64,000 nucleotides of DNA from a virus. The position numbers and the translations under genes were made by a program. The stretch covers positions 32,001-96,000 of the IMG/VR virus record IMGVR_UViG_3300008448_000009. The stretch is one strand, 5' to 3'. Numbering within the stretch: position 1 is the stretch's first letter; every line of letters starts with the position of its first letter. The notes under the pieces are model-generated. The model saw only the letters and a list, made by a program, of their open reading frames with translations. It was not told where the DNA came from and did no database searches. Shown piece after piece: positions 1 through 64,000 of the stretch.

Positions 1-372
1 GCTATTATCCAACAAACTAGAATTGGTACTGGTAAATATACCTTCCAAGGACCTTATAAAAACCCACAAATAACAGGTAACCTAAACGACGTTTACGGTG
101 CTACCAACACAAACGCATTAGCTGATAACTTATCCCCATATAATGGTAGAGGTACTGGTGACGGTGTAACTAACGGTGTATATGCAGCAATTACTAATTA
201 TGCTGGTGGTAATATTGAAGACATAAATGGTGTTGCTTCTTATGCGGGTTCTGGTAGAAATCAAGAAGTTACTCTTAATGCTGCGACTTGGGGTTACGGA
301 CCATCAGCTATTGCTGGTAGTAACTATGTAATACCTAACACAGCTGGTAACGTTGGTCAAGTAATAATCTAA
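1..372 (+). CDS. 5'-truncated G/N/T-rich protein, probably virion structural
   Basis: Frame +1 open from base 1 (AIIQQTRIGTGKY...) to TAA at 370-372; not in the ORF track. Confidence 0.6.
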   Translation, partial: AIIQQTRIGTGKYTFQGPYKNPQITGNLNDVYGATNTNALADNLSPYNGRGTGDGVTNGVYAAITNYAGGNIEDINGVASYAGSGRNQEVTLNAATWGYGPSAIAGSNYVIPNTAGNVGQVII

Positions 373-383
373 AAAAATATTTT

Positions 384-881
384 ATGAACCTTTACAATAT
401 CTTTGAAGAAGTTATATTAGAAGAAATCAAGAAAAATTCTCAGTTAATTTCTGAGGGTGTTTCTTCTGATGCTGTTAAATCTGCTATCAGAGATAAAGTA
501 AATGTAAACATACTTTATCAAGATTATGTTGACCAACCACCTAGTAAACGATATATACAAGTATATAATTACGCATCAACTAAAGCAAACAACGACTCAA
601 TTAGAGCGTATCAAATTAGTGGTGGTTCAAAAACTAAAAAACCAAATGCTTGGAAAATATTTTTGTTAGATAAAATAGTTGGTTGGTATCCAACAAACAT
701 GAAATGGCAAAACCCTGTATCTGATTACGATGCTAGCATTCCAGCTTATAACCAGTTAGGTGATAGAACGATGAGTCAAGTTTATGATAAAGTCAATCCT
801 GATACGTTCACTAGACAAAGAAGTGATATTTATCAAAACCCTAACTTAACACAAGATAACGAAGAAGACGAAGAATTTTAA
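384..881 (+). CDS. WYL-like domain protein with acidic N-terminal leader
   Basis: AIRDKVNVNILY...KRYIQVY...IRAYQ..GGS...WKIFLLDKI resembles the WYL fold pattern. Confidence 0.55.
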   Translation: MNLYNIFEEVILEEIKKNSQLISEGVSSDAVKSAIRDKVNVNILYQDYVDQPPSKRYIQVYNYASTKANNDSIRAYQISGGSKTKKPNAWKIFLLDKIVGWYPTNMKWQNPVSDYDASIPAYNQLGDRTMSQVYDKVNPDTFTRQRSDIYQNPNLTQDNEEDEEF

Positions 882-885
882 AATT

Positions 886-1500
886 ATGGATGTACCAAAA
901 CCAGTAGATATAGGTGCTTTAAGTGCTTTATTAGGTAAAGCAAAACAAGTAATGAATGTGGTAGAATCTAGAGCTCCAGAAAAAAAACAAGAAAGAGGTC
1001 GAGATTTTGACCCTAGAGACTCATATAATCAATCAATGTTTGATAATACTCCAATATATAATGAATCTGACGAAAGAGAACCTATCTATGAAAATTATCA
1101 ACAATCAGCACCACAAGGTGTTGTTCAAAACCATGACTACACCCCAGAACAAATTATGGCGTCAAATTTACCTCCAATAGTAAAAGAAGCGATGTTAAAA
1201 AACCCAATCCCTAGATTGAGTGGACCACCTTCAAAAGTTAGTGCTGAAGACATTGCTAGAATAACTGGAGCTAAAATTAGAACACCACAACATCAACAAC
1301 AAAGACAAGTTATTTCTGAAGGTAGAACGAGTGATGATATGATAACGATTAGCAAAACCCAATTACAAGATATGATTAATGAATCAATCAACACTTTCTT
1401 TAAGCAAACGTATAATAAAACTGTTACAGAAGAAACAATAAAAAAGACAATTAATCTACTAATAAAAGAAGGTAAAATACAAACTAAAAGAAAAATATAA
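886..1500 (+). CDS. hypothetical protein
   Basis: 204 aa ORF ending at a terminator. Confidence 0.6.
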   Translation: MDVPKPVDIGALSALLGKAKQVMNVVESRAPEKKQERGRDFDPRDSYNQSMFDNTPIYNESDEREPIYENYQQSAPQGVVQNHDYTPEQIMASNLPPIVKEAMLKNPIPRLSGPPSKVSAEDIARITGAKIRTPQHQQQRQVISEGRTSDDMITISKTQLQDMINESINTFFKQTYNKTVTEETIKKTINLLIKEGKIQTKRKI

Positions 1501-1528
1501 AAAAAAGGGGTTTAATAACCCCTTTTTT
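1501..1528 (+). terminator. intrinsic terminator
   Basis: AAAAAAGGGGTT-TAAT-AACCCCTTTTTT hairpin with T-tract. Confidence 0.85.
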
Positions 1529-1592
1529 ATTTACTATTTGTTTTTAAAACGATATATTTAAAAATCAATAAAATGTTTTAAAACAAATTTTC

Positions 1593-2819
1593 ATGAAAAA
1601 ATTAAAAGTATTGGTAGTGCCTTCAGACCGTACAGGTGTAAGCTACTTCCGTTCAACAAACCCACACATCGCATTAGAAAACAATTACCCAGATGAGTTT
1701 TCAGTAGATATTGATTATGAACCACAATTAAATAACGATGAGTGGTTAAAACAATATGACATCATTCATTACCATAGAACACTTGGTAGTTACGAGCAAA
1801 TGCCACAATTATTACAACATCTAGATAATTTAGGTATAGTTACCATTATGGATTTAGATGACCATTGGGCTCCAGGTCCACACCACCCAGCATATCACAT
1901 TATTAAATCTTCTGGGTTAGATAAAAAGATATTAGACAACATCAAGTGCGCTAGAAACGTAACAACAACAACACGTTTATTTGCAGAAGAAATAGCTAAA
2001 CACAATAAAAATGTTTTTGTTCTTCCAAACGCAGTTGAACCAACTGAAAAACAATTTACTCCAAACTTAGAAAAATCTGATAGAATTAGAATCGGATGGT
2101 TAGGTGGGTCTTCTCACTTAAAAGATTTAGAAATTCTTAATGGTGTTGTGACTAAATTAAGAGGTGATAATTTGATTGACAAAGTTCAGTTTGTTTTGTG
2201 TGGTTTTGATACAAGAGGTACACACACAGAAATTGACCAAGCAACTGGTCAGCAAAAAGTAAGACAAATTACACCTATGGAAAGTGTTTGGTTTAGATAT
2301 GAAAAAATATTTACAGACAACTATCAAATCGTTAGCCCAGAGTATAAATCTCACCTTATGAAATTTACATTGGATGAATTCCCAAATGTTGCTAATGAAC
2401 CGTATAGAAGAGTTTGGACAAAACCAATATCAACTTACGCGTCAAACTATAATTTATTTGATATTTCATTGGCACCACTAGAAGAAAACGTTTTCAACAA
2501 AGTTAAAAGTCAACTAAAGGTTATCGAAGCTGGTTTTCACCATAAAGCTATTATCGCTCAAGACTTTGGCCCATATAAATTGGATTTAAAAAATGCGATT
2601 CAATATGGTGGTGGTTTTGATGAAACAGCCAACGGTATTCTTATCGACTCTAAAAAGAACCACAAAGATTGGTATACTTCGTTGAAAAAATTAATAACAA
2701 ACCCTAATATGATTCCAATCCTTCAAGAAAATCTTTACAACACTGTTAAAGACACATATTCAATGAACAAAGTAACTGAGGATAGAAAAGAATTATATTT
2801 AAAATTAACACAAAAATAA
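1593..2819 (+). CDS. GT-B (GT4-like) glycosyltransferase
   Basis: MDLDDHW, IGWLGGSSH and DISLAPL...FNKVKSQLKVIEAG motifs. Confidence 0.8.
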   Translation: MKKLKVLVVPSDRTGVSYFRSTNPHIALENNYPDEFSVDIDYEPQLNNDEWLKQYDIIHYHRTLGSYEQMPQLLQHLDNLGIVTIMDLDDHWAPGPHHPAYHIIKSSGLDKKILDNIKCARNVTTTTRLFAEEIAKHNKNVFVLPNAVEPTEKQFTPNLEKSDRIRIGWLGGSSHLKDLEILNGVVTKLRGDNLIDKVQFVLCGFDTRGTHTEIDQATGQQKVRQITPMESVWFRYEKIFTDNYQIVSPEYKSHLMKFTLDEFPNVANEPYRRVWTKPISTYASNYNLFDISLAPLEENVFNKVKSQLKVIEAGFHHKAIIAQDFGPYKLDLKNAIQYGGGFDETANGILIDSKKNHKDWYTSLKKLITNPNMIPILQENLYNTVKDTYSMNKVTEDRKELYLKLTQK

Positions 2820-2820
2820 A

Positions 2821-3210
2821 ATGGGAAAGAAAAAAGATTTAAAAAAAGTATTGGTATTTTTGGCTGATTATTTAAAAGAAGAAAAAACTAAAAAAAGAAA
2901 AAAAGTTAAAGTTGAAAAAACATTGTTGGTTGAACAAAAAGAAGATGAATTAACTAAACTTAAAACACCTATAGATAACCTTAGTGTAACGGCAGAACAT
3001 ATCAAAGACCTTATGGATAGGATTGATGAAAAAAGAGTGGAAGAAGCTAAAACTAAAACTTTGTTATCCAACCAAAGAAAAGAATTTCAAGAAGAGATTA
3101 AAAAAGTAAAAGAAAACGCTATTGAAAAAATTTTAGAGTCTAAAAAAGAAGAAGAAGTTTTATTAAGTGGTGTTACTTTGTCAGTGTTAAATAATGATTT
3201 TTCAAATTAA
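2821..3210 (+). CDS. K/E-rich coiled-coil hypothetical protein
   Basis: 129 aa ORF starting 1 nt after the upstream stop. Confidence 0.5.
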   Translation: MGKKKDLKKVLVFLADYLKEEKTKKRKKVKVEKTLLVEQKEDELTKLKTPIDNLSVTAEHIKDLMDRIDEKRVEEAKTKTLLSNQRKEFQEEIKKVKENAIEKILESKKEEEVLLSGVTLSVLNNDFSN

Positions 3211-3237
3211 CATAGATAAAAAAAGTATACAAAAACA

Positions 3238-3268
3238 TTGATTTTTTGTATTTTTATGCGTATATTTG
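3238..3268 (+). promoter_or_regulatory. Bacteroidota-type -33/-7 promoter
   Basis: TTG (3238-3240), 20 nt spacer, TATATTTG (3261-3268). Confidence 0.7.
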
Positions 3269-3301
3269 TAAAAAAATAACAGATACTAATATATAAAAAC
3301 A

Positions 3302-3853
3302 ATGTCTTTAACACAAGAAAAAATCCTTGCTAACACAAAAAAATATTTTGAGACAGCAAAAAATAATGATTTCATGACTGATGAACTTATGACTTTCTTA
3401 GGTGAAAGTTTTATAAAAGCTCCAGCATCAACAATGGATTCTTTACATAACGCTTTTGAAGGTGGTCTAATTGACCATTTATTAAGAGTTGCGTTTTACG
3501 CTGTAAGATTCAATAACTCATTACCAGACGACAAAAAAGTAGACCAAAAAAGTCTTCTTAAAGTTTGTTTGCTACACCAAATCGGTAAAGCTAATCTTTA
3601 TGTTGACGGTCCAGAATGGGCAAAGAAAAACGGTAAACATTACGATTTCAACAACTTATTGGTTTCAATGAGAGTTAGTGAAAGAAGTATTTACTATGCA
3701 ACATCTAATGGAGTTACTTTCACAGAAGAAGAATTTGGCGCTATTCTAATGTCAGATAAATCAGATGACAAACAAGCAGAATACCATAATTCAACTTTGG
3801 GTGATTTGTTAAAAATGTCTAACTTATTTGCAATTAAACACGAGAAAAACTAA
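3302..3853 (+). CDS. HD-superfamily protein, HD motif degenerate (HQ)
   Basis: APAS...HNAFEGGLIDH...LLHQIGK as in YhaM/Cbf1-type HD domains. Confidence 0.65.
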   Translation: MSLTQEKILANTKKYFETAKNNDFMTDELMTFLGESFIKAPASTMDSLHNAFEGGLIDHLLRVAFYAVRFNNSLPDDKKVDQKSLLKVCLLHQIGKANLYVDGPEWAKKNGKHYDFNNLLVSMRVSERSIYYATSNGVTFTEEEFGAILMSDKSDDKQAEYHNSTLGDLLKMSNLFAIKHEKN

Positions 3854-4434
3854 TGAATTACAACGTTGAAGAAATGAGAAAGAAGTTATTAGATACTTTT
3901 GATTCTAATAGCGGTTATACTATGGATGATTTTAACAAAGAGTTCAATAACCAAATGCCTTTAAGTATTGCTGAACAATTCAAATTCAAGGTTAATTTCA
4001 AAAATGAATCAACAAACCCAGACCCAGAGTATGCAACTGCTGGGTCTTCTGGTTTTGATTTAAGAGCTAATCTAGTAGACGGTCCTATGAAACTATACAC
4101 TGGTGAAAGAGCTATAGTGCCAACTGGTTTATTTTTTGAATTACCAGAAAACTTTGAGATTCAAGTTAGACCTAGAAGTGGTTTGGCTGCTAAGAATGGT
4201 GTTACGGTTTTGAATACACCTGGAACGGTTGATGCTGATTATCGCGGTGAAATTAAAGTTATCTTAATTAATTTAGGTGAAAAACCATTTGAAATATTTC
4301 ATGGTGATAGAATAGCCCAAGCAGTTGTTGCTAGTGTAACAGCTAAAAACATTATTAACTTAAATAGAGTTACTGAAATATCAGAAAACACTGAACGTGG
4401 TTCTGGTGGGTTTGGTAGCACAGGAATAAACTAA
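3853..4434 (+). CDS. dut: trimeric dUTPase
   Basis: GFDL, RSG, GTVDADYRGEI, RIAQ and RGSGGFGSTG motifs. Confidence 0.95.
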   Translation: MNYNVEEMRKKLLDTFDSNSGYTMDDFNKEFNNQMPLSIAEQFKFKVNFKNESTNPDPEYATAGSSGFDLRANLVDGPMKLYTGERAIVPTGLFFELPENFEIQVRPRSGLAAKNGVTVLNTPGTVDADYRGEIKVILINLGEKPFEIFHGDRIAQAVVASVTAKNIINLNRVTEISENTERGSGGFGSTGIN

Positions 4435-4438
4435 AACA

Positions 4439-6085
4439 ATGGTAACAGTAGTATATTGTACAAGAGAAACAAAGCCAGAACATAGAGAACACTTGATTAA
4501 GTCTTCTGGGCTTCATAAACACATTGAGGTGATAGAAATCATCAACAATGGTGAATCACTAACCAAAGCGTATAATCGTGGCTTAAAACAAGCTAAAAAC
4601 AATATTGTGGTTTTTTGTCATGATGATTTAACTATTGAGACAAAACAATGGGGTAATAAATTAACCAAACTATTTGATAAAAACCCAAAGTTTGGTATCA
4701 TTGGTGTTGCTGGTAGCAAAAACATGCCAGAGTCTGGTCAATGGTGGGAAAACAGAAGTAAAATGTATGGTCGCGTACAACACACGCACGAAGGCAAAAC
4801 TTGGTTATCAAGTTATTCTGAGGACTTAGGTCAAGAACTTGAAGAAGTTGTTGTTTGTGATGGTGTTTGGTTTGCTGTTGATAAGACAAGGTTAAAAAAA
4901 GAATTTAATGAACAAGTTGAAGGATTTCATTTTTATGACGTAACTTTTGCTTTTGAAAACTATCTACAAGGTGTTAAAGTTGGGGTAACTACTGCTATTA
5001 GAATCAATCACCAATCTATCGGTATGACCAACGAAGCGTGGGAAAAAAACAGAGCTGATTTCTCTGAAGCTTTCCAAGCATTCTTACCAGCAAACGTAAA
5101 GAAAACACTTAGAAAAGGTCAAAAACTTAAAGTACTTATTGGCTGTTTAAGTTTTGCTAATTATACTGGTTCAGAACTATACGTTTTTGAGCTAGCCAAA
5201 CAACTAATTAAACAGGGTTGTGATGTTTCTGTATGTTCAAGTATTGGAGAACCTTTATTATCTGCTGCAAATAAACTAGGTGTTAAAATGTATAGTATAC
5301 AAGAACCACCTGGTTTTAAACTAGGTGATGGTAAATGGATGTTAAAATCGCCACAAGGTGATGTAGTATCACAACCAAACACACTGTACAAAGTTAGTGA
5401 TGTAAATTTTGATGTAATTCATTTAAACCACAAACCAGTTACAGAACATTTATTAAGATTCTATCCAGAAACACCTGTAATCTGTTCTATACATTCAGAA
5501 GTAATCTCTTTAGAAGAACCAGTTATTTCCCCACAAATAAAACAATACATAGCTATTAGACCAGAAATTAAAGAACACATCGTGGAGACTTTTGGTGTTG
5601 ATAAAGATTTGGTTAGTGTTATCTACAACCCAATTGATGCTGATAAATTTAAAGTGGTTAACACAACTGAAAAAAGAAATAAAAAAAGAATACTTTTTGT
5701 CGGTACTATTGATTATCTTAGAAGAAACACAATTCAAGATTTGATAAATGTTACTCGAGAAAACAACCAAGAACTTTGGATTGTTGGGAAGAAAAACGAT
5801 ACGTATTTAGATGATATGATAGCCAACGAACCACATGTAACATATTATGAACCTACATCTAATGTTGAAAAATTCATTCATCAATGTGATGAAACCGCTG
5901 GGATACTTTTAGGTAGAACAACTATTGAAGGTTGGATGTGTGGTAAATCTGGTTGGATTTACAACGTTGATTCTACTGGAATTATATTGTCAAAAGCATT
6001 GCATGAAGTACCTACAGACGTTGATAAATTTAACAGCAAAAACATAACAACCCAAATAATTGAAGAATATAAAAAAATATTATAA
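4439..6085 (+). CDS. two-domain glycosyltransferase (GT2-like + GT-B-like)
   Basis: N-half AYNRG..FCHDD..FHFYD; C-half GSELYV..GRTTIEGWMCG. Confidence 0.75.
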   Translation: MVTVVYCTRETKPEHREHLIKSSGLHKHIEVIEIINNGESLTKAYNRGLKQAKNNIVVFCHDDLTIETKQWGNKLTKLFDKNPKFGIIGVAGSKNMPESGQWWENRSKMYGRVQHTHEGKTWLSSYSEDLGQELEEVVVCDGVWFAVDKTRLKKEFNEQVEGFHFYDVTFAFENYLQGVKVGVTTAIRINHQSIGMTNEAWEKNRADFSEAFQAFLPANVKKTLRKGQKLKVLIGCLSFANYTGSELYVFELAKQLIKQGCDVSVCSSIGEPLLSAANKLGVKMYSIQEPPGFKLGDGKWMLKSPQGDVVSQPNTLYKVSDVNFDVIHLNHKPVTEHLLRFYPETPVICSIHSEVISLEEPVISPQIKQYIAIRPEIKEHIVETFGVDKDLVSVIYNPIDADKFKVVNTTEKRNKKRILFVGTIDYLRRNTIQDLINVTRENNQELWIVGKKNDTYLDDMIANEPHVTYYEPTSNVEKFIHQCDETAGILLGRTTIEGWMCGKSGWIYNVDSTGIILSKALHEVPTDVDKFNSKNITTQIIEEYKKIL

Positions 6086-7032
6086 TGAGTGTGATAGAAT
6101 GGTTTAAAAGGAAAGTTGCTGTAGTGTCATTAGCTTTAAGCAACGTTGAAAAAGGCGCGTTGACGCAGACTGGTGAAGGTTTATCTAGTGATGTAACACA
6201 TAGTCAAAGACTTAGTCAAGGTCAAGTTGCTGATTCATTGATAAATGGTGAAGTAACTCAAGAAGTGCTTAATCTTAAATGGAGGACATATAAGGTTTTG
6301 AAAGCCACTGAAGGTCTTACAGCTGAAATAGTTGGTTATGATAAGGATGGTATGCCTATAGTTAAAACTCAAAAAAGAAGCAAGAAAAAAGGTCTTAAAA
6401 AAGTAAACTTAGATACTATCGATAACTATGTGTTAGAGATGGTTGTCGACAATAGTGAGATAGTATTATCTGGAAGTCAAGCTATGGATAACGAACATAT
6501 TAGTTTATTAGATGAGGTTATGTTAAATGATGGTGAGATTGGACAAACAGCTACTCATGGTAGTATTGATTCTGACGAATATTTTATAACTAGTAAAACT
6601 GAACGACCTATAAAAATTGGTAGAGACACATTACCAAATTTTTACATAGAAAATTTTGCCAAGAAATTAAACGTAAGAAAAATTAATAAAAACAAAAGAT
6701 TATTAGAATTCTACGTTAGCAAATATGTTAACGAAGACAATAGAACTAGTAGATTATTTATTAGCGCTATTAAAAAAGTTATGAGCGGTAACACACAAAA
6801 ACAAAGTTTTATAGAACTTAAAGATGTGGAATTTGTTACTTACAAAAGTTTAGGTGTTGAAGATTATTTGGAGTTTAAATACGATATAGAATCTTTTGAT
6901 AAAATAATTGAATTTAACGGATTCTATGTGATAAAATTTGTTGCCAAAGTCACTACTAACGGTAAATACCTTTTTGAAGAACATAGAGTAGATGAGTTAG
7001 ATAAAAAATACGAACAAAAAGCTAAAAAATAA
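6085..7032 (+). CDS. hypothetical protein in glycan island
   Basis: 315 aa ORF, TAATG overlap with both neighbours. Confidence 0.6.
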   Translation: MSVIEWFKRKVAVVSLALSNVEKGALTQTGEGLSSDVTHSQRLSQGQVADSLINGEVTQEVLNLKWRTYKVLKATEGLTAEIVGYDKDGMPIVKTQKRSKKKGLKKVNLDTIDNYVLEMVVDNSEIVLSGSQAMDNEHISLLDEVMLNDGEIGQTATHGSIDSDEYFITSKTERPIKIGRDTLPNFYIENFAKKLNVRKINKNKRLLEFYVSKYVNEDNRTSRLFISAIKKVMSGNTQKQSFIELKDVEFVTYKSLGVEDYLEFKYDIESFDKIIEFNGFYVIKFVAKVTTNGKYLFEEHRVDELDKKYEQKAKK

Positions 7033-7655
7033 TGGTTGATTTAAAAAAATATTTTGATAGAATTTATGTAATCAACCTAGACAGACGACCAGATAGGTTA
7101 GAGAAATTTAATCTAGAGCTTGATAAGTTCGGAATTACCGATGTTGAAAAATTTTCAGCGATTGACGGAACAACTATTTCACCAAATAATAACACTTTGT
7201 TAGCTGGTGAAATAGGTGTTTTAATGTCACATCTAGAAATAATTAAAAAATGTCATTCTGAAGGGGTTAAAAATGTTTTAATATTAGAAGATGATGTGTT
7301 TTTCACTGATGAAATAAAAAAGTTAGATGAATATATGTTAGAAGTCCCTAAAGATTGGGATTTTATTTATTTTGGTGGAAACCATGTTTACGGGGCTGCA
7401 CCAACGAAAATATCAGATAAAGTGCTTAAATTAAATTTTACAGTAGCTTTACAATGTGTTGCGATAAACAATACATTATTTGAAACCATCATGGCTATTT
7501 TACCTAAAATGGGTAAACAAGTTGATGGTTATTACGCACAATTACATAACGTCTACAATGCTTATGGGTTTTATCCTAATATGGCAAAACAAGTTGCTGG
7601 TTTTAGTGACATCCAAAATAGGAACGTAGACTATTCAGGGTTTTTTAAAGATTAA
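7032..7655 (+). CDS. GT25 glycosyltransferase
   Basis: YVINLDRRPDR, AIDG, GEIGVLMSH and LILEDD motifs. Confidence 0.85.
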   Translation: MVDLKKYFDRIYVINLDRRPDRLEKFNLELDKFGITDVEKFSAIDGTTISPNNNTLLAGEIGVLMSHLEIIKKCHSEGVKNVLILEDDVFFTDEIKKLDEYMLEVPKDWDFIYFGGNHVYGAAPTKISDKVLKLNFTVALQCVAINNTLFETIMAILPKMGKQVDGYYAQLHNVYNAYGFYPNMAKQVAGFSDIQNRNVDYSGFFKD

Positions 7656-8479
7656 TGGAAAAATATAAAAATCAATTAATTATTTTCTCTAAAAATAGGG
7701 CGTGTCAATTGAATCTTTTGTTAGATTCGTTAGTATTAAATGCTCCGCTATTATTTGACAAAATACATGTTTTATATAAATCTGAAAACGATTATATTTT
7801 GGGGTACGAAAAACTTAAAGAAAAATACAGTGGTATCAATTTCCATTCTGAAACTAATTTTAGAAAAGATTTATTTAAACTAATAGATGACGAAATTGAA
7901 GTAACAACATTTATGGTTGATGATGCGGTAGTGTTTAAACAAATAATGGCTAGGAAAATAGAAATAATCAAACCAGTTGTTGAAAACAATTTAATATTTT
8001 CATTAAGACTAGGTAAAAATTGTGTTTATTCGCATCCAGCTAATTTAAACTATACTCTTGGTGAACATGAAGTAGATGGTGAATATATTAGCTTCGACTA
8101 TACCAAACAACAAATAGGTGATTTCAAATACCCACTATCAACAGATGGCCATATTTTTAACACTAAATTAATAAAAGATTTACTTATAGATATTAATTTT
8201 CACAACCCAAATACCTTAGAAGCCAATTTACAAAAATTTGTTTTTATGAATTCTATACCTACTAAAATGAAATGTTTTACTGAATCAAAATTAGTTAGCA
8301 TACCAGTTAATTTGGTTAATGAAACCTTTAATAATAGACATGGATTGGAATTTGGTATATCAGAAAAAGAACTTAACGATAAATATCTTAACGGTGAGGT
8401 TATAGATTTAAAATCCATGGATTTTAATGGTATAAATGGACCACATAAAGAAATAATATATAAATTTAAAACGAATTAA
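7655..8479 (+). CDS. putative GT-A glycosyltransferase
   Basis: IFSKNRACQL..LLDS and FMVDD (DxD-like); island context. Confidence 0.55.
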   Translation: MEKYKNQLIIFSKNRACQLNLLLDSLVLNAPLLFDKIHVLYKSENDYILGYEKLKEKYSGINFHSETNFRKDLFKLIDDEIEVTTFMVDDAVVFKQIMARKIEIIKPVVENNLIFSLRLGKNCVYSHPANLNYTLGEHEVDGEYISFDYTKQQIGDFKYPLSTDGHIFNTKLIKDLLIDINFHNPNTLEANLQKFVFMNSIPTKMKCFTESKLVSIPVNLVNETFNNRHGLEFGISEKELNDKYLNGEVIDLKSMDFNGINGPHKEIIYKFKTN

Positions 8480-8480
8480 A

Positions 8481-9092
8481 ATGCTATTAAACTTAGACAA
8501 TTTAAAAGAAAAATATGACCTTAAAATTAAAGGTATATTACACATTGGTGCTCACGTTGGTCAAGAATATAACACATACCAAAGATTAGGTATTGATAAC
8601 GTAATGTTCTTCGAACCAGTACCATCAACATTTCAAAGACTAAAAGAAAATGTTGGTGATAACGCAATTTTACATAACACTGCTTTAGGTAATATTGAAG
8701 GTGAAGTTGAAATGTTTACTGAAACTATAAACGAAGGACAATCTAGTTCTGTTTTACAACCAGACTATCATTTGGTGCAACACCCAAATATTCAATTTGA
8801 TGGGAAAGAAACTGTTAAAATAACAAAGTTAGATAATTTTATTGAAGATAAAGATAAATATAATTTCATCAACGTAGACGTTCAAGGTTATGAACTAGAA
8901 GTTTTTAAAGGTGGTTCTGAATTTTTAAATTCCATTGATTATATCATGACTGAAGTAAACCGAGCTGAACTTTATAAAGGTTGTGCTAGAATTGAAGAAT
9001 TAGATACTTTCCTAAGTGAATATGGTTTTGAAAGAGTTGAAACAACTTGGGATGGTGGAACATGGGGAGACGCTTTTTATGTTAAAGGATAA
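8481..9092 (+). CDS. FkbM-family methyltransferase
   Basis: HIGAHVG, FEP and VDVQGYELEV motifs. Confidence 0.88.
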   Translation: MLLNLDNLKEKYDLKIKGILHIGAHVGQEYNTYQRLGIDNVMFFEPVPSTFQRLKENVGDNAILHNTALGNIEGEVEMFTETINEGQSSSVLQPDYHLVQHPNIQFDGKETVKITKLDNFIEDKDKYNFINVDVQGYELEVFKGGSEFLNSIDYIMTEVNRAELYKGCARIEELDTFLSEYGFERVETTWDGGTWGDAFYVKG

Positions 9093-9888
9093 ACTATACA
9101 TACATGATAGAATGTTTTCTCACGCAAAATCTAGTAGTGGGCACAATGAACCAGAGCTATTTGAATGGGTTAGAAAATATGATGAAGACCATTTAATTTT
9201 AACTGACTTTTCATTAACGGAAGTTGATAAGTTTATCAACCCTAAAAAATATGGTTGGCTATTAGAATCACCAGAAATAACACCTAATGCTTATCAATAC
9301 ATAGCTAAAAATTACGATAAATTTGATATGGTTTTTACGTTTAGTAAAGAGCTACTCAAAATATCTGATAAATTTGTTTTAATACCCTACGGTGGTTGTT
9401 GGATTGATGTGGAAGATAGAATGATTTATGAAAAATCAAAAAATGTTTCTATTATCCTATCAGCAAAACAAACAACAGTAGGTCATAGACTTAGACATAC
9501 AGTTTTAAAAACTTTTCCAGCGTTAGACAATTTCGGGTTTAACAATCCAATTGAAAAAAAGATTACAGCGTTAAAAGATTATCGTTTTTCAATTGTAATT
9601 GAAAACTGTCAAAAAGATTATTATTTTAGTGAAAAATTGATTGATTGTTTTATGACTGGTACAATACCAATTTATTGGGGCTGCCCATCTATTGGTGAAT
9701 TTTTCGACACCAATGGAATGTTGATAATAAATAACGTTGATGATTTAGAAGCAGCGATAAAATCTTTAAGTGAAAAACTCTACGCTTCGAAATTGGAATC
9801 AATCAAACATAATTTTGAAGTGGCTAAAAAATATTTGGTCGCTGATAACATCATATACAATAAATTAAAAGAATATGAAGGTAGTTAG
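9079..9888 (+). CDS. GT10-like alpha-1,3/4-fucosyltransferase
   Basis: YRFSIVIEN...YFSEKLIDCF..GTIPIYWG motif; start moved to ATG 9079 overlapping the upstream stop. Confidence 0.8.
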   Translation: MLKDKLYIHDRMFSHAKSSSGHNEPELFEWVRKYDEDHLILTDFSLTEVDKFINPKKYGWLLESPEITPNAYQYIAKNYDKFDMVFTFSKELLKISDKFVLIPYGGCWIDVEDRMIYEKSKNVSIILSAKQTTVGHRLRHTVLKTFPALDNFGFNNPIEKKITALKDYRFSIVIENCQKDYYFSEKLIDCFMTGTIPIYWGCPSIGEFFDTNGMLIINNVDDLEAAIKSLSEKLYASKLESIKHNFEVAKKYLVADNIIYNKLKEYEGS

Positions 9889-10558
9889 TTTCTCACTATA
9901 CGGTGATAACGTGATTTACACTGTTGGTTGTATAAAAAACGCCATATTAATGGAGGATTACTTCAAAGATTGGGAAATGTGGGTTTACCATAATGATTCG
10001 GTACCTAGCTTTATTCTGGAAGAGCTTCAAACTCTAGGTGTGCATCTTATCAATACACATGAAAATAATGGGTTTTTGGGTTCCCTTTGGCGTTTCAGAC
10101 CAATCATGGACCAACAGGTTGAATACTTTATATCTAGGGATTGTGATTCAAGGATTAGTTTGCGTGATGAAACCGCTGTCAACGAATGGATTGAGTCTGG
10201 AAAAAGTTTCCACATTATAAGAGAACACCCTATTGGTCACGGTTGGGTTATCAACGCTGGAATGTGGGGTGCCAAGGGTGGTTCAATCCAAAACTTTTCA
10301 GAGTTAATGAGTGCTTACTTGCAAAAAAATAATAGGACTGGTGATAAGACCGTAGACCAATGTTTTTTGAGAGATATTATTCACCCGATTGTGGTTAATG
10401 ATTTGTTTCTACATGATGAGTTCTTCAACTACGAAGGTATTGGGACTCACATAAAAAGAGATAGAAACTTAGACAATTTTGCTTTTATTGGTGAGTCAGT
10501 AGATGAAAATAATTTTCCTAGGGGTGACCAAAGGACTAGTATAAGACAAAGATATTAA
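9875..10558 (+). CDS. putative glycosyltransferase
   Basis: SFSLYG, WRF, SRDCDSR, AGMWG and DQ.FL motifs. Confidence 0.6.
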   Translation: MKVVSFSLYGDNVIYTVGCIKNAILMEDYFKDWEMWVYHNDSVPSFILEELQTLGVHLINTHENNGFLGSLWRFRPIMDQQVEYFISRDCDSRISLRDETAVNEWIESGKSFHIIREHPIGHGWVINAGMWGAKGGSIQNFSELMSAYLQKNNRTGDKTVDQCFLRDIIHPIVVNDLFLHDEFFNYEGIGTHIKRDRNLDNFAFIGESVDENNFPRGDQRTSIRQRY

Positions 10559-10559
10559 A

Positions 10560-11288
10560 ATGAAAATAGATTACGCAATAATGGGGTCAAATATGAACCC
10601 AATGTATTTGGATTTCTGGCCAATTATTTCTAAGACTTGGAAAGAGGTTTTTAACATAACACCAGTATTAGGTTTGATATGTGATGAGGATTCCGATTTT
10701 ATTGAAGATGAATATGGATTGGTTAAAAAGTTTAAAGCAATCGAAGGTATCGACACAGGTCTTCAATCACAAATAATTAGATTGTATCTGGCTAAAGAAC
10801 TTAGTGGTAACATTGTGATTAGCGATATTGATATGGTGCCGCTATCAAAACAATACTTTATTGACCAAGTAGTTGGTTTTGATTCTTTAAAAATATATGT
10901 TATGAGTTCTGATAATGCGGAATGCAATAACAACAAGGAAATCCCGATGTGTTACAACATTTCAGATTCTCAGCTTTTCGCTAGAATGTTACAATTAGAC
11001 AACACTTGGGTAGATTTCGCCAATAGGTTAAACTCTATGGGTTTTGGTTGGACTACAGACCAAAACTATCTATGGCTTAAGATGCAACAATTCAAGGAGC
11101 AAAACCCAGATTCTGTTGTTTTATTGAGCCGAGGTTGGCCACGTGGGGCCGATAGACGAATAGACCGTTTATGGTGGTCATATGATGCTAATTTGGTTAA
11201 TTCTGGTTACTACATTGATTCACATTTATTAAGACCATATAAACAACATAAGTCACAAGTTGACACACTTATTAATTTGTTGTACTAA
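10560..11288 (+). CDS. putative GT-A glycosyltransferase
   Basis: SDIDM DxD motif, PMCY, W.TDQ. Confidence 0.6.
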   Translation: MKIDYAIMGSNMNPMYLDFWPIISKTWKEVFNITPVLGLICDEDSDFIEDEYGLVKKFKAIEGIDTGLQSQIIRLYLAKELSGNIVISDIDMVPLSKQYFIDQVVGFDSLKIYVMSSDNAECNNNKEIPMCYNISDSQLFARMLQLDNTWVDFANRLNSMGFGWTTDQNYLWLKMQQFKEQNPDSVVLLSRGWPRGADRRIDRLWWSYDANLVNSGYYIDSHLLRPYKQHKSQVDTLINLLY

Positions 11289-12043
11289 TGGAATTTATCA
11301 CTGGTAACAAGTTTAAACGAGCTTGTCACTATTCTCTAGATGAGAAAGGATTTGTAAAACACTCAGAACCAATAAACGGTGAAACGTTAAGAATATTTGT
11401 TAAGATTGATTATGTGTATTCGTTTTTTACTATAAATATTGAAACACCATATATTTTATTTACACACAATGGGGATTTACCAGTAGATGATAATTACTTG
11501 CGTTACATGGATAACCCTAACCTGTTAAAATGGTGTGGTCAAAATATTATGACGCAACACCCTAAGCTTTCATCAATACCAATCGGTTTAGGTAATGAAA
11601 TTTGGTCTCACGGTGACGAAAAAGTTTTTAGTGAAGTCATAGACCAGAACCTACCAAAAGAACGTCTTATATATGTTAATTTTGATGTTAACACCAATAG
11701 ACGTGAACGCAATTATTGTTTAAACGAATTAAACCAAAAAGGGTTTCAAATGGGTGATAAACTTCCTTTTAAAGAATATTTACAAGAAGTGGCTAAAAGT
11801 TATTTTGTCGTATCACCCAACGGTAACGGTGTTGATTGTCATAAAACTTGGGAAGCATTGTATTTGGGTACAATACCAATCGTGACAAAATCAATCAATA
11901 TTGGGTTTTACAATGATTACCCTATGGTAGTTATAGATTCGTGGTCAGATTTTGACCCATCATCGTTTTCAATAGAGCTTTACCAAAAATTATGGTCAGA
12001 TTTTGACCAAACAAAAATTGATGTTAATTATTTTATCAAATGA
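11288..12043 (+). CDS. exostosin (GT47)-like protein
   Basis: FVVSPNGNGVDCHKTWEALYLGTIPIV. Confidence 0.7.
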   Translation: MEFITGNKFKRACHYSLDEKGFVKHSEPINGETLRIFVKIDYVYSFFTINIETPYILFTHNGDLPVDDNYLRYMDNPNLLKWCGQNIMTQHPKLSSIPIGLGNEIWSHGDEKVFSEVIDQNLPKERLIYVNFDVNTNRRERNYCLNELNQKGFQMGDKLPFKEYLQEVAKSYFVVSPNGNGVDCHKTWEALYLGTIPIVTKSINIGFYNDYPMVVIDSWSDFDPSSFSIELYQKLWSDFDQTKIDVNYFIK

Positions 12044-12828
12044 AAAAAGTATTAGTGATTATTTCGGATGGAAATTATTTAGAGCATGCAAAATCATTGT
12101 TTTCAAATGTTAAAAATGAAGGCAAATGGGATGGGGACTTATGTCTTATTGCCAATAACTTGGATGGTCATGATTTGTCTGATTTTGAGAAATTCGGGGT
12201 TAAAATCTTACACAGAAATTGCGACAATAAATTCAGAATAAACCTACATGTTTTTGACATATATTTTAAACAATGGGATTATGTTATTTACATGGATTGT
12301 GATTTTATGGTATTTAAAGATTTGAATAAATTCTTAGACAAATACGATACTAATTTTATCGGGTTACTGGCAGATATTGAACCATTTAAAATAAAAGACT
12401 ACCTATGTCAAGGTTGGGATTTGGGTAACAAAAATTCTTCACTATCAAAACTAGAGGGGAAATATGATTTAAACAAAAACGGTTTTAACGCTGGTTTCTT
12501 CTCATTCAACACAAAAGTAATCAATAAAGATACGTTAAATGAGTTGTTTGGTTTAGAAAATGAAATTAAAGACGTAAACAATCATATCATACCAACTGGT
12601 AGTGACCAACCAATCTTTAATTTGTACTTTATTGATAAAGTTGAGTATATACAAAATAACGACATTTGTTATTGTGGTTTGATAAGCGAAGAAACAACTG
12701 CTGCTCATTTTTGTGGTGGTGATAGACCTTGGACCCGTAACGAATTTTCAAATTCGTTTAATATGACATTTAAAGAAAAATATGACGAAAATTTAAACAG
12801 GTTTTATGAGTGTATCAATAAATTATAG
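12040..12828 (+). CDS. GT8-like glycosyltransferase
   Basis: YMDCD, FNAG, DQPIFN and HF.G..RPW motifs. Confidence 0.78.
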   Translation: MKKVLVIISDGNYLEHAKSLFSNVKNEGKWDGDLCLIANNLDGHDLSDFEKFGVKILHRNCDNKFRINLHVFDIYFKQWDYVIYMDCDFMVFKDLNKFLDKYDTNFIGLLADIEPFKIKDYLCQGWDLGNKNSSLSKLEGKYDLNKNGFNAGFFSFNTKVINKDTLNELFGLENEIKDVNNHIIPTGSDQPIFNLYFIDKVEYIQNNDICYCGLISEETTAAHFCGGDRPWTRNEFSNSFNMTFKEKYDENLNRFYECINKL

Positions 12829-13567
12829 TGGTAGGTTAGGTAACAATTTGTTCCAATATGTCGCTGCGTATATCTTTGCTAAAAAATTTAATCTAAAAAT
12901 ATCGTCTGGTGTTGTGGAGAATAAATTTGATTTGCCTTTGTTGACTGGTGAAGAAACTGGTGGGCCAATCATCGATGTTGATGATTCTAATTTCATGAGG
13001 TTATTGGAATCGGAAAGTATCACACCAGCTCATTATCGTTTTGTTGGTTATTATCAAAATAGAGATTTTATCTTAAAAAATAGAGATGAAATAAAGTCGC
13101 TATTTAATTTAACCTTTACCGATACACCAAATGACCAAGTATTTGTCGCGTACAGAATTGGTGATATAAACGGTGAAAGACAAATGTTACCAATTGAATA
13201 CTACAGGGAAGCCTTACAAAACATTCGTTGTCACGATGGTTATATCACTTCAGACACACCAGACCACCCTAATGTTTTGCAATTAGCAAACGAATTTAAT
13301 TTAAAGATTTATAATGAATCACCTTTAGAAACTATTGATTTTGCCAAAAATTTTAATAACTTGGTGTTGAGTGAAGGAAGTTTTAGTTGGTGGATTGGTT
13401 TTCTTAGTAATGCTGAAAACATTTATTACAACGAAAGACCTAGATTCTGGCATGGAGATATATTTGTTCTACCAGAATGGAAGGGGTTAAAATATGACTG
13501 GTGTCCAACATGTGTCGGACATAATAATATGTTAAAATGTAACAAAATAATAAATAATAATATATGA
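12806..13567 (+). CDS. GT11-like alpha-1,2-fucosyltransferase
   Basis: GRLGNNLFQY, GYYQ, YRIGD and SFSWW motifs. Confidence 0.8.
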   Translation: MSVSINYSGRLGNNLFQYVAAYIFAKKFNLKISSGVVENKFDLPLLTGEETGGPIIDVDDSNFMRLLESESITPAHYRFVGYYQNRDFILKNRDEIKSLFNLTFTDTPNDQVFVAYRIGDINGERQMLPIEYYREALQNIRCHDGYITSDTPDHPNVLQLANEFNLKIYNESPLETIDFAKNFNNLVLSEGSFSWWIGFLSNAENIYYNERPRFWHGDIFVLPEWKGLKYDWCPTCVGHNNMLKCNKIINNNI

Positions 13568-14193
13568 AAATAGCTTTTGATATTGGTGCAAATATAGGTC
13601 AAACTGTTGACGAACTATTACCTAATTATGATAAAATAATTTGTTTTGAACCAAACCCAAGTCTTGTAACCGTTATTAAAAATAAATTTTTTAATAATGA
13701 TAAAGTTACTATTGAAGAATTAGGATTATCGGATAAAACAGAAACTAAAAAATTTAATATTTCAAACTCACATGTTGTGTCAACATTTTCTGAGGATTGG
13801 ATAAATAACTCCAGATTCACCAATGTTTATAATTGGGATACATCAATAGATGTTAAAACAACAACATTAGATGAAGTTATCGATAAATACGGTATCCCAT
13901 ATTTTATAAAAATAGATGTTGAAGGTTATGAATATGAAGTATTAAAAGGGTTGACAAAACTATTAGACAACACTTATTTTGCTTTTGAATGGGCTGAAGA
14001 ACAATATGAAATAGTGAATAAAACTGTTAAATATTTAAAAGAGTTAGGTTACAACAATTTCTCATACACATATCAAGATAGTCTATTAAATTTAGAAAAT
14101 ATTAATTGGTGTAATTGGGAAGATTTAACCATACATAATGACATAAACAAAGACCGAAAAGAAAAGTGGGGTATGATTTACTTTAAAAAATAA
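13564..14193 (+). CDS. FkbM-family methyltransferase
   Basis: DIGANIG, FEPN and KIDVEGYE motifs. Confidence 0.9.
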   Translation: MKIAFDIGANIGQTVDELLPNYDKIICFEPNPSLVTVIKNKFFNNDKVTIEELGLSDKTETKKFNISNSHVVSTFSEDWINNSRFTNVYNWDTSIDVKTTTLDEVIDKYGIPYFIKIDVEGYEYEVLKGLTKLLDNTYFAFEWAEEQYEIVNKTVKYLKELGYNNFSYTYQDSLLNLENINWCNWEDLTIHNDINKDRKEKWGMIYFKK

Positions 14194-14196
14194 AAT

Positions 14197-14832
14197 ATGT
14201 TTAATAATTTTAATATAGAAACAAATGGCGAAATATTTTTCGTAAACAAAATCAAAGATGAAATTGATATTATTTTTGATATAGGTAGTAGAGATGATAG
14301 TTTATTTTTAAGTTTTGAAAAGGAAGTTCATTATTTTGAACCAGTACCAAATTTTTTAGAAGAATTAAAACAAAAAAATAACAAAAATAAAAAATCTTTT
14401 TTTAATGCTTTTGGGTTATCTGACACCGATACGGTATTACCATATTACGTAAATTTTCAATCTTTCGTAGATAGGTCTAACTCACAAGGTAGTTCGTCAA
14501 AAATAGAATTAATAGTTAAAAAAGCTATAGATTATATAAACGATAACGGAATAAATAATATAGGTTTAATTAAAATAGACACTGAAGGTTTCGAATTAAA
14601 TGTTATGAAAGGGTTTGGTGAAAAGCTAAATATTGTTAAATACATTCAGTTTGAATACGGTGGAACATATTTAGACAAAGGGTTAAAATTAATAGACGTT
14701 GTTAACTATTTGAAAAATCATGGTTTTGATGATTTTTCATATTTAGGTGGTGAAGTTTTAACACCTATAACTGATTTTACCGACCATTACAATTACTCAA
14801 ACATAGTTTGTAAAAATAAAAAATATGAATAA
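14197..14832 (+). CDS. FkbM-family methyltransferase
   Basis: FDIGS, FEP, KIDTEGFE and IQFEYG motifs. Confidence 0.85.
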   Translation: MFNNFNIETNGEIFFVNKIKDEIDIIFDIGSRDDSLFLSFEKEVHYFEPVPNFLEELKQKNNKNKKSFFNAFGLSDTDTVLPYYVNFQSFVDRSNSQGSSSKIELIVKKAIDYINDNGINNIGLIKIDTEGFELNVMKGFGEKLNIVKYIQFEYGGTYLDKGLKLIDVVNYLKNHGFDDFSYLGGEVLTPITDFTDHYNYSNIVCKNKKYE

Positions 14833-15802
14833 AACAGCTTTAATCATTGGCGCCAACGGTCAAGATGCGTCATACATGGCAGAATTCCTTATAGAAAAAG
14901 GATACGTTGTACATGGGACTATTAGAAGAAATTCTGTTCCAGAATCACAAACAACTAGAATCGAGCATTTACGTTCACAAGATTTAATAACACTTCATTA
15001 TATGGACCTTACAGACCCTATTAGTGTTGAGTCAATCATCAATGAATTGAAACCAGATGAGATTTATCATTTAGCAGCTCAATCACATGTTCAAATTAGT
15101 TTTGAATTACCTAAATATACTTTGGATGTTAACGCTGGTGGTACACTAGCTGTATTAGAAGCGGTTAGAAAATTCTCACCTAAATCAAAAATTTATCACG
15201 CAGCGACTTCAGAAATGTTTGGGAACCAATCTGACCAAGATTATTTTCAAAGAGAAACTACTAAAATGATTCCAGTATCACCATATGGTTGTAGCAAGTT
15301 GTATGCACATAGTCTTTGCCATAACTACAGAAATTCATATAATATGTTTATTAGTTCTGGTATATTATTCAACCACGAGAGCCCTAGAAGAGGGATAAAT
15401 TTTGTTACTAACAAAGTAGTGCTTGAAGCTGTAAAGATTAAACTAGGGCTCTCTAATGAGCTTGTATTGGGTAATCTAGACGCTATGAGAGATTGGGGTC
15501 ACGCAAAAGACTATGTTGAAGGTATGTGGTTGATGCTACAACAAGAAAAACCAAATGACTATGTGTTAGCCACTGGGATTTCAAATAAAGTTAGTGATTT
15601 GGTTGATTATGTTTTTGGTAAATTAGAGTTAGGCCAAGAAAAATATGTTAAATTAGATAAAAAATTTGAACGAGCAGAAGAATTACACTATCTAAGAGGT
15701 GACGCCACTAAAGCTAAAACAGAATTGGGTTGGCAACCTAAATATACTTTCGAAAGTATGTTAGACGAAATGATAGAATATTGGTTAAATAAATTAAGTT
15801 AA
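14825..15802 (+). CDS. gmd: GDP-mannose 4,6-dehydratase
   Basis: GANGQDASY, LAAQSHV, SPYGCSK, LFNHESPRRG, RDWGHAKDYV. Confidence 0.95.
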   Translation: MNKTALIIGANGQDASYMAEFLIEKGYVVHGTIRRNSVPESQTTRIEHLRSQDLITLHYMDLTDPISVESIINELKPDEIYHLAAQSHVQISFELPKYTLDVNAGGTLAVLEAVRKFSPKSKIYHAATSEMFGNQSDQDYFQRETTKMIPVSPYGCSKLYAHSLCHNYRNSYNMFISSGILFNHESPRRGINFVTNKVVLEAVKIKLGLSNELVLGNLDAMRDWGHAKDYVEGMWLMLQQEKPNDYVLATGISNKVSDLVDYVFGKLELGQEKYVKLDKKFERAEELHYLRGDATKAKTELGWQPKYTFESMLDEMIEYWLNKLS

Positions 15803-15804
15803 TT

Positions 15805-16740
15805 ATGGGAAATTTATTAGTTACAGGTGCCAACGGTTTAGTTGGTTCACAATTTAAAGGTGATTTAATTCAAATCACTTCAAAACATGGTGATTTAAAA
15901 AACCCTAAGACTATTGATAGTCTTTTACATTTTTATGCTGATAAAGAACTTAGAAAAGAACACGCTGTGGATAGAATCATACACTGTGCTGCCAAAGTTG
16001 GTGGAGTTGGTGGAAACATGAAATATAAAGGTGAATTTTTTTACGATAACATTATGATTAACACCAACGTAATTGAATCAGCAAGACAACACGGTGTTAA
16101 AAAATTAGTAGCGTTCCTATCTACATGTGTTTTTCCAGACAACGTAGAATACCCTTTAACTGAATCTAAAATACACTTAGGGCCACCACATTTTTCAAAT
16201 GATGCATATGCCTACGCAAAACGTATGGCAGAAGTTCAAATAAGAGCTTATAGAGAACAATATGGGTTAAACTATACGTCAGTAATACCTACAAACATTT
16301 ATGGTCCTAACGACAACTTTAACATAGAAAACGGACATGTTATTCCATCATTAATACACAAATGTTATTTAGCAAGAGAAAACAACACAGATTTAACTAT
16401 TTGGGGTTCTGGAAAACCACTTAGAGAATTCATATACTCTAAAGATGTTGCCGAACTAGCGTTGTGGGTTTTAGAAAACTATGATGAACCAGAACCAATT
16501 ATTTTATCGACATCACAAGAGATATCAATTAAAGATGTTGTTGGTGTTATTGTTGATGCTATGAATTTTAAAGGTAATGTTATTTTTGATAAAACAAAAC
16601 CAGACGGACAATTTAGAAAACCTAGTGATAACTCAAAGTTAATGAGTTATTTACCAGATTTTAAGTTTACACCTTTTGATGTTGGTATAAAAGAAACGGT
16701 AGAATGGTTTGAGAAAAACTATCCTAACATAAAACAATAA
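15805..16740 (+). CDS. fcl: GDP-L-fucose synthase
   Basis: AAKVGG, LSTCVFP, YAYAKR, PTNIYGP.DNF, HVIP, WGSGKPLREF, KPDGQ. Confidence 0.93.
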   Translation: MGNLLVTGANGLVGSQFKGDLIQITSKHGDLKNPKTIDSLLHFYADKELRKEHAVDRIIHCAAKVGGVGGNMKYKGEFFYDNIMINTNVIESARQHGVKKLVAFLSTCVFPDNVEYPLTESKIHLGPPHFSNDAYAYAKRMAEVQIRAYREQYGLNYTSVIPTNIYGPNDNFNIENGHVIPSLIHKCYLARENNTDLTIWGSGKPLREFIYSKDVAELALWVLENYDEPEPIILSTSQEISIKDVVGVIVDAMNFKGNVIFDKTKPDGQFRKPSDNSKLMSYLPDFKFTPFDVGIKETVEWFEKNYPNIKQ

Positions 16741-16761
16741 TATATTTATTAATAAAAATTT

Positions 16762-17622
16762 ATGACTAGAAAAGTTACACCAGCTCCAAAAAGTGGTACC
16801 ACAAAAACTACTAGAGCTAAAAAAGCTGTTTTACCAAAAGAATCAACGATTAACCTTAAACAAGATTTATTGTCTCAAATTAAAATAGATTTGAAACATA
16901 AAAACGAAACTCAAAAAAAGCTAACTAATTCTATTAAAAATGGCGACGTAACCGTATGTATCGGCCCAGCTGGTACTGGTAAAACTCTTCTTAGTGTCGC
17001 TGAAGCTTTATTGTTGTTAAAAACACATCCAGACAAATATCATGACATAAAATTGGTTAAGTCTATAGTCCAACTTAAAGATGAAGACCTAGGTACTTTG
17101 CCAGGTGACGAAAAAGATAAACTTAAATTCATCATGATGTCTTTCCTTGACGCTTTCTACCAATTAATCGGTGAAGAACTTACTGATAAACTTATAGAGG
17201 TTGGGTATATCAAAATGGAAGTTTTTGGTTCTGTTAGAGGTAGGTCAATCCCAAATTGTATCCTATTGTTTGATGAATTTCAAAATGTTAACGATGGAAA
17301 CGCAAAAACACTTCTTACAAGGTTTTCTGAAAACACAAAAGTTGTAATATTAGGTGACACAAACCAAGTAGACCTTAAAAAGAAAGAAGACAGCTCCTTG
17401 GGTGAATTGGTAAGAATGGTTAAATTGTTGCCAGAAGAACAAGGTGTTTCTGTGATTGAATTTAGTGAAGAAGAAATTGTTAGACATAGACTTACAAAAT
17501 TCTTTGTTAAACTTTTTGAACACCCAGAGTATAAAAAACAAAACAAACCAACTAGGGTAAATATTCCAGTTGTTTTAAAAAAGAAAACTTTTTTAGAAAA
17601 ATTTTTAGATTTATTTAGATAA
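16762..17622 (+). CDS. phoH: PhoH-family ATPase
   Basis: GPAGTGKT, LGTLPG, RGRS, DEFQN, LLTR and GDTNQVD motifs. Confidence 0.9.
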   Translation: MTRKVTPAPKSGTTKTTRAKKAVLPKESTINLKQDLLSQIKIDLKHKNETQKKLTNSIKNGDVTVCIGPAGTGKTLLSVAEALLLLKTHPDKYHDIKLVKSIVQLKDEDLGTLPGDEKDKLKFIMMSFLDAFYQLIGEELTDKLIEVGYIKMEVFGSVRGRSIPNCILLFDEFQNVNDGNAKTLLTRFSENTKVVILGDTNQVDLKKKEDSSLGELVRMVKLLPEEQGVSVIEFSEEEIVRHRLTKFFVKLFEHPEYKKQNKPTRVNIPVVLKKKTFLEKFLDLFR

Positions 17623-17671
17623 ATTATATTTTTTGCTTTACTTATCGATTTTTAATCAGTAAATTGGTTAT

Positions 17672-18301
17672 ATGAAAATAGGAATAAGCATAAATGAGGT
17701 TTTAAGGGATTTTATTGGACAGTTCATCTACACCTATGACAAGTATATTGTTCCAGAGCTAGAAGCTGATGGGATAACAGTACCAGACTTAGAGATAGAA
17801 GATGTAACCAGTTTCAATTTAATGGACCATTTTGAATTTAAAGACATCAACAGATTCAATACGTTTCTATATTTAGAAGCACCTCTAGAAATTTTTGGTC
17901 ATGCTGACCTGATGTCAGATGGTTTAATGAACCATTTCAATAACTTTTTAATGGATATTAAAGACGACGAAGAGCACGAAGTATATTTGGTTAGTCGTGA
18001 AGTTGATAAAAGTATCCCATCTACTTATTTTTTCCTTTCTAAAACTGGCTGTAAAGCCGATAAAATACAGTTCTGTTCTAATAATGAAAATGAATGGGAT
18101 GGAATTGACGTTTTGGTAACTGCTAACGTAATAGCTTTGGAAAACAAACCACAAGGTAAAATCAGCATTAAAGTTAAATCACCTTACAATAAAGATGTGA
18201 AAGCTGATTACGAAATCGACACTCTTTTAGATTTCATAAATAATGAAGAATTCAGAAATAGAATTTTAAATACAATAATAACAACTTACGAAGAAATTTA
18301 A
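17672..18301 (+). CDS. HAD/5'(3')-deoxyribonucleotidase-like protein, catalytic Asp apparently lost
   Basis: MKIGISINEVLRD aligns to IGIDxDxVL; C-terminal PYN motif. Confidence 0.5.
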   Translation: MKIGISINEVLRDFIGQFIYTYDKYIVPELEADGITVPDLEIEDVTSFNLMDHFEFKDINRFNTFLYLEAPLEIFGHADLMSDGLMNHFNNFLMDIKDDEEHEVYLVSREVDKSIPSTYFFLSKTGCKADKIQFCSNNENEWDGIDVLVTANVIALENKPQGKISIKVKSPYNKDVKADYEIDTLLDFINNEEFRNRILNTIITTYEEI

Positions 18302-18306
18302 AAATT

Positions 18307-18660
18307 ATGATTGATTTTGGCGGGGCAATTTATTATCTAGATATTGATAGATTTACAGAACTTATCAAAATGGATGACAAACAAGATGACAAAGTTTATG
18401 AAACTGTTATCAAAAATTTTAAAGATGAAAAAGGAAAACTTCTTACTACTGAAGAATTAACAACATGTAGAGAAAGAGACGTTTTCATCAACACTAACAA
18501 ACATGAAATGTTCAGACTAATGATAGAAATTATCTTAGATGACATTGAAGAAGCTGACGATTCGTTAGGTTCAGAAAGAGCTTTATCAAAAGCTTTATTC
18601 TCTTACAAATTAGCATTTAATACTCTACTACATTACGGAATATTAGTAGAAGTTGAATAA
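18307..18660 (+). CDS. hypothetical protein
   Basis: 117 aa ORF in operon. Confidence 0.6.
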   Translation: MIDFGGAIYYLDIDRFTELIKMDDKQDDKVYETVIKNFKDEKGKLLTTEELTTCRERDVFINTNKHEMFRLMIEIILDDIEEADDSLGSERALSKALFSYKLAFNTLLHYGILVEVE

Positions 18661-18682
18661 TAAAATTAAAATAAAAAAACAA

Positions 18683-19831
18683 ATGGAAGAACAAAAAAAA
18701 CAAATGGATGAACAAATCAATCAATTAAAATCTGTGATTGATAAATTAGAAACAAAAGATTTTAGTTTGTATTTTTTCACATTGGATACAAAAGGTAACC
18801 CTACTGCTGGAATAGCCAACATCTACGAACACGTTAAAGTGTTAAACGAATTAGGTTATAAAGCTGCTATCCTTCATGAAAAAAACGATTATAAACTTAG
18901 AGGTGATGAAAACGGTAACGGAGTTGCTGATTGGTTAGGTGAAGAATACGCACAATTACCACACGTTTCTATTGAAGGACAAGAATTACAAATTAGCCCA
19001 GCTGATTTTATTATCATCCCTGAGATTTTCTCAAACATCATGGACCAAGTTAAAGGTTTTCCATGTAAAAAAATCGTATTGTCACAAAGTTACGATTACT
19101 TATTAGAATTACTACCTGTTGGTAAAAGATGGGATATGGATTATGGTTTTATTGATGTGATAACAACTTCTGAAAAACAATCACAATACGTTAAATCATT
19201 ATTTCCATCTATTAGAACACACGTTGTCCCAGTATCTATCCCAACATACTTCAAAGATAGTGATAAACCTAAAAAACCTATCGTTGCTGTTCACACTAGA
19301 AATCAAGGTGATGCGGCTAAATTAGCAAAATCATTCTACCTTCAATTCCCAATTTACAAATGGGTTACATTTAAAGAATTAAGAGGATTGAGTAGAGAAA
19401 AATTTGCTGCTCAATTAAGTGAATCGTGTGTAGCTGTTTGGATTGATGACGTGTCTGGTTTTGGTACTTTCCCTTTGGAAGCAATTGAATGTAACACTCC
19501 AGTTATTGGTAAAATGCCAAATATGATTCCAGAATGGATGGAAGCTACTGATGCTGAAGGAAACCCTTACATTAACAACAACGGTGTTTGGACAAACACT
19601 ACACTTAACATTCCAGAGTTAATCGCAACTTATATGAAAGTTTGGTTAGAAGATGCTGTACCACAAGATTTATTAGACGGTATCAAAGGTACTCAAGGTA
19701 AATACACACCTGAAAAACAAAAAACAACTATGGAAAGTGTTTACGAAAATTTAGTTTATACAAGAACTAACGAACTTAAAATAACTTTAGAGAAATTAGA
19801 AGAATCTCTAGAAGAAACAACTAACGCATAA
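18683..19831 (+). CDS. GT-B (GT4-like) glycosyltransferase
   Basis: GIANIYEHV..LNELG, IIIPE, SGFGTFPLEAIECNTPVIG; ATG 18683 preferred to TTG 18653. Confidence 0.7.
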   Translation: MEEQKKQMDEQINQLKSVIDKLETKDFSLYFFTLDTKGNPTAGIANIYEHVKVLNELGYKAAILHEKNDYKLRGDENGNGVADWLGEEYAQLPHVSIEGQELQISPADFIIIPEIFSNIMDQVKGFPCKKIVLSQSYDYLLELLPVGKRWDMDYGFIDVITTSEKQSQYVKSLFPSIRTHVVPVSIPTYFKDSDKPKKPIVAVHTRNQGDAAKLAKSFYLQFPIYKWVTFKELRGLSREKFAAQLSESCVAVWIDDVSGFGTFPLEAIECNTPVIGKMPNMIPEWMEATDAEGNPYINNNGVWTNTTLNIPELIATYMKVWLEDAVPQDLLDGIKGTQGKYTPEKQKTTMESVYENLVYTRTNELKITLEKLEESLEETTNA

Positions 19832-19836
19832 TACAA

Positions 19837-20637
19837 ATGAAAGAAAAAAATAATATCTCTGTCATTCTTCCTGTTCATGAATTGGACGACACAACAAAAC
19901 AATTATTTGCAAACGCAGTTAAAAGTGTTACAGACCAAACGGTTAGACCTGACACATTAATTGTTGTAACACCTAAAGGTAGTGATGTTACTAAATATGC
20001 TAAAGATTTTGACTATGGTGATTACAAAAGCTCAGTAACCATTGTTGAAAACGATGGTGAAACAGATTTTTGTTCACAAGTTAATTACGGTGTATCTCAA
20101 TGTAAAACTGAATGGTTTAGTATTTTAGAATACGATGATGAATACGCTAAGATTTGGTTTAAAAACGTTGTAGAATATAAAAACGCTCATACAAACGTTG
20201 ACTTATTCTTACCAATCATCGTGGACGTTGACGCTAAAGGTTCTTTTGCTGGTTTAACAAACGAAGCAGTTTGGGCCAACAGTTTTTCAGATGAATTAGG
20301 TATTTTAGATAACAACGCGTTGTTAACGTATCAAAATTTCAATACTGATGGAATGGTAATTAGAAAATCGACCTATGAAGATTTAGGTGGGTTTAAAAGT
20401 AATATAAAATTAACATTCGTTTATGAATTTTTATTACGTATGACATTTAAAGATGTTAGAGTTATGGTTGTACCTAAATTTGGTTACAAACACGTAAACC
20501 AAAGAGAAGGTTCTCTATTCTCTTCATACAAACAAACTATCGACCCAGTTGAAGCTAGATATTGGTTATCAGCAGCTAAAAAGGAATACTATTTTGCAAA
20601 TGATAGAAAAATAACATACGAAGTTCAAAATGGATAA
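19837..20637 (+). CDS. GT2 glycosyltransferase
   Basis: ISVILPV, SVTDQT, VN.G, LEYDD and LGGF motifs. Confidence 0.8.
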   Translation: MKEKNNISVILPVHELDDTTKQLFANAVKSVTDQTVRPDTLIVVTPKGSDVTKYAKDFDYGDYKSSVTIVENDGETDFCSQVNYGVSQCKTEWFSILEYDDEYAKIWFKNVVEYKNAHTNVDLFLPIIVDVDAKGSFAGLTNEAVWANSFSDELGILDNNALLTYQNFNTDGMVIRKSTYEDLGGFKSNIKLTFVYEFLLRMTFKDVRVMVVPKFGYKHVNQREGSLFSSYKQTIDPVEARYWLSAAKKEYYFANDRKITYEVQNG

Positions 20638-21366
20638 ATGGCTACGAAACGAGGACGCAAAAGAACAAACGAAATGTATTTTGGTCCAGAAGAAGAAGAA
20701 GCTGTTGTCAAATTTTTAGAGTCAACTGACGAATCAGAAAGAAACATCATATTCAACGAGTGGCTTAAAGCCCCGTTGGATAAGATGATTGAATCAATTA
20801 TAAGAAGGTACAAATTATATAGAAAGGGTGAAACTTTTGAAGAACTTCATAGTGACACCGTTTCTTTTTTAATGACAAAGGTTCATAGGTTTGAAGCTGG
20901 ACGAGGTAAAAAAGCTTATTCATATTTTGGAACCATTAGTAAAAACTATATCTTAGGTTTACTCATCAAAGATGAGAAATATCTTAGACAAACTTCATCA
21001 TATGAAGACATGGCTAATGAATTTGAAGAAAGAGAAGATTTAACGTATGTTATTGATAACGATGGGTTTGTTATGGATGATTTTATTGTAAAACTAATCG
21101 AAGGTATAAAAGAAGAGATGAACGATGAAAATTTACCACCCAAAAAGAAATTAAATGACAATGAGAAAAAAGTTGGTTTTGCCCTGATTTATATTTTAGA
21201 AAATTGGGAAACAGCTTTTGAAACGATGGAAGGTGGGTCAAAATACAATAAAAACTCTGTTTTGGAAACAATGAGAAACTATACTTTACTATCAACCAAA
21301 GATATACGTATAGCTATGAAAAGGTATAAAGACTTGTATGAATTGCTTACAAAACACGGTTTGTAG
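20638..21366 (+). CDS. sigma-70-family (T4 gp55-like) late sigma factor
   Basis: Region-2-like DTVSFLMTKVHRFEAGRGKKAYSYFGTISKNY; no region 4 HTH evident. Confidence 0.7.
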   Translation: MATKRGRKRTNEMYFGPEEEEAVVKFLESTDESERNIIFNEWLKAPLDKMIESIIRRYKLYRKGETFEELHSDTVSFLMTKVHRFEAGRGKKAYSYFGTISKNYILGLLIKDEKYLRQTSSYEDMANEFEEREDLTYVIDNDGFVMDDFIVKLIEGIKEEMNDENLPPKKKLNDNEKKVGFALIYILENWETAFETMEGGSKYNKNSVLETMRNYTLLSTKDIRIAMKRYKDLYELLTKHGL

Positions 21367-21374
21367 ATATTTAT
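21367..21374 (+). promoter_or_regulatory. putative phage late promoter ATATTTAT (one of ~15 copies)
   Basis: Same 8-mer lies in sense orientation upstream of many structural genes (see findings). Confidence 0.65.
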
Positions 21375-21392
21375 ATATAAAAACTAATTACC

Positions 21393-21782
21393 ATGCCTAG
21401 AAAAAGAAAACAAGACGTTAAAGTAAACAATACCGAATCATTAGAGGGACTTATGCAAGAAACTTATAACGATGCATGTTTACAAATAAATGATGCTCAA
21501 AGAACTATCAATGAGCTTACAGTTAGCGCAGCGCCAGATGGTGTTGATGATTTAACAAAAATAGCTAAAGAAAAAGGTGGTTTATTAAAAATAAAAGATT
21601 CTGCTATCAGAATTAAATTAGAATTGGCTAAACTACAAAGTGATATCATTAAAAATCGTGGAGATGTTGAAACCGCAGTTTCTGAAAGAAGCAATGGTTT
21701 AGCGTCTCTTAATGATTTTAAGTCTATTAGACAAATGATTAAAAACAGTAATAACCCAGAAGAGGAAGAAGAAACAGATTAA
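21393..21782 (+). CDS. coiled-coil hypothetical protein
   Basis: 129 aa ORF after the late motif. Confidence 0.6.
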   Translation: MPRKRKQDVKVNNTESLEGLMQETYNDACLQINDAQRTINELTVSAAPDGVDDLTKIAKEKGGLLKIKDSAIRIKLELAKLQSDIIKNRGDVETAVSERSNGLASLNDFKSIRQMIKNSNNPEEEEETD

Positions 21783-21783
21783 T

Positions 21784-23211
21784 ATGTCATTAGTTGATAA
21801 AAAGAAAAAAGTTTTTGGTGAAATAGCTGCTGCTAGAACATTGACAGAAGGAATGCCTAAGTTCAAACTTGATTCATCTTTTCCGTCGATTAATAACGGT
21901 TCTGACCCGATTGTTTTTTTGGTCGATTTGATTAAATCATTAATCGGTCAGTCAAATTTTGTTAATAAAATTTCAAAAATGTTGGCTACAACACTTGACA
22001 CTATTGAACAAAAATTAAAAATAGTCCTTAAAAAAACTTTAAAGGGTATAGTTACTTGCGGTGTTGACCCAAGCATACCAGCATTTATGAGGTCTGGTCC
22101 AAACACTACTGGTATTGTTATAGAAGTTAGTAAAATAGATTTCTTTGAACAATTTAAAACAGACCCAACAACACCTATAGGTAAACTAATGTATAACGAC
22201 GTAACATCATCATTGGTTACTAGTAGTGATATGAATACGTTTTTATATGCTGTTATTCAAGACGAAGGTACTACACGCACATGGCAGAATATTTTGGATT
22301 TTACATTTTATTCTATAGGGACAAATGGAAACCCAAACAATTGTTTTGTCATCAAATGTAACCAAACATATGACAATAAAAAACTTAACCAATTAAATGA
22401 TAATTTTATCGATTCTTTGGATTTATTTGAATCTAGTAATATAATAAACAAAATCATCGATGCTTTATTTGGTTCAATTTCTTTTAATTTGAATAAAACC
22501 AATAAACAACTTGAGATGGAAGCTCAAATTAATGACGTTATTGATAGGTTATCAAACGCTGACATTAATAAAGAAATAACTGATGATTATTTCGAGTTTT
22601 CAAATGAAGAGATTGCTCAACAACAATACTTAGCAAACGATAGGAAAAATGGTATTATTAGAGTTAAAACTAGTGTAGAAACAAAAGCCAATATGCCAAT
22701 TAGTTATTTAGAAACATTGACCAATGATTTAAACGCACCTAGTGTTACGTTAGTACAAAAGAGGGATATTATAAATACTAGTTTAAATAGCATGGCCGAT
22801 AACTTAAGTAGTCAAATACCCAACAATCAAGACGGCCAAACTGTTAAAATTAGCTTTTTTAAAGATTTAATAAAAAATTTAATCAAAACAATTACTAGTG
22901 TTTTATTATCACCGAAAATTATAATTATTTTTCTAATTAATTTTAAAATAATTTTCGGAGTTGCATCAACATTTAAAGACCCTATTGACTTTATAAAGAA
23001 AAATAGAGCACTATTTACCGCTGTAACTAAAGAAATTACAAACATTATTGTTCAATACCTTATGGCTATTGCTATGCGAGAAATAAGTAAATTAGCTGGT
23101 AACGCTGCTGTTATTAAATTAAAAGAAAAGGTTGACAATAAAAAACAACAATTGATAAGTCTATTAGGTGTTCCTCAAGACGCTATTAGAAAAATTAAAG
23201 GATTAATATAA
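21784..23211 (+). CDS. hypothetical, probably virion/baseplate-associated
   Basis: 475 aa ORF in operon with the gp5-like gene. Confidence 0.5.
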   Translation: MSLVDKKKKVFGEIAAARTLTEGMPKFKLDSSFPSINNGSDPIVFLVDLIKSLIGQSNFVNKISKMLATTLDTIEQKLKIVLKKTLKGIVTCGVDPSIPAFMRSGPNTTGIVIEVSKIDFFEQFKTDPTTPIGKLMYNDVTSSLVTSSDMNTFLYAVIQDEGTTRTWQNILDFTFYSIGTNGNPNNCFVIKCNQTYDNKKLNQLNDNFIDSLDLFESSNIINKIIDALFGSISFNLNKTNKQLEMEAQINDVIDRLSNADINKEITDDYFEFSNEEIAQQQYLANDRKNGIIRVKTSVETKANMPISYLETLTNDLNAPSVTLVQKRDIINTSLNSMADNLSSQIPNNQDGQTVKISFFKDLIKNLIKTITSVLLSPKIIIIFLINFKIIFGVASTFKDPIDFIKKNRALFTAVTKEITNIIVQYLMAIAMREISKLAGNAAVIKLKEKVDNKKQQLISLLGVPQDAIRKIKGLI

Positions 23212-23705
23212 TGAGTGGAATAAACAACTTATCGGGACAAGGTAGCAATGCGCTAAACCAAGGTAAAGAAAAATTTTCAGAACTTAAAAAAAATGCCGAA
23301 AATATATTTGATTTTTCAAATATATCTGGAATTTTAAATATAATTTTATCTTTGTTTAAAATTCCAGATACACCTGTAGAACCATTACCACCACCACTTA
23401 TTATGGTAGGTGCACCACTAAGACCAGGAATGTCAGCCAAAGCTGTGGCTTCTAGAATTATAGCTAGACAATCTGAAGCTGGTTTACCAGTTGGTGATGT
23501 TTTTGCTGATGGAAATAACACTAGCGAAGCTATGTTAGCTATACAGGTTGATGAGGTTATAAATACTTTGTTAACAGAATCTGTGGTCAACGTTGTTATA
23601 CCTCCTGGAGTTGCAATAACAGCGGTGGGCGCTAATCTAGGTGGACCTATTGTAGTGCAAGGGTTTACAACAACCATGGGTGTCGGTAATGGAATAATGA
23701 GATAA
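23211..23705 (+). CDS. hypothetical, probably structural
   Basis: 164 aa, TAATG overlap with upstream gene. Confidence 0.55.
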   Translation: MSGINNLSGQGSNALNQGKEKFSELKKNAENIFDFSNISGILNIILSLFKIPDTPVEPLPPPLIMVGAPLRPGMSAKAVASRIIARQSEAGLPVGDVFADGNNTSEAMLAIQVDEVINTLLTESVVNVVIPPGVAITAVGANLGGPIVVQGFTTTMGVGNGIMR

Positions 23706-23718
23706 TTAAAATAATGTT

Positions 23719-23901
23719 ATGTACGAAGATTTAGAATCAAAATCAAACAATGAAATTTTGTTTGAAATAAAACAAATGGAGGCCGACCACGAGGCTATAA
23801 AACTTAAAATGTTGCAAGACTATGATAAACTAGTTGAAATCGAAAAAAGATTTGACGTAGCTAACAAACTAATTGTAAAAAGACTTAAAGGGGAACAATA
23901 A
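23719..23901 (+). CDS. small coiled-coil protein
   Basis: 60 aa, stop overlaps next start. Confidence 0.55.
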   Translation: MYEDLESKSNNEILFEIKQMEADHEAIKLKMLQDYDKLVEIEKRFDVANKLIVKRLKGEQ

Positions 23902-24923
23902 TGCTAAATAACAAACATACCAGAGGTGAAAAAAGCCAGTACGATACCTACAAAACATTTACTTATTTAAAATATGGTGAAGTAATGTCTGTTAACGACC
24001 CAAGTAGTTTGGGGCGTATAAAAGTATGGATTAAAGGTTCTGTAAGTAATGGTGGTGATGACGAAATAGTAAATAGTGGTACCGATTATGATAAATTACC
24101 ATGGTGCCATCCTTTACTACCTAAACATTTATCAGTTCAACCAAAAGTTGGTGAAGGTGTTTGGGTTTTTGTTTTTAGTAAAGAAAAGGAAAGTGGGGAT
24201 AGAATGTTTATCGGACCTATCATTTCACAATTAAATAAATTAGATTTTGATAGTGCTAAAACAACTGCATTATCTGGTTTTAATTTCGGACCAACAAAAC
24301 CAAGTATAAATATTACAAACAAAGGTGGTGCTATTGCAATACCAGAGTTAATTGGTGTTTTCCCTAACCCTGAAGATGTATCAATTCAAGGTAGATACAA
24401 TACTGATATCACACAAAAAAAGAATGAAATAGTTCTTAGAGCTGGTAAGTTTGTTGAAGCACCAATATTTAACCCTAGTGAAAACCCATACCCTTTTGTT
24501 TTCAATACCGCAACACAAGGATTTATTCAAATTAAAAATAATGCCGTATTAGAAACAACTAACGTAGACCAAACACTAGTTAATAATAAAATTGGCACCA
24601 TTACCAATATAGTTTCAAACAAAATAAACCTTATCACACATGGTGGTTCACCAAGTTTTGAAGTTACTAACCAACAAAACCTGATTAGTGACGAAGAAAT
24701 GTTAAGAATTCTTTCTCAAGCTCACCAACTACCTTTTGGTGATATATTACTACAATATTTAAAACTGTTAAAAGATGCTTTCCTAAATCACGTACACAAC
24801 GGACATGGTAATAAATGTACTGATTTAACTATTGAAGGAAATAAACAAGCCGTAAAAGCTTTCCTAGATAAAGCCAAAGAATTGGAAGATTCTATGTTAT
24901 CTAAAAACATTCGTATTAATTAA
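23901..24923 (+). CDS. baseplate hub/spike protein (gp5/VgrG OB-fold-like N-terminus)
   Basis: GEVMSVNDPSSLGRIKV...LPWCHPL...PKVGEGVWV; C-terminal H.HNGHG metal-tip-like motif. Confidence 0.7.
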   Translation: MLNNKHTRGEKSQYDTYKTFTYLKYGEVMSVNDPSSLGRIKVWIKGSVSNGGDDEIVNSGTDYDKLPWCHPLLPKHLSVQPKVGEGVWVFVFSKEKESGDRMFIGPIISQLNKLDFDSAKTTALSGFNFGPTKPSINITNKGGAIAIPELIGVFPNPEDVSIQGRYNTDITQKKNEIVLRAGKFVEAPIFNPSENPYPFVFNTATQGFIQIKNNAVLETTNVDQTLVNNKIGTITNIVSNKINLITHGGSPSFEVTNQQNLISDEEMLRILSQAHQLPFGDILLQYLKLLKDAFLNHVHNGHGNKCTDLTIEGNKQAVKAFLDKAKELEDSMLSKNIRIN

Positions 24924-24965
24924 GCTTATTACTGTTTTTATGATATTTATAATAAAAACAAAACC

Positions 24966-26372
24966 ATGGTAATACGTACATATTTCGATAAAAACAACAC
25001 AATAGTTAGTAACTCAATTGTTAACACTGGATTAAACCCAGTGGCTGAGTTATTTTACGGTGGTGCTGATGGTGCAGAAAAATATAGTAGGTTTTTATTT
25101 TACTTTGATGAAACTAGACTTAGAAATTTATACACTGGGGGCACGTATACCGACTTAACTAAACTAAAACATACTCTTAGACTAACCAACACAGCATCGT
25201 TCGATACAGGCCTTTTAAACGGTACAATGGAAGCCAAAGACAGAGCTTCATCATTTGATTTGATTTTATTCAAAATTAATCAAGATTGGGATAACGGTGT
25301 AGGTTATGATTATGAAGTTCCTATAATTGTTAGTGGTGATTATTTCTATTCTAGTGACCCATCAAATTGGACAGCAGCCAAAACTGGTGAAGCATGGACC
25401 AACGGTACTGGTGTTTATTCTGGTTCACCATCAGGAATTACTGTAACAACACAACACTTTGATAAAGGTAATGAAAACATAGAAATGGATATTACAGACT
25501 ACGTTAATGGGTTGTTAACTGGTGACACAAACTATGGATTAGGAATTGCGTATGCTAGAGGTTATGAACAAATAAACACATCAGCTCTACAATATGTTGG
25601 ATTCTTTACTAACAACACACAAACATTTTATGAACCATTTGTTGAAACAATCTACGATAACCATATTAAAGACGATAGAAACAACTTTTTCTTAGATAAA
25701 CATAACAAACTATATCTTTACGTAAATCTTGCGGGAAATCCAACTAATTTGGATTCTATACCTAGTGTTGACATTTATGATGAAAACGGTGTTATATTTT
25801 CATCATATACATCTTCTGAGGTTACACACGTTACTTTGGGTGTTTATTCTATTGATATCATCGTACCAACAACTAATTCAAACGAAAATACAATGTATAA
25901 CGATGTTTGGAGTGATGTTGTGATAAACGGTGTTACCAGACCAAATATTAGTTTAGATTTTGTAATGAGACCATCGATGGAATATTACAATATTGGAAAC
26001 AACGATATGCTACCTAAAAAAATTGCTGTATCGATTGGTGGTATCAGAAACCAAGAAAAAATAAAACGTGGTGATATCCGTAAAGGTATCGTATCAGCTA
26101 GAATTCCTTACACCGTAGAACAAACTCAAAGTATTGATAACCTTCAATATAGATTATATGTTAAAGAAGGTGTGAGAGAATTAACAGTGATTGATTTCCA
26201 ACCAGTTGAAATGGCAAACAATTATTATTATTTCTTGTTAGATACAGCTAGTCTTATCCCGAATACTTACTATTTGGATATTCTTGCAACATCAAATTTA
26301 GAAGTAACAACAATAAAAAGTGTTGTTCAATTTGACATTGTAAACCAAGTTGAATTACGTAAAGGACAGTAA
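24966..26372 (+). CDS. beta-rich putative virion structural protein
   Basis: 468 aa, WDNGVG/MDITDYVN pattern; late motif at 24943-24950. Confidence 0.55.
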   Translation: MVIRTYFDKNNTIVSNSIVNTGLNPVAELFYGGADGAEKYSRFLFYFDETRLRNLYTGGTYTDLTKLKHTLRLTNTASFDTGLLNGTMEAKDRASSFDLILFKINQDWDNGVGYDYEVPIIVSGDYFYSSDPSNWTAAKTGEAWTNGTGVYSGSPSGITVTTQHFDKGNENIEMDITDYVNGLLTGDTNYGLGIAYARGYEQINTSALQYVGFFTNNTQTFYEPFVETIYDNHIKDDRNNFFLDKHNKLYLYVNLAGNPTNLDSIPSVDIYDENGVIFSSYTSSEVTHVTLGVYSIDIIVPTTNSNENTMYNDVWSDVVINGVTRPNISLDFVMRPSMEYYNIGNNDMLPKKIAVSIGGIRNQEKIKRGDIRKGIVSARIPYTVEQTQSIDNLQYRLYVKEGVRELTVIDFQPVEMANNYYYFLLDTASLIPNTYYLDILATSNLEVTTIKSVVQFDIVNQVELRKGQ

Positions 26373-26373
26373 T

Positions 26374-26712
26374 ATGAAAAGTTTTATAAAACAAAGACTC
26401 AGAGAACAAATGATTGATGGTCAAAACATGAATGGCAGCATGCAAAATAGTTGTAATACAATGACTATTAATAGTTATGATGAAGCTTTAAGTAGAGTAG
26501 AAGCATCGCTTAAAGGTGTTAGTCCAGAAACAAGACAACAAGTTATGCAAAAAATTCACGTTCCGTTGGAAAATCTTAAACAAGAAGAACAAAAATTAAA
26601 CCGTGAAGAAAAATCACAACACATGACTGGTGATTCAATGCCAGACCAAGTAGACACCTATTGGCACCAAATTCAATCAACGTTGTGTGAATTAGGCCCA
26701 GATTTTGAATAA
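26374..26712 (+). CDS. hypothetical protein with IKxxLRE leader
   Basis: MKSFIKQRLRE; ATG 26374. Confidence 0.6.
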   Translation: MKSFIKQRLREQMIDGQNMNGSMQNSCNTMTINSYDEALSRVEASLKGVSPETRQQVMQKIHVPLENLKQEEQKLNREEKSQHMTGDSMPDQVDTYWHQIQSTLCELGPDFE

Positions 26713-26713
26713 T

Positions 26714-27235
26714 ATGAAACAAGTAATCAAACAATTATTAAGAGAAAATTTAATAAAATGTGTCAATCTTTATCCAACAAAAGAAGTTATAAACTATGTT
26801 AATAATTTTGATTCAGACGAACAACTATTACGTAGTGGTGGTTTACCAGATGATATCTTAGATAGATACGCTTTTGGTTTCACTGAGTCTGATATGACCG
26901 AATTAGACCCATCAAGAATCTCAATAAAATGGCATAGTGATTTAGAGAATGTTATTTGGGAGGTTAAAGAAAGTGGTCTTTCACCTATAGAATGGTCAAA
27001 AAAAATTAACTTAACAGAACCTATTGATGTTTCTTATGAGTCAAATGGTTTCGGGTTAAAATTTTATTTAGAAGATGGGCATCATAGATATTATGCTGCC
27101 AAAACATTAAAAAAACCATTAAATGTTAATTTAAGAATCAAAGCAAATCCAATAAATAAAATAACTAAAAACAAATTAGGATATGATGATTTTCATAGAT
27201 GTTTATTTAATCAAGTAAAAACTATTGACAATTAA
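26714..27235 (+). CDS. ParB/Srx-like domain protein with IKxxLRE leader
   Basis: PIDV...YLEDGHHRYYA; MKQVIKQLLRE. Confidence 0.65.
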   Translation: MKQVIKQLLRENLIKCVNLYPTKEVINYVNNFDSDEQLLRSGGLPDDILDRYAFGFTESDMTELDPSRISIKWHSDLENVIWEVKESGLSPIEWSKKINLTEPIDVSYESNGFGLKFYLEDGHHRYYAAKTLKKPLNVNLRIKANPINKITKNKLGYDDFHRCLFNQVKTIDN

Positions 27236-27259
27236 AATAGTTTTTAGTATATTTATGAT

Positions 27260-27333
27260 TATACGTTAACTCACGTATTGGTTTCGAGTCAGAAATGGCT
27301 TTAGAGTTGTCTAGGCAACAAAGAAATTGGTAC
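27260..27333 (+). ncRNA. candidate structured 5' leader RNA (three-way junction)
   Basis: P1 27275-85/27323-33; P2 27286-91/27296-301 with GAAA loop; P3 27306-10/27315-19; G-U pairs only work on the + strand. Confidence 0.55.
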
Positions 27334-27365
27334 AATAATAACAATAAATTAAAAGTTAATTAAAC

Positions 27366-28346
27366 ATGAAAAACTTAAATTATGTGGCACCAAAAATGCC
27401 AACAGCTAATTTGGCTGTAAACAAAAGTAGAGTTAAACTCTACAACAAACAAGGCGATTTGCCAACTTATTACTTACAAAAAGGGCAAGAGTTCCAGATT
27501 GAACTTTTCAATCCAACTACGGACACTGTACTTGCTAAAATTACACTTAACGGAAATGTTATCTCACAAGGTGGTCTTGTTTTAAACCCTGGCCAAAGAG
27601 TATTTCTTGATAGATACTTAGACGTAGCTAAAAAATTCTTATTTGATACTTACGAAGTAGCTAACACACAAGAAGTGAAAGAAGCCATAGTAAACAACGG
27701 TGACTTCAAAGTAGAATTCTATAGAGAATCAAAACCAAGACCAAGAAATCCAATAATTACTCTTGGTGGTTTTGGTAAAAGAAGCGTTTTTGGTGGGCCA
27801 AATTATGACCAAGGGATTATTCGTTACGATAGTACAAACACTGGTGGTTATGTTTACAATTCAGGCACTGCACCTAACACACCGTTGTGTAATACATTCA
27901 CAACGTCTACTAACGCTGTTGGTGGTTCATATTCAACAACTGGTTTGTTAACTGGTGATATTTCAAACACACTTTCAACTAGCGCGTTCTATAGCTCAAA
28001 CGTAAATTATAGCGACACCTTAAACGGTGAAGTTACAATGGATTGGATGTCGACTGAAAAAAGTGTTGAAACACCTAAAAATCTAACTAGAAGTTTAAAA
28101 GCTAAAAAATCTAAATCAATTGAAACTGGTAGAGTTGAACAAGGTTCACATTCTGACCAAAAATTCAAAACTGTTGATAAAGATTTTGAATGGTTTGCTT
28201 TCCATACTGTTGAAGCCAAGTTGCTTCCAGTATCTCAAAAAGTTAACACAGCTGAAGATATTAATGTAAAAAGATATTGTACAAACTGTGGTGCCAAACT
28301 AGGTAAAGGACACAAGTTTTGCGCTACATGCGGCACAAAAGCATAA
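27366..28346 (+). CDS. protein with beta-rich N-domain, S/T/G linker and C-terminal zinc ribbon
   Basis: C-terminal CTNCG...FCATCG. Confidence 0.75.
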   Translation: MKNLNYVAPKMPTANLAVNKSRVKLYNKQGDLPTYYLQKGQEFQIELFNPTTDTVLAKITLNGNVISQGGLVLNPGQRVFLDRYLDVAKKFLFDTYEVANTQEVKEAIVNNGDFKVEFYRESKPRPRNPIITLGGFGKRSVFGGPNYDQGIIRYDSTNTGGYVYNSGTAPNTPLCNTFTTSTNAVGGSYSTTGLLTGDISNTLSTSAFYSSNVNYSDTLNGEVTMDWMSTEKSVETPKNLTRSLKAKKSKSIETGRVEQGSHSDQKFKTVDKDFEWFAFHTVEAKLLPVSQKVNTAEDINVKRYCTNCGAKLGKGHKFCATCGTKA

Positions 28347-28373
28347 TAAATAATTAATCGAGTTAACGTATAT

Positions 28374-28400
28374 AAAAAAAGGGCCATATGGCCCTTTTTT
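28374..28400. terminator. bidirectional terminator
   Basis: A7-GGGCC-ATAT-GGCCC-T6 between convergent genes. Confidence 0.88.
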
Positions 28401-29043
28401 ATTGTATTGTTAAATCCATTTTATTTAACTTGAACATATCGTTCAAATCTTTTAATGTGGTTGGTGTAATTAATCCGTTTATATTAGAACCAATCCAACA
28501 TTGTGTAGTACCGTTGATAAATAATACCTTAAAAAATGCTGATGGAATTGGAATTCTAGATTTACCCATATACTTTTTATTCTTAGGGTCATATATGACA
28601 CCAGTGATAATAACAACATCTTGTTTTGACTCAGCAATTATATCTTCAACATCACCTTCCATTTGGGCCCATTTACCTCTATTGAAACCAGCCAATTGTG
28701 GCGCTGCGTTGAACAAGCTAAAAGATTTATGGTTCAAATTATTATCATAAGATGTGATATGTGACGGTGTCAAATGACCAATATCATAACCAGTTTTTAA
28801 ATACGCGTCTTTATAGTATTTACCTTTGTACGTATCTTGAAACCAACGGTTGTCTCGCTCTTTATCTAGCTTTAGAAAGCTTGAATATTTTAAAACATGT
28901 TTGGATACCAAAGCGCAAGTATCTTTAGTTAAATACAACGTAATGTCTCCGTGGTTTATGATTAGTTTGTTGTCTGTTTTTACGGTCTGTGAAAACATGG
29001 TCATTGTCATGAACAATGTTATAAGTAAAAATATTTTCTTCAT
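28399..29043 (-). CDS. secreted DNA/RNA non-specific endonuclease (NucA/EndA, His-Me finger)
   Basis: YDIGHLTP, NAAPQLAGFNRGKWAQME, IPSAFFKV; signal peptide MKKIFLLITLFMTMTMFS-Q from ATG 29043. Confidence 0.85.
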   Translation of the reverse strand: MKKIFLLITLFMTMTMFSQTVKTDNKLIINHGDITLYLTKDTCALVSKHVLKYSSFLKLDKERDNRWFQDTYKGKYYKDAYLKTGYDIGHLTPSHITSYDNNLNHKSFSLFNAAPQLAGFNRGKWAQMEGDVEDIIAESKQDVVIITGVIYDPKNKKYMGKSRIPIPSAFFKVLFINGTTQCWIGSNINGLITPTTLKDLNDMFKLNKMDLTIQ

Positions 29044-29065
29044 ATCTATAAATATCCTATAAAAC

Positions 29066-29096
29066 AAAAAAGGCCACCGTAATGGTAGCCTTTTTT
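29066..29096 (-). terminator. terminator after the major capsid gene
   Basis: AAAAAAGGCCACC-GTAAT-GGTAGCCTTTTTT. Confidence 0.8.
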
Positions 29097-29114
29097 ATGT
29101 TATATAAGATAAGA

Positions 29115-30989
29115 TTATCTTAATTCGTTGATGTTAAATGTTTGAACACCGTCAACTCTTAAGTGACCATAGAAACGGTTGTTTACGACTTTTTTCGCGT
29201 AACGAGTCATAATACCTTTCACTGGAGCGAAGTTGAATGGGTTATACATTGTAGGTGTCAATTGTAATGGCACGTATGGAGCATAGATGTATCCAGTGTC
29301 TAACAATGATTTACCTTTGTGACCAATGATGATAGAGTAAGATGGTGCATAAGGGTCACGGTACACTTGGTAACGTCCACTTAAAGAACCGATTCTTTCA
29401 ATACCCATGTTGTATTGGTCTTGCTCTGGGTTAGCGTCACTTACGTGGAAGTATTCTAAGTCATCAAAGATAGCTGAGATTTCTGAAGATACTACGATAA
29501 AGTTAGCACCACCTCTAAGAGTTGATTTATGGATTTGAGCAGAGATTTGGTTTAATTTAGTAATTAAAGTTTGGTTCCACTCTTTTTGTGTGTATGGTGC
29601 AGCAGCATTACCTGTAGCTTTTCTCCATCCGTTGTAGTCCCAACGTAATTGCCATGCAGCAGCTTTACGTAAGTCTCTAAGGATTTCACGGTCGATTTCA
29701 GCAGCAACTTGCTCAGAAAGCATTGCAGTTAATTCAGCTTCAGCGTCGATGTTGTGGAATGCACTAACGTCTTGCGCTAATTCTGGAGACCATGTAGCTC
29801 TTAATTTTCTTTCTTCAACTGATACTACAACTTCATCTAATCTGAAAGATACTTCTCCCATTTCAGTTTCAAGTTCTAATGTAGCGTATTCAGCCCAAGT
29901 TACTACTAAACCAGCAGTAGTTGTGATAGCAGATACAGTAGTAGCAGAAGCACCTACATAACCATCGTATGTTGCAGTACCTACAGCAGCAGCACCTGTA
30001 CCAGCAGTTGAACCAGCTGGGTGAGTCAAGTCTAACTCAATGTACATAACACCGTTTGGTGTAGTTAAGATTGGGTAACCACTAGCGTTTACGTTTTTAG
30101 TTTGAACAATACCAGTTCCATATTTTTGAGTTACAATACGGAAAGGAACTTCACCACCAGCAGCAACAACTTGGTTACCATCACGGTCTAAAATAGCGTT
30201 AGTAGAAACAACTTTCAACGAAGCCAAGAATGACTCAGTATCCATGTTGTTACCATCAGGACCAGTTAATACTTCTCTACCAGCAGCAGAACCAGCACCA
30301 CCTGTGAAACCTGAAATAGATAAAATAGCGTTTCTCACAGAACCATCAGCAGCAGTTGGGAATGAGGTACTTGGAGGTGGAACACTAAATACACCATTAG
30401 AGTTTAATGTTTGAGCGTTAGCGTTAGTAATGTTGTAAGTTACGATAGTAAGAGTACCTTTTGATTGGTCGAATAAACCATCGTTGTAGAAAATATCATA
30501 CAAGTTTTTAGCCATCCAAGGAGTTACTGTACATGTAGCATCAGCACCTTTAACACATGATGGAATACCATCATACCCCATTGAAGTGTGAGCTGAGAAA
30601 GTAGGTCCATCACCGTTATAGTAATCACCACCAACACCAGCAGCGTTTACACGCTCTGAAGTCAAAGGCACAAAGAAGAACAATTTACCGATTGGCATGT
30701 TCATAGCTTGTACTGATACAACGTCATTAGCTAATAATTTTGAGAAAACTCTACGTACAATTGGGAATACTACAGTTTCAAAAGAACCTGAGCTACCAGC
30801 AGTAGTTGATTCAGTCAATAATGAAGACGCTTGGTTTTCATATAATTGAGCGATGTTTTCTTTAACGTGGCCTCTAAGACCATCTAGGAATCCTAATGAA
30901 TCCCATTTTTGTTGAGTCTCTAAACGGATAGCCTTCATGTGGTTTAATCCGATGTTACCAACTTGTCCAGATGTTAATAAATGTGACAT
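29115..30989 (-). CDS. major capsid protein, T4 gp23-like, with large insertion
   Basis: FPIVRRVF..L.A...VSVQAM, RKLRATWSPELAQDV.AFH.IDAEAEL, EIDREIL, GYIYAPYVPL, GIMTRY. Confidence 0.95.
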   Translation of the reverse strand: MSHLLTSGQVGNIGLNHMKAIRLETQQKWDSLGFLDGLRGHVKENIAQLYENQASSLLTESTTAGSSGSFETVVFPIVRRVFSKLLANDVVSVQAMNMPIGKLFFFVPLTSERVNAAGVGGDYYNGDGPTFSAHTSMGYDGIPSCVKGADATCTVTPWMAKNLYDIFYNDGLFDQSKGTLTIVTYNITNANAQTLNSNGVFSVPPPSTSFPTAADGSVRNAILSISGFTGGAGSAAGREVLTGPDGNNMDTESFLASLKVVSTNAILDRDGNQVVAAGGEVPFRIVTQKYGTGIVQTKNVNASGYPILTTPNGVMYIELDLTHPAGSTAGTGAAAVGTATYDGYVGASATTVSAITTTAGLVVTWAEYATLELETEMGEVSFRLDEVVVSVEERKLRATWSPELAQDVSAFHNIDAEAELTAMLSEQVAAEIDREILRDLRKAAAWQLRWDYNGWRKATGNAAAPYTQKEWNQTLITKLNQISAQIHKSTLRGGANFIVVSSEISAIFDDLEYFHVSDANPEQDQYNMGIERIGSLSGRYQVYRDPYAPSYSIIIGHKGKSLLDTGYIYAPYVPLQLTPTMYNPFNFAPVKGIMTRYAKKVVNNRFYGHLRVDGVQTFNINELR

Positions 30990-31022
30990 AATTTGTTTTT
31001 TTATTTTTTTATTGGGTTATTG

Positions 31023-32366
31023 TTATCTTTTTTCAACTCTGTGAATTAAATCCATAATTCTTTTAGTTGAAGGGTCAACATACGCAGTGCTTTCGTTTAA
31101 TTGTTTTGAAGTACTAGTAGTTGCCTCTTTTATAATTTTGTTTTCTACTGATTCTGAAATTGGTTTTCTTGATTCCAATTCATTAGCAATAGTTTTGTAA
31201 AGTCTTTTTGACTCTTTAAGGTTTGTTACCTCTTCATCAAATCTTTTGATTATAGTTTGTTTCTCACCTTTTGTTGTAGAATGTTCCATGAACAATCTTG
31301 TTACATAAGTCAAATTGCTGTTGAACACTACAGTCTCTACTAACTTAGTTCTAAATTCTTTAAGAGCTACTCTGAATTCTTCATTTTCACCTTTAAGTTT
31401 AGTTGCTTCAGTTAATAAACTGTTATATTTTTTAGCGGTTTCAGAAACTATCTGTTTTGCTTTGTTTACTGTTTCATCGATTTTTTCACCGTCTACAGAT
31501 TTTTTACCGTATCCTAAGTGAGAAGCACCGTGTCTTCTTTGACCTTGATGACCAGCACGACCATTAACGTTACCGATGGTTTCATCCAATTCTTCCTCTT
31601 CTTCGTCCAATTCTTCCACTTCGTTCAAATCTTCCTCTTCGTCCAATTCTTCCTCTTCGTTTAAATTTTCTTCTTCATCAGATTCCTCTTCAGATTCTTC
31701 ACCTTCTTCGTCTTCTTCTTCACCTTCTTCGTCATCACCTTCTTCGTCATCTAATTCGATTTCGTAGTCCATGTCTTCACCTTCTTCGTCTTCTTCTTCA
31801 CCACCCATTTCAGCTGGTTCTAAATCTAACTCTTCATCGTCACCCATTTCTGGTTCTGAAGATGGAGCTTGACCGTCAAGTTTAACAACATATTCTCCTG
31901 GTTCTGTAATGTTTAAGTGAAGTTCATCACCTACAATTTCAATTTCGTCTTCGCCACTTAATTTTTTGTAAATTGCGATTACTTCATCGTCTGGTGCTCC
32001 AACCATATCGATTTCATCTGATGCGTCTATATCATCCATTCCTATGCCACCCATTTCGTCGCCCATGTCGTCGCCCATGTCAGTATCAGGTTCTAAACCA
32101 CCTTCTACATCACCCATGTCGTCACCCATTTCGCCACCAAGGTCTTGGCCATCGATATCATCTCCACCTAATGTTTCAACGTCGTCACCCATTTCGGTGT
32201 CAACATCTTCTTCTTCGTAAACCTCCTCTAGAGATTCTTTCACAACACCATTAATTTCTTCTTTCGCAACCGAACGAAGTATTTCTTTGGTATTGGCATT
32301 AAGAGCATTCTGAATATTGTTAATATCCAAAAGTGCTTCTTCAAGTATAGATTTTTTATCTGCCAT
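31023..32366 (-). CDS. prohead core/scaffolding protein
   Basis: Very acidic centre and coiled-coil C-terminus; lies between protease and capsid genes. Confidence 0.8.
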   Translation of the reverse strand: MADKKSILEEALLDINNIQNALNANTKEILRSVAKEEINGVVKESLEEVYEEEDVDTEMGDDVETLGGDDIDGQDLGGEMGDDMGDVEGGLEPDTDMGDDMGDEMGGIGMDDIDASDEIDMVGAPDDEVIAIYKKLSGEDEIEIVGDELHLNITEPGEYVVKLDGQAPSSEPEMGDDEELDLEPAEMGGEEEDEEGEDMDYEIELDDEEGDDEEGEEEDEEGEESEEESDEEENLNEEEELDEEEDLNEVEELDEEEEELDETIGNVNGRAGHQGQRRHGASHLGYGKKSVDGEKIDETVNKAKQIVSETAKKYNSLLTEATKLKGENEEFRVALKEFRTKLVETVVFNSNLTYVTRLFMEHSTTKGEKQTIIKRFDEEVTNLKESKRLYKTIANELESRKPISESVENKIIKEATTSTSKQLNESTAYVDPSTKRIMDLIHRVEKR

Positions 32367-32483
32367 TTTATCTTTTTTTATATGTTTTTTATTAGATAAA
32401 CAATGAGATGTTTCTCATTTGTTAATAAATATGCGTGTTTTTATCAAAAATCACTTTTTTGATAAAAAAATTATTATTTTTAA

Positions 32484-33209
32484 TTAGTCATTCAAAAAAT
32501 TATCCAACTTATCATTCAATGATTCAGTCATAAGTGGTTTCTTAATCTCGGTATTTTCCACATATGGGCGCGCTTCTTCATGATTTTTAAAAATCCAAGC
32601 GTCTGGTGTGGAAGGTGCTGTAACAACATCCCAACAAATAATTTCGAAATCGTCTTGTACAATTTGTTCTCCATTTTTACCCTCTTTCAACGAACCAACA
32701 CCTCTAGAAGACACACCAATTTTTATTCTGTTTCTTAATAGATTAGCTACTTCATCACCTTTGGTAGATACGATACCCAAATTAATAAACCCAGGTGTCA
32801 TCAATATCTCCATCTTACCCATAAGTGTTTTACCTTCCCACCATGTTTCTACAATGTTGTGAGAAATTCTATCACCAGCAATAATAGAAGACTCAGGGTG
32901 GTCTAATTCACCCACAGCTCTACGCTCACGTATGGCTTCTTGATATATTTGATTTTGTTTTTTTAAAATTGATTCTGGATAAATTCTACCATTACGATTA
33001 AGTACATCATATTTTTGTAGTACCACATATACAATTAGCGGCTCAACTATTGCTAGTTTGCTGCCTGTGTCTAATTTTTTTATTTCGTTTATGAATGCTT
33101 GGTTTCTTGGTTCATCAGGGTTGATGTACCCAGCGTCTTGTTCGATTAGACCACCCCAACCAGTTTCTCCACGTTTTAATACTTTGAAGTCTTTATAATT
33201 TATATCCAT
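32484..33209 (-). CDS. prohead protease, T4 gp21-like
   Basis: NRNGRIYP, GELDHP, GVSSRGVGS and DVVTAPSTPDA motifs. Confidence 0.93.
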   Translation of the reverse strand: MDINYKDFKVLKRGETGWGGLIEQDAGYINPDEPRNQAFINEIKKLDTGSKLAIVEPLIVYVVLQKYDVLNRNGRIYPESILKKQNQIYQEAIRERRAVGELDHPESSIIAGDRISHNIVETWWEGKTLMGKMEILMTPGFINLGIVSTKGDEVANLLRNRIKIGVSSRGVGSLKEGKNGEQIVQDDFEIICWDVVTAPSTPDAWIFKNHEEARPYVENTEIKKPLMTESLNDKLDNFLND

Positions 33210-33247
33210 AATTTGCTACCTTATAGATATAAATATATTACAATAAC

Positions 33248-33277
33248 AAAAAAACCCCAGTATTACTACTGGGGCTT
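33248..33277 (-). terminator. intrinsic terminator
   Basis: A-tract then CCCCAGTA-TTAC-TACTGGGG hairpin. Confidence 0.8.
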
Positions 33278-33279
33278 AA

Positions 33280-33726
33280 TTATATTTTCTTTTTATGATA
33301 TTTAAAATTTTCATCTAACTCAAAAACTTTATTAATTAACATCGATGTAACATCATTTAGTGAAGTTTTTGTTTTGTCAGATATGATTGAAATTTCTTCA
33401 GTTTGAAACAATGTTATTTCACAACTCATAAAACTACGTTTTCCGTATTTTATACCAGATTCTCTGATATCCAAATCAACAATCGTGTTGTTTTTTAAAA
33501 AACCAGAATTTTCGTTTAAATTAAAATAATTAAACAAATCTTGTTTTAATTTTTTATTTATGTCTTTAATTACTCTAGTGTAATTAACATCCTCATCTTG
33601 ATTTAGTGGTTCGGCCCACGCTGAAATGTTTATATAAACCGATTTTGGGTTTTTATTATCAACACAACCATAGACTATATTGTAGTTATTATGGTTGTCA
33701 TTTTTAAATTGTTTTCCTGTCTTCAT
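33280..33726 (-). CDS. hypothetical protein
   Basis: 148 aa; own host-type promoter. Confidence 0.6.
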   Translation of the reverse strand: MKTGKQFKNDNHNNYNIVYGCVDNKNPKSVYINISAWAEPLNQDEDVNYTRVIKDINKKLKQDLFNYFNLNENSGFLKNNTIVDLDIRESGIKYGKRSFMSCEITLFQTEEISIISDKTKTSLNDVTSMLINKVFELDENFKYHKKKI

Positions 33727-33745
33727 ATTCTAGTAAATTAATATA

Positions 33746-33776
33746 CAAATATAATAAAATTCCAGGAATTAGTCAA
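33746..33776 (-). promoter_or_regulatory. Bacteroidota-type -33/-7 promoter
   Basis: Minus-strand TTG (33776-74), 20 nt, TATATTTG (33753-46). Confidence 0.7.
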
Positions 33777-33781
33777 CAACC

Positions 33782-34123
33782 TTAATGACCTAATTTACCC
33801 CAAATTGAAATAATAATTCCAACAACAATTTGTACGAAAGACATAATAGCTATAGCGGCTACCCAACGATTTTTTTGACGATACAATTCATCTTTGGCTT
33901 CCTTCATTTGACTAGGTGACCAAACGTCGTTTACCTTGGCTATCCACGATGTGTTAGCTTCAACATTTCTTTCAATATTTTTTACGTCGTTTAACTTAAG
34001 ATTCATTTCGTTAAGTTTTTTATCAATATCGGTACGCATTTTTTCTTGATTTTCAGCCAAACGTTCTAATTCTTTTAGAACTAGTTTGCTATAGTCTGCC
34101 CATGTATCTTTACTTTCAGCCAT
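33782..34123 (-). CDS. coiled-coil protein with C-terminal TM helix (possibly holin-like)
   Basis: WVAAIAIMSFVQIVVGIIISIW. Confidence 0.5.
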   Translation of the reverse strand: MAESKDTWADYSKLVLKELERLAENQEKMRTDIDKKLNEMNLKLNDVKNIERNVEANTSWIAKVNDVWSPSQMKEAKDELYRQKNRWVAAIAIMSFVQIVVGIIISIWGKLGH

Positions 34124-34129
34124 TTTTTT

Positions 34130-34363
34130 TTATAAAATTTTAATACTGTTTAATATTGTCTTTATTGTTGCACACATATTTTCATAACATTTCATTTTTG
34201 TTTTAGGTGTTGTAGATTTTTCAATCTCTATAACACCTTGTTCTACAATATTTTTTAATTGTTTAACTACTTTTTTATATTCTATTTCAGAATTTTCTTC
34301 TTCACATATTTGGTTTGTCAATTCTCTTAATTTTAGAATATTTTCACTTGGAACACTTTTCAT
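34130..34363 (-). CDS. hypothetical protein
   Basis: 77 aa ORF. Confidence 0.5.
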   Translation of the reverse strand: MKSVPSENILKLRELTNQICEEENSEIEYKKVVKQLKNIVEQGVIEIEKSTTPKTKMKCYENMCATIKTILNSIKIL

Positions 34364-34385
34364 TAGCTTTTTCGTTTAATCAATG

Positions 34386-35150
34386 TTATACTAGACTATT
34401 TTTTAATTCTAACAATTTAGAAATATTTTTGTTAAAGTTTTCGTTTATTTCAATTTTATCATTTAAAAGTTTATCTTTAACTCGCAATAATCTATCTTTT
34501 GTTTCTAAATCAGAATCAGTTAATTTAACATTAATCATATCAATACATTCTCTTACAACACCTGAATAAACTTCTTCTTTTTTAGTATCATCCGAATCAA
34601 TTAGAACTTTTAATACCTTTTTTTCAGTCTCACTTAAAGAAGCGTATTTTTCGTTATACTTATCCACCATAATTGTTGATAACATACTGTTAGGTAAATC
34701 AAACGATTCTGTAACAGTTTTTGTTTTATTATTTTTCATATGGTTTATAATGTAAGCAGTAGCTTCCACTATAGTGTCAATATTTTTTGCTGTTTTCTTT
34801 GTAAAAATAAGCTTGGTAATATTTTCATGTAACACAATATTACTATCAGTAGATTCTGTTTCAAAAATAATTGGGTCAGCCAATTTAAAATTAGCTTCCA
34901 TGATGTCTTTTTTAGAGAATTTTTGTAACAAAGCTATGTTTTCTTGAAGGAATAAATTAGCTTTTAATTCGTTTTCTTCAATCTTGTTTTCTATGTTGTC
35001 ATAAACCAAAAATTGAGTTTTTAATATCTCATTTTCTTTGATTGTTTTAACGTAATGTTTGAAAAGTTTTTTGTTTTCTTCTTTATTAGAAACAATACCC
35101 TCAACCATTAATTCGTTAAATTTGTTTTTTATTTTACCAAAATTTTGCAT
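34386..35150 (-). CDS. helical hypothetical head-module protein
   Basis: ATG 35150 (MQNFGKIK) just downstream of late motif 35167-35174. Confidence 0.6.
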   Translation of the reverse strand: MQNFGKIKNKFNELMVEGIVSNKEENKKLFKHYVKTIKENEILKTQFLVYDNIENKIEENELKANLFLQENIALLQKFSKKDIMEANFKLADPIIFETESTDSNIVLHENITKLIFTKKTAKNIDTIVEATAYIINHMKNNKTKTVTESFDLPNSMLSTIMVDKYNEKYASLSETEKKVLKVLIDSDDTKKEEVYSGVVRECIDMINVKLTDSDLETKDRLLRVKDKLLNDKIEINENFNKNISKLLELKNSLV

Positions 35151-35195
35151 AGGTTTATTTTTATTAATAAATATAACTAATCGATACAAAAAACG

Positions 35196-37298
35196 TTATT
35201 CATCTAACATTTTATTTATGTCTTTTATCATAGAATCGATATCGTTATTTATTTTAATTGTTTTGTCGTAAATTTTAACGTTTTCGTCTACAACGTTTGC
35301 ACCACTATTAACTGATTCAATTAATTTGTTGACAAATCTACCTTGATATTTGGTAGTTCTATCTTCTAATTTTTTACCAAGTTGCGTTTTACGTTCCGTC
35401 AATAAATTATCAGCTTTCTTTAGCATCTCTGTTAATCCAGCTTCTGTATCAGTACCAGCTTCAGCACCGCCAGCTTCAGCACCGCCAGCTTCAGCACCGC
35501 CAGTTTCAGCACCACCAGCTTCAGCTCCAGCTTCAGCTCCAGCTTCAGCGCCACCAGCTTCAGCACCGCCAGCTTCCTCACCAGCACCAGCTTCTCCAGA
35601 GAAATCTAGGTCTTCACCACCTAGACCACCACCACCGAATGAACCACCTAGGCCGCCTCCACCGCCACCGCCACCAGCGGCACCGCCTTCACCTTCAGCT
35701 CCACCACCGCTACCACCAGCTAGAGCTGCTTGGTAATCACCATAGATTCTATCAACGGTGTCAAACATACCAGTATGTTTAATAACACTAGCAGTATTAG
35801 CTAATTCAGCCGCAGCGGCTTTCTCCATACGTTGTTCAAGTAAATCTTGTTTGATTTCATCATCAGCCCAACCCATGATTTCTCTATGAGCTCTAGTCCA
35901 TGACATAGCAGCCAATCCATTTCCAATGTCTGAGGTAGCGTCTTTAAGTAAAGCAACTTTAGCAGCCAAATGTTCAACTTTAAGCATTTCAGCTTGTGTT
36001 GATGGGTTGTTAAGTGTAAGTGTAAAGTTATCCAAATCTTCTTCAAACCCTAAAATATACAAATGAATAATAGCTATCTTGTTAAGTTCTTGAAGCATTG
36101 ATTGTTGAATACGGTTAATCGTTCTAGAAAAACGAATATCTTGTAGTGCTAGGTTTTTACCATCACCAGCAGTTTCTTCAAACCCTAAGAATGGTTTTGG
36201 GACACGTAACGCAGTGAATAAGTTTCTTTGCAAATATTCAATATCAGCAATTTGGTCCAAGTTCGATGCACCAGGCAAAGTCTCAATCGGGTTAGGTGCG
36301 TCTTCACTTCTAACAGGGATAAAGAAATCTTGGTCGTTAGACAATTGATTATATCTTAAATCTATTTGACCAGTCTGTGGGTCAACAATTGGCATACGTT
36401 TAAATCTATCTGCAATTTCGTTTACATATTGCGCAACGTCAGCGTCATCAATGTTACCAACATAAATTTTATATACCCTACGTTCTGGTGCTCTAGTAAC
36501 ACGATATACCAGCATTGAATCTTCAGATAAAATAAGTTGTTTCCAAATACGTCTAACTTTTTCCAATACTGATGTACCATAAGGTAAACGTCTATCATCA
36601 CCCAACAAACGGAAGTGAGCAATTTGCCATGAATTGAATTCAATATCGCGACCTCTCCAATAAAATTTAACTTTATCGTTATCATTTTCGTTAATAGACG
36701 TTTGTTCTCTACCACTAATCAAATCATACAATCCAGCTTCTCTACGTTCCATTTCGTAGTTAGGCATCTGTTTGGCACCAAGAACACCTTGTTTATCGCT
36801 GATATTTAAGTATATGAAATTATCTCCATATTTACAAGTGTTTCTAGTCCACATTGGTAAAGTTGTGTGTAAATCCAAACGGTTGAAGAATAAATCTTCT
36901 ATAATACCTTTAACACGTTTACTATCAGAATAAACGTTAAGTACTCTACCATTGTTATTTACAGTTGTTGATTCTTCCATCATAACATCCAAAGCGGCCG
37001 CAATAGTTGGGTAAAACTCCATAGCTTCAAAATCTGAATATGAACCAACACGTGTTGTTTCATAATTAATAGATTGTTGAAACATACCATTTTCTACTTT
37101 CTTCCAAACTTGCCCTAAGTATTTGTTTTGTTGAGCTTGAAGTTTTGCAGTTTCGTATTCTTCTTTACTTGTTGTTTTTAATAACTCACCCTTGCCAACA
37201 TTATAACGTTGTGTTGGTTGTTTTTGAGTTGGTTGTGTGTAATTAGGGTCAAGCACTCTACCTAACCTCTGAAATATTGTTAAATTTTCTTTTGCCAT
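35196..37298 (-). CDS. portal protein, T4 gp20-like, with G/A/E-rich tail
   Basis: YRVTRAPERRVYKI, DFFIPVR, IETLPG, ALRVP and DIRFSRTI motifs. Confidence 0.93.
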   Translation of the reverse strand: MAKENLTIFQRLGRVLDPNYTQPTQKQPTQRYNVGKGELLKTTSKEEYETAKLQAQQNKYLGQVWKKVENGMFQQSINYETTRVGSYSDFEAMEFYPTIAAALDVMMEESTTVNNNGRVLNVYSDSKRVKGIIEDLFFNRLDLHTTLPMWTRNTCKYGDNFIYLNISDKQGVLGAKQMPNYEMERREAGLYDLISGREQTSINENDNDKVKFYWRGRDIEFNSWQIAHFRLLGDDRRLPYGTSVLEKVRRIWKQLILSEDSMLVYRVTRAPERRVYKIYVGNIDDADVAQYVNEIADRFKRMPIVDPQTGQIDLRYNQLSNDQDFFIPVRSEDAPNPIETLPGASNLDQIADIEYLQRNLFTALRVPKPFLGFEETAGDGKNLALQDIRFSRTINRIQQSMLQELNKIAIIHLYILGFEEDLDNFTLTLNNPSTQAEMLKVEHLAAKVALLKDATSDIGNGLAAMSWTRAHREIMGWADDEIKQDLLEQRMEKAAAAELANTASVIKHTGMFDTVDRIYGDYQAALAGGSGGGAEGEGGAAGGGGGGGGLGGSFGGGGLGGEDLDFSGEAGAGEEAGGAEAGGAEAGAEAGAEAGGAETGGAEAGGAEAGGAEAGTDTEAGLTEMLKKADNLLTERKTQLGKKLEDRTTKYQGRFVNKLIESVNSGANVVDENVKIYDKTIKINNDIDSMIKDINKMLDE
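35455..35592. repeat. 12/15-bp coding tandem repeats (GGAEA/GAEA) in the portal tail
   Basis: CCAGCTTCAGCACCG-type units. Confidence 0.85.
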
Positions 37299-37348
37299 AG
37301 CATTATATTTTTCTTTAATTATAATAAAAAATTTGTGAAATTAAATAG

Positions 37349-37588
37349 TTATTCCACATAATCACAGGCCACATAAGCAATACGTTGTTGCTCGCTGTTA
37401 GCCAAAACAATGTTATACGAATATGTTGATATCCAATCTTGACCTTGTGTGTTAGGACGTGCATCACAAAAATAATTTCGTCTACTATTTACAGCTGGTT
37501 TTCTTTCGAAATTATTTGGTAGTGGTGACCATTTATATAAATTTGGACCAGCACCTTTACGAACAAATACTTTTTTACCTAAACCCAT
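37349..37588 (-). CDS. hypothetical protein
   Basis: 79 aa between terminase and portal. Confidence 0.55.
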   Translation of the reverse strand: MGLGKKVFVRKGAGPNLYKWSPLPNNFERKPAVNSRRNYFCDARPNTQGQDWISTYSYNIVLANSEQQRIAYVACDYVE

Positions 37589-37590
37589 GA

Positions 37591-39363
37591 TTATCTTCTT
37601 TTATTTAAGTTTCCAAATAGCCACATATGTTCACCTCTAGGGTCTTGAATATTTCTATATGCTCTATGTTCTGGATTTATTTTTTTTGTAACCTCACCAG
37701 TTGCTGGGTTAATTACGTTAGTTGTTGTTTGAGTATTTGATGAACCACCCAACCAACTATTTAACATTGCTTTATTTTGTTTTTCTAATCTTTCTAAATT
37801 CTTAAACGAATGTTCAACAACCCACAAAGCCATACCTAACGACATAAGCAAATCATCATGATACCCTTCCATGTGGTCTGGTCTACCATTTTTATAAACA
37901 AATGTTTTCATTTCTGATGTAAGTCTACTTGAACGGATTTTAACACCGTTGGTTCTAATTTTGTATTCTAAATTAGAAATCATAGGTAAACGAACGTTGG
38001 TTGCGTGAAATCCTGGGATTTTATTATCTTTGTTGAAATGTGTCAACTCTCTTTGTCTAGCAGAAAGAATTTTACCGTTGGCATTGTCGTAATGCAAACG
38101 TTTGTAATCAAATTCTAATAATTTCAACACTGTAGATACACCCATACCACCAGTCACATCGACTACAGTGTATGCTTTGTATAAATTACCGTATTCTTCT
38201 ACGATTTGAGCCAATAAATCTGGCTGTATCTTACCTTGGTACTCCATAACCTCTTCCATGGTTGTAAAATCAACTATAACGATTGTAGAGGCGTCTTCAC
38301 CATCACCTCTGGATACATCGACACCCATAATGTATTGATGACCTTCTTGTGGTTCTTCCCAAATCCAAATTTCATTCTCAGCACCCAAAGTATATTTAGG
38401 TTCCATAACATTATTTTTATTTTGAAAATCAATATGTTCTTCAGCAATAACGTTACCACCAGACCCAATGAACGATACATCTAACTCTTGTGCAATCATT
38501 TTGGCATCGTTGTTCATACCCAAACACATTTCTTCATACCATGATGACGTTGGTTTCCAACCATCACTTAACATTCTCTCGTATGATTCATATGTGAATT
38601 CATATTCAATTTCTACATGGTCTTCTTTTAACCACCTAAGGTCTTTGTTGTAACGCAAATCCTCATACCATTTCATTTCAATAATATTGAAGTTGTTCTT
38701 TTTCTTTTTGGCTTGGTCATAAGTTTTGTAGTATAACGCATCCATACCTTTTGGTGTAGAAATAAGAGTAGCTTTACCTCCAGTACCTAACGCTGTAAGA
38801 GCAGCACCAAATACTTCGGCACCATTGTCAATATACGCAGCCTCATCCATTACAAGATAAGTCGGTGTAAATCCACGCAATGCGTCTTTAGATGTTGCAA
38901 CCGCTTTAACACGGCTACCATTAGGAAGTCTGATTTCTTTTTTAGAGTCTGTAATGAAGATTGATTTAGCTTCATTCTTAGCGTTACCATAGTATTCGGC
39001 ACCCCATACCCATCTAGGTAATTGAGCCAAAAAATCTTTAATTTTTGCTAGGAACTCAAAAGCTAACTCTTGTTTGTTCGCGATGATAAGAACCGCCTCT
39101 GGGTTGTCCTCATCGGCCCACCCAACTTTTATTGCCATATATGCTGCTGTTGTAGTAGACACACCAGCTTGTCTAGGTTTAGTAACTAAATTAAATCTGT
39201 GTTTATCGTATGCTTGTATAATTTCCTTTTGTCTAGGAAATAGTTTGAAAGGTACAAAACCCTCTTGCGTTTTGTCAAACGTTTCCAAATACGTTTCAAT
39301 GGCGTAAACTGGATTCATTAGACACTTTGTATATTCTTTAAATATTTCTTGTGTTGTCAACAT
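37591..39363 (-). CDS. terminase large subunit, T4 gp17-like
   Basis: KPRQAGVST, LVMDEAA, ISTPKG, GVDVSRGDGED and HDDLLMS motifs. Confidence 0.95.
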   Translation of the reverse strand: MLTTQEIFKEYTKCLMNPVYAIETYLETFDKTQEGFVPFKLFPRQKEIIQAYDKHRFNLVTKPRQAGVSTTTAAYMAIKVGWADEDNPEAVLIIANKQELAFEFLAKIKDFLAQLPRWVWGAEYYGNAKNEAKSIFITDSKKEIRLPNGSRVKAVATSKDALRGFTPTYLVMDEAAYIDNGAEVFGAALTALGTGGKATLISTPKGMDALYYKTYDQAKKKKNNFNIIEMKWYEDLRYNKDLRWLKEDHVEIEYEFTYESYERMLSDGWKPTSSWYEEMCLGMNNDAKMIAQELDVSFIGSGGNVIAEEHIDFQNKNNVMEPKYTLGAENEIWIWEEPQEGHQYIMGVDVSRGDGEDASTIVIVDFTTMEEVMEYQGKIQPDLLAQIVEEYGNLYKAYTVVDVTGGMGVSTVLKLLEFDYKRLHYDNANGKILSARQRELTHFNKDNKIPGFHATNVRLPMISNLEYKIRTNGVKIRSSRLTSEMKTFVYKNGRPDHMEGYHDDLLMSLGMALWVVEHSFKNLERLEKQNKAMLNSWLGGSSNTQTTTNVINPATGEVTKKINPEHRAYRNIQDPRGEHMWLFGNLNKRR

Positions 39364-39423
39364 AATATTCTAATTTACTAATAAATATGCTGAAATCAAG
39401 TAAAATAGCTTATTATAAATAAT

Positions 39424-39445
39424 AAAGGGCCCAAACAGGCCCTTT
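39424..39445 (-). terminator. hairpin, probable terminator
   Basis: AAAGGGCC-CAAACA-GGCCCTTT. Confidence 0.65.
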
Positions 39446-39467
39446 ATAAATTAATATGTGTATATTT

Positions 39468-40742
39468 TTAGAACATTTCGTCTATTCCGAATACATCGTC
39501 ATCGTCATCTTCTTGACCACCCATACCTAATAGTTCGTCAATACCGAATACTTCTTTTTCTGTCGAATTAATTTCAGTCATAGCTTCATTAAATTCTTCT
39601 TCGTTTAATTCGCTTTTAACTTTTTTGGCGATTTCTTTAACAATTTTTTTACCTTCTTCAGTACCAGCCATTATCTCTCTCATTTTAACGTTAAATTCTC
39701 TAACTGGTAACGAAACCAATTCAGTGTATATATGATGCTTGTTACCAAAATCTTCAGAATCTATGGAATCTGTAAATCTCTCCCACAATGCTGGACCTAA
39801 TCTCATATCCCATGGCTCAGCGGCCAAGAAATCAGCTTTATCAACAACATACTTACCAATCTTTTTATCTTTTGGCAAACCATGTCCAGATAACAATTCC
39901 ATAACTCCTTTTACCAATTCATGTATAAGAACTGGGAAAACCATAGCTTCAGCTTCAATAACAGCTTTAGGGTTATCTTTGGTTGGGAATGTTACTCTAA
40001 CAACACCACCGTTAACACCGTTTTCCATATTAGGAATTACGTAGTACATGTAATCAGCAGCGGCCATAAGCTTTGTATATCTGTTCACCAATTTAGGGTC
40101 CATGTTAGTTAATTCATCATCAACGTTATGGAACATATGGCTACATTTCTTTGCAGCGCCTTGAATCATTGAATTAAGAAATCTACGTTTGTAAACTTCT
40201 TCGTTGGCATTAACTATTGCATCATGATTTTCAAATGTCATATCACTTGCTTTAGGTGTTGGATTCTTTTTGGTTCCTTCCATGTTTATTCTAGGAGTGA
40301 TTTTAGCTTTGATTTCAACAATGTCATCTGGCATGTCGTATTCTTCGCGAATCATTTCCTCAGCCAATTTCTCCAACTCTTTGATGTGTTTTGATTCCAT
40401 TGACATGGTTTCATGAAGCAAAGGCATCATTTCCATCATTACTTGTTGATTATCGATTGAATCTGAATCAAATGCTCTTTTGTATCTATTTACAACTTCA
40501 CTAAAACGTTTACCCATAATTTTTTGTTCGAAATGATTTTCATCACCTTCTGGGATTATTGGATGTACACCCAATGAATGTTTACGTTCAGCCAAGTCTT
40601 TTTCTAGTTGAGGATGCATTCTTTCGGAAATACCGTCTAAGTAAACTAACCCTTCGTTAAGGGTTGGTTTAACTTCTTTCTTCACTCCAATTATTTTGGA
40701 GTTCTGCAATGCTTTTTCAGCTATTTTTCTGTAATCGCTCAT
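39468..40742 (-). CDS. hypothetical head-module protein
   Basis: 424 aa with TLNE site near the N-terminus and an acidic tail. Confidence 0.6.
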   Translation of the reverse strand: MSDYRKIAEKALQNSKIIGVKKEVKPTLNEGLVYLDGISERMHPQLEKDLAERKHSLGVHPIIPEGDENHFEQKIMGKRFSEVVNRYKRAFDSDSIDNQQVMMEMMPLLHETMSMESKHIKELEKLAEEMIREEYDMPDDIVEIKAKITPRINMEGTKKNPTPKASDMTFENHDAIVNANEEVYKRRFLNSMIQGAAKKCSHMFHNVDDELTNMDPKLVNRYTKLMAAADYMYYVIPNMENGVNGGVVRVTFPTKDNPKAVIEAEAMVFPVLIHELVKGVMELLSGHGLPKDKKIGKYVVDKADFLAAEPWDMRLGPALWERFTDSIDSEDFGNKHHIYTELVSLPVREFNVKMREIMAGTEEGKKIVKEIAKKVKSELNEEEFNEAMTEINSTEKEVFGIDELLGMGGQEDDDDDVFGIDEMF

Positions 40743-41785
40743 TACTTAATATCTTTAATTTTTATTGTTTTTACTACTTTTCTATTTTCACTAATTGGTG
40801 CCAAATCTTGTTCTGGTGGCATTTGATTACCTTGTGCTTGACCAGTTTGTGGTTCGCTTTGTTGTTGTGTTTTAGTTTTAGCTAAATCTTTAATACCAGT
40901 AACTAAACTACCTAAACCAGCTCTAGGAACACCAATAAGTTCAGCAAACGCAGCGATAACTTCTCTTTGAGCTACCTTATTCTGTTTAATAGTGTCTATA
41001 ACAACTGATGGGATTCTTTTAGAAATCAAAACCATAAGCTTTTTAGCTTTAGCATGCATATCCTCATCAGTTTCTTGACCAGTAGGTGTTACTTCATTTA
41101 ATCCTTGTTTTTGACCACCACCAAAAACTTTACTATGAAAGAATTTTTTAAACTCTGATAAACCCATGTATTTTTCATTGTCAGACATTGGGTATTTTGC
41201 CAAGTCTTGAATGTTTTGGAATTTTTTAAATTTACCAGTTGTCTCGTCAACTATAAAGTGTTTATATTCACCCAATCTTAATGAATCTGGGTTATCACCT
41301 TTAGGTTGTTCCGTTGGTTTAGTTTCAGGTTTAACTTCTTTTTTTTCAGCAATAGAAGCTTCCATCGTTTCACGCATTGGCCCAGCAATAGTCTTCTCAA
41401 AATGGTCAACTGGGTGAATTATATTTTCACCAGATTCGTTTAAATCATCAAAACAATATACACCTAAAACGATTTGTTTCTCTGGTGTAATACCCCTAAC
41501 CATTTGATATTGTTTACCACCTATGCTAAATGGTTGTGATGTTTTATTTTTTTCATCTTTAACATTAGACAAGTATTTTATAGTTGCTTGGTCTTGTGGT
41601 TCAATAACAGCTTCAGCTTCTTCACCAACCACTTTAACGTTAACACCTTTCATTTTAGACAATGACGGCCCAACTTTTGGTAAATCTTTAGCTGATACGG
41701 TTAGATTAGCACCAGAACCACCACCACCAGATGTACTAGATGTGGTTAAACTAGTGTCGTATTCTTTTAATTTATTTTTGCTCAT
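40742..41785 (-). CDS. hypothetical protein with multiple L/I-x-E sites
   Basis: 347 aa; LKE, IAE, LNE, ISE. Confidence 0.55.
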   Translation of the reverse strand: MSKNKLKEYDTSLTTSSTSGGGGSGANLTVSAKDLPKVGPSLSKMKGVNVKVVGEEAEAVIEPQDQATIKYLSNVKDEKNKTSQPFSIGGKQYQMVRGITPEKQIVLGVYCFDDLNESGENIIHPVDHFEKTIAGPMRETMEASIAEKKEVKPETKPTEQPKGDNPDSLRLGEYKHFIVDETTGKFKKFQNIQDLAKYPMSDNEKYMGLSEFKKFFHSKVFGGGQKQGLNEVTPTGQETDEDMHAKAKKLMVLISKRIPSVVIDTIKQNKVAQREVIAAFAELIGVPRAGLGSLVTGIKDLAKTKTQQQSEPQTGQAQGNQMPPEQDLAPISENRKVVKTIKIKDIK

Positions 41786-42182
41786 GTGTTTTAATATTAT
41801 AATTCAATATTAGGTCTTTTTCATATAATTTTTCTTCAACTTCACCAATAAGTTCGCCAAATCTAAAACATAGCCTTGTCTCTGGGTAAGCATCATATGC
41901 GTTTATATTTTCCCAAGCCAAAGCTATAACACCGTCAACAGCATCCCAAACAGCAAATGTATCACTATTTTGAACAACATCCAAATTCAAATCAGACTCA
42001 AGTCTTCCAACTTTTTTGATGAATTTTTCATGTGGCGCTTCTGGTCTTCCAGATGCTGGAAACGTATCCCATTCTTCCCCATCAATGTCTTTTGTGGTAT
42101 CAGAAAAAATAAACTCGTAGATAAAGTTACCTTTGTAATCTTTACCTACTCTGTTTACATATATCAAATACATTTTATTCAT
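41772..42182 (-). CDS. hypothetical protein
   Basis: ATG 42182 (MNKMYLIY) overlaps the upstream stop. Confidence 0.6.
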   Translation of the reverse strand: MNKMYLIYVNRVGKDYKGNFIYEFIFSDTTKDIDGEEWDTFPASGRPEAPHEKFIKKVGRLESDLNLDVVQNSDTFAVWDAVDGVIALAWENINAYDAYPETRLCFRFGELIGEVEEKLYEKDLILNYNIKTHEQK

Positions 42183-44025
42183 TATTTTTAGCTTTTGGGT
42201 CTGGTTGAGTTTCAATTTCTGGCAAGAATGTTTTTTGTCTTCTTGTCGGTTGAACTGGTTGTGTTTCCGCTGGTTTTGTTTTTGGGCCAGCTGGTAATGT
42301 TTGTGGTTCCGCGTTGTTCATATTATCTTGATTTAAACTTTCGTGTAATTTATTTAACAATGTTGTTTTGTCAAATATACTAAATTTATTTGGATTTATC
42401 AAGTTTTCTTCAACTATTTTAGAAACTGGTTTCTTAGACCACATTTTACATGACCAATATTTAGGTTTTGTTCTGTCTTTAGCTTGAGCACATTTATGTC
42501 TAGCTCTAAAAGATTTTCTTCTTTTTGGGTCATCTCTTTTGATTTCCATATTAGGGTCACCAAAATTAACTTTTACCACATTACCTTTTTTGTTTCTAAC
42601 ATAAACTTTGAATTTTTTAACATCACCTTTCATTGGTTTACCTAATGGTTTCCCATCATATTTTCCTTCAGCCACCATACGTTCAACATTACCATATTCA
42701 TCCTCATAACCACCTTCAGTATCACCATCATAAGCGTTTAAAGTGTTGGCTAAGAAATGGTAAACTTCTTCCATATCATCATTAGCTGTCGCAATGTGGT
42801 CCAAAGCCCAACCATGACCGTCTGAAAGAATTCTATCAACCATGTTTTTATCCATATCTAATAATTCACCAGAAGCGTGTGCTATGGTTTTAAGGCTAGA
42901 CCAAAACATATAATTGTTTGATTCACCCATATTACCTTCCATCATACCATCAGTTTCTAAGTTTCCTTCTAAGAAATGGTATACTTCTTCAATATCGTCT
43001 TTAGATGTAATAACATGTTCAAAAGCCCATTGATGACCGTCAGCAATCAATCTATCAACCTCTGATTTATCCATATTCAACATTTCCATAGCATCATCAT
43101 GAATACCTTTAAGATTTAACCAAAACATATAATTGTTTGATTCACCTTCAATTTCTTCGGTCAATTTATTCCATTGTTTTTTGTCTGGATAATCTTCATC
43201 ACCTGGTTTTGCTGGTGATTCACCTCTTTCTCTTTTAGCACGAATATTATCCCATAATCCTTTTTCTTCATCTAAATTTTCATCGATTGGAACACAATTT
43301 GGAACTTCTTTACCATTCTTTTCCTTCATACCAACTTGTTTGTATCCTTTCCAACATGGTTTATTCTCTTCAAGTCTATTTTCTTCCATAAACTCTGGAC
43401 TACCTTCAGGTGCGAAAATACTCATTCTTTTTGGGTTTTCCAAAAATAAATCTTCATTCTCATAAATTTGATAAGTATTTTCTCCAAGGTCTTCTTCATC
43501 TGATGAAAAATCAAAATCATCGTCAGCAGCAGCCCCGTCATCGGGTCCACCTTGAGTATCATTTCCAAAATCGGTGTTATCCTGATTATCCGAACCAGAA
43601 TCTTGTGCGTCATCTTTACCAGCGCTATTAATTTTTTTAATTATATCTTTTCTGTCGTTTTCATCCATTTCAGATGTGTGAGTCGCAGATATCACCGAGT
43701 TTATTGCAAACTTCTCTAAATCAAAATCTGGTTGACCAGATTCTTCAGAATAGCTTCTTAATGATTGACCTAATTTACCACTCAACTGTTCAATGAATTT
43801 TTTTGGGTCTGTTTCTTCATCAGCATCAACACCCGCATCAAATGGTTCTTTGTCAAATGGTGCGTCGTTTGCTGGAGCAGCTTCTTCCTCACCACCAAAA
43901 TCGCCAAAACCAGCGTCATCAGCTGGTTCTGTCATAGGTTCAGCTGGAGCAGGTGCAGGCGCAGCGGGTGCCGCTGGTGCAGGTTTGTCCAACTTTAATG
44001 TGTATTTTTTAGCTTCGTTTAAAGT
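42175..44025 (-). CDS. C-terminal part of a frameshifted modular head polyprotein
   Basis: Frame open from the A10 run (TLNEAKKYTLKLDKPAP...); annotated start is only an internal TTG. Confidence 0.7.
   Translation of the reverse strand, partial: TLNEAKKYTLKLDKPAPAAPAAPAPAPAEPMTEPADDAGFGDFGGEEEAAPANDAPFDKEPFDAGVDADEETDPKKFIEQLSGKLGQSLRSYSEESGQPDFDLEKFAINSVISATHTSEMDENDRKDIIKKINSAGKDDAQDSGSDNQDNTDFGNDTQGGPDDGAAADDDFDFSSDEEDLGENTYQIYENEDLFLENPKRMSIFAPEGSPEFMEENRLEENKPCWKGYKQVGMKEKNGKEVPNCVPIDENLDEEKGLWDNIRAKRERGESPAKPGDEDYPDKKQWNKLTEEIEGESNNYMFWLNLKGIHDDAMEMLNMDKSEVDRLIADGHQWAFEHVITSKDDIEEVYHFLEGNLETDGMMEGNMGESNNYMFWSSLKTIAHASGELLDMDKNMVDRILSDGHGWALDHIATANDDMEEVYHFLANTLNAYDGDTEGGYEDEYGNVERMVAEGKYDGKPLGKPMKGDVKKFKVYVRNKKGNVVKVNFGDPNMEIKRDDPKRRKSFRARHKCAQAKDRTKPKYWSCKMWSKKPVSKIVEENLINPNKFSIFDKTTLLNKLHESLNQDNMNNAEPQTLPAGPKTKPAETQPVQPTRRQKTFLPEIETQPDPKAKNNE
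42752..43146. repeat. 219-bp (73 aa) internal duplication
   Basis: Identical 27-mer at 42901-42927 and 43120-43146; ESNNYMFW...DGHxWA...EEVYHFL twice. Confidence 0.9.
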
Positions 44026-45299
44026 TTTTTTTTTAAATCAGCGATAGCTTCTTTAATTTCTTCAATAGACATTTCGTCAATATTCATTTCTTCATCCATG
44101 GTAGCACCAGCGATTTTATCAGCATATGTGATTTTATCTTTAGGTTCAGCCAAAGCAGCAAATTCTTTATCTTTATCTGACATTTCTTCATTAACATCTG
44201 GATATTGTCTGTTAAAGTAATCTCTAGCTTTATCCATACCAGTAGACAATTTTTGAGAAATAACATTTTTCAAATCTCTACCAGCATCACCTAACAATTG
44301 AAGTAATTCAGCAGCAGACATATTGTCTAATCTATCCATCAATTCATCATTTGACATCTCATCTTCTTCGTTCATGTTTCTTAACATAGACAAATCGTCA
44401 CCATCAATTTTACCATTGTGGTTCATATCAATTTTACTTTGATTACCGTGTAGTTCTTCTTCCATGTAACTTTCATCATACATGTTTTCTTCCATGTAAC
44501 TTTCATCATACATGTTTTCTTCCATGTAACCTTCATCAGTTTTTTCAAAAGTTTCTGGGTTTCTACCTTGTTTGTTAGCAGTAGCGTAATAAACTTCTTC
44601 ACCTTTATCGGCACCATATTGGTCTTTCATTTTGTCCATAACTGGTTTATCAAATTCTAACATGCTGTCGATATATTTTTCTTCTTCAGTCATTTCCATA
44701 TCATCACCAAACATACCTTCATCAACAAATCCGTTGCCTGTCATTTCAGCAAATCCAGCCCAACCTTCGTCAATTTTTTTAACTTTTTCAATGTCGTTTT
44801 TAGTTTTACCGTTAGCCAAGTTATCACCAAAACCATCTTCTTCAGAACCTTCTTTAGACTCTTGTTTTAAGTCATGACCTTTTTTGTCTACAATGTGTTT
44901 AGACGCAAAGTTTTCTTCGTTCAACAAATCATCGTCTTCAAATACGTTGATGTTGCTATCTGTACCATAAGCTTCTGCCAAAGATTTAAACGTTAAGTTT
45001 AAATGTTTAGTTGCTTTAGCATATGATGGATAAGCTTCTTTCTTTTTGTTTTGCAAACCACCAATGTATTTAAAATCTTCAGTTACAAGTTTTGAAGTTT
45101 TATCTGATACTTTTATGTAATATTCGTGATTTTCTCTAACGATAGCGTAAGCTTTACCGTCTGGACCCATTTTAGTCAATTCAATAACTGAACGAGAAAC
45201 ATTTTCATTGATAGGTGTAATACCCATAAGTTGTTTCATACGTTCATTGATTTCGTTTCCTTTTAAACCAACTGGGTTAATTTTAAAATCTTTTTTCAT
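44019..45299 (-). CDS. acidic modular head protein, N-terminal part of the frameshift fusion
   Basis: Ends GAT TTA AAA AAA AAA CTT TAA; EF-hand-like DMNHNGKIDGDD module. Confidence 0.75.
   Translation of the reverse strand: MKKDFKINPVGLKGNEINERMKQLMGITPINENVSRSVIELTKMGPDGKAYAIVRENHEYYIKVSDKTSKLVTEDFKYIGGLQNKKKEAYPSYAKATKHLNLTFKSLAEAYGTDSNINVFEDDDLLNEENFASKHIVDKKGHDLKQESKEGSEEDGFGDNLANGKTKNDIEKVKKIDEGWAGFAEMTGNGFVDEGMFGDDMEMTEEEKYIDSMLEFDKPVMDKMKDQYGADKGEEVYYATANKQGRNPETFEKTDEGYMEENMYDESYMEENMYDESYMEEELHGNQSKIDMNHNGKIDGDDLSMLRNMNEEDEMSNDELMDRLDNMSAAELLQLLGDAGRDLKNVISQKLSTGMDKARDYFNRQYPDVNEEMSDKDKEFAALAEPKDKITYADKIAGATMDEEMNIDEMSIEEIKEAIADLKKKL
44457..44530. repeat. 30-bp coding tandem repeat, ~2.4 copies (YMEENMYDES)
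   Basis: TCCATGTAACTTTCATCATACATGTTTTCT at 44461 and 44491. Confidence 0.9.
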
Positions 45300-45322
45300 A
45301 TTTTTAATTTTATTTGTTTTTA

Positions 45323-45565
45323 TTATAATTGAGTCGACCCTTGATAAACATCTTGGTTAGTACCTAATAACCAACAACCAGACCCACCACTAACAGTTTT
45401 AACCCATATATTTATATTTGATGAACTAGCTACGCTTATATTTACACCGTTTACTGTTATATTACAACCAGCGCTACCACCATATATTTCAGTATATGTG
45501 TGTGCTGTTAAATTAGCTGTTTGTGCTGACACAATAACATCATGTATGTTTGAAAAATTTGCCAT
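45323..45565 (-). CDS. 80 aa beta-rich protein, paralog of the DUF285 protein N-domain
   Basis: YTEIYGGSAGC..VNG..VKTVSGGSGC vs YNQVYGGLTGC..ING..VKSISGGTGC. Confidence 0.7.
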   Translation of the reverse strand: MANFSNIHDVIVSAQTANLTAHTYTEIYGGSAGCNITVNGVNISVASSSNINIWVKTVSGGSGCWLLGTNQDVYQGSTQL

Positions 45566-45599
45566 ATTATTATGTTTCTTAATAAATATTCATAAAAAC

Positions 45600-45626
45600 A
45601 AAAAAAGCTCTATTACAGAGCTTTTT
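45600..45626 (-). terminator. terminator, duplicated at 48297-48322
   Basis: AAAAAAGCTCT-ATTAC-AGAGCTTTTT. Confidence 0.8.
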
Positions 45627-45628
45627 AT

Positions 45629-45844
45629 TTATATAGTATCTAAAAGATTATCTAAAAGATTATCTAATTCATTTGGAGAATTGTTTTCGTTGCAAACAAC
45701 ACCAAAAGAACTTAACCTATCTTTTAATTCGTCTAAACTATTAAAATATTCTAAATTAGGTTGACCAGTTGAAACAACTTGACCATCATTAAGTTCACAA
45801 TAGTGAAATATATCTATTGAATTATGTGCTAAAAAATATGTCAT
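45629..45844 (-). CDS. small hypothetical protein coupled to the DUF285 gene
   Basis: TAATG overlap at 45842-45846 (MTYFLAH...). Confidence 0.55.
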   Translation of the reverse strand: MTYFLAHNSIDIFHYCELNDGQVVSTGQPNLEYFNSLDELKDRLSSFGVVCNENNSPNELDNLLDNLLDTI

Positions 45845-48258
45845 TATACTAATCCTCCATCTATTATTGTCCAATTGTTAGGTGCCGATGTTAATGTATT
45901 TCTAGCTGAAACGGCTGCGCTAGTATATTTTATTGTACCCATATTCAATAATTGGTTAGGTCTTACATTCCTAGTAGCCCAGCCAATCAACAAGGCATCA
46001 TAATTTGCTGTTGAATAGTCATTAAATGTTTTACCAAACATAAAACCAGTTGTAAAACCACTTGAACTAAACGTAGTCACACCACTTATATTCCAATTGT
46101 TGATTGGTTGATTGAAACCAGTTTGATAATTAAACATGTCTGTAGCACCAGTTAATCGTCTAACATCCCAGTTATTTATTGAAGGTGAATTTCCGTTGTT
46201 AAATGACCCAATAATTCCACCAGTTGTATTTGGGTTGGTAATACCAAACATGATAGACATAGTAGTAACACCAGAAACTGTCCATGCAGAATAACTAGAC
46301 CCACTAACTGTAACTTGTTTTGTTCCTATATCTTGATTAAAATTAGGTTGGTTTTGAAACATTTGAGACATATTTGTAACCCTTCTAGTATCCCAATTTC
46401 CAATGTTTTGGTTAAAACTACCAGATAATCTACCAGCTGTTGCTGGGCTATAACAAAAAAACATAAAATTCATAGTAGTTGCACTTGTTGTATTCCACGC
46501 AACATATGATGAACCACTAATTGTAACTACCTTTGTTGAAATATCTTGATTAAAATAAGGTAGACCTGTAAACATTTGAGTCATATTTGTAACTCTGGTA
46601 GTATTCCAATTTCCAATGTTTTGATTAAACTCACCATCAATAACAATATTATTAAATATAAGACCCATATTAGTAACGTTAGATGTATTCCACGCAACAT
46701 ATGAAGACCCACTAACTGTAACTACCTTTGTTGATATATTTTGGTTGAAATTAGGTTGGTTTTGGAACATACTACTCATATTTGTAACTCTACTTGTGTT
46801 CCAGTTTCCTATATTTTGATTAAAAGACCCCGTTGTAGGTGAAGAACAATTAAACGCACTGGCAAAATTAGTAACATTACCAACATCCCATGCAACATAA
46901 GAAGACCCACTAACTGTAACAACTTTTGTTGATATATCTTGATTAAAATTTATTTTATTTCCAAAAATAGCTTGCATCGTTGTTACCTTGCTAGTATTCC
47001 AATTTCCAATGTTTTGGTTAAACAATCCGTTAGTAGCAGTTCCACCTTGAAAAAAATTCATATTAGTAACATTACTAGTATCCCAAGCAATATAGTTATT
47101 TGAACCCACAGTAACAACTTTAGTCGATATATCTTGGTTGAAATTTATTTGGCTTTGGAACATAGCACTCATATTTGTAACTTTGCTAGTATTCCAATTT
47201 CCAATGTTTTGGTTAAAAGAACCACCAACACCACCAGTGATACTTAATCCAAACATAAAATTCATATCAGTAACATTACTTGTATCCCATGCAATATAAG
47301 AAGTACTACCAACTGTAACTACTTTGGTTGATATATCTTGGTTGAAATTATATTGGTTTTGTAACATACTACTCATATTTGTAACCTTACTAGTGTTCCA
47401 TTTTGATATATCTTGATTAAAAACACCCCTAATACCAAGAGCCATTGTTGTTCCAAAAGCTAATGTCATTGTAGTCACATTTTCAGTATTCCAATCACCA
47501 ATATATGTATTAAAATTAGGTGATTCAAAAAAAGTACTGTTTAAAGTGTTGACATTACTAACATCCCATTCGTTCATTCTATTAACAGTAGAAAGTCTAG
47601 TACATGCTCTAAAAAGACTTCCAAAGTTTGTAGTACCCTGTAAATTTAAAACATCTTCAACTTCAGATAAATCTAAATTAGCACAACCAAAAAATTGCCC
47701 ATTCACATCGCCCAACCTAAAACCAGTACCCCATCTAAATATAGATAACAATTTAAGTCTATCACCAGCGTTTACAAAACCAAACCCTCGTATTGTTCCA
47801 GTTATAGTCAACTGATAAACACCAGCACTTGCGTATGTGTGAGTTGTTTCAGCTTGATTCCACGTGGTAATTCTATCAGTGCTTCCATCACCCCAATCAA
47901 CAATAAAGTTATAACTACCAGCAGAATTCAACGGTAATCTAATTTGTGTAGCAGTGCTACTACCAGTGCTAGTTCTAGAAGTGTCCCAAACACTCACAAA
48001 GGTTTGAGGGACATATTTGTATTGTAGTGAATCACCAAAAACATATGGTCTATCACCAGATACTGAACACCCAGTTCCACCACTTATTGACTTAACTATA
48101 ATATCAATAGTCGAATTTGGACCCATTTGAACAGTTGTACCATTTATGTTAACAGTACAACCAGTAAGACCACCGTATACTTGGTTATAAACTAATTGGT
48201 ATAGAAATGCATCTTGAGCTGGAACTATAAAATTGTTAATATTATTATTAAAAGGCAT
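45844..48258 (-). CDS. BspA/DUF285 repeat protein with PKD-like domain (candidate fibre/adhesin)
   Basis: VDWGDGS..THTYASAGVY PKD motif; FNQxIxxWxTSxVTNMxxMF repeats. Confidence 0.85.
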   Translation of the reverse strand: MPFNNNINNFIVPAQDAFLYQLVYNQVYGGLTGCTVNINGTTVQMGPNSTIDIIVKSISGGTGCSVSGDRPYVFGDSLQYKYVPQTFVSVWDTSRTSTGSSTATQIRLPLNSAGSYNFIVDWGDGSTDRITTWNQAETTHTYASAGVYQLTITGTIRGFGFVNAGDRLKLLSIFRWGTGFRLGDVNGQFFGCANLDLSEVEDVLNLQGTTNFGSLFRACTRLSTVNRMNEWDVSNVNTLNSTFFESPNFNTYIGDWNTENVTTMTLAFGTTMALGIRGVFNQDISKWNTSKVTNMSSMLQNQYNFNQDISTKVVTVGSTSYIAWDTSNVTDMNFMFGLSITGGVGGSFNQNIGNWNTSKVTNMSAMFQSQINFNQDISTKVVTVGSNNYIAWDTSNVTNMNFFQGGTATNGLFNQNIGNWNTSKVTTMQAIFGNKINFNQDISTKVVTVSGSSYVAWDVGNVTNFASAFNCSSPTTGSFNQNIGNWNTSRVTNMSSMFQNQPNFNQNISTKVVTVSGSSYVAWNTSNVTNMGLIFNNIVIDGEFNQNIGNWNTTRVTNMTQMFTGLPYFNQDISTKVVTISGSSYVAWNTTSATTMNFMFFCYSPATAGRLSGSFNQNIGNWDTRRVTNMSQMFQNQPNFNQDIGTKQVTVSGSSYSAWTVSGVTTMSIMFGITNPNTTGGIIGSFNNGNSPSINNWDVRRLTGATDMFNYQTGFNQPINNWNISGVTTFSSSGFTTGFMFGKTFNDYSTANYDALLIGWATRNVRPNQLLNMGTIKYTSAAVSARNTLTSAPNNWTIIDGGLV
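46130..47590. repeat. ~200-bp coding tandem repeats of the DUF285 solenoid
   Basis: Six copies of FNQ(D/N)IxTKxVT(V/I)xxxxYxAW alternating with FNQNIGNW units. Confidence 0.85.
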
Positions 48259-48296
48259 AATTTACTTGGTTTAACAATAAATATCGCGTAAAAAAC

Positions 48297-48322
48297 AAAA
48301 AAAGCTCTATAACAGAGCTTTT
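48297..48322 (-). terminator. terminator, duplicate of 45600-45626
   Basis: AAAAAAGCTCT-ATAAC-AGAGCTTTT. Confidence 0.8.
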
Positions 48323-48324
48323 AT

Positions 48325-48831
48325 TTATTTATCTTTATAATCTTTCAATATGTTTTGTATCGAATCAATTAATTGTTTTTGTTTTTCAGGGACTTTTGTT
48401 ATCGTCGTTTTAGTTTCAATTATTTTCTCTTTTGGTGTTTGTCTAATCATAGCATGCGCAACAACACTGCTATCACTACCACTACCCATACCGTTAGACC
48501 TTTCATCTCTGACAACAGCATAAACTCTTTCGTTTGACCTAACAGTCGTTTTTGTAGTTGTTTCTGGTTTAATCTTAGCCATTTCCTCTAACAAGTTTTT
48601 AATAGCAATCATATCCCTATCTTTATTATTATTGGATTCTATTAGAGTATTGTTTATTGACATTGTTTCAGTGTAATTTTTTACAAGGACCTGATATTGA
48701 GCAGCTAAACCATTACAATCATCAGTTTTTAGATAAACAGTCAACACTGCCGACGCAGTAGACAAGAAAGCCGCGAACAAAAAAGCTTGCAATCTGTGAG
48801 TTGGTTTAAGGTTTTTAATGATTTCAAACAT
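48325..48831 (-). CDS. N-anchored membrane coiled-coil protein
   Basis: AFLFAAFLSTASAVLTVYL TM segment; late motif upstream. Confidence 0.55.
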   Translation of the reverse strand: MFEIIKNLKPTHRLQAFLFAAFLSTASAVLTVYLKTDDCNGLAAQYQVLVKNYTETMSINNTLIESNNNKDRDMIAIKNLLEEMAKIKPETTTKTTVRSNERVYAVVRDERSNGMGSGSDSSVVAHAMIRQTPKEKIIETKTTITKVPEKQKQLIDSIQNILKDYKDK

Positions 48832-48876
48832 GATGTTAATTTATTAATAAATATAACACTTCATGGTTAATATAAT

Positions 48877-49206
48877 TTATTCTACAATTTTTTCAACATA
48901 AGTACAAATTTCTCCAGATACAAACCCTTTCTCTAATAGCAAAGGTAATGATGCTGGTTTACACCATGCATATACCAACCAATTTGAATATTTTGTTTTA
49001 ACATATTCCCATCTTGTATCCCATAACATACGGAATATACCTTTGCGTCTATGGTCGTCATGAACCCATGCGTCTAAGAATTTAATCTTTTTATTTTCTT
49101 CCCTTTCCATGTAAATATGACCAACAATTTCACCGTTAATCATAGCAATCCATGTTTCTAGTTTTTGACCATTGCTTTTTAAATGTACTATTTTAATATC
49201 ATTCAT
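48877..49206 (-). CDS. GNAT acetyltransferase
   Basis: AWVHDDHRRKGIFRML motif A; LLEKGF. Confidence 0.75.
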   Translation of the reverse strand: MNDIKIVHLKSNGQKLETWIAMINGEIVGHIYMEREENKKIKFLDAWVHDDHRRKGIFRMLWDTRWEYVKTKYSNWLVYAWCKPASLPLLLEKGFVSGEICTYVEKIVE

Positions 49207-49375
49207 TTTTTATTGTTTTATTTATTTTATTATTTTTATCAACAGTCTCATGGTTATTATCAAGCGATGTCACCACAAAAATCAAAAATCCTATAGCTAA
49301 TATTGTTTGGATTAATAATATCCAACCACTATATTTTAAATCTTTTAATAATTCATAATATTCTTTATGATTCAT
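49199..49375 (-). CDS. 58 aa membrane protein (not in ORF track)
   Basis: MNHKEYYELLKDLKYSGWILLIQTILAIGFLIFVVTSL...; overlaps both neighbours. Confidence 0.5.
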   Translation of the reverse strand: MNHKEYYELLKDLKYSGWILLIQTILAIGFLIFVVTSLDNNHETVDKNNKINKTIKNE

Positions 49376-49568
49376 CTTTTGTTATCCCTAATGTTTCGTT
49401 TTTATATATTTTAATTTGGTTTGAAAAATAATGTCTAACATGACCACCATTACAAAGGGCAACACACCAGATGTCATTTTCAAATTGGCCACCGTTAGTC
49501 ACGTATATCGCGTAACCTTCTTTGTCACCTTCTACAATTACTGGTATTGGATTTTGGAACTCTAACAT
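49365..49568 (-). CDS. small hypothetical protein
   Basis: 67 aa ORF in operon. Confidence 0.55.
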   Translation of the reverse strand: MLEFQNPIPVIVEGDKEGYAIYVTNGGQFENDIWCVALCNGGHVRHYFSNQIKIYKNETLGITKDES

Positions 49569-49571
49569 AAT

Positions 49572-50774
49572 TTAGTTACTTAAAGGTGCTTTAATTGCTG
49601 GATGTGATTGATAATTACTTAGTTGTATATCTTCTTCCAACAGACATCTACAAAAATCATCGTTTTTAAACCCTTCAAAAACAGCTGTGGCGTCCAACGG
49701 ACCTTCCCCACACGAACCATTTTGTGTTGGCCAGAATTCTGTGTTAATGTTTACTTTAGGCAACCCCATAGGTTCTCTACCAATTTGCTCTTTAGCTTGT
49801 TCAATATGGTTTGAATATAAATGAACATCACCCAAATTACCAATCAATTGGTCTGGAACCATGTTGACTGATTTTGCAATTATTTCTAATAACAATCCAT
49901 AAGAAGCAATGTTGAATGGTAAACCTAAGAATGTGTCTACTGAACGTTGATTCCACATTAAAGAGATTGCTCGTTTAGGGGTTTTTTCCCAATCTATTGT
50001 AATCGGAGACCTTAATTCACCATTTATACCATAAGAATCTTCAGTAAATACCGCACATAGCCTTTGTCTCTCTTCCATACTCAACTCTCTTGTATAAACT
50101 TGAAATCCATAATGACAAGGTGGAAGAACCATTTGGTCTAATTCACCTACATTCCAAGCATTTACCATTAGTCTACGAGAATCTGGATTTGTTTTAAGGT
50201 CGTTGATTAGGTTTTGGATTTGGTCTATATGAACATTAGTATTAAACTTACTATACTGTTTTCCACCAATTGGGTGTCCATCAATTTCACCATAACCCCA
50301 TTGTTCTTCTAATGATGCCGATTTCCAATTTCTCCATTGTGCACCATACACAGGACCTAAATTACCATGTTCAGCAGCAAATTCAGGTGAGTTTTTTATA
50401 TTTTCAATAAATTGGTCAACTAGTAGTTTATAAGCTTTTTCAGGGTCTTTACATTTACTTCTCCAATCTTGAGTATAAGTTTTTTCAATATACTTCTTTG
50501 CTGCATCACCATCCCAAATATGACAATTATTATCAACCAAAAACTTAATATTGGTATCACCTCGTAAGAACCAAAGCAATTCGGTTACGATTGTTTTGAA
50601 TGGCATTTTCTTTGTAGTCAAGAGAGGAAACCCATCTTTCATATTGTGACGTATTTGTCTTCCGAATACGCTAATGGTACCCGTACCAGTTCTATCACTT
50701 TTAGTAGTACCGTTATCAAGAATGTCTTGAAGAAGGTCTGTGTAATCTTTATCTAGGTTGTTTATAAATCCCAT
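49572..50774 (-). CDS. thyA: thymidylate synthase with insertions
   Basis: DRTGTGT, FPLLTTKK, ELLWFL, LPPCH, QRSVD..LGLPFN and HLYSNH motifs. Confidence 0.95.
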   Translation of the reverse strand: MGFINNLDKDYTDLLQDILDNGTTKSDRTGTGTISVFGRQIRHNMKDGFPLLTTKKMPFKTIVTELLWFLRGDTNIKFLVDNNCHIWDGDAAKKYIEKTYTQDWRSKCKDPEKAYKLLVDQFIENIKNSPEFAAEHGNLGPVYGAQWRNWKSASLEEQWGYGEIDGHPIGGKQYSKFNTNVHIDQIQNLINDLKTNPDSRRLMVNAWNVGELDQMVLPPCHYGFQVYTRELSMEERQRLCAVFTEDSYGINGELRSPITIDWEKTPKRAISLMWNQRSVDTFLGLPFNIASYGLLLEIIAKSVNMVPDQLIGNLGDVHLYSNHIEQAKEQIGREPMGLPKVNINTEFWPTQNGSCGEGPLDATAVFEGFKNDDFCRCLLEEDIQLSNYQSHPAIKAPLSN

Positions 50775-50798
50775 ATGCTTTTTCTTTTTCGTTTTATT

Positions 50799-50930
50799 TT
50801 ATCCAGTAGTAACTGTAGTATCAGCGCTATCATTTGTATCTTCTTCTTCATCCTTTGATTCTTGTATGTGTTGATACCACAATGGGTTTGGTAATCCACT
50901 GTAATGGTCCCATAACCCATCATCAATCAT
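50799..50930 (-). CDS. 43 aa acidic peptide (not in ORF track)
   Basis: MIDDGLWDHYSGLPNPLWYQHIQE... fills the operon gap. Confidence 0.45.
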   Translation of the reverse strand: MIDDGLWDHYSGLPNPLWYQHIQESKDEEEDTNDSADTTVTTG

Positions 50931-50937
50931 GTCTACT

Positions 50938-51156
50938 TTATTTTTCTCCATCGAAATATTTGTTAATTATTTCTAACCTATCTTCAGCGTCAGCTAAAAG
51001 TCGTAGTGATTCTGTAGCGTCTGCTAAAAAATCGTTAGCAGTGTGGTCACCTATACCTACACCTTGGTTTTCTAATAAGTCTAAAGACATTAATGCTTTT
51101 TCTTTATCAGCTAGCGCTTGCGCTTTTAATGCTGATATTACTCTTGTTTTTCCCAT
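50938..51156 (-). CDS. hypothetical protein
   Basis: 72 aa, VGIGDH motif. Confidence 0.6.
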   Translation of the reverse strand: MGKTRVISALKAQALADKEKALMSLDLLENQGVGIGDHTANDFLADATESLRLLADAEDRLEIINKYFDGEK

Positions 51157-51165
51157 GTTTTTAAT

Positions 51166-51444
51166 TTATTCGTCTTTTTGTAATTTTAAATATTCGTCTA
51201 TTTGTTCTAAACTTGGTTTAGCGTTTTCGTGTTCTTTGGTAAAATTATACGTTTTACCGTAGCTAGTTGTAATTTCTTTTGTACCTTCAAAAAACTCAAT
51301 AAGTTCTTTCTTGGTGCATGATTCTACAATATGACCTTGGTCATCAGCTATTAGAAAAATATTAGCTGTTGGAATGTGATACGCTTTAAGTACATCACCT
51401 TCAAAGTTTAATAAACCTAATCGTTTGTAGTCTTTGTTTTTCAT
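51166..51444 (-). CDS. hypothetical protein
   Basis: 92 aa, overlaps upstream stop. Confidence 0.55.
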   Translation of the reverse strand: MKNKDYKRLGLLNFEGDVLKAYHIPTANIFLIADDQGHIVESCTKKELIEFFEGTKEITTSYGKTYNFTKEHENAKPSLEQIDEYLKLQKDE

Positions 51445-51866
51445 TATCTTCTAATTAAAATGTATTTGTAATTTTTTTGCAATATTTCAACTTCTGGTTC
51501 ATAAACTTTTCTAGCAGACTCATAAACCTTTTGGTTAAAATGATAGTTGGTCAGTTTGACTTGAGCCATGCGCACATATTCACCATCTGAATCTTTGTGG
51601 ACTATCTTACCATCATCGGTTGGTAAGAAATAAACCATACCACCTTTGCATCTAGTGTTTTCAGCCAAATCTCTGTAGTTTCCTCTAAAAACCGTCACAT
51701 TTATAGGTTTAGACGTCATAGTTCTTTTAGAAACTCTTTCGAAACTAATTGGGTCATAAAGTGGGACATCATCTAAGTCAAAATGCATAAACAACGGCAT
51801 ATCAACAACACCAATAAAAGGACATCCTTCGACGTCCTTTACTGTTGTTTTATTTGTAATTAACAT
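51444..51866 (-). CDS. hypothetical protein
   Basis: 140 aa ORF in operon. Confidence 0.55.
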   Translation of the reverse strand: MLITNKTTVKDVEGCPFIGVVDMPLFMHFDLDDVPLYDPISFERVSKRTMTSKPINVTVFRGNYRDLAENTRCKGGMVYFLPTDDGKIVHKDSDGEYVRMAQVKLTNYHFNQKVYESARKVYEPEVEILQKNYKYILIRR

Positions 51867-51868
51867 AA

Positions 51869-52336
51869 TTAGTCAGTTACTACACTGGCACCAGCAGAAG
51901 CTGTTATGTTCTCGTAATCACCCATGGTTGATTTTAGCTTGGTGTACAATGCTGGGTCGATACTATCAGTTGTTTCATAGTAAGCAATTACAGCTTGCAT
52001 TTTTGCAATCATTTCTTTGGTGTAATGATTTAGTTTGATTTGTTTGTCAGCGTCTTTTAACTCGTTAACTTCTTTGATGATAGCTGCTGTGTCAACCTTG
52101 TCTAACTTTTGAAAATCATATTTTTTGATATGAGAGTTGAAAATAACACCTTGACTGTCTGCTATTTCAAATCTGGTATAATCTGTCTCAGAAACATTAG
52201 GGTACTTGTACTGCCCACCGTTGTTAAAAATAATAACCAAATCTTTGGTTTGAGTGTCGTAGGTTGAAGCGCAAATATTAGAAGATGCGTAGATTGCTTT
52301 AACCAAATTGTCTTTTGTTTGTTTTTTTAAAATCAT
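51869..52336 (-). CDS. KTSC-domain protein
   Basis: SSNI...YD.....L.I.FNNGGQYKY.NV....Y..F..ADSQG..FN..IK. Confidence 0.8.
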   Translation of the reverse strand: MILKKQTKDNLVKAIYASSNICASTYDTQTKDLVIIFNNGGQYKYPNVSETDYTRFEIADSQGVIFNSHIKKYDFQKLDKVDTAAIIKEVNELKDADKQIKLNHYTKEMIAKMQAVIAYYETTDSIDPALYTKLKSTMGDYENITASAGASVVTD

Positions 52337-52357
52337 TCTTTTTGTATTAATAAAATG

Positions 52358-52594
52358 TTATTGTGCGTGTGTTTTATAGGAAACAATATCTTTCATTGGA
52401 TATATTTTCCCAGTGCTAGTTAGCGAATTGTTGATGTCATCTCGTTCATCAACTATTACGATGATATAATCACCAGTAATCATAAGACCACAATCCAAAT
52501 ATTCTAATCTTGTGACCGAAGGTAAACCCTTGGTAATTACCGAATCTTTAAGCAGAAGTTCAACTTTGCTAAATTTAGGTGCTGTATTTGCCAT
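52358..52594 (-). CDS. hypothetical protein
   Basis: ATG 52594; the track's TTG start lies inside the promoter. Confidence 0.55.
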   Translation of the reverse strand: MANTAPKFSKVELLLKDSVITKGLPSVTRLEYLDCGLMITGDYIIVIVDERDDINNSLTSTGKIYPMKDIVSYKTHAQ

Positions 52595-52612
52595 GTCATT
52601 ATATAGTTTGTA

Positions 52613-52676
52613 CAAATATACGAATATTTATCTAATAAATCAATATTGCATTATTAAAAATAAATTAGTATCTTTG
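52613..52676. promoter_or_regulatory. back-to-back divergent Bacteroidota-type promoters
   Basis: - strand TTG 52643-41 / TATATTTG 52620-13; + strand TTG 52646-48 / TATCTTTG 52669-76; both with 20 nt spacer. Confidence 0.7.
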
Positions 52677-52702
52677 CTAAAAATAAAATTAACCCGTTTA
52701 CT

Positions 52703-55216
52703 ATGAACAGAGAAATTTATCCTAAAGTTAAAATAATTATGAATCAAGCTATCAAAGAAGCTAAAAGTTTCGATGATACTAAAATAAGACCTGAACATAT
52801 TATCCTATCAATGATGATTGATAACGATAATGAATGTACTAGACTTTTAAATCAAATGAAAGTAGATACCTTTGACTTGTATGATAAAGTCTCTGATTAT
52901 TTAAGACAAAGCGATTTAACTCCAAGAGTTGCAAACACAAGTAGAAAAACGTTACCATTTTCAGATGAAACAAAAGCAATTATCAAAAGCCTTGATAAAG
53001 AATGTGAAAAGTTAAATCATAATATGATTGATACAACACATGTTATGCTAGGTATTTTAGCAGCAAAGCTACCGATAAATGAATTGTTATCTAAAAGTGG
53101 TATAACGTATAACCGTTTTAAAAAAACCTTAAAAGATATGGAAAATTACGATGCAAAAAACAGCGCATTTGGTGGTGATGACCACGAAGAAAACGACAGT
53201 TTTAGAAAAAAACCTAACAGAGTAAACGACTCTAAATCAAAAACACCAGTATTGGATAACTTCTGTAGAGACGTATCCAAAGCTGTAGAAAAAGGAGAAA
53301 TAGACCCAGTGGTTGGTCGTGAAGTTGAAATCAAAAGGGTTTCACAAATACTTTCACGTAGAAAGAAAAATAACCCAGTCCTTATCGGAGAACCAGGTGT
53401 TGGTAAAACAGCCATCGTAGAAGGACTCGCACAGCTTATCTATGAAGGTAACGCACCTAGAACACTTAGTGGTAAAAAAATATTTACCTTGGATTTGGCT
53501 AGCATCGTTGCTGGTACAAAATATAGAGGCCAGTTTGAAGAACGAATGAAAGCTGTGTTGGAAGAATGTAAAACCAATCCAGATATCGTATTGTTCATAG
53601 ACGAATTACACACAATTGTTGGTGCTGGAAATTCATCAGGTTCGTTGGATGCTAGTAACATTTTCAAACCAGCTTTAGCCAGAGGCGAAATACAAATCAT
53701 CGGTGCTACAACACTAGATGAATACCGCGAAAACATTGAAAAAGATGGTGCACTTACTAGACGTTTCCAACAAGTTCTTGTTGAGGAACCTACTCTAGAG
53801 CAAACCAAAACTATTTTGATGAACATCAAAGAAAAATATGAAAAACATCACAGAGTAAAATATACTGAAGAAGCTATTGACGAGTGTGTTAAACTATCTT
53901 CTAGATACATAATGGATAGAGCCATGCCAGACAAAGCTATCGATGTATTGGATGAAGCTGGTGCCACCACAAACGTTAGTGTTGAAAAACCAGAAAATAT
54001 CAAAACTTTAGAATCTCAAATCAGTGAAATCCAAGTTCAAAAAAATGAAGTTGTTAAAAAACAACAATACGAAGAGGCGGCTAAATTAAGAGATAAAGAA
54101 AAAGAATTAGATGACAAATTAAAAGAAGCCAATGCTAAATGGCAAGAAGATTTAGAGTCTAACATTACGGAAGTTGGTGTTGATTTGATTTCAGAAGTTG
54201 TTTCTATGATGACTGGAATTCCTCTTAATAAAATTTCAACACAAGAAACCAAAAAATTACTTAACATGGACAAAGCTCTTATGGGTAAAGTTATAGGTCA
54301 AGACGTAGCTGTATCTAAAGTAGTTAAAGCTATCAAACGTAACCGTATCGGTATCAAAGATAAAAACAAACCAGTTGGTTCGTTCATCTTTTTAGGTCCT
54401 ACAGGAGTTGGTAAAACTCTTTTGGCTAAATTGTTAGCAGAAGAAGTGTTTGGTGACGCTGATTCATTGTTTAGAATTGATATGTCTGAGTATATGGAGA
54501 AATTCTCTGTGTCGAGATTGGTTGGTCCACCTCCTGGATATGTTGGGTACGAACAAGGTGGTCAATTGACTGAGAAAGTTCGTAGAAAACCACATTGTGT
54601 TGTATTGTTTGATGAGATTGAAAAAGCTCATGAAGACGTATTCAACTTATTGTTACAAATGTTAGATGAAGGTCACTTGACTGACGGTTTAGGTCGTAAA
54701 GTTAATTTCAAAAATGCTCTTATCATCATGACATCTAACATCGGTGTTAAAGAAGCTAACTCATTTGGTAAAACAATGGGTCTTGAAACACCAAACGGAA
54801 TGTTAAACGAAGAAAACAAAGCGCGCGCCATTATCGAAAAAGCCCTTAAAAAGAAATTCAAACCAGAGTTCTTAAACCGTATCGATGAAGCGATTATCTT
54901 CAACAGCCTTAAACGCGAAGATATCCACGAAATCATCAACGTTGAGTTTGAAAAACTTAGAAAAAGAGTTGTTGAAATGGGTTACGATTTAAGCATTGAA
55001 CAAGCAGCGTTGGATTTCTTGGCAGAACATGGCTATGATGAAGAATACGGAGCTAGACCTCTTACCAGAACCCTTCAACATTATGTAGAAGATACGGTAG
55101 CTGATGAAATTTTGGCTGACCATATTGTCGAAGGACAAACCATCAACATCGTTTATGATAAAGATAACGATACATTGATTGTAAAACAACCAAAAACACC
55201 CAAAACAAAAAAATAA
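52703..55216 (+). CDS. clpC: ClpC/ClpB-type AAA+ ATPase
   Basis: Clp N-domain, [17 protein letters not shown]-like coil, [20 protein letters not shown]. Confidence 0.9.
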
Positions 55217-55219
55217 TAT

Positions 55220-55243
55220 AAAACCCACGAAAGTGGGTTTTTT
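55220..55243 (+). terminator. intrinsic terminator
   Basis: AAAACCCAC-GAAA-GTGGGTTTTTT. Confidence 0.88.
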
Positions 55244-55266
55244 TGTTTTAGAGAATATTTATTGTT

Positions 55267-55803
55267 ATGAAACAAATGATAAAACAATTATTGCGAGAAG
55301 CCATTGATAAAACAATCACATGTAAAAAATGTGATTGGCATTGGAAAGAATCTGAATCGGATAAAAAAGATTTGTACGTTTGTCATAAATGTGGTCATGA
55401 TAACACACCAAAAAAAGAAAATATTAACGAACGTTTGCTAACCAAACATAAAGAAGATATTTTGGATGTTGCTGATTTCGTTAATTTTGCTAAAAAATAT
55501 TTGGATATTGATGATGATATTAAAGTTGAATTGGCTTTTGAAAGAACACCAGACCTTAGAACAACCGCATATTACAACAACGGTGAAAAACGTATGAAGA
55601 TATATGTTAAAAATAGAGCTATTATAGATGTATGTCGTTCAATAGCTCATGAATTAACACACCACAAACAAAATCTAGAAGGAAGAATAACAGATGCAAG
55701 TAAAGATGGTGAAGACGGAAGTGATATAGAAAATGAAGCCAACGCAACAGCTGGTGTAATAATAAGAAAATGGGGACGTATACACCCTGAAATTTATGAA
55801 TAA
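55267..55803 (+). CDS. zinc finger plus HExxH metallopeptidase-like protein with IKxxLRE leader
   Basis: CKKC..CHKC; RSIAHELTHHKQ...ENEANA. Confidence 0.7.
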   Translation: MKQMIKQLLREAIDKTITCKKCDWHWKESESDKKDLYVCHKCGHDNTPKKENINERLLTKHKEDILDVADFVNFAKKYLDIDDDIKVELAFERTPDLRTTAYYNNGEKRMKIYVKNRAIIDVCRSIAHELTHHKQNLEGRITDASKDGEDGSDIENEANATAGVIIRKWGRIHPEIYE

Positions 55804-56647
55804 TACTAGAACACTATTAAGAGAAGAAATTGCCTTAAACGATAGAAAAATGCTATTGAATGAGCAGACTATGTTATTGATAGAAAATAGTGAATATGTA
55901 AAACATGTTTTGGGTATCCAAACACCGTTGTTTGAGTATTATTCTTTTGAACTTAGAAAACAAATAATTGACGAAGCTTTATCAATACAAGGTGTTTTAC
56001 AATCAGCTAACAGCTATTTAGTTGGTCAGATTGAAAAAGGTAAAGAATATGTTGTAAAAGCTATTGATGCAGTTAAATCGACTAAAGATATTGTAATATT
56101 ATTTAAAAATTTAATTTTATCACCAGAAAATATGACTAAAGCCAATAGAGGGTTAAATAAAATATGTACAGATTTAACAAATGATGCTCAATCTGTAATT
56201 ACATATATAACCGAAAAATTGCCTAATATAGTTAATTTTACCGAAGGAATGGTAAACATGTTAAACAAATTAAAAAGAATTGTCACTGACGAAATAAACG
56301 GTAACGGTTGGACAGGTTTTATAGCTAAATTTGGTCTTGCATGTTTAATGACTTACATTAAAATAAACGTATTTGATAAAATAATTAAATTAGGTATTCA
56401 GTTTATTAAAGATGGTGCAGTACTTTTCACTGGGGTTCAAGGGTTGCTTCAATTATTTAAAAATTTTAAAGAAACAATAATTCAAAATGGTGATATAAAA
56501 CAAATAATAAATTGGATAACCAACATAGGTAAAGAAGCCGCATCATTAAAACTAACTTTAGCGTTTGATATAATGGTAGCAGTAACAACTGTTTGCACAG
56601 CTTTGTTAGCAGTTATTAATTTCAAATTTGATTTGAGAAAACAATAA
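55796..56647 (+). CDS. helical protein with hydrophobic segments and LLRE leader
   Basis: MNNTRTLLRE; C-terminal hydrophobic helices. Confidence 0.55.
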   Translation: MNNTRTLLREEIALNDRKMLLNEQTMLLIENSEYVKHVLGIQTPLFEYYSFELRKQIIDEALSIQGVLQSANSYLVGQIEKGKEYVVKAIDAVKSTKDIVILFKNLILSPENMTKANRGLNKICTDLTNDAQSVITYITEKLPNIVNFTEGMVNMLNKLKRIVTDEINGNGWTGFIAKFGLACLMTYIKINVFDKIIKLGIQFIKDGAVLFTGVQGLLQLFKNFKETIIQNGDIKQIINWITNIGKEAASLKLTLAFDIMVAVTTVCTALLAVINFKFDLRKQ

Positions 56648-56659
56648 AATAAATATATT

Positions 56660-58231
56660 ATGAAAAATACAATCAAAGGTGGTAAATCTGATAAACTAAC
56701 ACTAGCTGATATCGCTAAAAAATTTAAAGTTTCAGTTTCAGATATTGAATCTCAAATTAAAAAAGGCGCCAAAGTTGAAAGTGAACACACCTCAGATAAA
56801 GAAAAAGCTATAGAAATAGCAACCGACCACATATCTGAATTTCCAGACTATTACGATAGACTAGAAAAAATGGAAAAAAGTGCGAATAAAAAATGGGAAA
56901 ATGATAAAGAAAAAACTAATGAAGGTATTAAAAGTTCTATAGCAGCAGCCTCATTAGGTCTAAGTTTAATGGGTAACCCTCAAATAGCTAAAGGTTCAAA
57001 CATAACGCCAATGAGCCAAACACAAACACAAAAAGTTTTAGCTAAAGTAAATATTATAGATTCTCAACCGTTATCTAACCCAGATTTAGATTTAGTTCAT
57101 GGTATTTTAGGTTCAAATAGATTACAAGATGATTTTGCAAAAAGAGTTGAAGACGAATTAAAAAATCAAGTAAAAAATGGTAATAAACCAGATGTATCTA
57201 ACATACAAGTAAGAACATATGTACAAGGTGATAAAATTGTTACCAAAGCGTCTTGTGATATTGTTCAATCTTTAGATGGAATAGCATATACACATTTTAC
57301 AACTAGAGGCTCTATTGGTTCTAATTATGTTCAAAGACATGATAACCAAATAAATGGGTTAATTAATCGATTAGAAAATTATTATGGCGGGGTTGCTAAA
57401 CAAGTTGGTGATTCAGTTGAAATTTCGTTTAAATTAAATAATAATGTCATAGCTTATAAACAAAGTTTCTTTGTTTCTTCCGATGATAAAAATATGACAA
57501 ATAATCAAGATATACAACAAATCACTGGTTCTGATATTAATAATTTAAGAGACAAATTAAATACAGAAACAAAAGATATTTATATTGATATTAATTCTAT
57601 TAAAGTAGATATTAAAAATTATAAAATATCATATAAAACTGGTAATGTTGGGATACATAAAATTTCTTTATTATTTGATGATTCTAATAATTTAGATAAT
57701 CGTTTAAAAAATATAAAAGATAAAAATCCATTTTTTAAAGAAATAAAAAGAGGTAAAATAGGTAACTTGGATTGGGTTATAAGCGTAATACCTTATGAGG
57801 AAATAACAAAAGAAACAAAAACAACTGAAATGAACGAGAACAACAAAATATTAATTAAACGCCTTCTACGTGAAGAATTAGAGGAAGGAAGATTTAGTAG
57901 AGCATTAGGTACTGCTGCTATGGCTGCTAGTACCATGATGTCACCAAATATGAGTGCAAACACACCAAAATCACCGATTGAACGTGCTGACTATAAACTT
58001 GGTGTTATTAGAAATGATGACGGTTCTTATACATCAACAGCTCAAACATCTGGTCCAAATGCTGAGTTTGCAAAAGAACTGGCTATAACTAAAGCCAAGA
58101 ATCAAATACTAGAAAAATTAGGTTTGGCTTCTGGTGCTATTGTAAATGTTAAAGTGATGAAAGTTAAAACAGCAAAAGTTGAAAACGGAATGGTTATGTG
58201 TGTTGTTACAATAACTGGTAATGTAGAATAA
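56660..58231 (+). CDS. modular protein (DUF5661-like N-domain, internal LLRE site)
   Basis: GAKVESEHT...EIATDHISEFPDYYDRL; two EG+hydrophobic segments. Confidence 0.6.
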   Translation: MKNTIKGGKSDKLTLADIAKKFKVSVSDIESQIKKGAKVESEHTSDKEKAIEIATDHISEFPDYYDRLEKMEKSANKKWENDKEKTNEGIKSSIAAASLGLSLMGNPQIAKGSNITPMSQTQTQKVLAKVNIIDSQPLSNPDLDLVHGILGSNRLQDDFAKRVEDELKNQVKNGNKPDVSNIQVRTYVQGDKIVTKASCDIVQSLDGIAYTHFTTRGSIGSNYVQRHDNQINGLINRLENYYGGVAKQVGDSVEISFKLNNNVIAYKQSFFVSSDDKNMTNNQDIQQITGSDINNLRDKLNTETKDIYIDINSIKVDIKNYKISYKTGNVGIHKISLLFDDSNNLDNRLKNIKDKNPFFKEIKRGKIGNLDWVISVIPYEEITKETKTTEMNENNKILIKRLLREELEEGRFSRALGTAAMAASTMMSPNMSANTPKSPIERADYKLGVIRNDDGSYTSTAQTSGPNAEFAKELAITKAKNQILEKLGLASGAIVNVKVMKVKTAKVENGMVMCVVTITGNVE

Positions 58232-58236
58232 ATAAT

Positions 58237-58263
58237 TAAGGGCCGATTGGCCCTTATTTTTTT
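58237..58263. terminator. terminator between convergent genes
   Basis: TAAGGGCC-GATT-GGCCCTTA followed by T-tract. Confidence 0.8.
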
Positions 58264-58727
58264 CCTGTGTATTCATGACTGAAACAAATTCTCTTGTTAT
58301 CAAAATAATGTTCTTTGAACATATTTTTAACAGACACATCTTTTCTTAATTTTTTATTTTTGCTAGTGGCAACCCATAAATCAGAATGTTCTCGGTAATA
58401 TCCCATCCTAGGGTGTGCGGTTCTTGAAAAATACCTATGACCTTCATCTATGTGTATTTGAGCGATAGCATCAGAAAATCTAACACCAATACCCATACCT
58501 TGAAAATCTGGCAATATAACTGTTCTATGCCCTCTCCACGCGTTTTTTAACGTACCACTAGGCATAGTTATAGCAGCCCCAAACGCCACAACATGTCCTT
58601 CCCATACACCAACATAGCATCTGGCCGCTTTATTCACATTTCCATCTAAATAATGGTGGTCTTTAAACATTCCCCAACTATCATAGTTTGTGCGATATAT
58701 GTCAAGTTTGATTTGTGGGCGGGCAAA
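58254..58727 (-). CDS. GNAT (Mom-like) acetyltransferase domain, -1 frame partner of the ABC ATPase
   Basis: ARPQIKLDIY...FKDHHYL...RTVILPDFQGMGIG...TAHP. Confidence 0.75.
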   Translation of the reverse strand, partial: FARPQIKLDIYRTNYDSWGMFKDHHYLDGNVNKAARCYVGVWEGHVVAFGAAITMPSGTLKNAWRGHRTVILPDFQGMGIGVRFSDAIAQIHIDEGHRYFSRTAHPRMGYYREHSDLWVATSKNKKLRKDVSVKNMFKEHYFDNKRICFSHEYTGKK

Positions 58728-59323
58728 AAAAAACCGTCCATCAGTTCTCCTGTGTCCGTATCAATAACCCAATCAGGTTCCAACCAATTCAATATATCAC
58801 GGTGGCATGTTGATATAACCACATTTTCAATTTCGTTATTTTTGATATACCTAGATAACGATACACTGGCCGCTTTAGCCACAGCTCTATCAACCACACT
58901 ACTAAACTCATCAATGACAGCACCAGTTTTAATTTTACGCGCTAAATCAGCTCTAAACTTTTCTCCGTTAGATAACACATTGTAAGGTTTGTACCATGAA
59001 GGTACAGAATTCAACCCGACACTACCTAATTTATTTATGGCTTCATCTGGTTCATCAAAATGTGATACTATAGATTTATTTGGGTCCCATTGTGGGGTTT
59101 CTTCAATTCCAAAGTTTTTTAAAAGTGTTGATTTACCAGAACCACTAGAACCAACAATAACACCTAGTTTAAATTTTTTAGGAATACTAGCTGGCAATTG
59201 CCATGGATAAAATTTTGAAGTACCGTCAAAAGCGCAATCAAACGCTTTTTCACTAGCAGCAATAAAATCATCACGTTCCACACTTGAAGTAAGAGGTGTG
59301 GTCTCTTTTGTTAGTTTTTCCAT
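58646..59323 (-). CDS. soluble ABC-type ATPase
   Basis: GSSGSGKST, LSNGEKFRA, IDEFSSVVDR and CH motifs. Confidence 0.85.
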   Translation of the reverse strand: MEKLTKETTPLTSSVERDDFIAASEKAFDCAFDGTSKFYPWQLPASIPKKFKLGVIVGSSGSGKSTLLKNFGIEETPQWDPNKSIVSHFDEPDEAINKLGSVGLNSVPSWYKPYNVLSNGEKFRADLARKIKTGAVIDEFSSVVDRAVAKAASVSLSRYIKNNEIENVVISTCHRDILNWLEPDWVIDTDTGELMDGFFLPAHKSNLTYIAQTMIVGECLKTTII

Positions 59324-59369
59324 GAAATGAAACATTTATAAATAAATATCTCGTTATCATAAAAAAATA

Positions 59370-59405
59370 AAAGACTAAGGTGATTGAATAACCACCTTAG
59401 CCTTT
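59370..59405 (-). terminator. terminator hairpin
   Basis: AAAGACTAAGGTGATT-GAAT-AACCACCTTAGCCTTT. Confidence 0.7.
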
Positions 59406-59424
59406 AATATTTTCTAGTTCGAAA

Positions 59425-59634
59425 TTACTTTCTACCTTCAGTTAATTGTAACAATTTTTTCTCTAATGCAGCAATTCTGTTTTCAAATAGAGAGTTAGCT
59501 TTTTTACTTTTCTGAGCTTGCTCATTAAGCCATTCTTGTTTTTTTACTGCAACTGCTTCATTTACAATGTTGTCGATTAAATCAACAAGGTGAGATTCTT
59601 TGATTTTAACTGTTTTTTTAGTTAAGTTTGACAT
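59425..59634 (-). CDS. small coiled-coil late protein
   Basis: KTVKIKESHLVDLIDNIVNE; late motif at 59668-59675. Confidence 0.6.
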   Translation of the reverse strand: MSNLTKKTVKIKESHLVDLIDNIVNEAVAVKKQEWLNEQAQKSKKANSLFENRIAALEKKLLQLTEGRK

Positions 59635-59700
59635 GTCTTTAAGTTTTTATTAAAATCTTATTTATAAATAAATATATCAAACATACCAAAAAACCAATTT

Positions 59701-59856
59701 TTATCTAATAAAAATATCTACATTGTAAATTTCTAACAACGCTTCGGTTGTTAAACTTTTAATTTTAGCAAATAATTCAGCTGCGTCATCTAATGTTTTA
59801 GCTGGTATAGTGTTAATTATTTCACCACATTTTGTTTTTAATGCAAATCTTTCCAT
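59701..59856 (-). CDS. 51 aa protein (not in ORF track)
   Basis: MERFALKTKCGEII...; own TTG-N20-TATATTTG promoter at 59873-59903. Confidence 0.55.
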   Translation of the reverse strand: MERFALKTKCGEIINTIPAKTLDDAAELFAKIKSLTTEALLEIYNVDIFIR

Positions 59857-59912
59857 AGGTTAAATCTTTTTACAAATATACTTATAAATATTTAAAAAAA
59901 CAACAAAGATTT

Positions 59913-60965
59913 TTAATTTATTAAACCTTTTATTTTATTTAACACTTCTTCAATACCAGTAATCTCAACTTCACCGTAATCTATCGACTGTAAATCATTC
60001 GCAGATATTCTAGTAATGTCTGATTCGAATTCATGAAACCTAGGTGTTGAATCACTAACCATAACTACATGAGTACCAACTCCCCACGCTAACCAAGACA
60101 ACCCAGAACTTACACCCATGTGAAATTCTGCATGTTTGATTAAACCAGCAACTTTCTTTAAATCTGCTTCACCAGACATATCGATAACACCTTTCAAATT
60201 ACTTTTTTCCTTGGATATTGTCAATACTTCATAGTCATTATCAATTAAAAAATCAACAACTGTTTGCCATCCGTTTTCAGCTCTCCAATGTTTTTCTGGA
60301 TGACTACCAAACTCTGATAACGTAACGTACTTACGAACTATTCTTCTAGGTTCATATTTACATAACTCAGATAAATCTGGTCTAAATTCCATGGGTGTTA
60401 ATCCTAAACATTCACTGGCAACTCGTTGTAACGGATGTTCGTTGGTTTTTATTGGTGAATAAATCAAAGAATCATCATTGGCCGCACCAACATAGTATTG
60501 CGCGTACACGTTGGCTATGGGTGTATTCGGTGCCACAAACAATATGTTAGGATATGAATCAACCAACAAATGATTATGAAACGTTGAACAAATAACAGTA
60601 CATTCATGTTTACATCTAAAATCTTCTACATAAGGAATCCACGCAATAGTATCACCCAACGCATACGCATCTATTTTTATGAACACGACTTTATGATACG
60701 GGTCAAATTCATCTTCAAAAACAATTTTATCGTTTTCATCAAAGATTCGTATTAACCAATCAGTATACCATTGTCGAATATTACTTTCAATTGTTTCGTT
60801 GGTTTTACAATAACCTTCAGCTATTTTAATCAACAAACCGTTGTCTAATTTTTTGTTAAATTCCACCCTATAGGTTTTTATATCATCCCCTTGGATTGTG
60901 ACCCTAGGAGCGTTTGCAACCTTTGGTAGGGTGGTTAAATAACTTACTTTAAAACTATTACTCAT
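59913..60965 (-). CDS. TibC/Aah-like protein O-heptosyltransferase (GT9-related fold)
   Basis: ALGDTIAWIPYVEDFRCKHEC; K.W...GWQ.VVD.L; FHMGVSSGLSWLAW. Confidence 0.75.
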   Translation of the reverse strand: MSNSFKVSYLTTLPKVANAPRVTIQGDDIKTYRVEFNKKLDNGLLIKIAEGYCKTNETIESNIRQWYTDWLIRIFDENDKIVFEDEFDPYHKVVFIKIDAYALGDTIAWIPYVEDFRCKHECTVICSTFHNHLLVDSYPNILFVAPNTPIANVYAQYYVGAANDDSLIYSPIKTNEHPLQRVASECLGLTPMEFRPDLSELCKYEPRRIVRKYVTLSEFGSHPEKHWRAENGWQTVVDFLIDNDYEVLTISKEKSNLKGVIDMSGEADLKKVAGLIKHAEFHMGVSSGLSWLAWGVGTHVVMVSDSTPRFHEFESDITRISANDLQSIDYGEVEITGIEEVLNKIKGLIN

Positions 60966-60968
60966 ACA

Positions 60969-61499
60969 TTAACATTTTCTATCAGCAGCTGTTGAAGCAG
61001 CCCATGCTTCAGGTTTTATTTTGAATTCGTAACCCATACCTAGAATGTATCCAACAGCTGATTGTAAAGCTTTATTAGAGTCATGTTTTGGACTTGGGTT
61101 GATGTCTGCGTGAATTTCCAATGGAATTTCATATACATCTAACAACTCAGCAATTTGAGTTGCTACCTCGATAGATTTACCTACCTCGAATACCATTCTC
61201 TCGTTAACCAATTCCTTGTCTCTTTTTCTACCGTCAGAATCTTTTTTCATGAAATCATGATTGTAAGTAGCTGATACTATCATACCACCACGGCCCCAGA
61301 TAACACCACCACCTAAATCTTCAGTTGCGGTAATAAGAATTACCGTAGCAAACTTATAAAGTGTGCCTTTGATTTTTTGTGAGTCAGTACCAATAGATAC
61401 TTTAAGTGTACGGTTTTTTTCCATTTGTTCATCGAACAAATTTTGCAAGTAATCTACTAAATCTTCTTCGATTACCTTGTTGTTTCTAATCCATTTCAT
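60969..61499 (-). CDS. RNase H-like YkuK/DUF458 protein
   Basis: IGTDSQ, E..KSIEVA, EIHADIN and KP.AWAAS.AAD motifs. Confidence 0.8.
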   Translation of the reverse strand: MKWIRNNKVIEEDLVDYLQNLFDEQMEKNRTLKVSIGTDSQKIKGTLYKFATVILITATEDLGGGVIWGRGGMIVSATYNHDFMKKDSDGRKRDKELVNERMVFEVGKSIEVATQIAELLDVYEIPLEIHADINPSPKHDSNKALQSAVGYILGMGYEFKIKPEAWAASTAADRKC

Positions 61500-61527
61500 A
61501 ACATTTGTTTTTTTGTGTTATACGTAA

Positions 61528-61556
61528 TAAAAAAGGCTCCCACAACAGGAGCCTTA
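61528..61556 (-). terminator. terminator
   Basis: AAAAAAGGCTCC-CACAACA-GGAGCCTT. Confidence 0.75.
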
Positions 61557-61561
61557 TATTT

Positions 61562-62971
61562 TTAATTAAAGTTGGTTGTTGGTAACAACTCCTTTAATTT
61601 GCTATACTTTGTTTCTCCTATGTCTTCTACATTAACGACAATTCTAAATAACGACCCACCATTACTTTTATCAAGCATGGTTATTTCTTCTGGAATCTCA
61701 ATATCTTTGTTGCCTTTGATGTTCAAAAACTCTAAATTTTTTAAATAACCTATTTCTTTAGGTAACACTTTAAGTTGGTTGTTGGTCAATACCAACATAT
61801 TCAACGTAGCTAAATTACCTATAGACGGATGTATTTCACCCAATTTTGCATTGGTGATGATAAGTTGGTCAAGTTTTTTAAACTTGCTAATATTAGGCAG
61901 TTTTCTAATCTCTTTAGCCATAAACCTAATAGTAGGTAACTTTTCATCTAATAATTCAAATAAACTTTCAGCAAAACCAAATTGCATCAAGTAATCCAAA
62001 TATCTGTTCGAATCAATACCACCTTTATATCCTTTTGCCATTTCCAACAACTCGTCATGGAAATAGTTGGTGATACCTTCACTCTCACTAATCACATTTT
62101 CAAAAATGCTAACGTTCTGACCATTTTGTCTGTCTTTCAACTGATTGGTTTCAAAATGAATCTGAAATAAATCTTTGGTTTTACCCTCAAAAAACTGATT
62201 AGGAATTATGATATAAATATCTGATTTCTTCCCGTTAGGTTTTCTGTGACCTTCAGTATACGATTTAAACATACCGTTACCTACTCTGGCGGTACACCAG
62301 TTTGCAAATTTGTCAAAAACTACACTAGCTTCAGTTGTTTTAGGAATATACAGCGTAAACTTTCTATCCCTAACTGGTATGATGGCTTGCCCAGCATCAA
62401 CAAATTTTTGCAACGTTCGCTCAATGGCCGACGTGTCTTTTTCAATAAATGGGTCAACAGCATCAAATAATTGTGACAAGGATTTATATTGGTTGATGTT
62501 CGTTGGGTCACCAATTCCTTTAAGACTATAACTGGCCAAACACAAATCTTTAAATTTTCTTTTTCGTTTGTTATCTTCAAACAACGTCAAATATTTATTG
62601 GCTTGTGGTAAATCCTCAGTAACAAAACGAACCGCCATATCTCTTGAATTAGGTTTGTCGCTCTTTAACAAACGAGAAAATAAATTCAACATCCATTGCA
62701 AATAGATTTTATTTTCAGTTGGGTCAGCAGCTATCATTTCACTAAACACTTCAGAACAAACACTAATTCTTTTTAGTGTTCTTTCTTTTTCGTTACCTTT
62801 GCTAGAAACAATTGCCAATATCCCATAACCGTTTGATACAATGTCAGCGTCATAACCCTCAGCATTAATCGCTGCAAGCTTTGCATCTACTGATATTTCT
62901 TCAGTGCATTCGAACACGTCGAATAGTTCCGCTAAAAATACAATTCTGTCTGTAATACTGTTTTCTTTCAT
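61562..62971 (-). CDS. protein with WCTA-motif domain and C-terminal leucine-rich repeats
   Basis: PKTTEAS..ANWCTA..FQIHFE; LNMLVLTNNQLKVLPKEIGYLKNLEFLNI. Confidence 0.75.
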   Translation of the reverse strand: MKENSITDRIVFLAELFDVFECTEEISVDAKLAAINAEGYDADIVSNGYGILAIVSSKGNEKERTLKRISVCSEVFSEMIAADPTENKIYLQWMLNLFSRLLKSDKPNSRDMAVRFVTEDLPQANKYLTLFEDNKRKRKFKDLCLASYSLKGIGDPTNINQYKSLSQLFDAVDPFIEKDTSAIERTLQKFVDAGQAIIPVRDRKFTLYIPKTTEASVVFDKFANWCTARVGNGMFKSYTEGHRKPNGKKSDIYIIIPNQFFEGKTKDLFQIHFETNQLKDRQNGQNVSIFENVISESEGITNYFHDELLEMAKGYKGGIDSNRYLDYLMQFGFAESLFELLDEKLPTIRFMAKEIRKLPNISKFKKLDQLIITNAKLGEIHPSIGNLATLNMLVLTNNQLKVLPKEIGYLKNLEFLNIKGNKDIEIPEEITMLDKSNGGSLFRIVVNVEDIGETKYSKLKELLPTTNFN

Positions 62972-62987
62972 AAACTTGTTTTATGTA

Positions 62988-63018
62988 CAAAGATACAAAA
63001 ATAAAATGAATAAGGCAA
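62988..63018 (-). promoter_or_regulatory. Bacteroidota-type -33/-7 promoter
   Basis: TTG 63018-16, 20 nt, TATCTTTG 62995-88. Confidence 0.7.
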
Positions 63019-63024
63019 TAGCTT

Positions 63025-63363
63025 TTATAAGAATCTTTTAAAAAAATCTTCTTCTAAGTACTCTTCAAGTCTTTTTTTCAAAAACCAAACCATTCCATCT
63101 AAATTGTCTGACTCTCTGTTAGCTATGTCTAAAATCACTTCACTTGGATTCTCGCCATCTGTAATTCTATATTTAATTTCTTGTAAAACGTTTTTCCCAC
63201 CTTGCTTGACTAAATTTTCTACGATTAAATTATATGTGTCCCATCTCATTTCTTCGTCCTCATTTAACGTATCTAACATGCAATTTATGTGTTTGTAATA
63301 CGCTTTATCTAAGGTTGTTTTTCTTGTTTTATTATCTTTTAAAAGAAATTTTTTAACATCCAT
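63025..63363 (-). CDS. hypothetical protein
   Basis: 112 aa; EIKYRITDGENPSEVILDI. Confidence 0.6.
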   Translation of the reverse strand: MDVKKFLLKDNKTRKTTLDKAYYKHINCMLDTLNEDEEMRWDTYNLIVENLVKQGGKNVLQEIKYRITDGENPSEVILDIANRESDNLDGMVWFLKKRLEEYLEEDFFKRFL

Positions 63364-63487
63364 AATCAGTAAATTTTAATCAATCGTTATTTAATGATAA
63401 ATATCACGATTCGTCAGATTGGATATTAATTTTTGTTAAATAAGTCTTTTATTTACTGGTAATCAGACATATAACAATAAAAAATAT

Positions 63488-63808
63488 TTATAAATTTTTT
63501 ATCTTTTCGTAAAGTCTTTGAAGCTCAGGTGATTTATCTTTGATGTCGGATATAACTTCTATGCAAACATCGTTAGGGTCAGATTCTTCAGTTAGTTTAT
63601 ATTGAAGTTCTTTGACTTTAAGCATGTTTTTTAAAGTGTTTTTAAGCTCTAAAATTACTTGGTTATAAGTTACCCAAGCTTGTCTAATTTTAGTCGTTCC
63701 TGAAGCTAAATTTTCAATTAATACGTCTTCATACTTATGTTCTAGGTACGAATCAAAGTTCCCATAGTTTTCTCTTAGAACTTTACGTATTTTTTTCTTC
63801 AGGTCCAT
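63488..63808 (-). CDS. hypothetical protein with IRKVLRE leader
   Basis: 106 aa; ELQYKLTEESDPNDVCIEV resembles the neighbouring gene. Confidence 0.6.
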   Translation of the reverse strand: MDLKKKIRKVLRENYGNFDSYLEHKYEDVLIENLASGTTKIRQAWVTYNQVILELKNTLKNMLKVKELQYKLTEESDPNDVCIEVISDIKDKSPELQRLYEKIKNL

Positions 63809-63816
63809 ACAACATG

Positions 63817-63999
63817 TTATTTAAGTGGTACGTTTTTAGATAACATAAAGTTGTCGGTTATTGTCCCATCAACCCAATCTCTGATTACTTGTTGAGTGAA
63901 TTCTTCACCCATATTGTATTTGTTTTTCATATACTCATACAATGCTCTTGGAGATATAAGTTCTTCATCTAAATTTACTTTGAACATTGGCATAGCATC
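63817..63999 (-). CDS. 5'-truncated hypothetical protein
   Basis: Open frame DAMPMFKVNLDEELISPRALYEYMK...VPLK* running off the window end. Confidence 0.55.
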   Translation of the reverse strand, partial: DAMPMFKVNLDEELISPRALYEYMKNKYNMGEEFTQQVIRDWVDGTITDNFMLSKNVPLK

Positions 64000-64000
64000 A

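Follow-up and report, generated by a model that had tools for sequence, protein, structure and literature searches.

The 64,000-nt stretch of phage DNA analysed here (the window; positions 32,001 to 96,000 of IMG/VR record IMGVR_UViG_3300008448_000009) contains at 27225-28400 a one-gene transcription unit whose two ends are perfectly complementary, and the question it raises is whether these ends pair in the predicted mRNA and close it into a loop, or whether the repeat is an accident of sequence or the border of a DNA element. The original prediction had described complementary 5′ and 3′ ends around a single CDS together with a three-way-junction RNA leader, and this observation is confirmed, although the window alone would not have shown it and the support comes from related phages that keep both features through matching mutations. 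The unit consists of the following parts, in which P0 denotes the helix between the two ends.

27225-27255 (+), promoter, with the -35 element TTGACA at 27225-30 and the extended -10 element TATATTTA at 27248-55; the predicted +1 is about 27260
27260-27272 (+), P0 5′ arm, the first 13 nt of the predicted mRNA, pairing with 28360-28372
27261-27278 (+), optional local hairpin (ATACGT/ACGTAT) that competes with P0 and with the first bases of P1
27275-27333 (+), three-way-junction leader RNA, with P1 at 27275-85/27323-33, P2 at 27286-91/27296-01, P3 at 27306-10/27315-19, and junction strands UAGA (27302-05) and AAA (27320-22)
27334-27365 (+), unstructured A/U-rich tract leading to the start codon, without a Shine-Dalgarno sequence
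27366-28346 (+), CDS of 326 aa with a C-terminal zinc ribbon at residues 304-325
28360-28372 (+), P0 3′ arm, beginning 13 nt after the stop codon and ending 2 nt before the terminator stem as scanned
28375-28400 (+), intrinsic terminator of 11 pairs with an A-tract and a T-tract, probably working in both directions since the convergent endonuclease gene ends at 28399

Every element of the original prediction was found where it had been placed. The promoter, TTGACA-17-TATATT at 27225-27253, scores 11 of 12 and is the best match in 22000-34000, and both of its boxes are conserved in homologous loci. The 5′ arm TATACGTTAACTC has its perfect reverse complement at 28360-28372 and no other copy in the 119-kb record, even when one mismatch is allowed. 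The 106-nt leader, whose description as unusually long for this genome rests on the original prediction alone, folds as had been drawn, with z = -2.03 on the + strand and z = -0.14 on the complement. The tract before the start codon is unpaired in the consensus fold and carries the conserved motif AAAAGTTAA. One detail did not hold: the GAAA loop of P2 is not conserved, and its length and sequence vary between loci. The proposed local ATACG/CGTAT hairpin exists at -3.9 kcal/mol and forms in most loci, but its pairing is 75.1% against 73.0% in shuffles and the changes are mostly one-sided.

On this sequence alone, the repeat is not remarkable. The genome holds 34 independent perfect 13-nt inverted pairs 200-2000 nt apart, and composition-matched simulations give 13.4 ± 4.0. 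The significance of the repeat in a single sequence was therefore rejected as evidence. We also scanned every terminator-proximal 10-mer of the genome against upstream sequence for a second unit of this kind. This returned one other 13-nt pair, at 85219/84059 in window-scale coordinates on the minus strand and outside the window, which spans an ORF, a second promoter-like site and a tRNA-like stretch and is taken as chance. No other unit with this architecture was found.

Comparison with homologous loci, which had been named in advance as the test, settles the matter. A search of viral contigs found 82 relatives, of which 80 were kept, and after removal of duplicates 61 loci had both flanks (set 1). 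Of these 61, 53 have an ungapped helix scoring 9 or more between the predicted mRNA start and the 3′ UTR. Cognate arms score 11.27 on average, whereas swapped partners score 7.92 ± 0.24, and 0 of 10000 permutations reach the observed value. Ten core columns are 88-100% paired, with up to four Watson-Crick pair types per column. Parsimony on the protein tree requires at least 43 Watson-Crick-to-Watson-Crick changes over 12 columns, although column homology is uncertain for divergent arms, the tree is a quick one, and recombination would inflate the count. The helix was found again in a second collection, in 40 of 47 new non-redundant metagenome loci, with further arm variants; across both collections it is 9-20 bp long. 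Eight of the 61 set-1 loci lack a helix scoring 9 or more. In six of them (our loci L025, L026, L037, L034, L076 and L060), the 3′ end of the gene has been replaced and there is no helix, yet the 5′ arm and the junction are retained. P0 is therefore dispensable, or the 5′ arm has a second role.

The pairing looks like RNA on the + strand. Sums of sense and antisense helix scores were uninformative (687.5 against 692.0), because helix ends extend by wobble on either strand, and internal mismatches were counted instead. Internal G.U outnumber A.C 11 to 2 among 67-71 distinct helices (p = 0.022, also under symmetric scoring), but the count is small and two of the 11 are probably one inherited event. 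This bias bears on the possibility that the arms are oppositely oriented copies of one DNA operator, one at +1 and one at the end of the gene, through which a DNA-binding protein, possibly the zinc-ribbon product, would loop or clamp the unit. The arms are indeed the same double-stranded sequence in opposite orientation, in the main clade they contain the palindrome GTTAAC, and the product carries a zinc ribbon. However, only complementarity is conserved and not sequence, with more than a dozen arm variants among proteins that are 40-90% identical. Helix length and ends vary, non-palindromic arms occur (loci L045, L067, L081 and L160), transition mismatches are biased towards G.U, and in the megaphage locus L171 the zinc ribbon is swapped for a SHOCT-type end while a complementary 8-bp pair is kept. 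We consider this reading very unlikely.

The geometry fits a helix between mRNA ends. P0 starts 5-6 nt after the -10 hexamer in most loci and ends 0-9 nt before the terminator, and the full-length fold gives pair probabilities of 0.84-1.00 for P0 and about 0.9 for P1. The 5′ arm is nevertheless placed inside the RNA only by promoter geometry and the G.U bias, as the transcription start is inferred and not mapped. Logan contigs of RNA libraries from four studies cover 27282-28359 but not 26943-27266 or 28401-28481, a weak hint of expression. Contigs from two studies both begin at 27282, but such contigs cannot show transcript ends, since unitigs break at strain variants, and the uncovered flanks are no evidence either. 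Short metagenome contigs, including those of loci L102, L103 and L109, were considered as possible transcript-length assemblies, but their ends do not coincide with the predicted +1 or the terminator.

An invertible or mobile cassette bounded by the inverted repeats, also offered in the original prediction, is not supported and appears a remote possibility. In its favour, the repeats flank exactly one gene and the neighbouring genes differ between loci. Against it, 0 of the 53 helix-bearing set-1 loci show the flipped arrangement, with the promoter box always directly upstream of the 5′ arm and leader, and the promoter and terminator lie outside the repeats yet always travel with the unit. Pfam scans of the five genes within about 2.5 kb found ParB-like, CBM96-like, endonuclease and Gp23 matches, and no recombinase or transposase. 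No joints appeared in the contigs examined, which came from RNA libraries only. The arms also drift in sequence while staying complementary, unlike recombinase sites or the conserved terminal inverted repeats expected of a MITE/IS-type element.

The three-way junction is likewise conserved. In the alignment, 94.0% of cells are paired against 79.6% in shuffles, 18 of 22 pairs have compensatory changes, 0 of 500 shuffles match, and slid controls give 33-46% pairing. The second set repeats this. Three G.U pairs are invariant or nearly so (57/57, 56/57 and 57/57 distinct rows). A model of the junction (R1) scores 82.6 bits in the window and hits 67 of 80 metagenome loci and, upstream of the gene, 6 of 6 loci in megaphages, including Lak phages. 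There is one strong hit per complete genome in 4 of 4 genomes, and one in the window's own record. In the megaphages, P0 is clear in only 1 of 6 loci (L169), suggestive in one (L171), and indistinguishable from shuffles in the two Lak phages and two others. A search against Rfam 15 gave 0 matches in the 64-kb window at gathering score, and with E up to 10 the only hit in 27200-27420 is a chance A/U-rich rRNA match at E = 3. Literature searches found no phage mRNA with paired ends, although terms such as 5′ UTR match poorly in the search engine used and absence from print is not proven. Both results are consistent with the original description of the module as undescribed.

With moderate confidence, we interpret the locus as a self-contained one-gene transcription unit of a roughly 330-kb freshwater phage, probably with a Bacteroidota host. 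In this view, the first 10-16 nt of the mRNA pair with a stretch of the 3′ UTR that lies 4-19 nt after the stop codon and 0-9 nt before the terminator hairpin, so that the finished message is closed into a loop of about 1.1 kb. The junction sits 2-6 nt from P0 and is followed by the A/U-rich tract, on which ribosomes would load. What the comparisons establish is that P0 and the junction are conserved RNA structures with many compensatory changes, and that the junction is specific to this gene and older than P0. The functions, in contrast, are inferred, including any effect on stability, translation or protein binding. P0 would bury the 5′-triphosphate end in a helix that can only form once the 3′ end has been made, which would shield full-length mRNA from 5′-end-dependent decay and hold its two ends in one compact domain with the terminator hairpin. 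The junction, with its conserved G.U pairs and invariant core, is most likely a protein-binding operator that sets translation of this gene, and the binding protein could be the gene's own product or a host or phage factor. The interpretation given in the original prediction is thus only partly supported: end pairing strongly, by covariation and the G.U bias, and RNA-level selection on the junction as well, whereas autoregulation by the zinc-ribbon protein remains conjectural.

An alternative, which we regard as unlikely, is a translation switch that senses completion of the message. In the nascent RNA, the 5′ arm would pair with a short segment about 10-20 nt upstream of the start codon, or fold into the local hairpin, and dampen ribosome loading until the longer P0 helix displaces that pairing and licenses translation. 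The minimum free energy (MFE) fold of the leader alone pairs GUUAACU with AGUUAAU just before the AUG. Cognate helices between the 5′ arm and the pre-AUG tract score slightly above swapped ones (6.28 against 6.00; 6 of 5000 permutations reach the observed value). A clade with altered arms (L045, L056 and L080) carries a matching insertion before the AUG, and the loci that lost the 3′ arm still keep the 5′ arm. However, the effect is tiny, the helices are 5-8 bp and A/U-rich, the permutation test ignores relatedness, the most distant clade (L081) has no such pairing in the GTTAA sense, and the local hairpin is not supported beyond shuffles. A pairing of the pre-AUG tract with the spacer between the stop codon and the 3′ arm, seen in the full-length MFE fold of the window's own sequence, is not conserved either (4.64 against 4.55; 760 of 5000 permutations match). 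A bolder version of this idea, speculative and improbable on present evidence, is a natural closed-loop prokaryotic mRNA whose 5′ end, held in weak local or pre-AUG pairings during synthesis, is captured by the 3′ arm only when the terminator-proximal sequence emerges. This would switch the message into a nuclease-resistant, translation-competent form in which both termini, the terminator hairpin and the junction make up one ribonucleoprotein domain. The junction would be a new protein-binding or ligand-binding RNA class shared by Bacteroidota-infecting jumbo phages and megaphages, including Lak phages.

P0 could also be a processing stem, trimmed at both ends of the message by an RNase III-type enzyme as with rRNA precursors or T7 early mRNAs, but we consider this doubtful. 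P0 abuts P1 with a gap of 2-6 nt, both helices are conserved, and duplexes between the 5′ and 3′ UTR are RNase III substrates in icaR (PMC7821165). RNase III requires roughly two helical turns, for which P0 alone, commonly 10-15 bp, is short, and about 22-27 bp is reached only if P0 stacks on P1 across the gap as a bulge. Arm sequence moreover drifts freely, with no conserved internal-loop signature.

The complementary segments lie between promoter and CDS and between CDS and terminator, as in mRNAs with 5′-UTR/3′-UTR base pairing, and are supported by covariation beyond one sequence. In the hbs mRNA of B. subtilis, a helix of about 14 bp forms between the 5′ and 3′ UTR of one short monocistronic mRNA and limits endonuclease access to the leader (Braun, Durand and Condon 2017, PMC5737220). 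That interaction is reported not to be conserved among close relatives (PMC7821165), whereas the helix described here starts at the predicted +1, abuts the terminator and is kept by covariation; there is no sequence homology. Long-range pairing between the UTRs of one transcript is also found in S. aureus icaR and RNAIII (PMC7821165; PMC3868564). In icaR, the 3′ UTR masks the ribosome-binding site and creates an RNase III site, which is repressive, while here the 5′ partner is the very 5′ end, about 90 nt upstream of the AUG. The 5′-terminal stabiliser hairpins of the ompA type, in which a base-paired 5′ terminus with few or no unpaired leading nucleotides blocks 5′-end-dependent decay, are local, but here the partner strand lies 1.1 kb away and protection would exist only on complete transcripts. 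Complements of 10-20 nt kept by covariation also enclose the functional body of flavivirus genomes (cyclisation sequences), of orthomyxovirus and bunyavirus genomes (panhandles) and of rRNA precursors, where they serve replication or rRNA maturation, whereas this is a predicted mRNA of a dsDNA phage with a sigma-70-like promoter. The layout of a structured leader element followed by an unstructured A/U-rich tract resembles the T4 gene 32 translational operator, used for autogenous repression, but T4 uses a pseudoknot and a known ssDNA-binding protein.

Pairing between the 5′ and 3′ UTR is known in only a handful of bacterial mRNAs, and a review notes that functional 3′ UTRs, including that of hbs, are not conserved among close relatives (PMC7821165), so that their generality is debated. 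Here the same architecture is kept by compensatory evolution across hundreds of phage loci from many environments, which is the clearest comparative evidence we could find that selection can act on end-to-end closure of a bacterial-type mRNA, and which provides natural variants for testing what closure does. The junction is a new gene-specific structured RNA that reaches from 330-370 kb freshwater phages to the 540-640 kb Lak and related megaphages, for which almost no cis-regulatory RNA is known. As the probable Bacteroidota hosts largely do without Shine-Dalgarno pairing, the leader may show how phages control translation in such hosts.

The function of the encoded protein could not be predicted. 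Pfam finds only the zinc ribbon, PHROGs gave nothing useful, a Foldseek search of the PDB returned no match with E <= 0.001, and the Atlas gives only hypothetical viral clusters, all with scores under 0.9. Of 1730 relatives, the 120 inspected are unnamed or "hypothetical" apart from one automatic label. Besides the zinc ribbon, the protein has a beta-sandwich (residues 12-125 plus 250-290) and a disordered linker (residues 128-247).

The window comprises bases 32001-96000 of a 119-kb viral record estimated to be 36% complete, has a G+C content of 33%, and carries a T4-type major capsid gene just downstream of the unit under study. The following features were located:

27225-27253, sigma-70-like promoter TTGACA-17-TATATT, the best match in the 12 kb scanned
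27260-27272, 13-nt 5′ arm
27366-28346, 326-aa ORF ending in a zinc ribbon
28360-28372, 3′ arm, the perfect reverse complement of the 5′ arm
28375-28400, terminator

Neither arm has another copy in the record. The 106-nt leader folds into the three-way junction drawn in the original prediction, with z = -2.03 for the + strand and z = -0.14 for its complement. The predicted elements are thus present at the predicted positions, and the observation holds. A gene for a DNA/RNA non-specific endonuclease (28399-29067, minus strand; Pfam E = 4e-29) converges on the same terminator.

On this sequence alone, the complementarity of the arms is not more than chance would give. Perfect 13-nt inverted pairs 0.2-2 kb apart occur 34 times in the record, where 13.4 +/- 4.0 are expected from composition. 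Most of the excess is accounted for by a motif, AAATAAACTTAT, which recurs many times on both strands of the same record (G000) beyond the window (window-scale about 72000-87000), often just upstream of gene starts, and which may be a phage-specific promoter. A second perfect 13-nt inverted pair (window-scale 84059-85219, minus strand, outside the window) links a site just before a start codon to a site before a terminator. As the interval also holds a second promoter-like site and a tRNA-like stretch, we judge this pair to be chance.

The case rests on relatives. A search of viral contigs found 82 relatives, of which 80 were kept, many of them from 300-370 kb genomes. After loci without both flanks and duplicates were dropped, 62 units remained, and one of these (locus L065), in which the gene sits inside an operon with no leader and no 3′ arm, was excluded, leaving 61 for alignment. 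Using the stretch between the -10 box and P1 (the basal stem of the junction) and the first 45 nt after the stop codon, we found an ungapped helix scoring 9 or more (the end helix, P0) in 53 of the 61 loci. The arms differ between lineages yet stay complementary, as exemplified by TGTGTTAACTC with GAGTTAACACA in locus L014, ATCGTGATTGA with TCAATCACGAT in L056, GTTATGGTTAAC with GTTAACCATAAC in L049, and AGACCTTGTGGTTGA with TTAATCACAAGGTCT in L081. Of the eight loci below the threshold, two have weak helices (L022, and L035 with 7 bp), while six (L025, L026, L037, L034, L076, and L060) have had the 3′ end of the gene and its UTR replaced. These six lineages have lost the 3′ arm but keep the 5′ arm and the junction, which counts against our reading of P0. 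Natural variants of the unit include a frameshifted CDS (L074), a replaced C-terminus (L060/L061), and replaced gene ends with new terminators that lack the 3′ arm (L025, L026, L037, L034, and L076), and they amount to ready-made "knock-outs" of P0.

Swapping partners between loci lowered the mean helix score from 11.27 to 7.92 +/- 0.24, and 0 of 10000 permutations reached the observed value. Ten core columns are 88-100% paired, with two to four Watson-Crick types each (L081 was left out because its 5′ segment is misaligned). On a quick maximum-likelihood tree of the proteins, the fewest changes between Watson-Crick states sum to 43 over 12 columns, although column homology, tree error, and recombination make this a rough figure. 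The result was replicated in a second collection of 80 metagenome loci, 47 of which were new, non-redundant, and had a leader hit and both flanks. Of these, 40 have the helix, with further arm variants.

Three observations favour RNA on the + strand over DNA. First, internal transition mismatches are G.U in 11 cases and A.C in 2 among 67-71 distinct helices (binomial p = 0.022, unchanged when both kinds are scored alike), although the count is small and two of the 11 (L008 and L087) are probably one event. Second, complementarity is conserved rather than sequence, and helix length and ends vary from 9 to 20 bp. Third, the helix begins 5-6 nt after the -10 hexamer in most loci, which is at the predicted +1, and ends 0-9 nt before the terminator stem; several -10 box positions offset by 3 nt were corrected by eye in this comparison, and both transcript ends are predicted rather than mapped. 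Folding of the predicted full-length RNA (27260-28400) gave P0 pair probabilities of 0.84-1.00. RNA-library contigs from four studies cover the gene, but they cannot show transcript ends or strand, and DNA carry-over cannot be excluded. A pair of DNA operators is disfavoured by the G.U bias and by the sequence drift of the arms. All 53 helix-bearing loci have the promoter box next to the 5′ arm and leader, and no assembly shows the flipped state that an invertible segment would give. An invertible or mobile cassette is therefore disfavoured by orientation, as well as by the lack of a recombinase among the five neighbouring proteins scanned and by the promoter and terminator lying outside the repeats. 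The interpretation offered in the original prediction is thus supported only in part, in that an end-paired mRNA with a structured leader is favoured whereas the cassette reading is not.

In a MAFFT alignment of the 61 leaders, 94.0% of cells pair in the three-way junction, against 79.6% in shuffles and 33-46% when the partners are slid. Changes on both sides are seen in 18 of 22 pairs, and 0 of 500 shuffles reached any of four measures. The same structure was found independently by RNAalifold. Three G.U pairs are invariant or nearly so (57/57, 56/57, and 57/57 distinct rows), and the junction strands (UAGA and AAA in the window) are nearly invariant. A covariance model of the junction (R1) gave one significant hit in the window's own record (E = 6e-19) and one strong hit in each of four complete 362-369 kb genomes. 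It also hit 67 of the 80 metagenome loci, always upstream of the gene on its strand, where the pair statistics were repeated, albeit on an alignment fitted to the model. Rfam 15 has no match.

The protein has 1730 relatives at E <= 1e-5, and the 120 examined are all unnamed or "hypothetical", apart from one automatic label. A tblastn search against GenBank phages found the protein family in Prevotella Lak megaphages and in 460-735 kb uncultured phages. In all six such loci retrieved (L166-L171), the best hit of R1 lies just upstream of the gene, with E from 8e-12 to 4e-3 and filters off. In these loci, P0 is clear in one (L169, duplex -18.6 kcal/mol, matched by 17 of 500 shuffles), suggestive in one (L171, an 8-bp G+C-rich pair in the right places), and not distinguishable from shuffles in the two Lak loci and two others; that it is not evident in Lak phages counts against our reading. 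The junction is therefore the older and wider element, while P0 characterises the freshwater 300-370 kb group and some megaphages.

What the analysis demonstrates is the existence of two conserved RNA structures, their geometry, and their gene specificity, whereas their probable role is inferred. A 5′ end buried in a helix whose other strand is made last would protect only complete messages from 5′-end-dependent decay, and would also hold both termini beside the terminator hairpin. This would work like the hbs 5′/3′-UTR pairing (Braun et al., 2017; PMC5737220). The 5′-terminal stabiliser hairpins of mRNAs offer a further parallel. The junction lies about 30 nt upstream of an unstructured, A/U-rich tract free of Shine-Dalgarno sequence and looks like a protein-binding operator, by analogy with the layout of T4 gene 32. 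A completion-sensing translation switch has weak support and some results against it, and an RNase III-type processing stem is a further hypothetical alternative. The host is probably Bacteroidota, since Lak phages are recorded with Prevotella hosts and since TAnnTTTG-type elements followed by a start codon lie right after the terminators in related loci (L014, L024, L032, L043, L069, and others), which points to Bacteroidota-type promoters, for which TAnnTTTG is the consensus.

Pairing between 5′ and 3′ UTRs and cis-regulatory leaders are both known. What is new here is a helix that starts at the predicted +1 and abuts the terminator, its deep covariation, and an undescribed junction motif shared with megaphages. 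No description was found in literature searches, although these handle "UTR" terms poorly and did not extend to supplements.

The AlphaFold model of the protein (mean pLDDT 64.6) comprises a confident beta-sandwich built from residues 12-125 and 250-290, a 120-residue disordered linker rich in Ser/Thr/Asn/Gly, and the zinc ribbon. It has no significant PDB match. The predicted beta-sandwich matches predicted structures of uncharacterised proteins of giant viruses (Nucleocytoviricota), nudiviruses, nimaviruses, and iridoviruses at 10-17% identity, with Foldseek E from 1e-10 to 1e-4, but the long disordered linker may inflate these scores. In L171, the C-terminal zinc ribbon is replaced by a SHOCT-like end, and the best BFVD match is also labelled SHOCT. 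In a distant relative (locus L163), a tRNA-like sequence, read by eye, lies directly upstream of the unit's promoter.

Follow-up and report, generated by a model that had tools for sequence, protein, structure and literature searches.

The slip site of the Thermus thermophilus dnaX gene is a homopolymer of nine. Among phages, recoding of gene 10 in T7 and T3 (10A/10B) and in Listeria phage PSA yields a minor extended form of the major capsid protein, and the G/GT tail assembly chaperones are encoded by a small gene pair flanked by the tail tube and tape-measure genes. The internal proteins of T4 (IPI-III and Alt) carry a capsid-targeting sequence that is cut by gp21. In the account given in PMC5009743, RNA polymerase slippage on T. 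thermophilus dnaX generates extra-base transcripts and two isoforms, tau and gamma, that share an N-terminus, and slippage in the Shigella type III secretion genes spa13, mxiE, and others extends the C-terminus of 25-30% of the product. Structural-protein frameshifts of T7/T3 gene 10 and phage PSA appear in the reference list of the same article (PMC5009743). The original prediction for the phage locus described here had placed the well-known phage frameshift in tail chaperones. This is indeed a known type, but the T7/T3 and PSA cases make the statement incomplete. For the E. coli polymerase, slippage was not seen below A8 or T7 in the data of PMC6260861.

We analyzed a window of 64,000 nucleotides (positions 32,001 to 96,000 of IMG/VR record IMGVR_UViG_3300008448_000009) from the 119,281-bp genome (32.8% GC) of an uncultured, T4-like freshwater phage. 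On the minus strand, ORF A (44019..45299) begins with ATG and encodes a product of 426 aa that ends ...ADLKKKL*, with its TAA stop at 44021-44019. An A10 run lies at 44025..44034 (zero frame TTA AAA AAA AAA) within the sequence ...GCT GAT TTA AAA AAA AAA CTT TAA, such that ORF A stops 3 nt past the run, whereas the -1 frame opens 3 nt ahead of it. Both frames are open for only 16 nt (44022..44037), between a -1 frame TGA at 44040-44038 and the zero-frame TAA, and the run is inside this stretch. After the TGA, the -1 frame reads FKKKTLNEAKKYTLKLDKPAP... and continues for 620 codons from 44037 to a stop at 42175. This part, B (42175..44037), would supply the C-terminal 616 residues of a fusion of ∼1041 aa whose first 425 residues are those of A. 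The only nearby start-like codon in the -1 frame is a TTG (43990..43992), which opens an ORF of 605 aa. The original prediction had described an A10 run between two ORFs offset by -1, a TGA shutting the -1 frame right before the run, a lone TTG start, an overlap confined to the slippery run, and a fusion of 425 plus 616 residues. The coordinates and frames bear out each of these features.

The arrangement is retained in relatives. Among the related IMG/VR loci with both parts, 79 of 79 place B at a -1 offset to A and have a run of A9-A11 within a short overlap, although these loci are related to one another and do not represent 79 independent events. The set comprises 69 loci with overlaps of 10-61 nt and 10 further new loci, all with A10. 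Run length was tabulated for 70 loci, including the window: A10 is present in 62, A9 in six, and A11 in two, and both A11 loci keep the -1 relation of B to A. There are 54 distinct junction sequences, with protein identities down to ∼40%, and an A9 core forms the only invariant columns among them. AAG never interrupts the run in the measured loci, even though the protein needs just K-K-K. An A_AAA_AAA heptamer is in phase in 70/70 loci, and a zero-frame stop occurs within 1-10 codons of the run.

The peptide encoded in the -1 frame directly after the run is also conserved, and no conserved start codon precedes it. In the window this junction peptide, TLNEAKKYTLKL (43990..44025), fits the family motif [LIV]-x-E...K-[YF]-x-L-K. 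A start codon (ATG, GTG, or TTG) at or before the motif is absent from 25 of the 54 distinct junctions, and in 16 the whole stretch as far as the conserved B domain lacks one. In addition, three database proteins (P0121, 791 aa; P0122, 805 aa; P0123, 754 aa) are continuous A-B proteins, and the junction peptide aligns with P0121 from residue 1. The coding DNA of P0121 is absent among the IMG/VR loci, where the best match has 68-75% identity. Judged from sequence comparison, A10 is almost certainly a site of programmed recoding. This assessment rests on the -1 offset and run in 79/79 loci, the conserved peptide after the run, the lack of a conserved start codon, the continuous A-B proteins, and the A10 DNA contigs described below. 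Preservation of the split and run in homologs had been named in advance as a check, and its outcome agrees with the proposal that one gene yields a short and a long product through ribosomal or polymerase slippage.

The length of the run was compared in four sequencing sets, all of them assembled contigs, a form of data that drops rare length variants. At this contig level, DNA from three studies (X1, X4, and X6) shows zero differences or no insertion and carries A10, in favor of A10 rather than A11 in the DNA. In contrast, one metatranscriptome contig (X20) has one extra base (A11) where the DNA contigs have A10. This contig has a depth of 2.5, derives from a relative with 9 mismatches and one 18-nt insertion, extends 8 nt past the run, and comes from a library that may hold DNA.

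The frame change follows from the comparative evidence. As the route of recoding, we moderately favor slippage of RNA polymerase on A10. Normal decoding would give A, ending one codon past Lys-Lys-Lys, and a one-base frame change within A10 would give the fusion. The most likely step is slippage of the host RNA polymerase on A10, with the addition of one A in a share of transcripts and normal translation of these A11 transcripts by ribosomes. The ribosome may also contribute through -1 slippage on that run, and B would not be produced by itself. Two marks of transcriptional slippage are found at the locus: a sense-strand homopolymer of about the length of the RNA-DNA hybrid (8-9 nt or more), and a conserved offset with a trans-frame product that appears functional (79/79 loci, the junction peptide, and the continuous homologs). 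Polymerase is favored over the ribosome because the length kept is 9-11 rather than 7, because the extra base appears in a metatranscriptome contig, and because the run-length threshold agrees with that of the E. coli polymerase. A further argument is that a second gene in the window, an ATPase-GNAT gene, is split by a conserved T9 (58725-58733) with the same -1 offset.

Compared with shuffled sequence, the run at this site is more than a chance occurrence, and within genes the distribution of A runs also argues for the polymerase over the ribosome. In the window, runs of at least nine A's give four matches at three places, compared with 22.9 ± 6.7 in shuffles. Among the 109 long ORFs of the genome, one such run is observed versus 18.5 ± 2.2 after synonymous-codon shuffling (0/200 shuffles as low), a depletion of ∼18-fold. 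The depletion in genes grows with run length, since A7 runs number 54 versus 61.5 expected, and A8 runs eight versus 20.4. Meanwhile, in-frame A_AAA_AAG is not avoided (nine observed versus 7.9 expected), and 25 in-frame A_AAA_AAA heptamers are tolerated in the genes. The same direction is indicated by windows encoding KKK, 20 of 21 of which carry AAG; the sole exception is the A10 slip site. Avoidance of long A runs would also be expected from ribosome sliding, as described in PMC4363877, and from replication slippage. Two other runs were considered. Recoding at an A9 (34123-34131) was rejected, as this run sits in a stop-start junction (TAA...ATG). For a third candidate, at genome positions 103093-103102, family hits are absent for both frames.

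Programmed -1 ribosomal frameshifting, or short-range sliding of the ribosome on A_AAA_AAA, would produce the same fusion from mRNA that remains A10, and we consider this possible, if somewhat doubtful, as the main route. The sequence itself would permit it equally, given that the slippery heptamer (X_XXY_YYZ, here A_AAA_AAA) is in phase at every measured locus, and the zero-frame stop 1-10 codons after the run resembles that of classical sites. Loss of frame on iterated AAA codons is known for ribosomes, but in the E. coli PURE system, as presented in PMC4363877, little sliding product appears at A9 or A10, and the product is robust only at A11. Moreover, a heptamer would be enough for the ribosome, yet 9-11 A's are retained, and ordinary genes of this phage hold both heptamers, with A_AAA_AAG at its expected frequency. 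In several clades, GAAGG(G/T) or GAGGG occurs 5-8 nt upstream of the run and could act as a Shine-Dalgarno-like stimulator; it also encodes a conserved Glu-Gly. This motif is missing from the window's own clade (...GCTATCGCTGATTT). A stimulatory RNA structure 5-9 nt downstream was not found. The minimum-energy fold does include the AACUUUAA/UUAAAGUU stem noted in the original prediction. This stem is weak, however (-2.9 kcal/mol, z -1.5; 16/200 shuffles fold as well or better), and overlaps the run with no spacer. RNAalifold detects zero conserved pairs in the -40..+70 region of the 54 distinct junctions, neither upstream nor downstream, which leaves the role of the stem as a stimulator unsupported. 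We therefore rejected a stem-loop stimulator, and the lack of conserved pairs likewise favors polymerase slippage.

Three further explanations would dispense with recoding of a uniform A10 genome. Homopolymers of this length are hot spots for replication slippage, and phase variation of the DNA could generate a mix of A10 and A11 genomes in which only the latter encode the fusion. The two A11 loci and the continuous protein P0121 would fit such a switch. However, both A11 loci are still in the -1 arrangement, all 79 assemblies are out of frame, and the insertion is absent from contigs of three DNA runs, bearing in mind that contigs drop rare variants. A population-level switch would also be of little use if both products are needed in each cell. 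Phase variation is thus very improbable. A pair of independent genes, with B beginning at TTG 43992 and A10 incidental, is harder still to credit. A TTG is found in the window and in 25 of the 54 distinct junctions, and gene callers list B homologs as separate proteins of 470-840 aa, but this TTG encodes a Leu in a conserved K-Y-x-L-K-L motif, and the conserved peptide extends upstream of it. Start codons are missing from many junctions, as noted above, the sequence just ahead of the TTG lacks an evident G-rich ribosome-binding motif, and independent genes would scatter over three offsets rather than share one. Lastly, some sequencing chemistries are error-prone at homopolymers, and a split gene could be imitated by an error of sequencing or assembly, or by a pseudogene in decay. 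The probability of this is negligible, because the identical break recurs in all of the independently assembled relatives, the DNA contigs of three studies agree, and both halves show clear conservation at the protein level.

The best explanation is that ORF A and the following -1 frame constitute a single recoded late gene of a T4-like phage. The recoded gene is followed downstream by three ORFs and then by the terminase and portal genes. The major head protein is the product of a separate gene (29115-30989; phrog_138, E 1e-66), and a gp21-like protease and a probable scaffold are likewise encoded by other genes. Megablast against cultured phages gave no match, and the terminase shares no more than 31% identity with those of isolates. 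In tblastn searches with B, 32 records gave matches, all of them module-sized and below 80% coverage. Matches to the T4-type late promoter TATAAATA were not informative (18 versus 11.7 ± 3.7; 8/100 shuffles had as many).

Both A and B are acidic proteins. The N-terminal domain of A (residues 1-128; 44916..45299, minus strand) is conserved, with 72% mean column identity across 25 sequences (alignment A3). Its AlphaFold model is alpha/beta (pLDDT 72), has no match in the PDB at E≤0.001, and matches only two uncharacterized phage proteins in BFVD. The model of B has a mean pLDDT of 48.7, too poor for structure search, with two three-helix modules predicted confidently (residues 301-360 and 374-432); the architecture is modular, like beads on a string. 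Pfam returned nothing above cut-off for A or B. PHROGs contain no family for A, and B matches only families of unknown function. The ESM Atlas gave viral hypothetical clusters only, with sub-threshold leads to DUF5824, DUF6321, and Dockerin_1. [LIV]-x-E is conserved after the junction, and B contains modestly more [LI]xE motifs than its shuffles do (11 versus 6.1 ± 2.2; 24/1000 shuffles equal or higher). From position and architecture, our tentative guess is a role in the virion or as capsid cargo; the "head polyprotein" identity offered in the original prediction is unproven. A more elaborate scenario, which we regard as unlikely on the whole, is that this widespread lineage uses polymerase slippage regularly in at least two genes (A10 in the modular late protein and U9 in the ATPase-GNAT enzyme), with the short A serving as a carrier, a rare fusion bringing B modules into the capsid, and the head protease freeing the modules at [LIV]-x-E beside the slip site. 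If true, A10 and U9 would be the first sites in dsDNA phages for which programmed transcriptional slippage is described.

The recoding device is of a known kind, and a literature search of full texts found no description of the protein family or the site, although paper supplements might list such sites. The finding suggests that modular and mostly disordered phage proteins encoded beside packaging genes form a large family that is as yet undescribed. Gene callers split the recoded gene in every database record examined and assign false TTG starts to B, such that thousands of entries are misannotated; at least 2760 proteins reached E≤0.001 among 8000 candidates scored. The locus also offers a natural test bed for polymerase versus ribosomal slippage, with the run as its one invariant element, no conserved RNA structure, diverged natural variants (A9, A10, A11, and fused), and the T9 site in the same genome. 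Slippage proven in a dsDNA phage would extend the list of known cases.

Comparison with described systems helps to place this gene. A tail assembly chaperone of the G/GT type was rejected because there are no chaperone family hits, the position is upstream of terminase, and the product sizes are 426 and 1041 aa. The T7/T3 10A/10B and PSA cases are likewise recoding events, in phage structural genes, but there the major capsid protein is recoded, whereas here the capsid gene is separate. For this reason, and because neither PHROGs nor Pfam gave a hit for ORF A, a capsid-protein frameshift of the 10A/10B type was also rejected. Resemblance to T4 IPI-III and Alt lies in a late structural region with a gp21-like protease, acidic proteins, and the [LIV]-x-E that follows the junction. 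The sequences are not similar, and any capsid packaging or cleavage here is putative. As in E. coli dnaX, IS orfA-orfB, and lambda G/GT, described in PMC5009743, the shift is -1, a heptamer of A's is in phase, the zero-frame stop is close, and a short product and a fusion result, but those sites differ in that no conserved hairpin or pseudoknot was found here and the run is 9-11, not 7. The Shigella spa13 and mxiE genes, although they are bacterial plasmid genes for unrelated proteins, similarly set a ratio of short to long product from two overlapping frames. Finally, T. thermophilus dnaX, according to PMC5009743, resembles this locus in the proposed type of slippage, the shared N-terminus, and nearby stops in the other frames. 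In that bacterial gene the long form is read in the zero frame and the short form arises by slippage, whereas in this phage late gene the putative slippage, which we infer from comparison, would yield the long form.

The junction between ORF A and the frame that follows it lies on the - strand and reads ...GCT GAT TTA AAA AAA AAA CTT TAA, with its ten A's at 44025–44034. ORF A (45299..44019, - strand), which yields the short product of 426 aa, begins with ATG and stops at a TAA (44021–44019). The -1 frame, termed B, is closed upstream by a TGA at 44040–44038, comprises 620 codons, reads FKKKTLNEAKKYTLKLDKPAP..., and ends at 42175 on the same strand. The zero and -1 frames are simultaneously open over 16 nt only, the third frame meets a stop shortly past the A10 run, and the sole nearby start-like codon of the -1 frame is a TTG at 43992. 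The fusion size of 1041 residues (425 + 616) given in the original prediction is correct, either for a 1-base backward shift or for one added A.

Among 8000 candidates scored, 2760 proteins are related to B at E ≤ 0.001. In IMG/VR, 275 stretches encode a B relative, from which 79 distinct loci were kept. An A homolog is present upstream in 69 of these loci; the remaining 10 are contig-end cuts or have one part missing. Homologs keep the split: in all 69 loci B occupies the -1 frame relative to A, and an A run falls within the 10–61 nt over which the two frames overlap. A later scan contributed 10 additional, previously unseen loci that share this offset, each with A10. When the window is included (70 loci), the run is A10 in the phase NNA AAA AAA AAA in 61, A10 in another phase in one, A9 from a codon boundary in six, and A11 in two. 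The 54 distinct junction sequences come from relatives with protein identities down to ∼40%, and the only invariant columns of their alignment are those of the A9 core. The zero frame always encodes K-K-K at the junction and stops 1–10 codons on, and the -1 frame always continues into the conserved peptide [LIV]-x-E ... K-[YF]-x-L-K-[LIV], after which comes a linker rich in Ala and Pro.

These data bear on whether the split could be a sequencing error, a decayed gene, or a pair of separately initiated genes. In DNA contigs from three separate studies the run is covered and contains no insertion, with one contig showing 0 differences over 43795–44486; judged from these contigs, the DNA carries A10 and not A11. 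Together with the split conserved in relatives, this makes sequencing error very unlikely. A pseudogene is equally hard to credit given the conserved -1 split and peptide. For independent initiation of B, the annotated 'M' starts of database homologs (e.g., MKLPAPAG...) correspond to the TTG Leu codon of the conserved motif. No ATG, GTG, or TTG is present at or before this motif in 25 of the 54 junctions, another 25 have TTG or GTG only, and four have ATG; in 16 of 54 there is no start codon whatever ahead of the conserved B domain. Moreover, querying with A for longer proteins recovered some in which A and B are continuous. P0121 (791 aa) aligns to the -1 frame from the first residue of that frame (46% identity, E 9e-47), and in P0122 (805 aa) and P0123 (754 aa) the joint is spanned by ...LKKKGLTE... 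instead. The latter two peptides suggest something other than a mere change in run length, since a simple A11 would give Ser where Gly stands. The lack of a conserved start codon, the constant -1 offset, and the continuous proteins make independent initiation very unlikely. We conclude that the frame change very probably takes place at the A10 site.

Long A runs are rare in the genes of this genome. We compared its 109 ORFs of at least 100 codons with 200 synonymous-codon shuffles. Lys is encoded by AAA in 88% of cases in these ORFs, and yet only one of the 21 K-K-K windows, the A10 site, is AAA AAA AAA (14.5 expected). Runs of exactly seven A's (54 observed, 61.5 expected) and in-frame A_AAA_AAG (9 versus 7.9) are near expectation, whereas runs of eight (8 versus 20.4), runs of at least nine (1 versus 18.5 ± 2.2), and in-frame A_AAA_AAA (25 versus 63.9) are depleted. 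Only two other runs of nine remain in the window, A9 at 34123–34131 and T9 at 58725–58733. The former was rejected as a recoding site, as it is a gene junction (34121–34132) in which the A's separate a TAA stop from the start ATG of the small ORF that follows. Outside the window, nine A or T runs of 8–11 nt are clustered in a region near the contig end that lacks long ORFs (genome 111273–116512).

The T9 (mRNA sense) lies inside the overlap of a 229-aa ABC-type P-loop ORF (59335..58646, - strand) and a -1 frame encoding a 168-aa GNAT acetyltransferase (58760..58254, - strand). Both halves match one family of 357 positions, phrog_11143, at positions 10–194 and 199–351, respectively. Both halves are present in 79 related loci: 59 of them combine T9 with the -1 offset, one has T8 and this offset, and three have the offset with no run there; in three the run is T10 and the halves are in frame, and in 13 more distant loci (50–56% identity) the halves are in frame and no run is present. 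As judged from this comparison, the T9 is a second conserved slip site. A possible third is a T10 (- strand sense) at genome 103093–103102, outside the window, where two open frames on the - strand (105 and 259 codons; locus 102356–103266) overlap; neither frame has a Pfam or PHROG match.

Which machine slips, polymerase or ribosome, can be inferred from several features, and we tentatively favor RNA polymerase slippage as the main route. The conserved run length is 9–11, versus the seven needed by a ribosome. The genome tolerates heptamers and avoids long A runs, a threshold that matches that of Escherichia coli polymerase, whose slippage was undetectable on runs shorter than A8 or T7 (PMC6260861). 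The second gene with T9 and the same -1 offset also argues for polymerase, as does the fact that no element besides the run is conserved: RNAalifold found 0 conserved pairs from -40 to +70 across the 54 junctions. The stem pointed out originally overlaps the run and is weak (-2.9 kcal/mol, z -1.5); the wider 131-nt region gives z -1.3. One RNA contig of a relative, from a single library, has one extra base in the run where the DNA contigs have none, but with a depth of 2.5 and an end 8 nt beyond the run, this contig gives no more than a hint of polymerase slippage. Slippage by ribosomes on the run is the less likely route; in its favor, an in-phase A_AAA_AAA is present at every locus and a GAAGG-like motif lies upstream in some clades. 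Consecutive AAA codons can make ribosomes lose frame, but in the E. coli PURE system robust product was obtained at A11 and only a slight amount at A9 or A10 (PMC4363877). Other mechanisms share the small probability that is left.

The source is a single contig of 119,281 bp and 32.8% GC (the window being bases 32001–96000). The - strand gene order is a DUF285-repeat protein, two small ORFs, A, B, three ORFs (147, 347, and 424 aa) that match no family, the large terminase (phrog_2, E 8.8e-47), and a T4 gp20-type portal (Pfam Portal_T4, E 2.3e-72). Farther along come a gp21-like head protease, an ORF of 447 aa, and the major head protein. Identity of the terminase to that of any isolate in the phage collection does not exceed 31%, with Microcystis and Flavobacterium myoviruses ranking highest, and megablast of the A-B locus found no match there, indicating an uncultured, deeply branching T4-like phage. 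Sequencing runs containing its sequence are labeled mostly as freshwater metagenomes. The 804-aa DUF285 protein a short way upstream of the recoded gene (45844–48258, - strand) carries seven repeats (E 6.4e-99) and may be a host-recognition protein. The 624-aa major head protein (29115–30989, - strand) matches phrog_138 from residue 347 onward only, leaving a long N-terminal part unexplained.

The N-terminal domain of A (∼128 residues) is well conserved (72% mean column identity) and is modeled as an alpha/beta fold (pLDDT 72) for which no informative structural match was found. Both B and the remainder of A are acidic; they are mostly disordered and contain short conserved modules, some of which occur one at a time in phages of Pelagibacter, Roseobacter, Flavobacterium, cyanobacteria, and Methylophilales. 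The B model (pLDDT 48.7) has two confident three-helix modules. Within ORF A, a contig from the RNA library, belonging to a relative, steps back by 96 nt at 44085–44180, which suggests a 96-nt tandem duplication variant in a related strain. B contains 11 [LI]xE motifs versus 6.1 ± 2.2 expected, a modest enrichment (24 of 1000 shuffles reach the observed number), and this motif resembles the T4 head-protease cleavage motif. From this, the gene position, and the conserved [LIV]-x-E next to the A10 run, our guess is a capsid cargo cut by the head protease.

A literature search of the main texts of papers found no published description of the A-B family or its slip site. The kind of device is already known. 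Programmed slippage yields a short and a long isoform in Thermus dnaX and in Shigella secretion genes (PMC5009743), and frameshifts in phage structural genes are on record too (reference list of PMC5009743).
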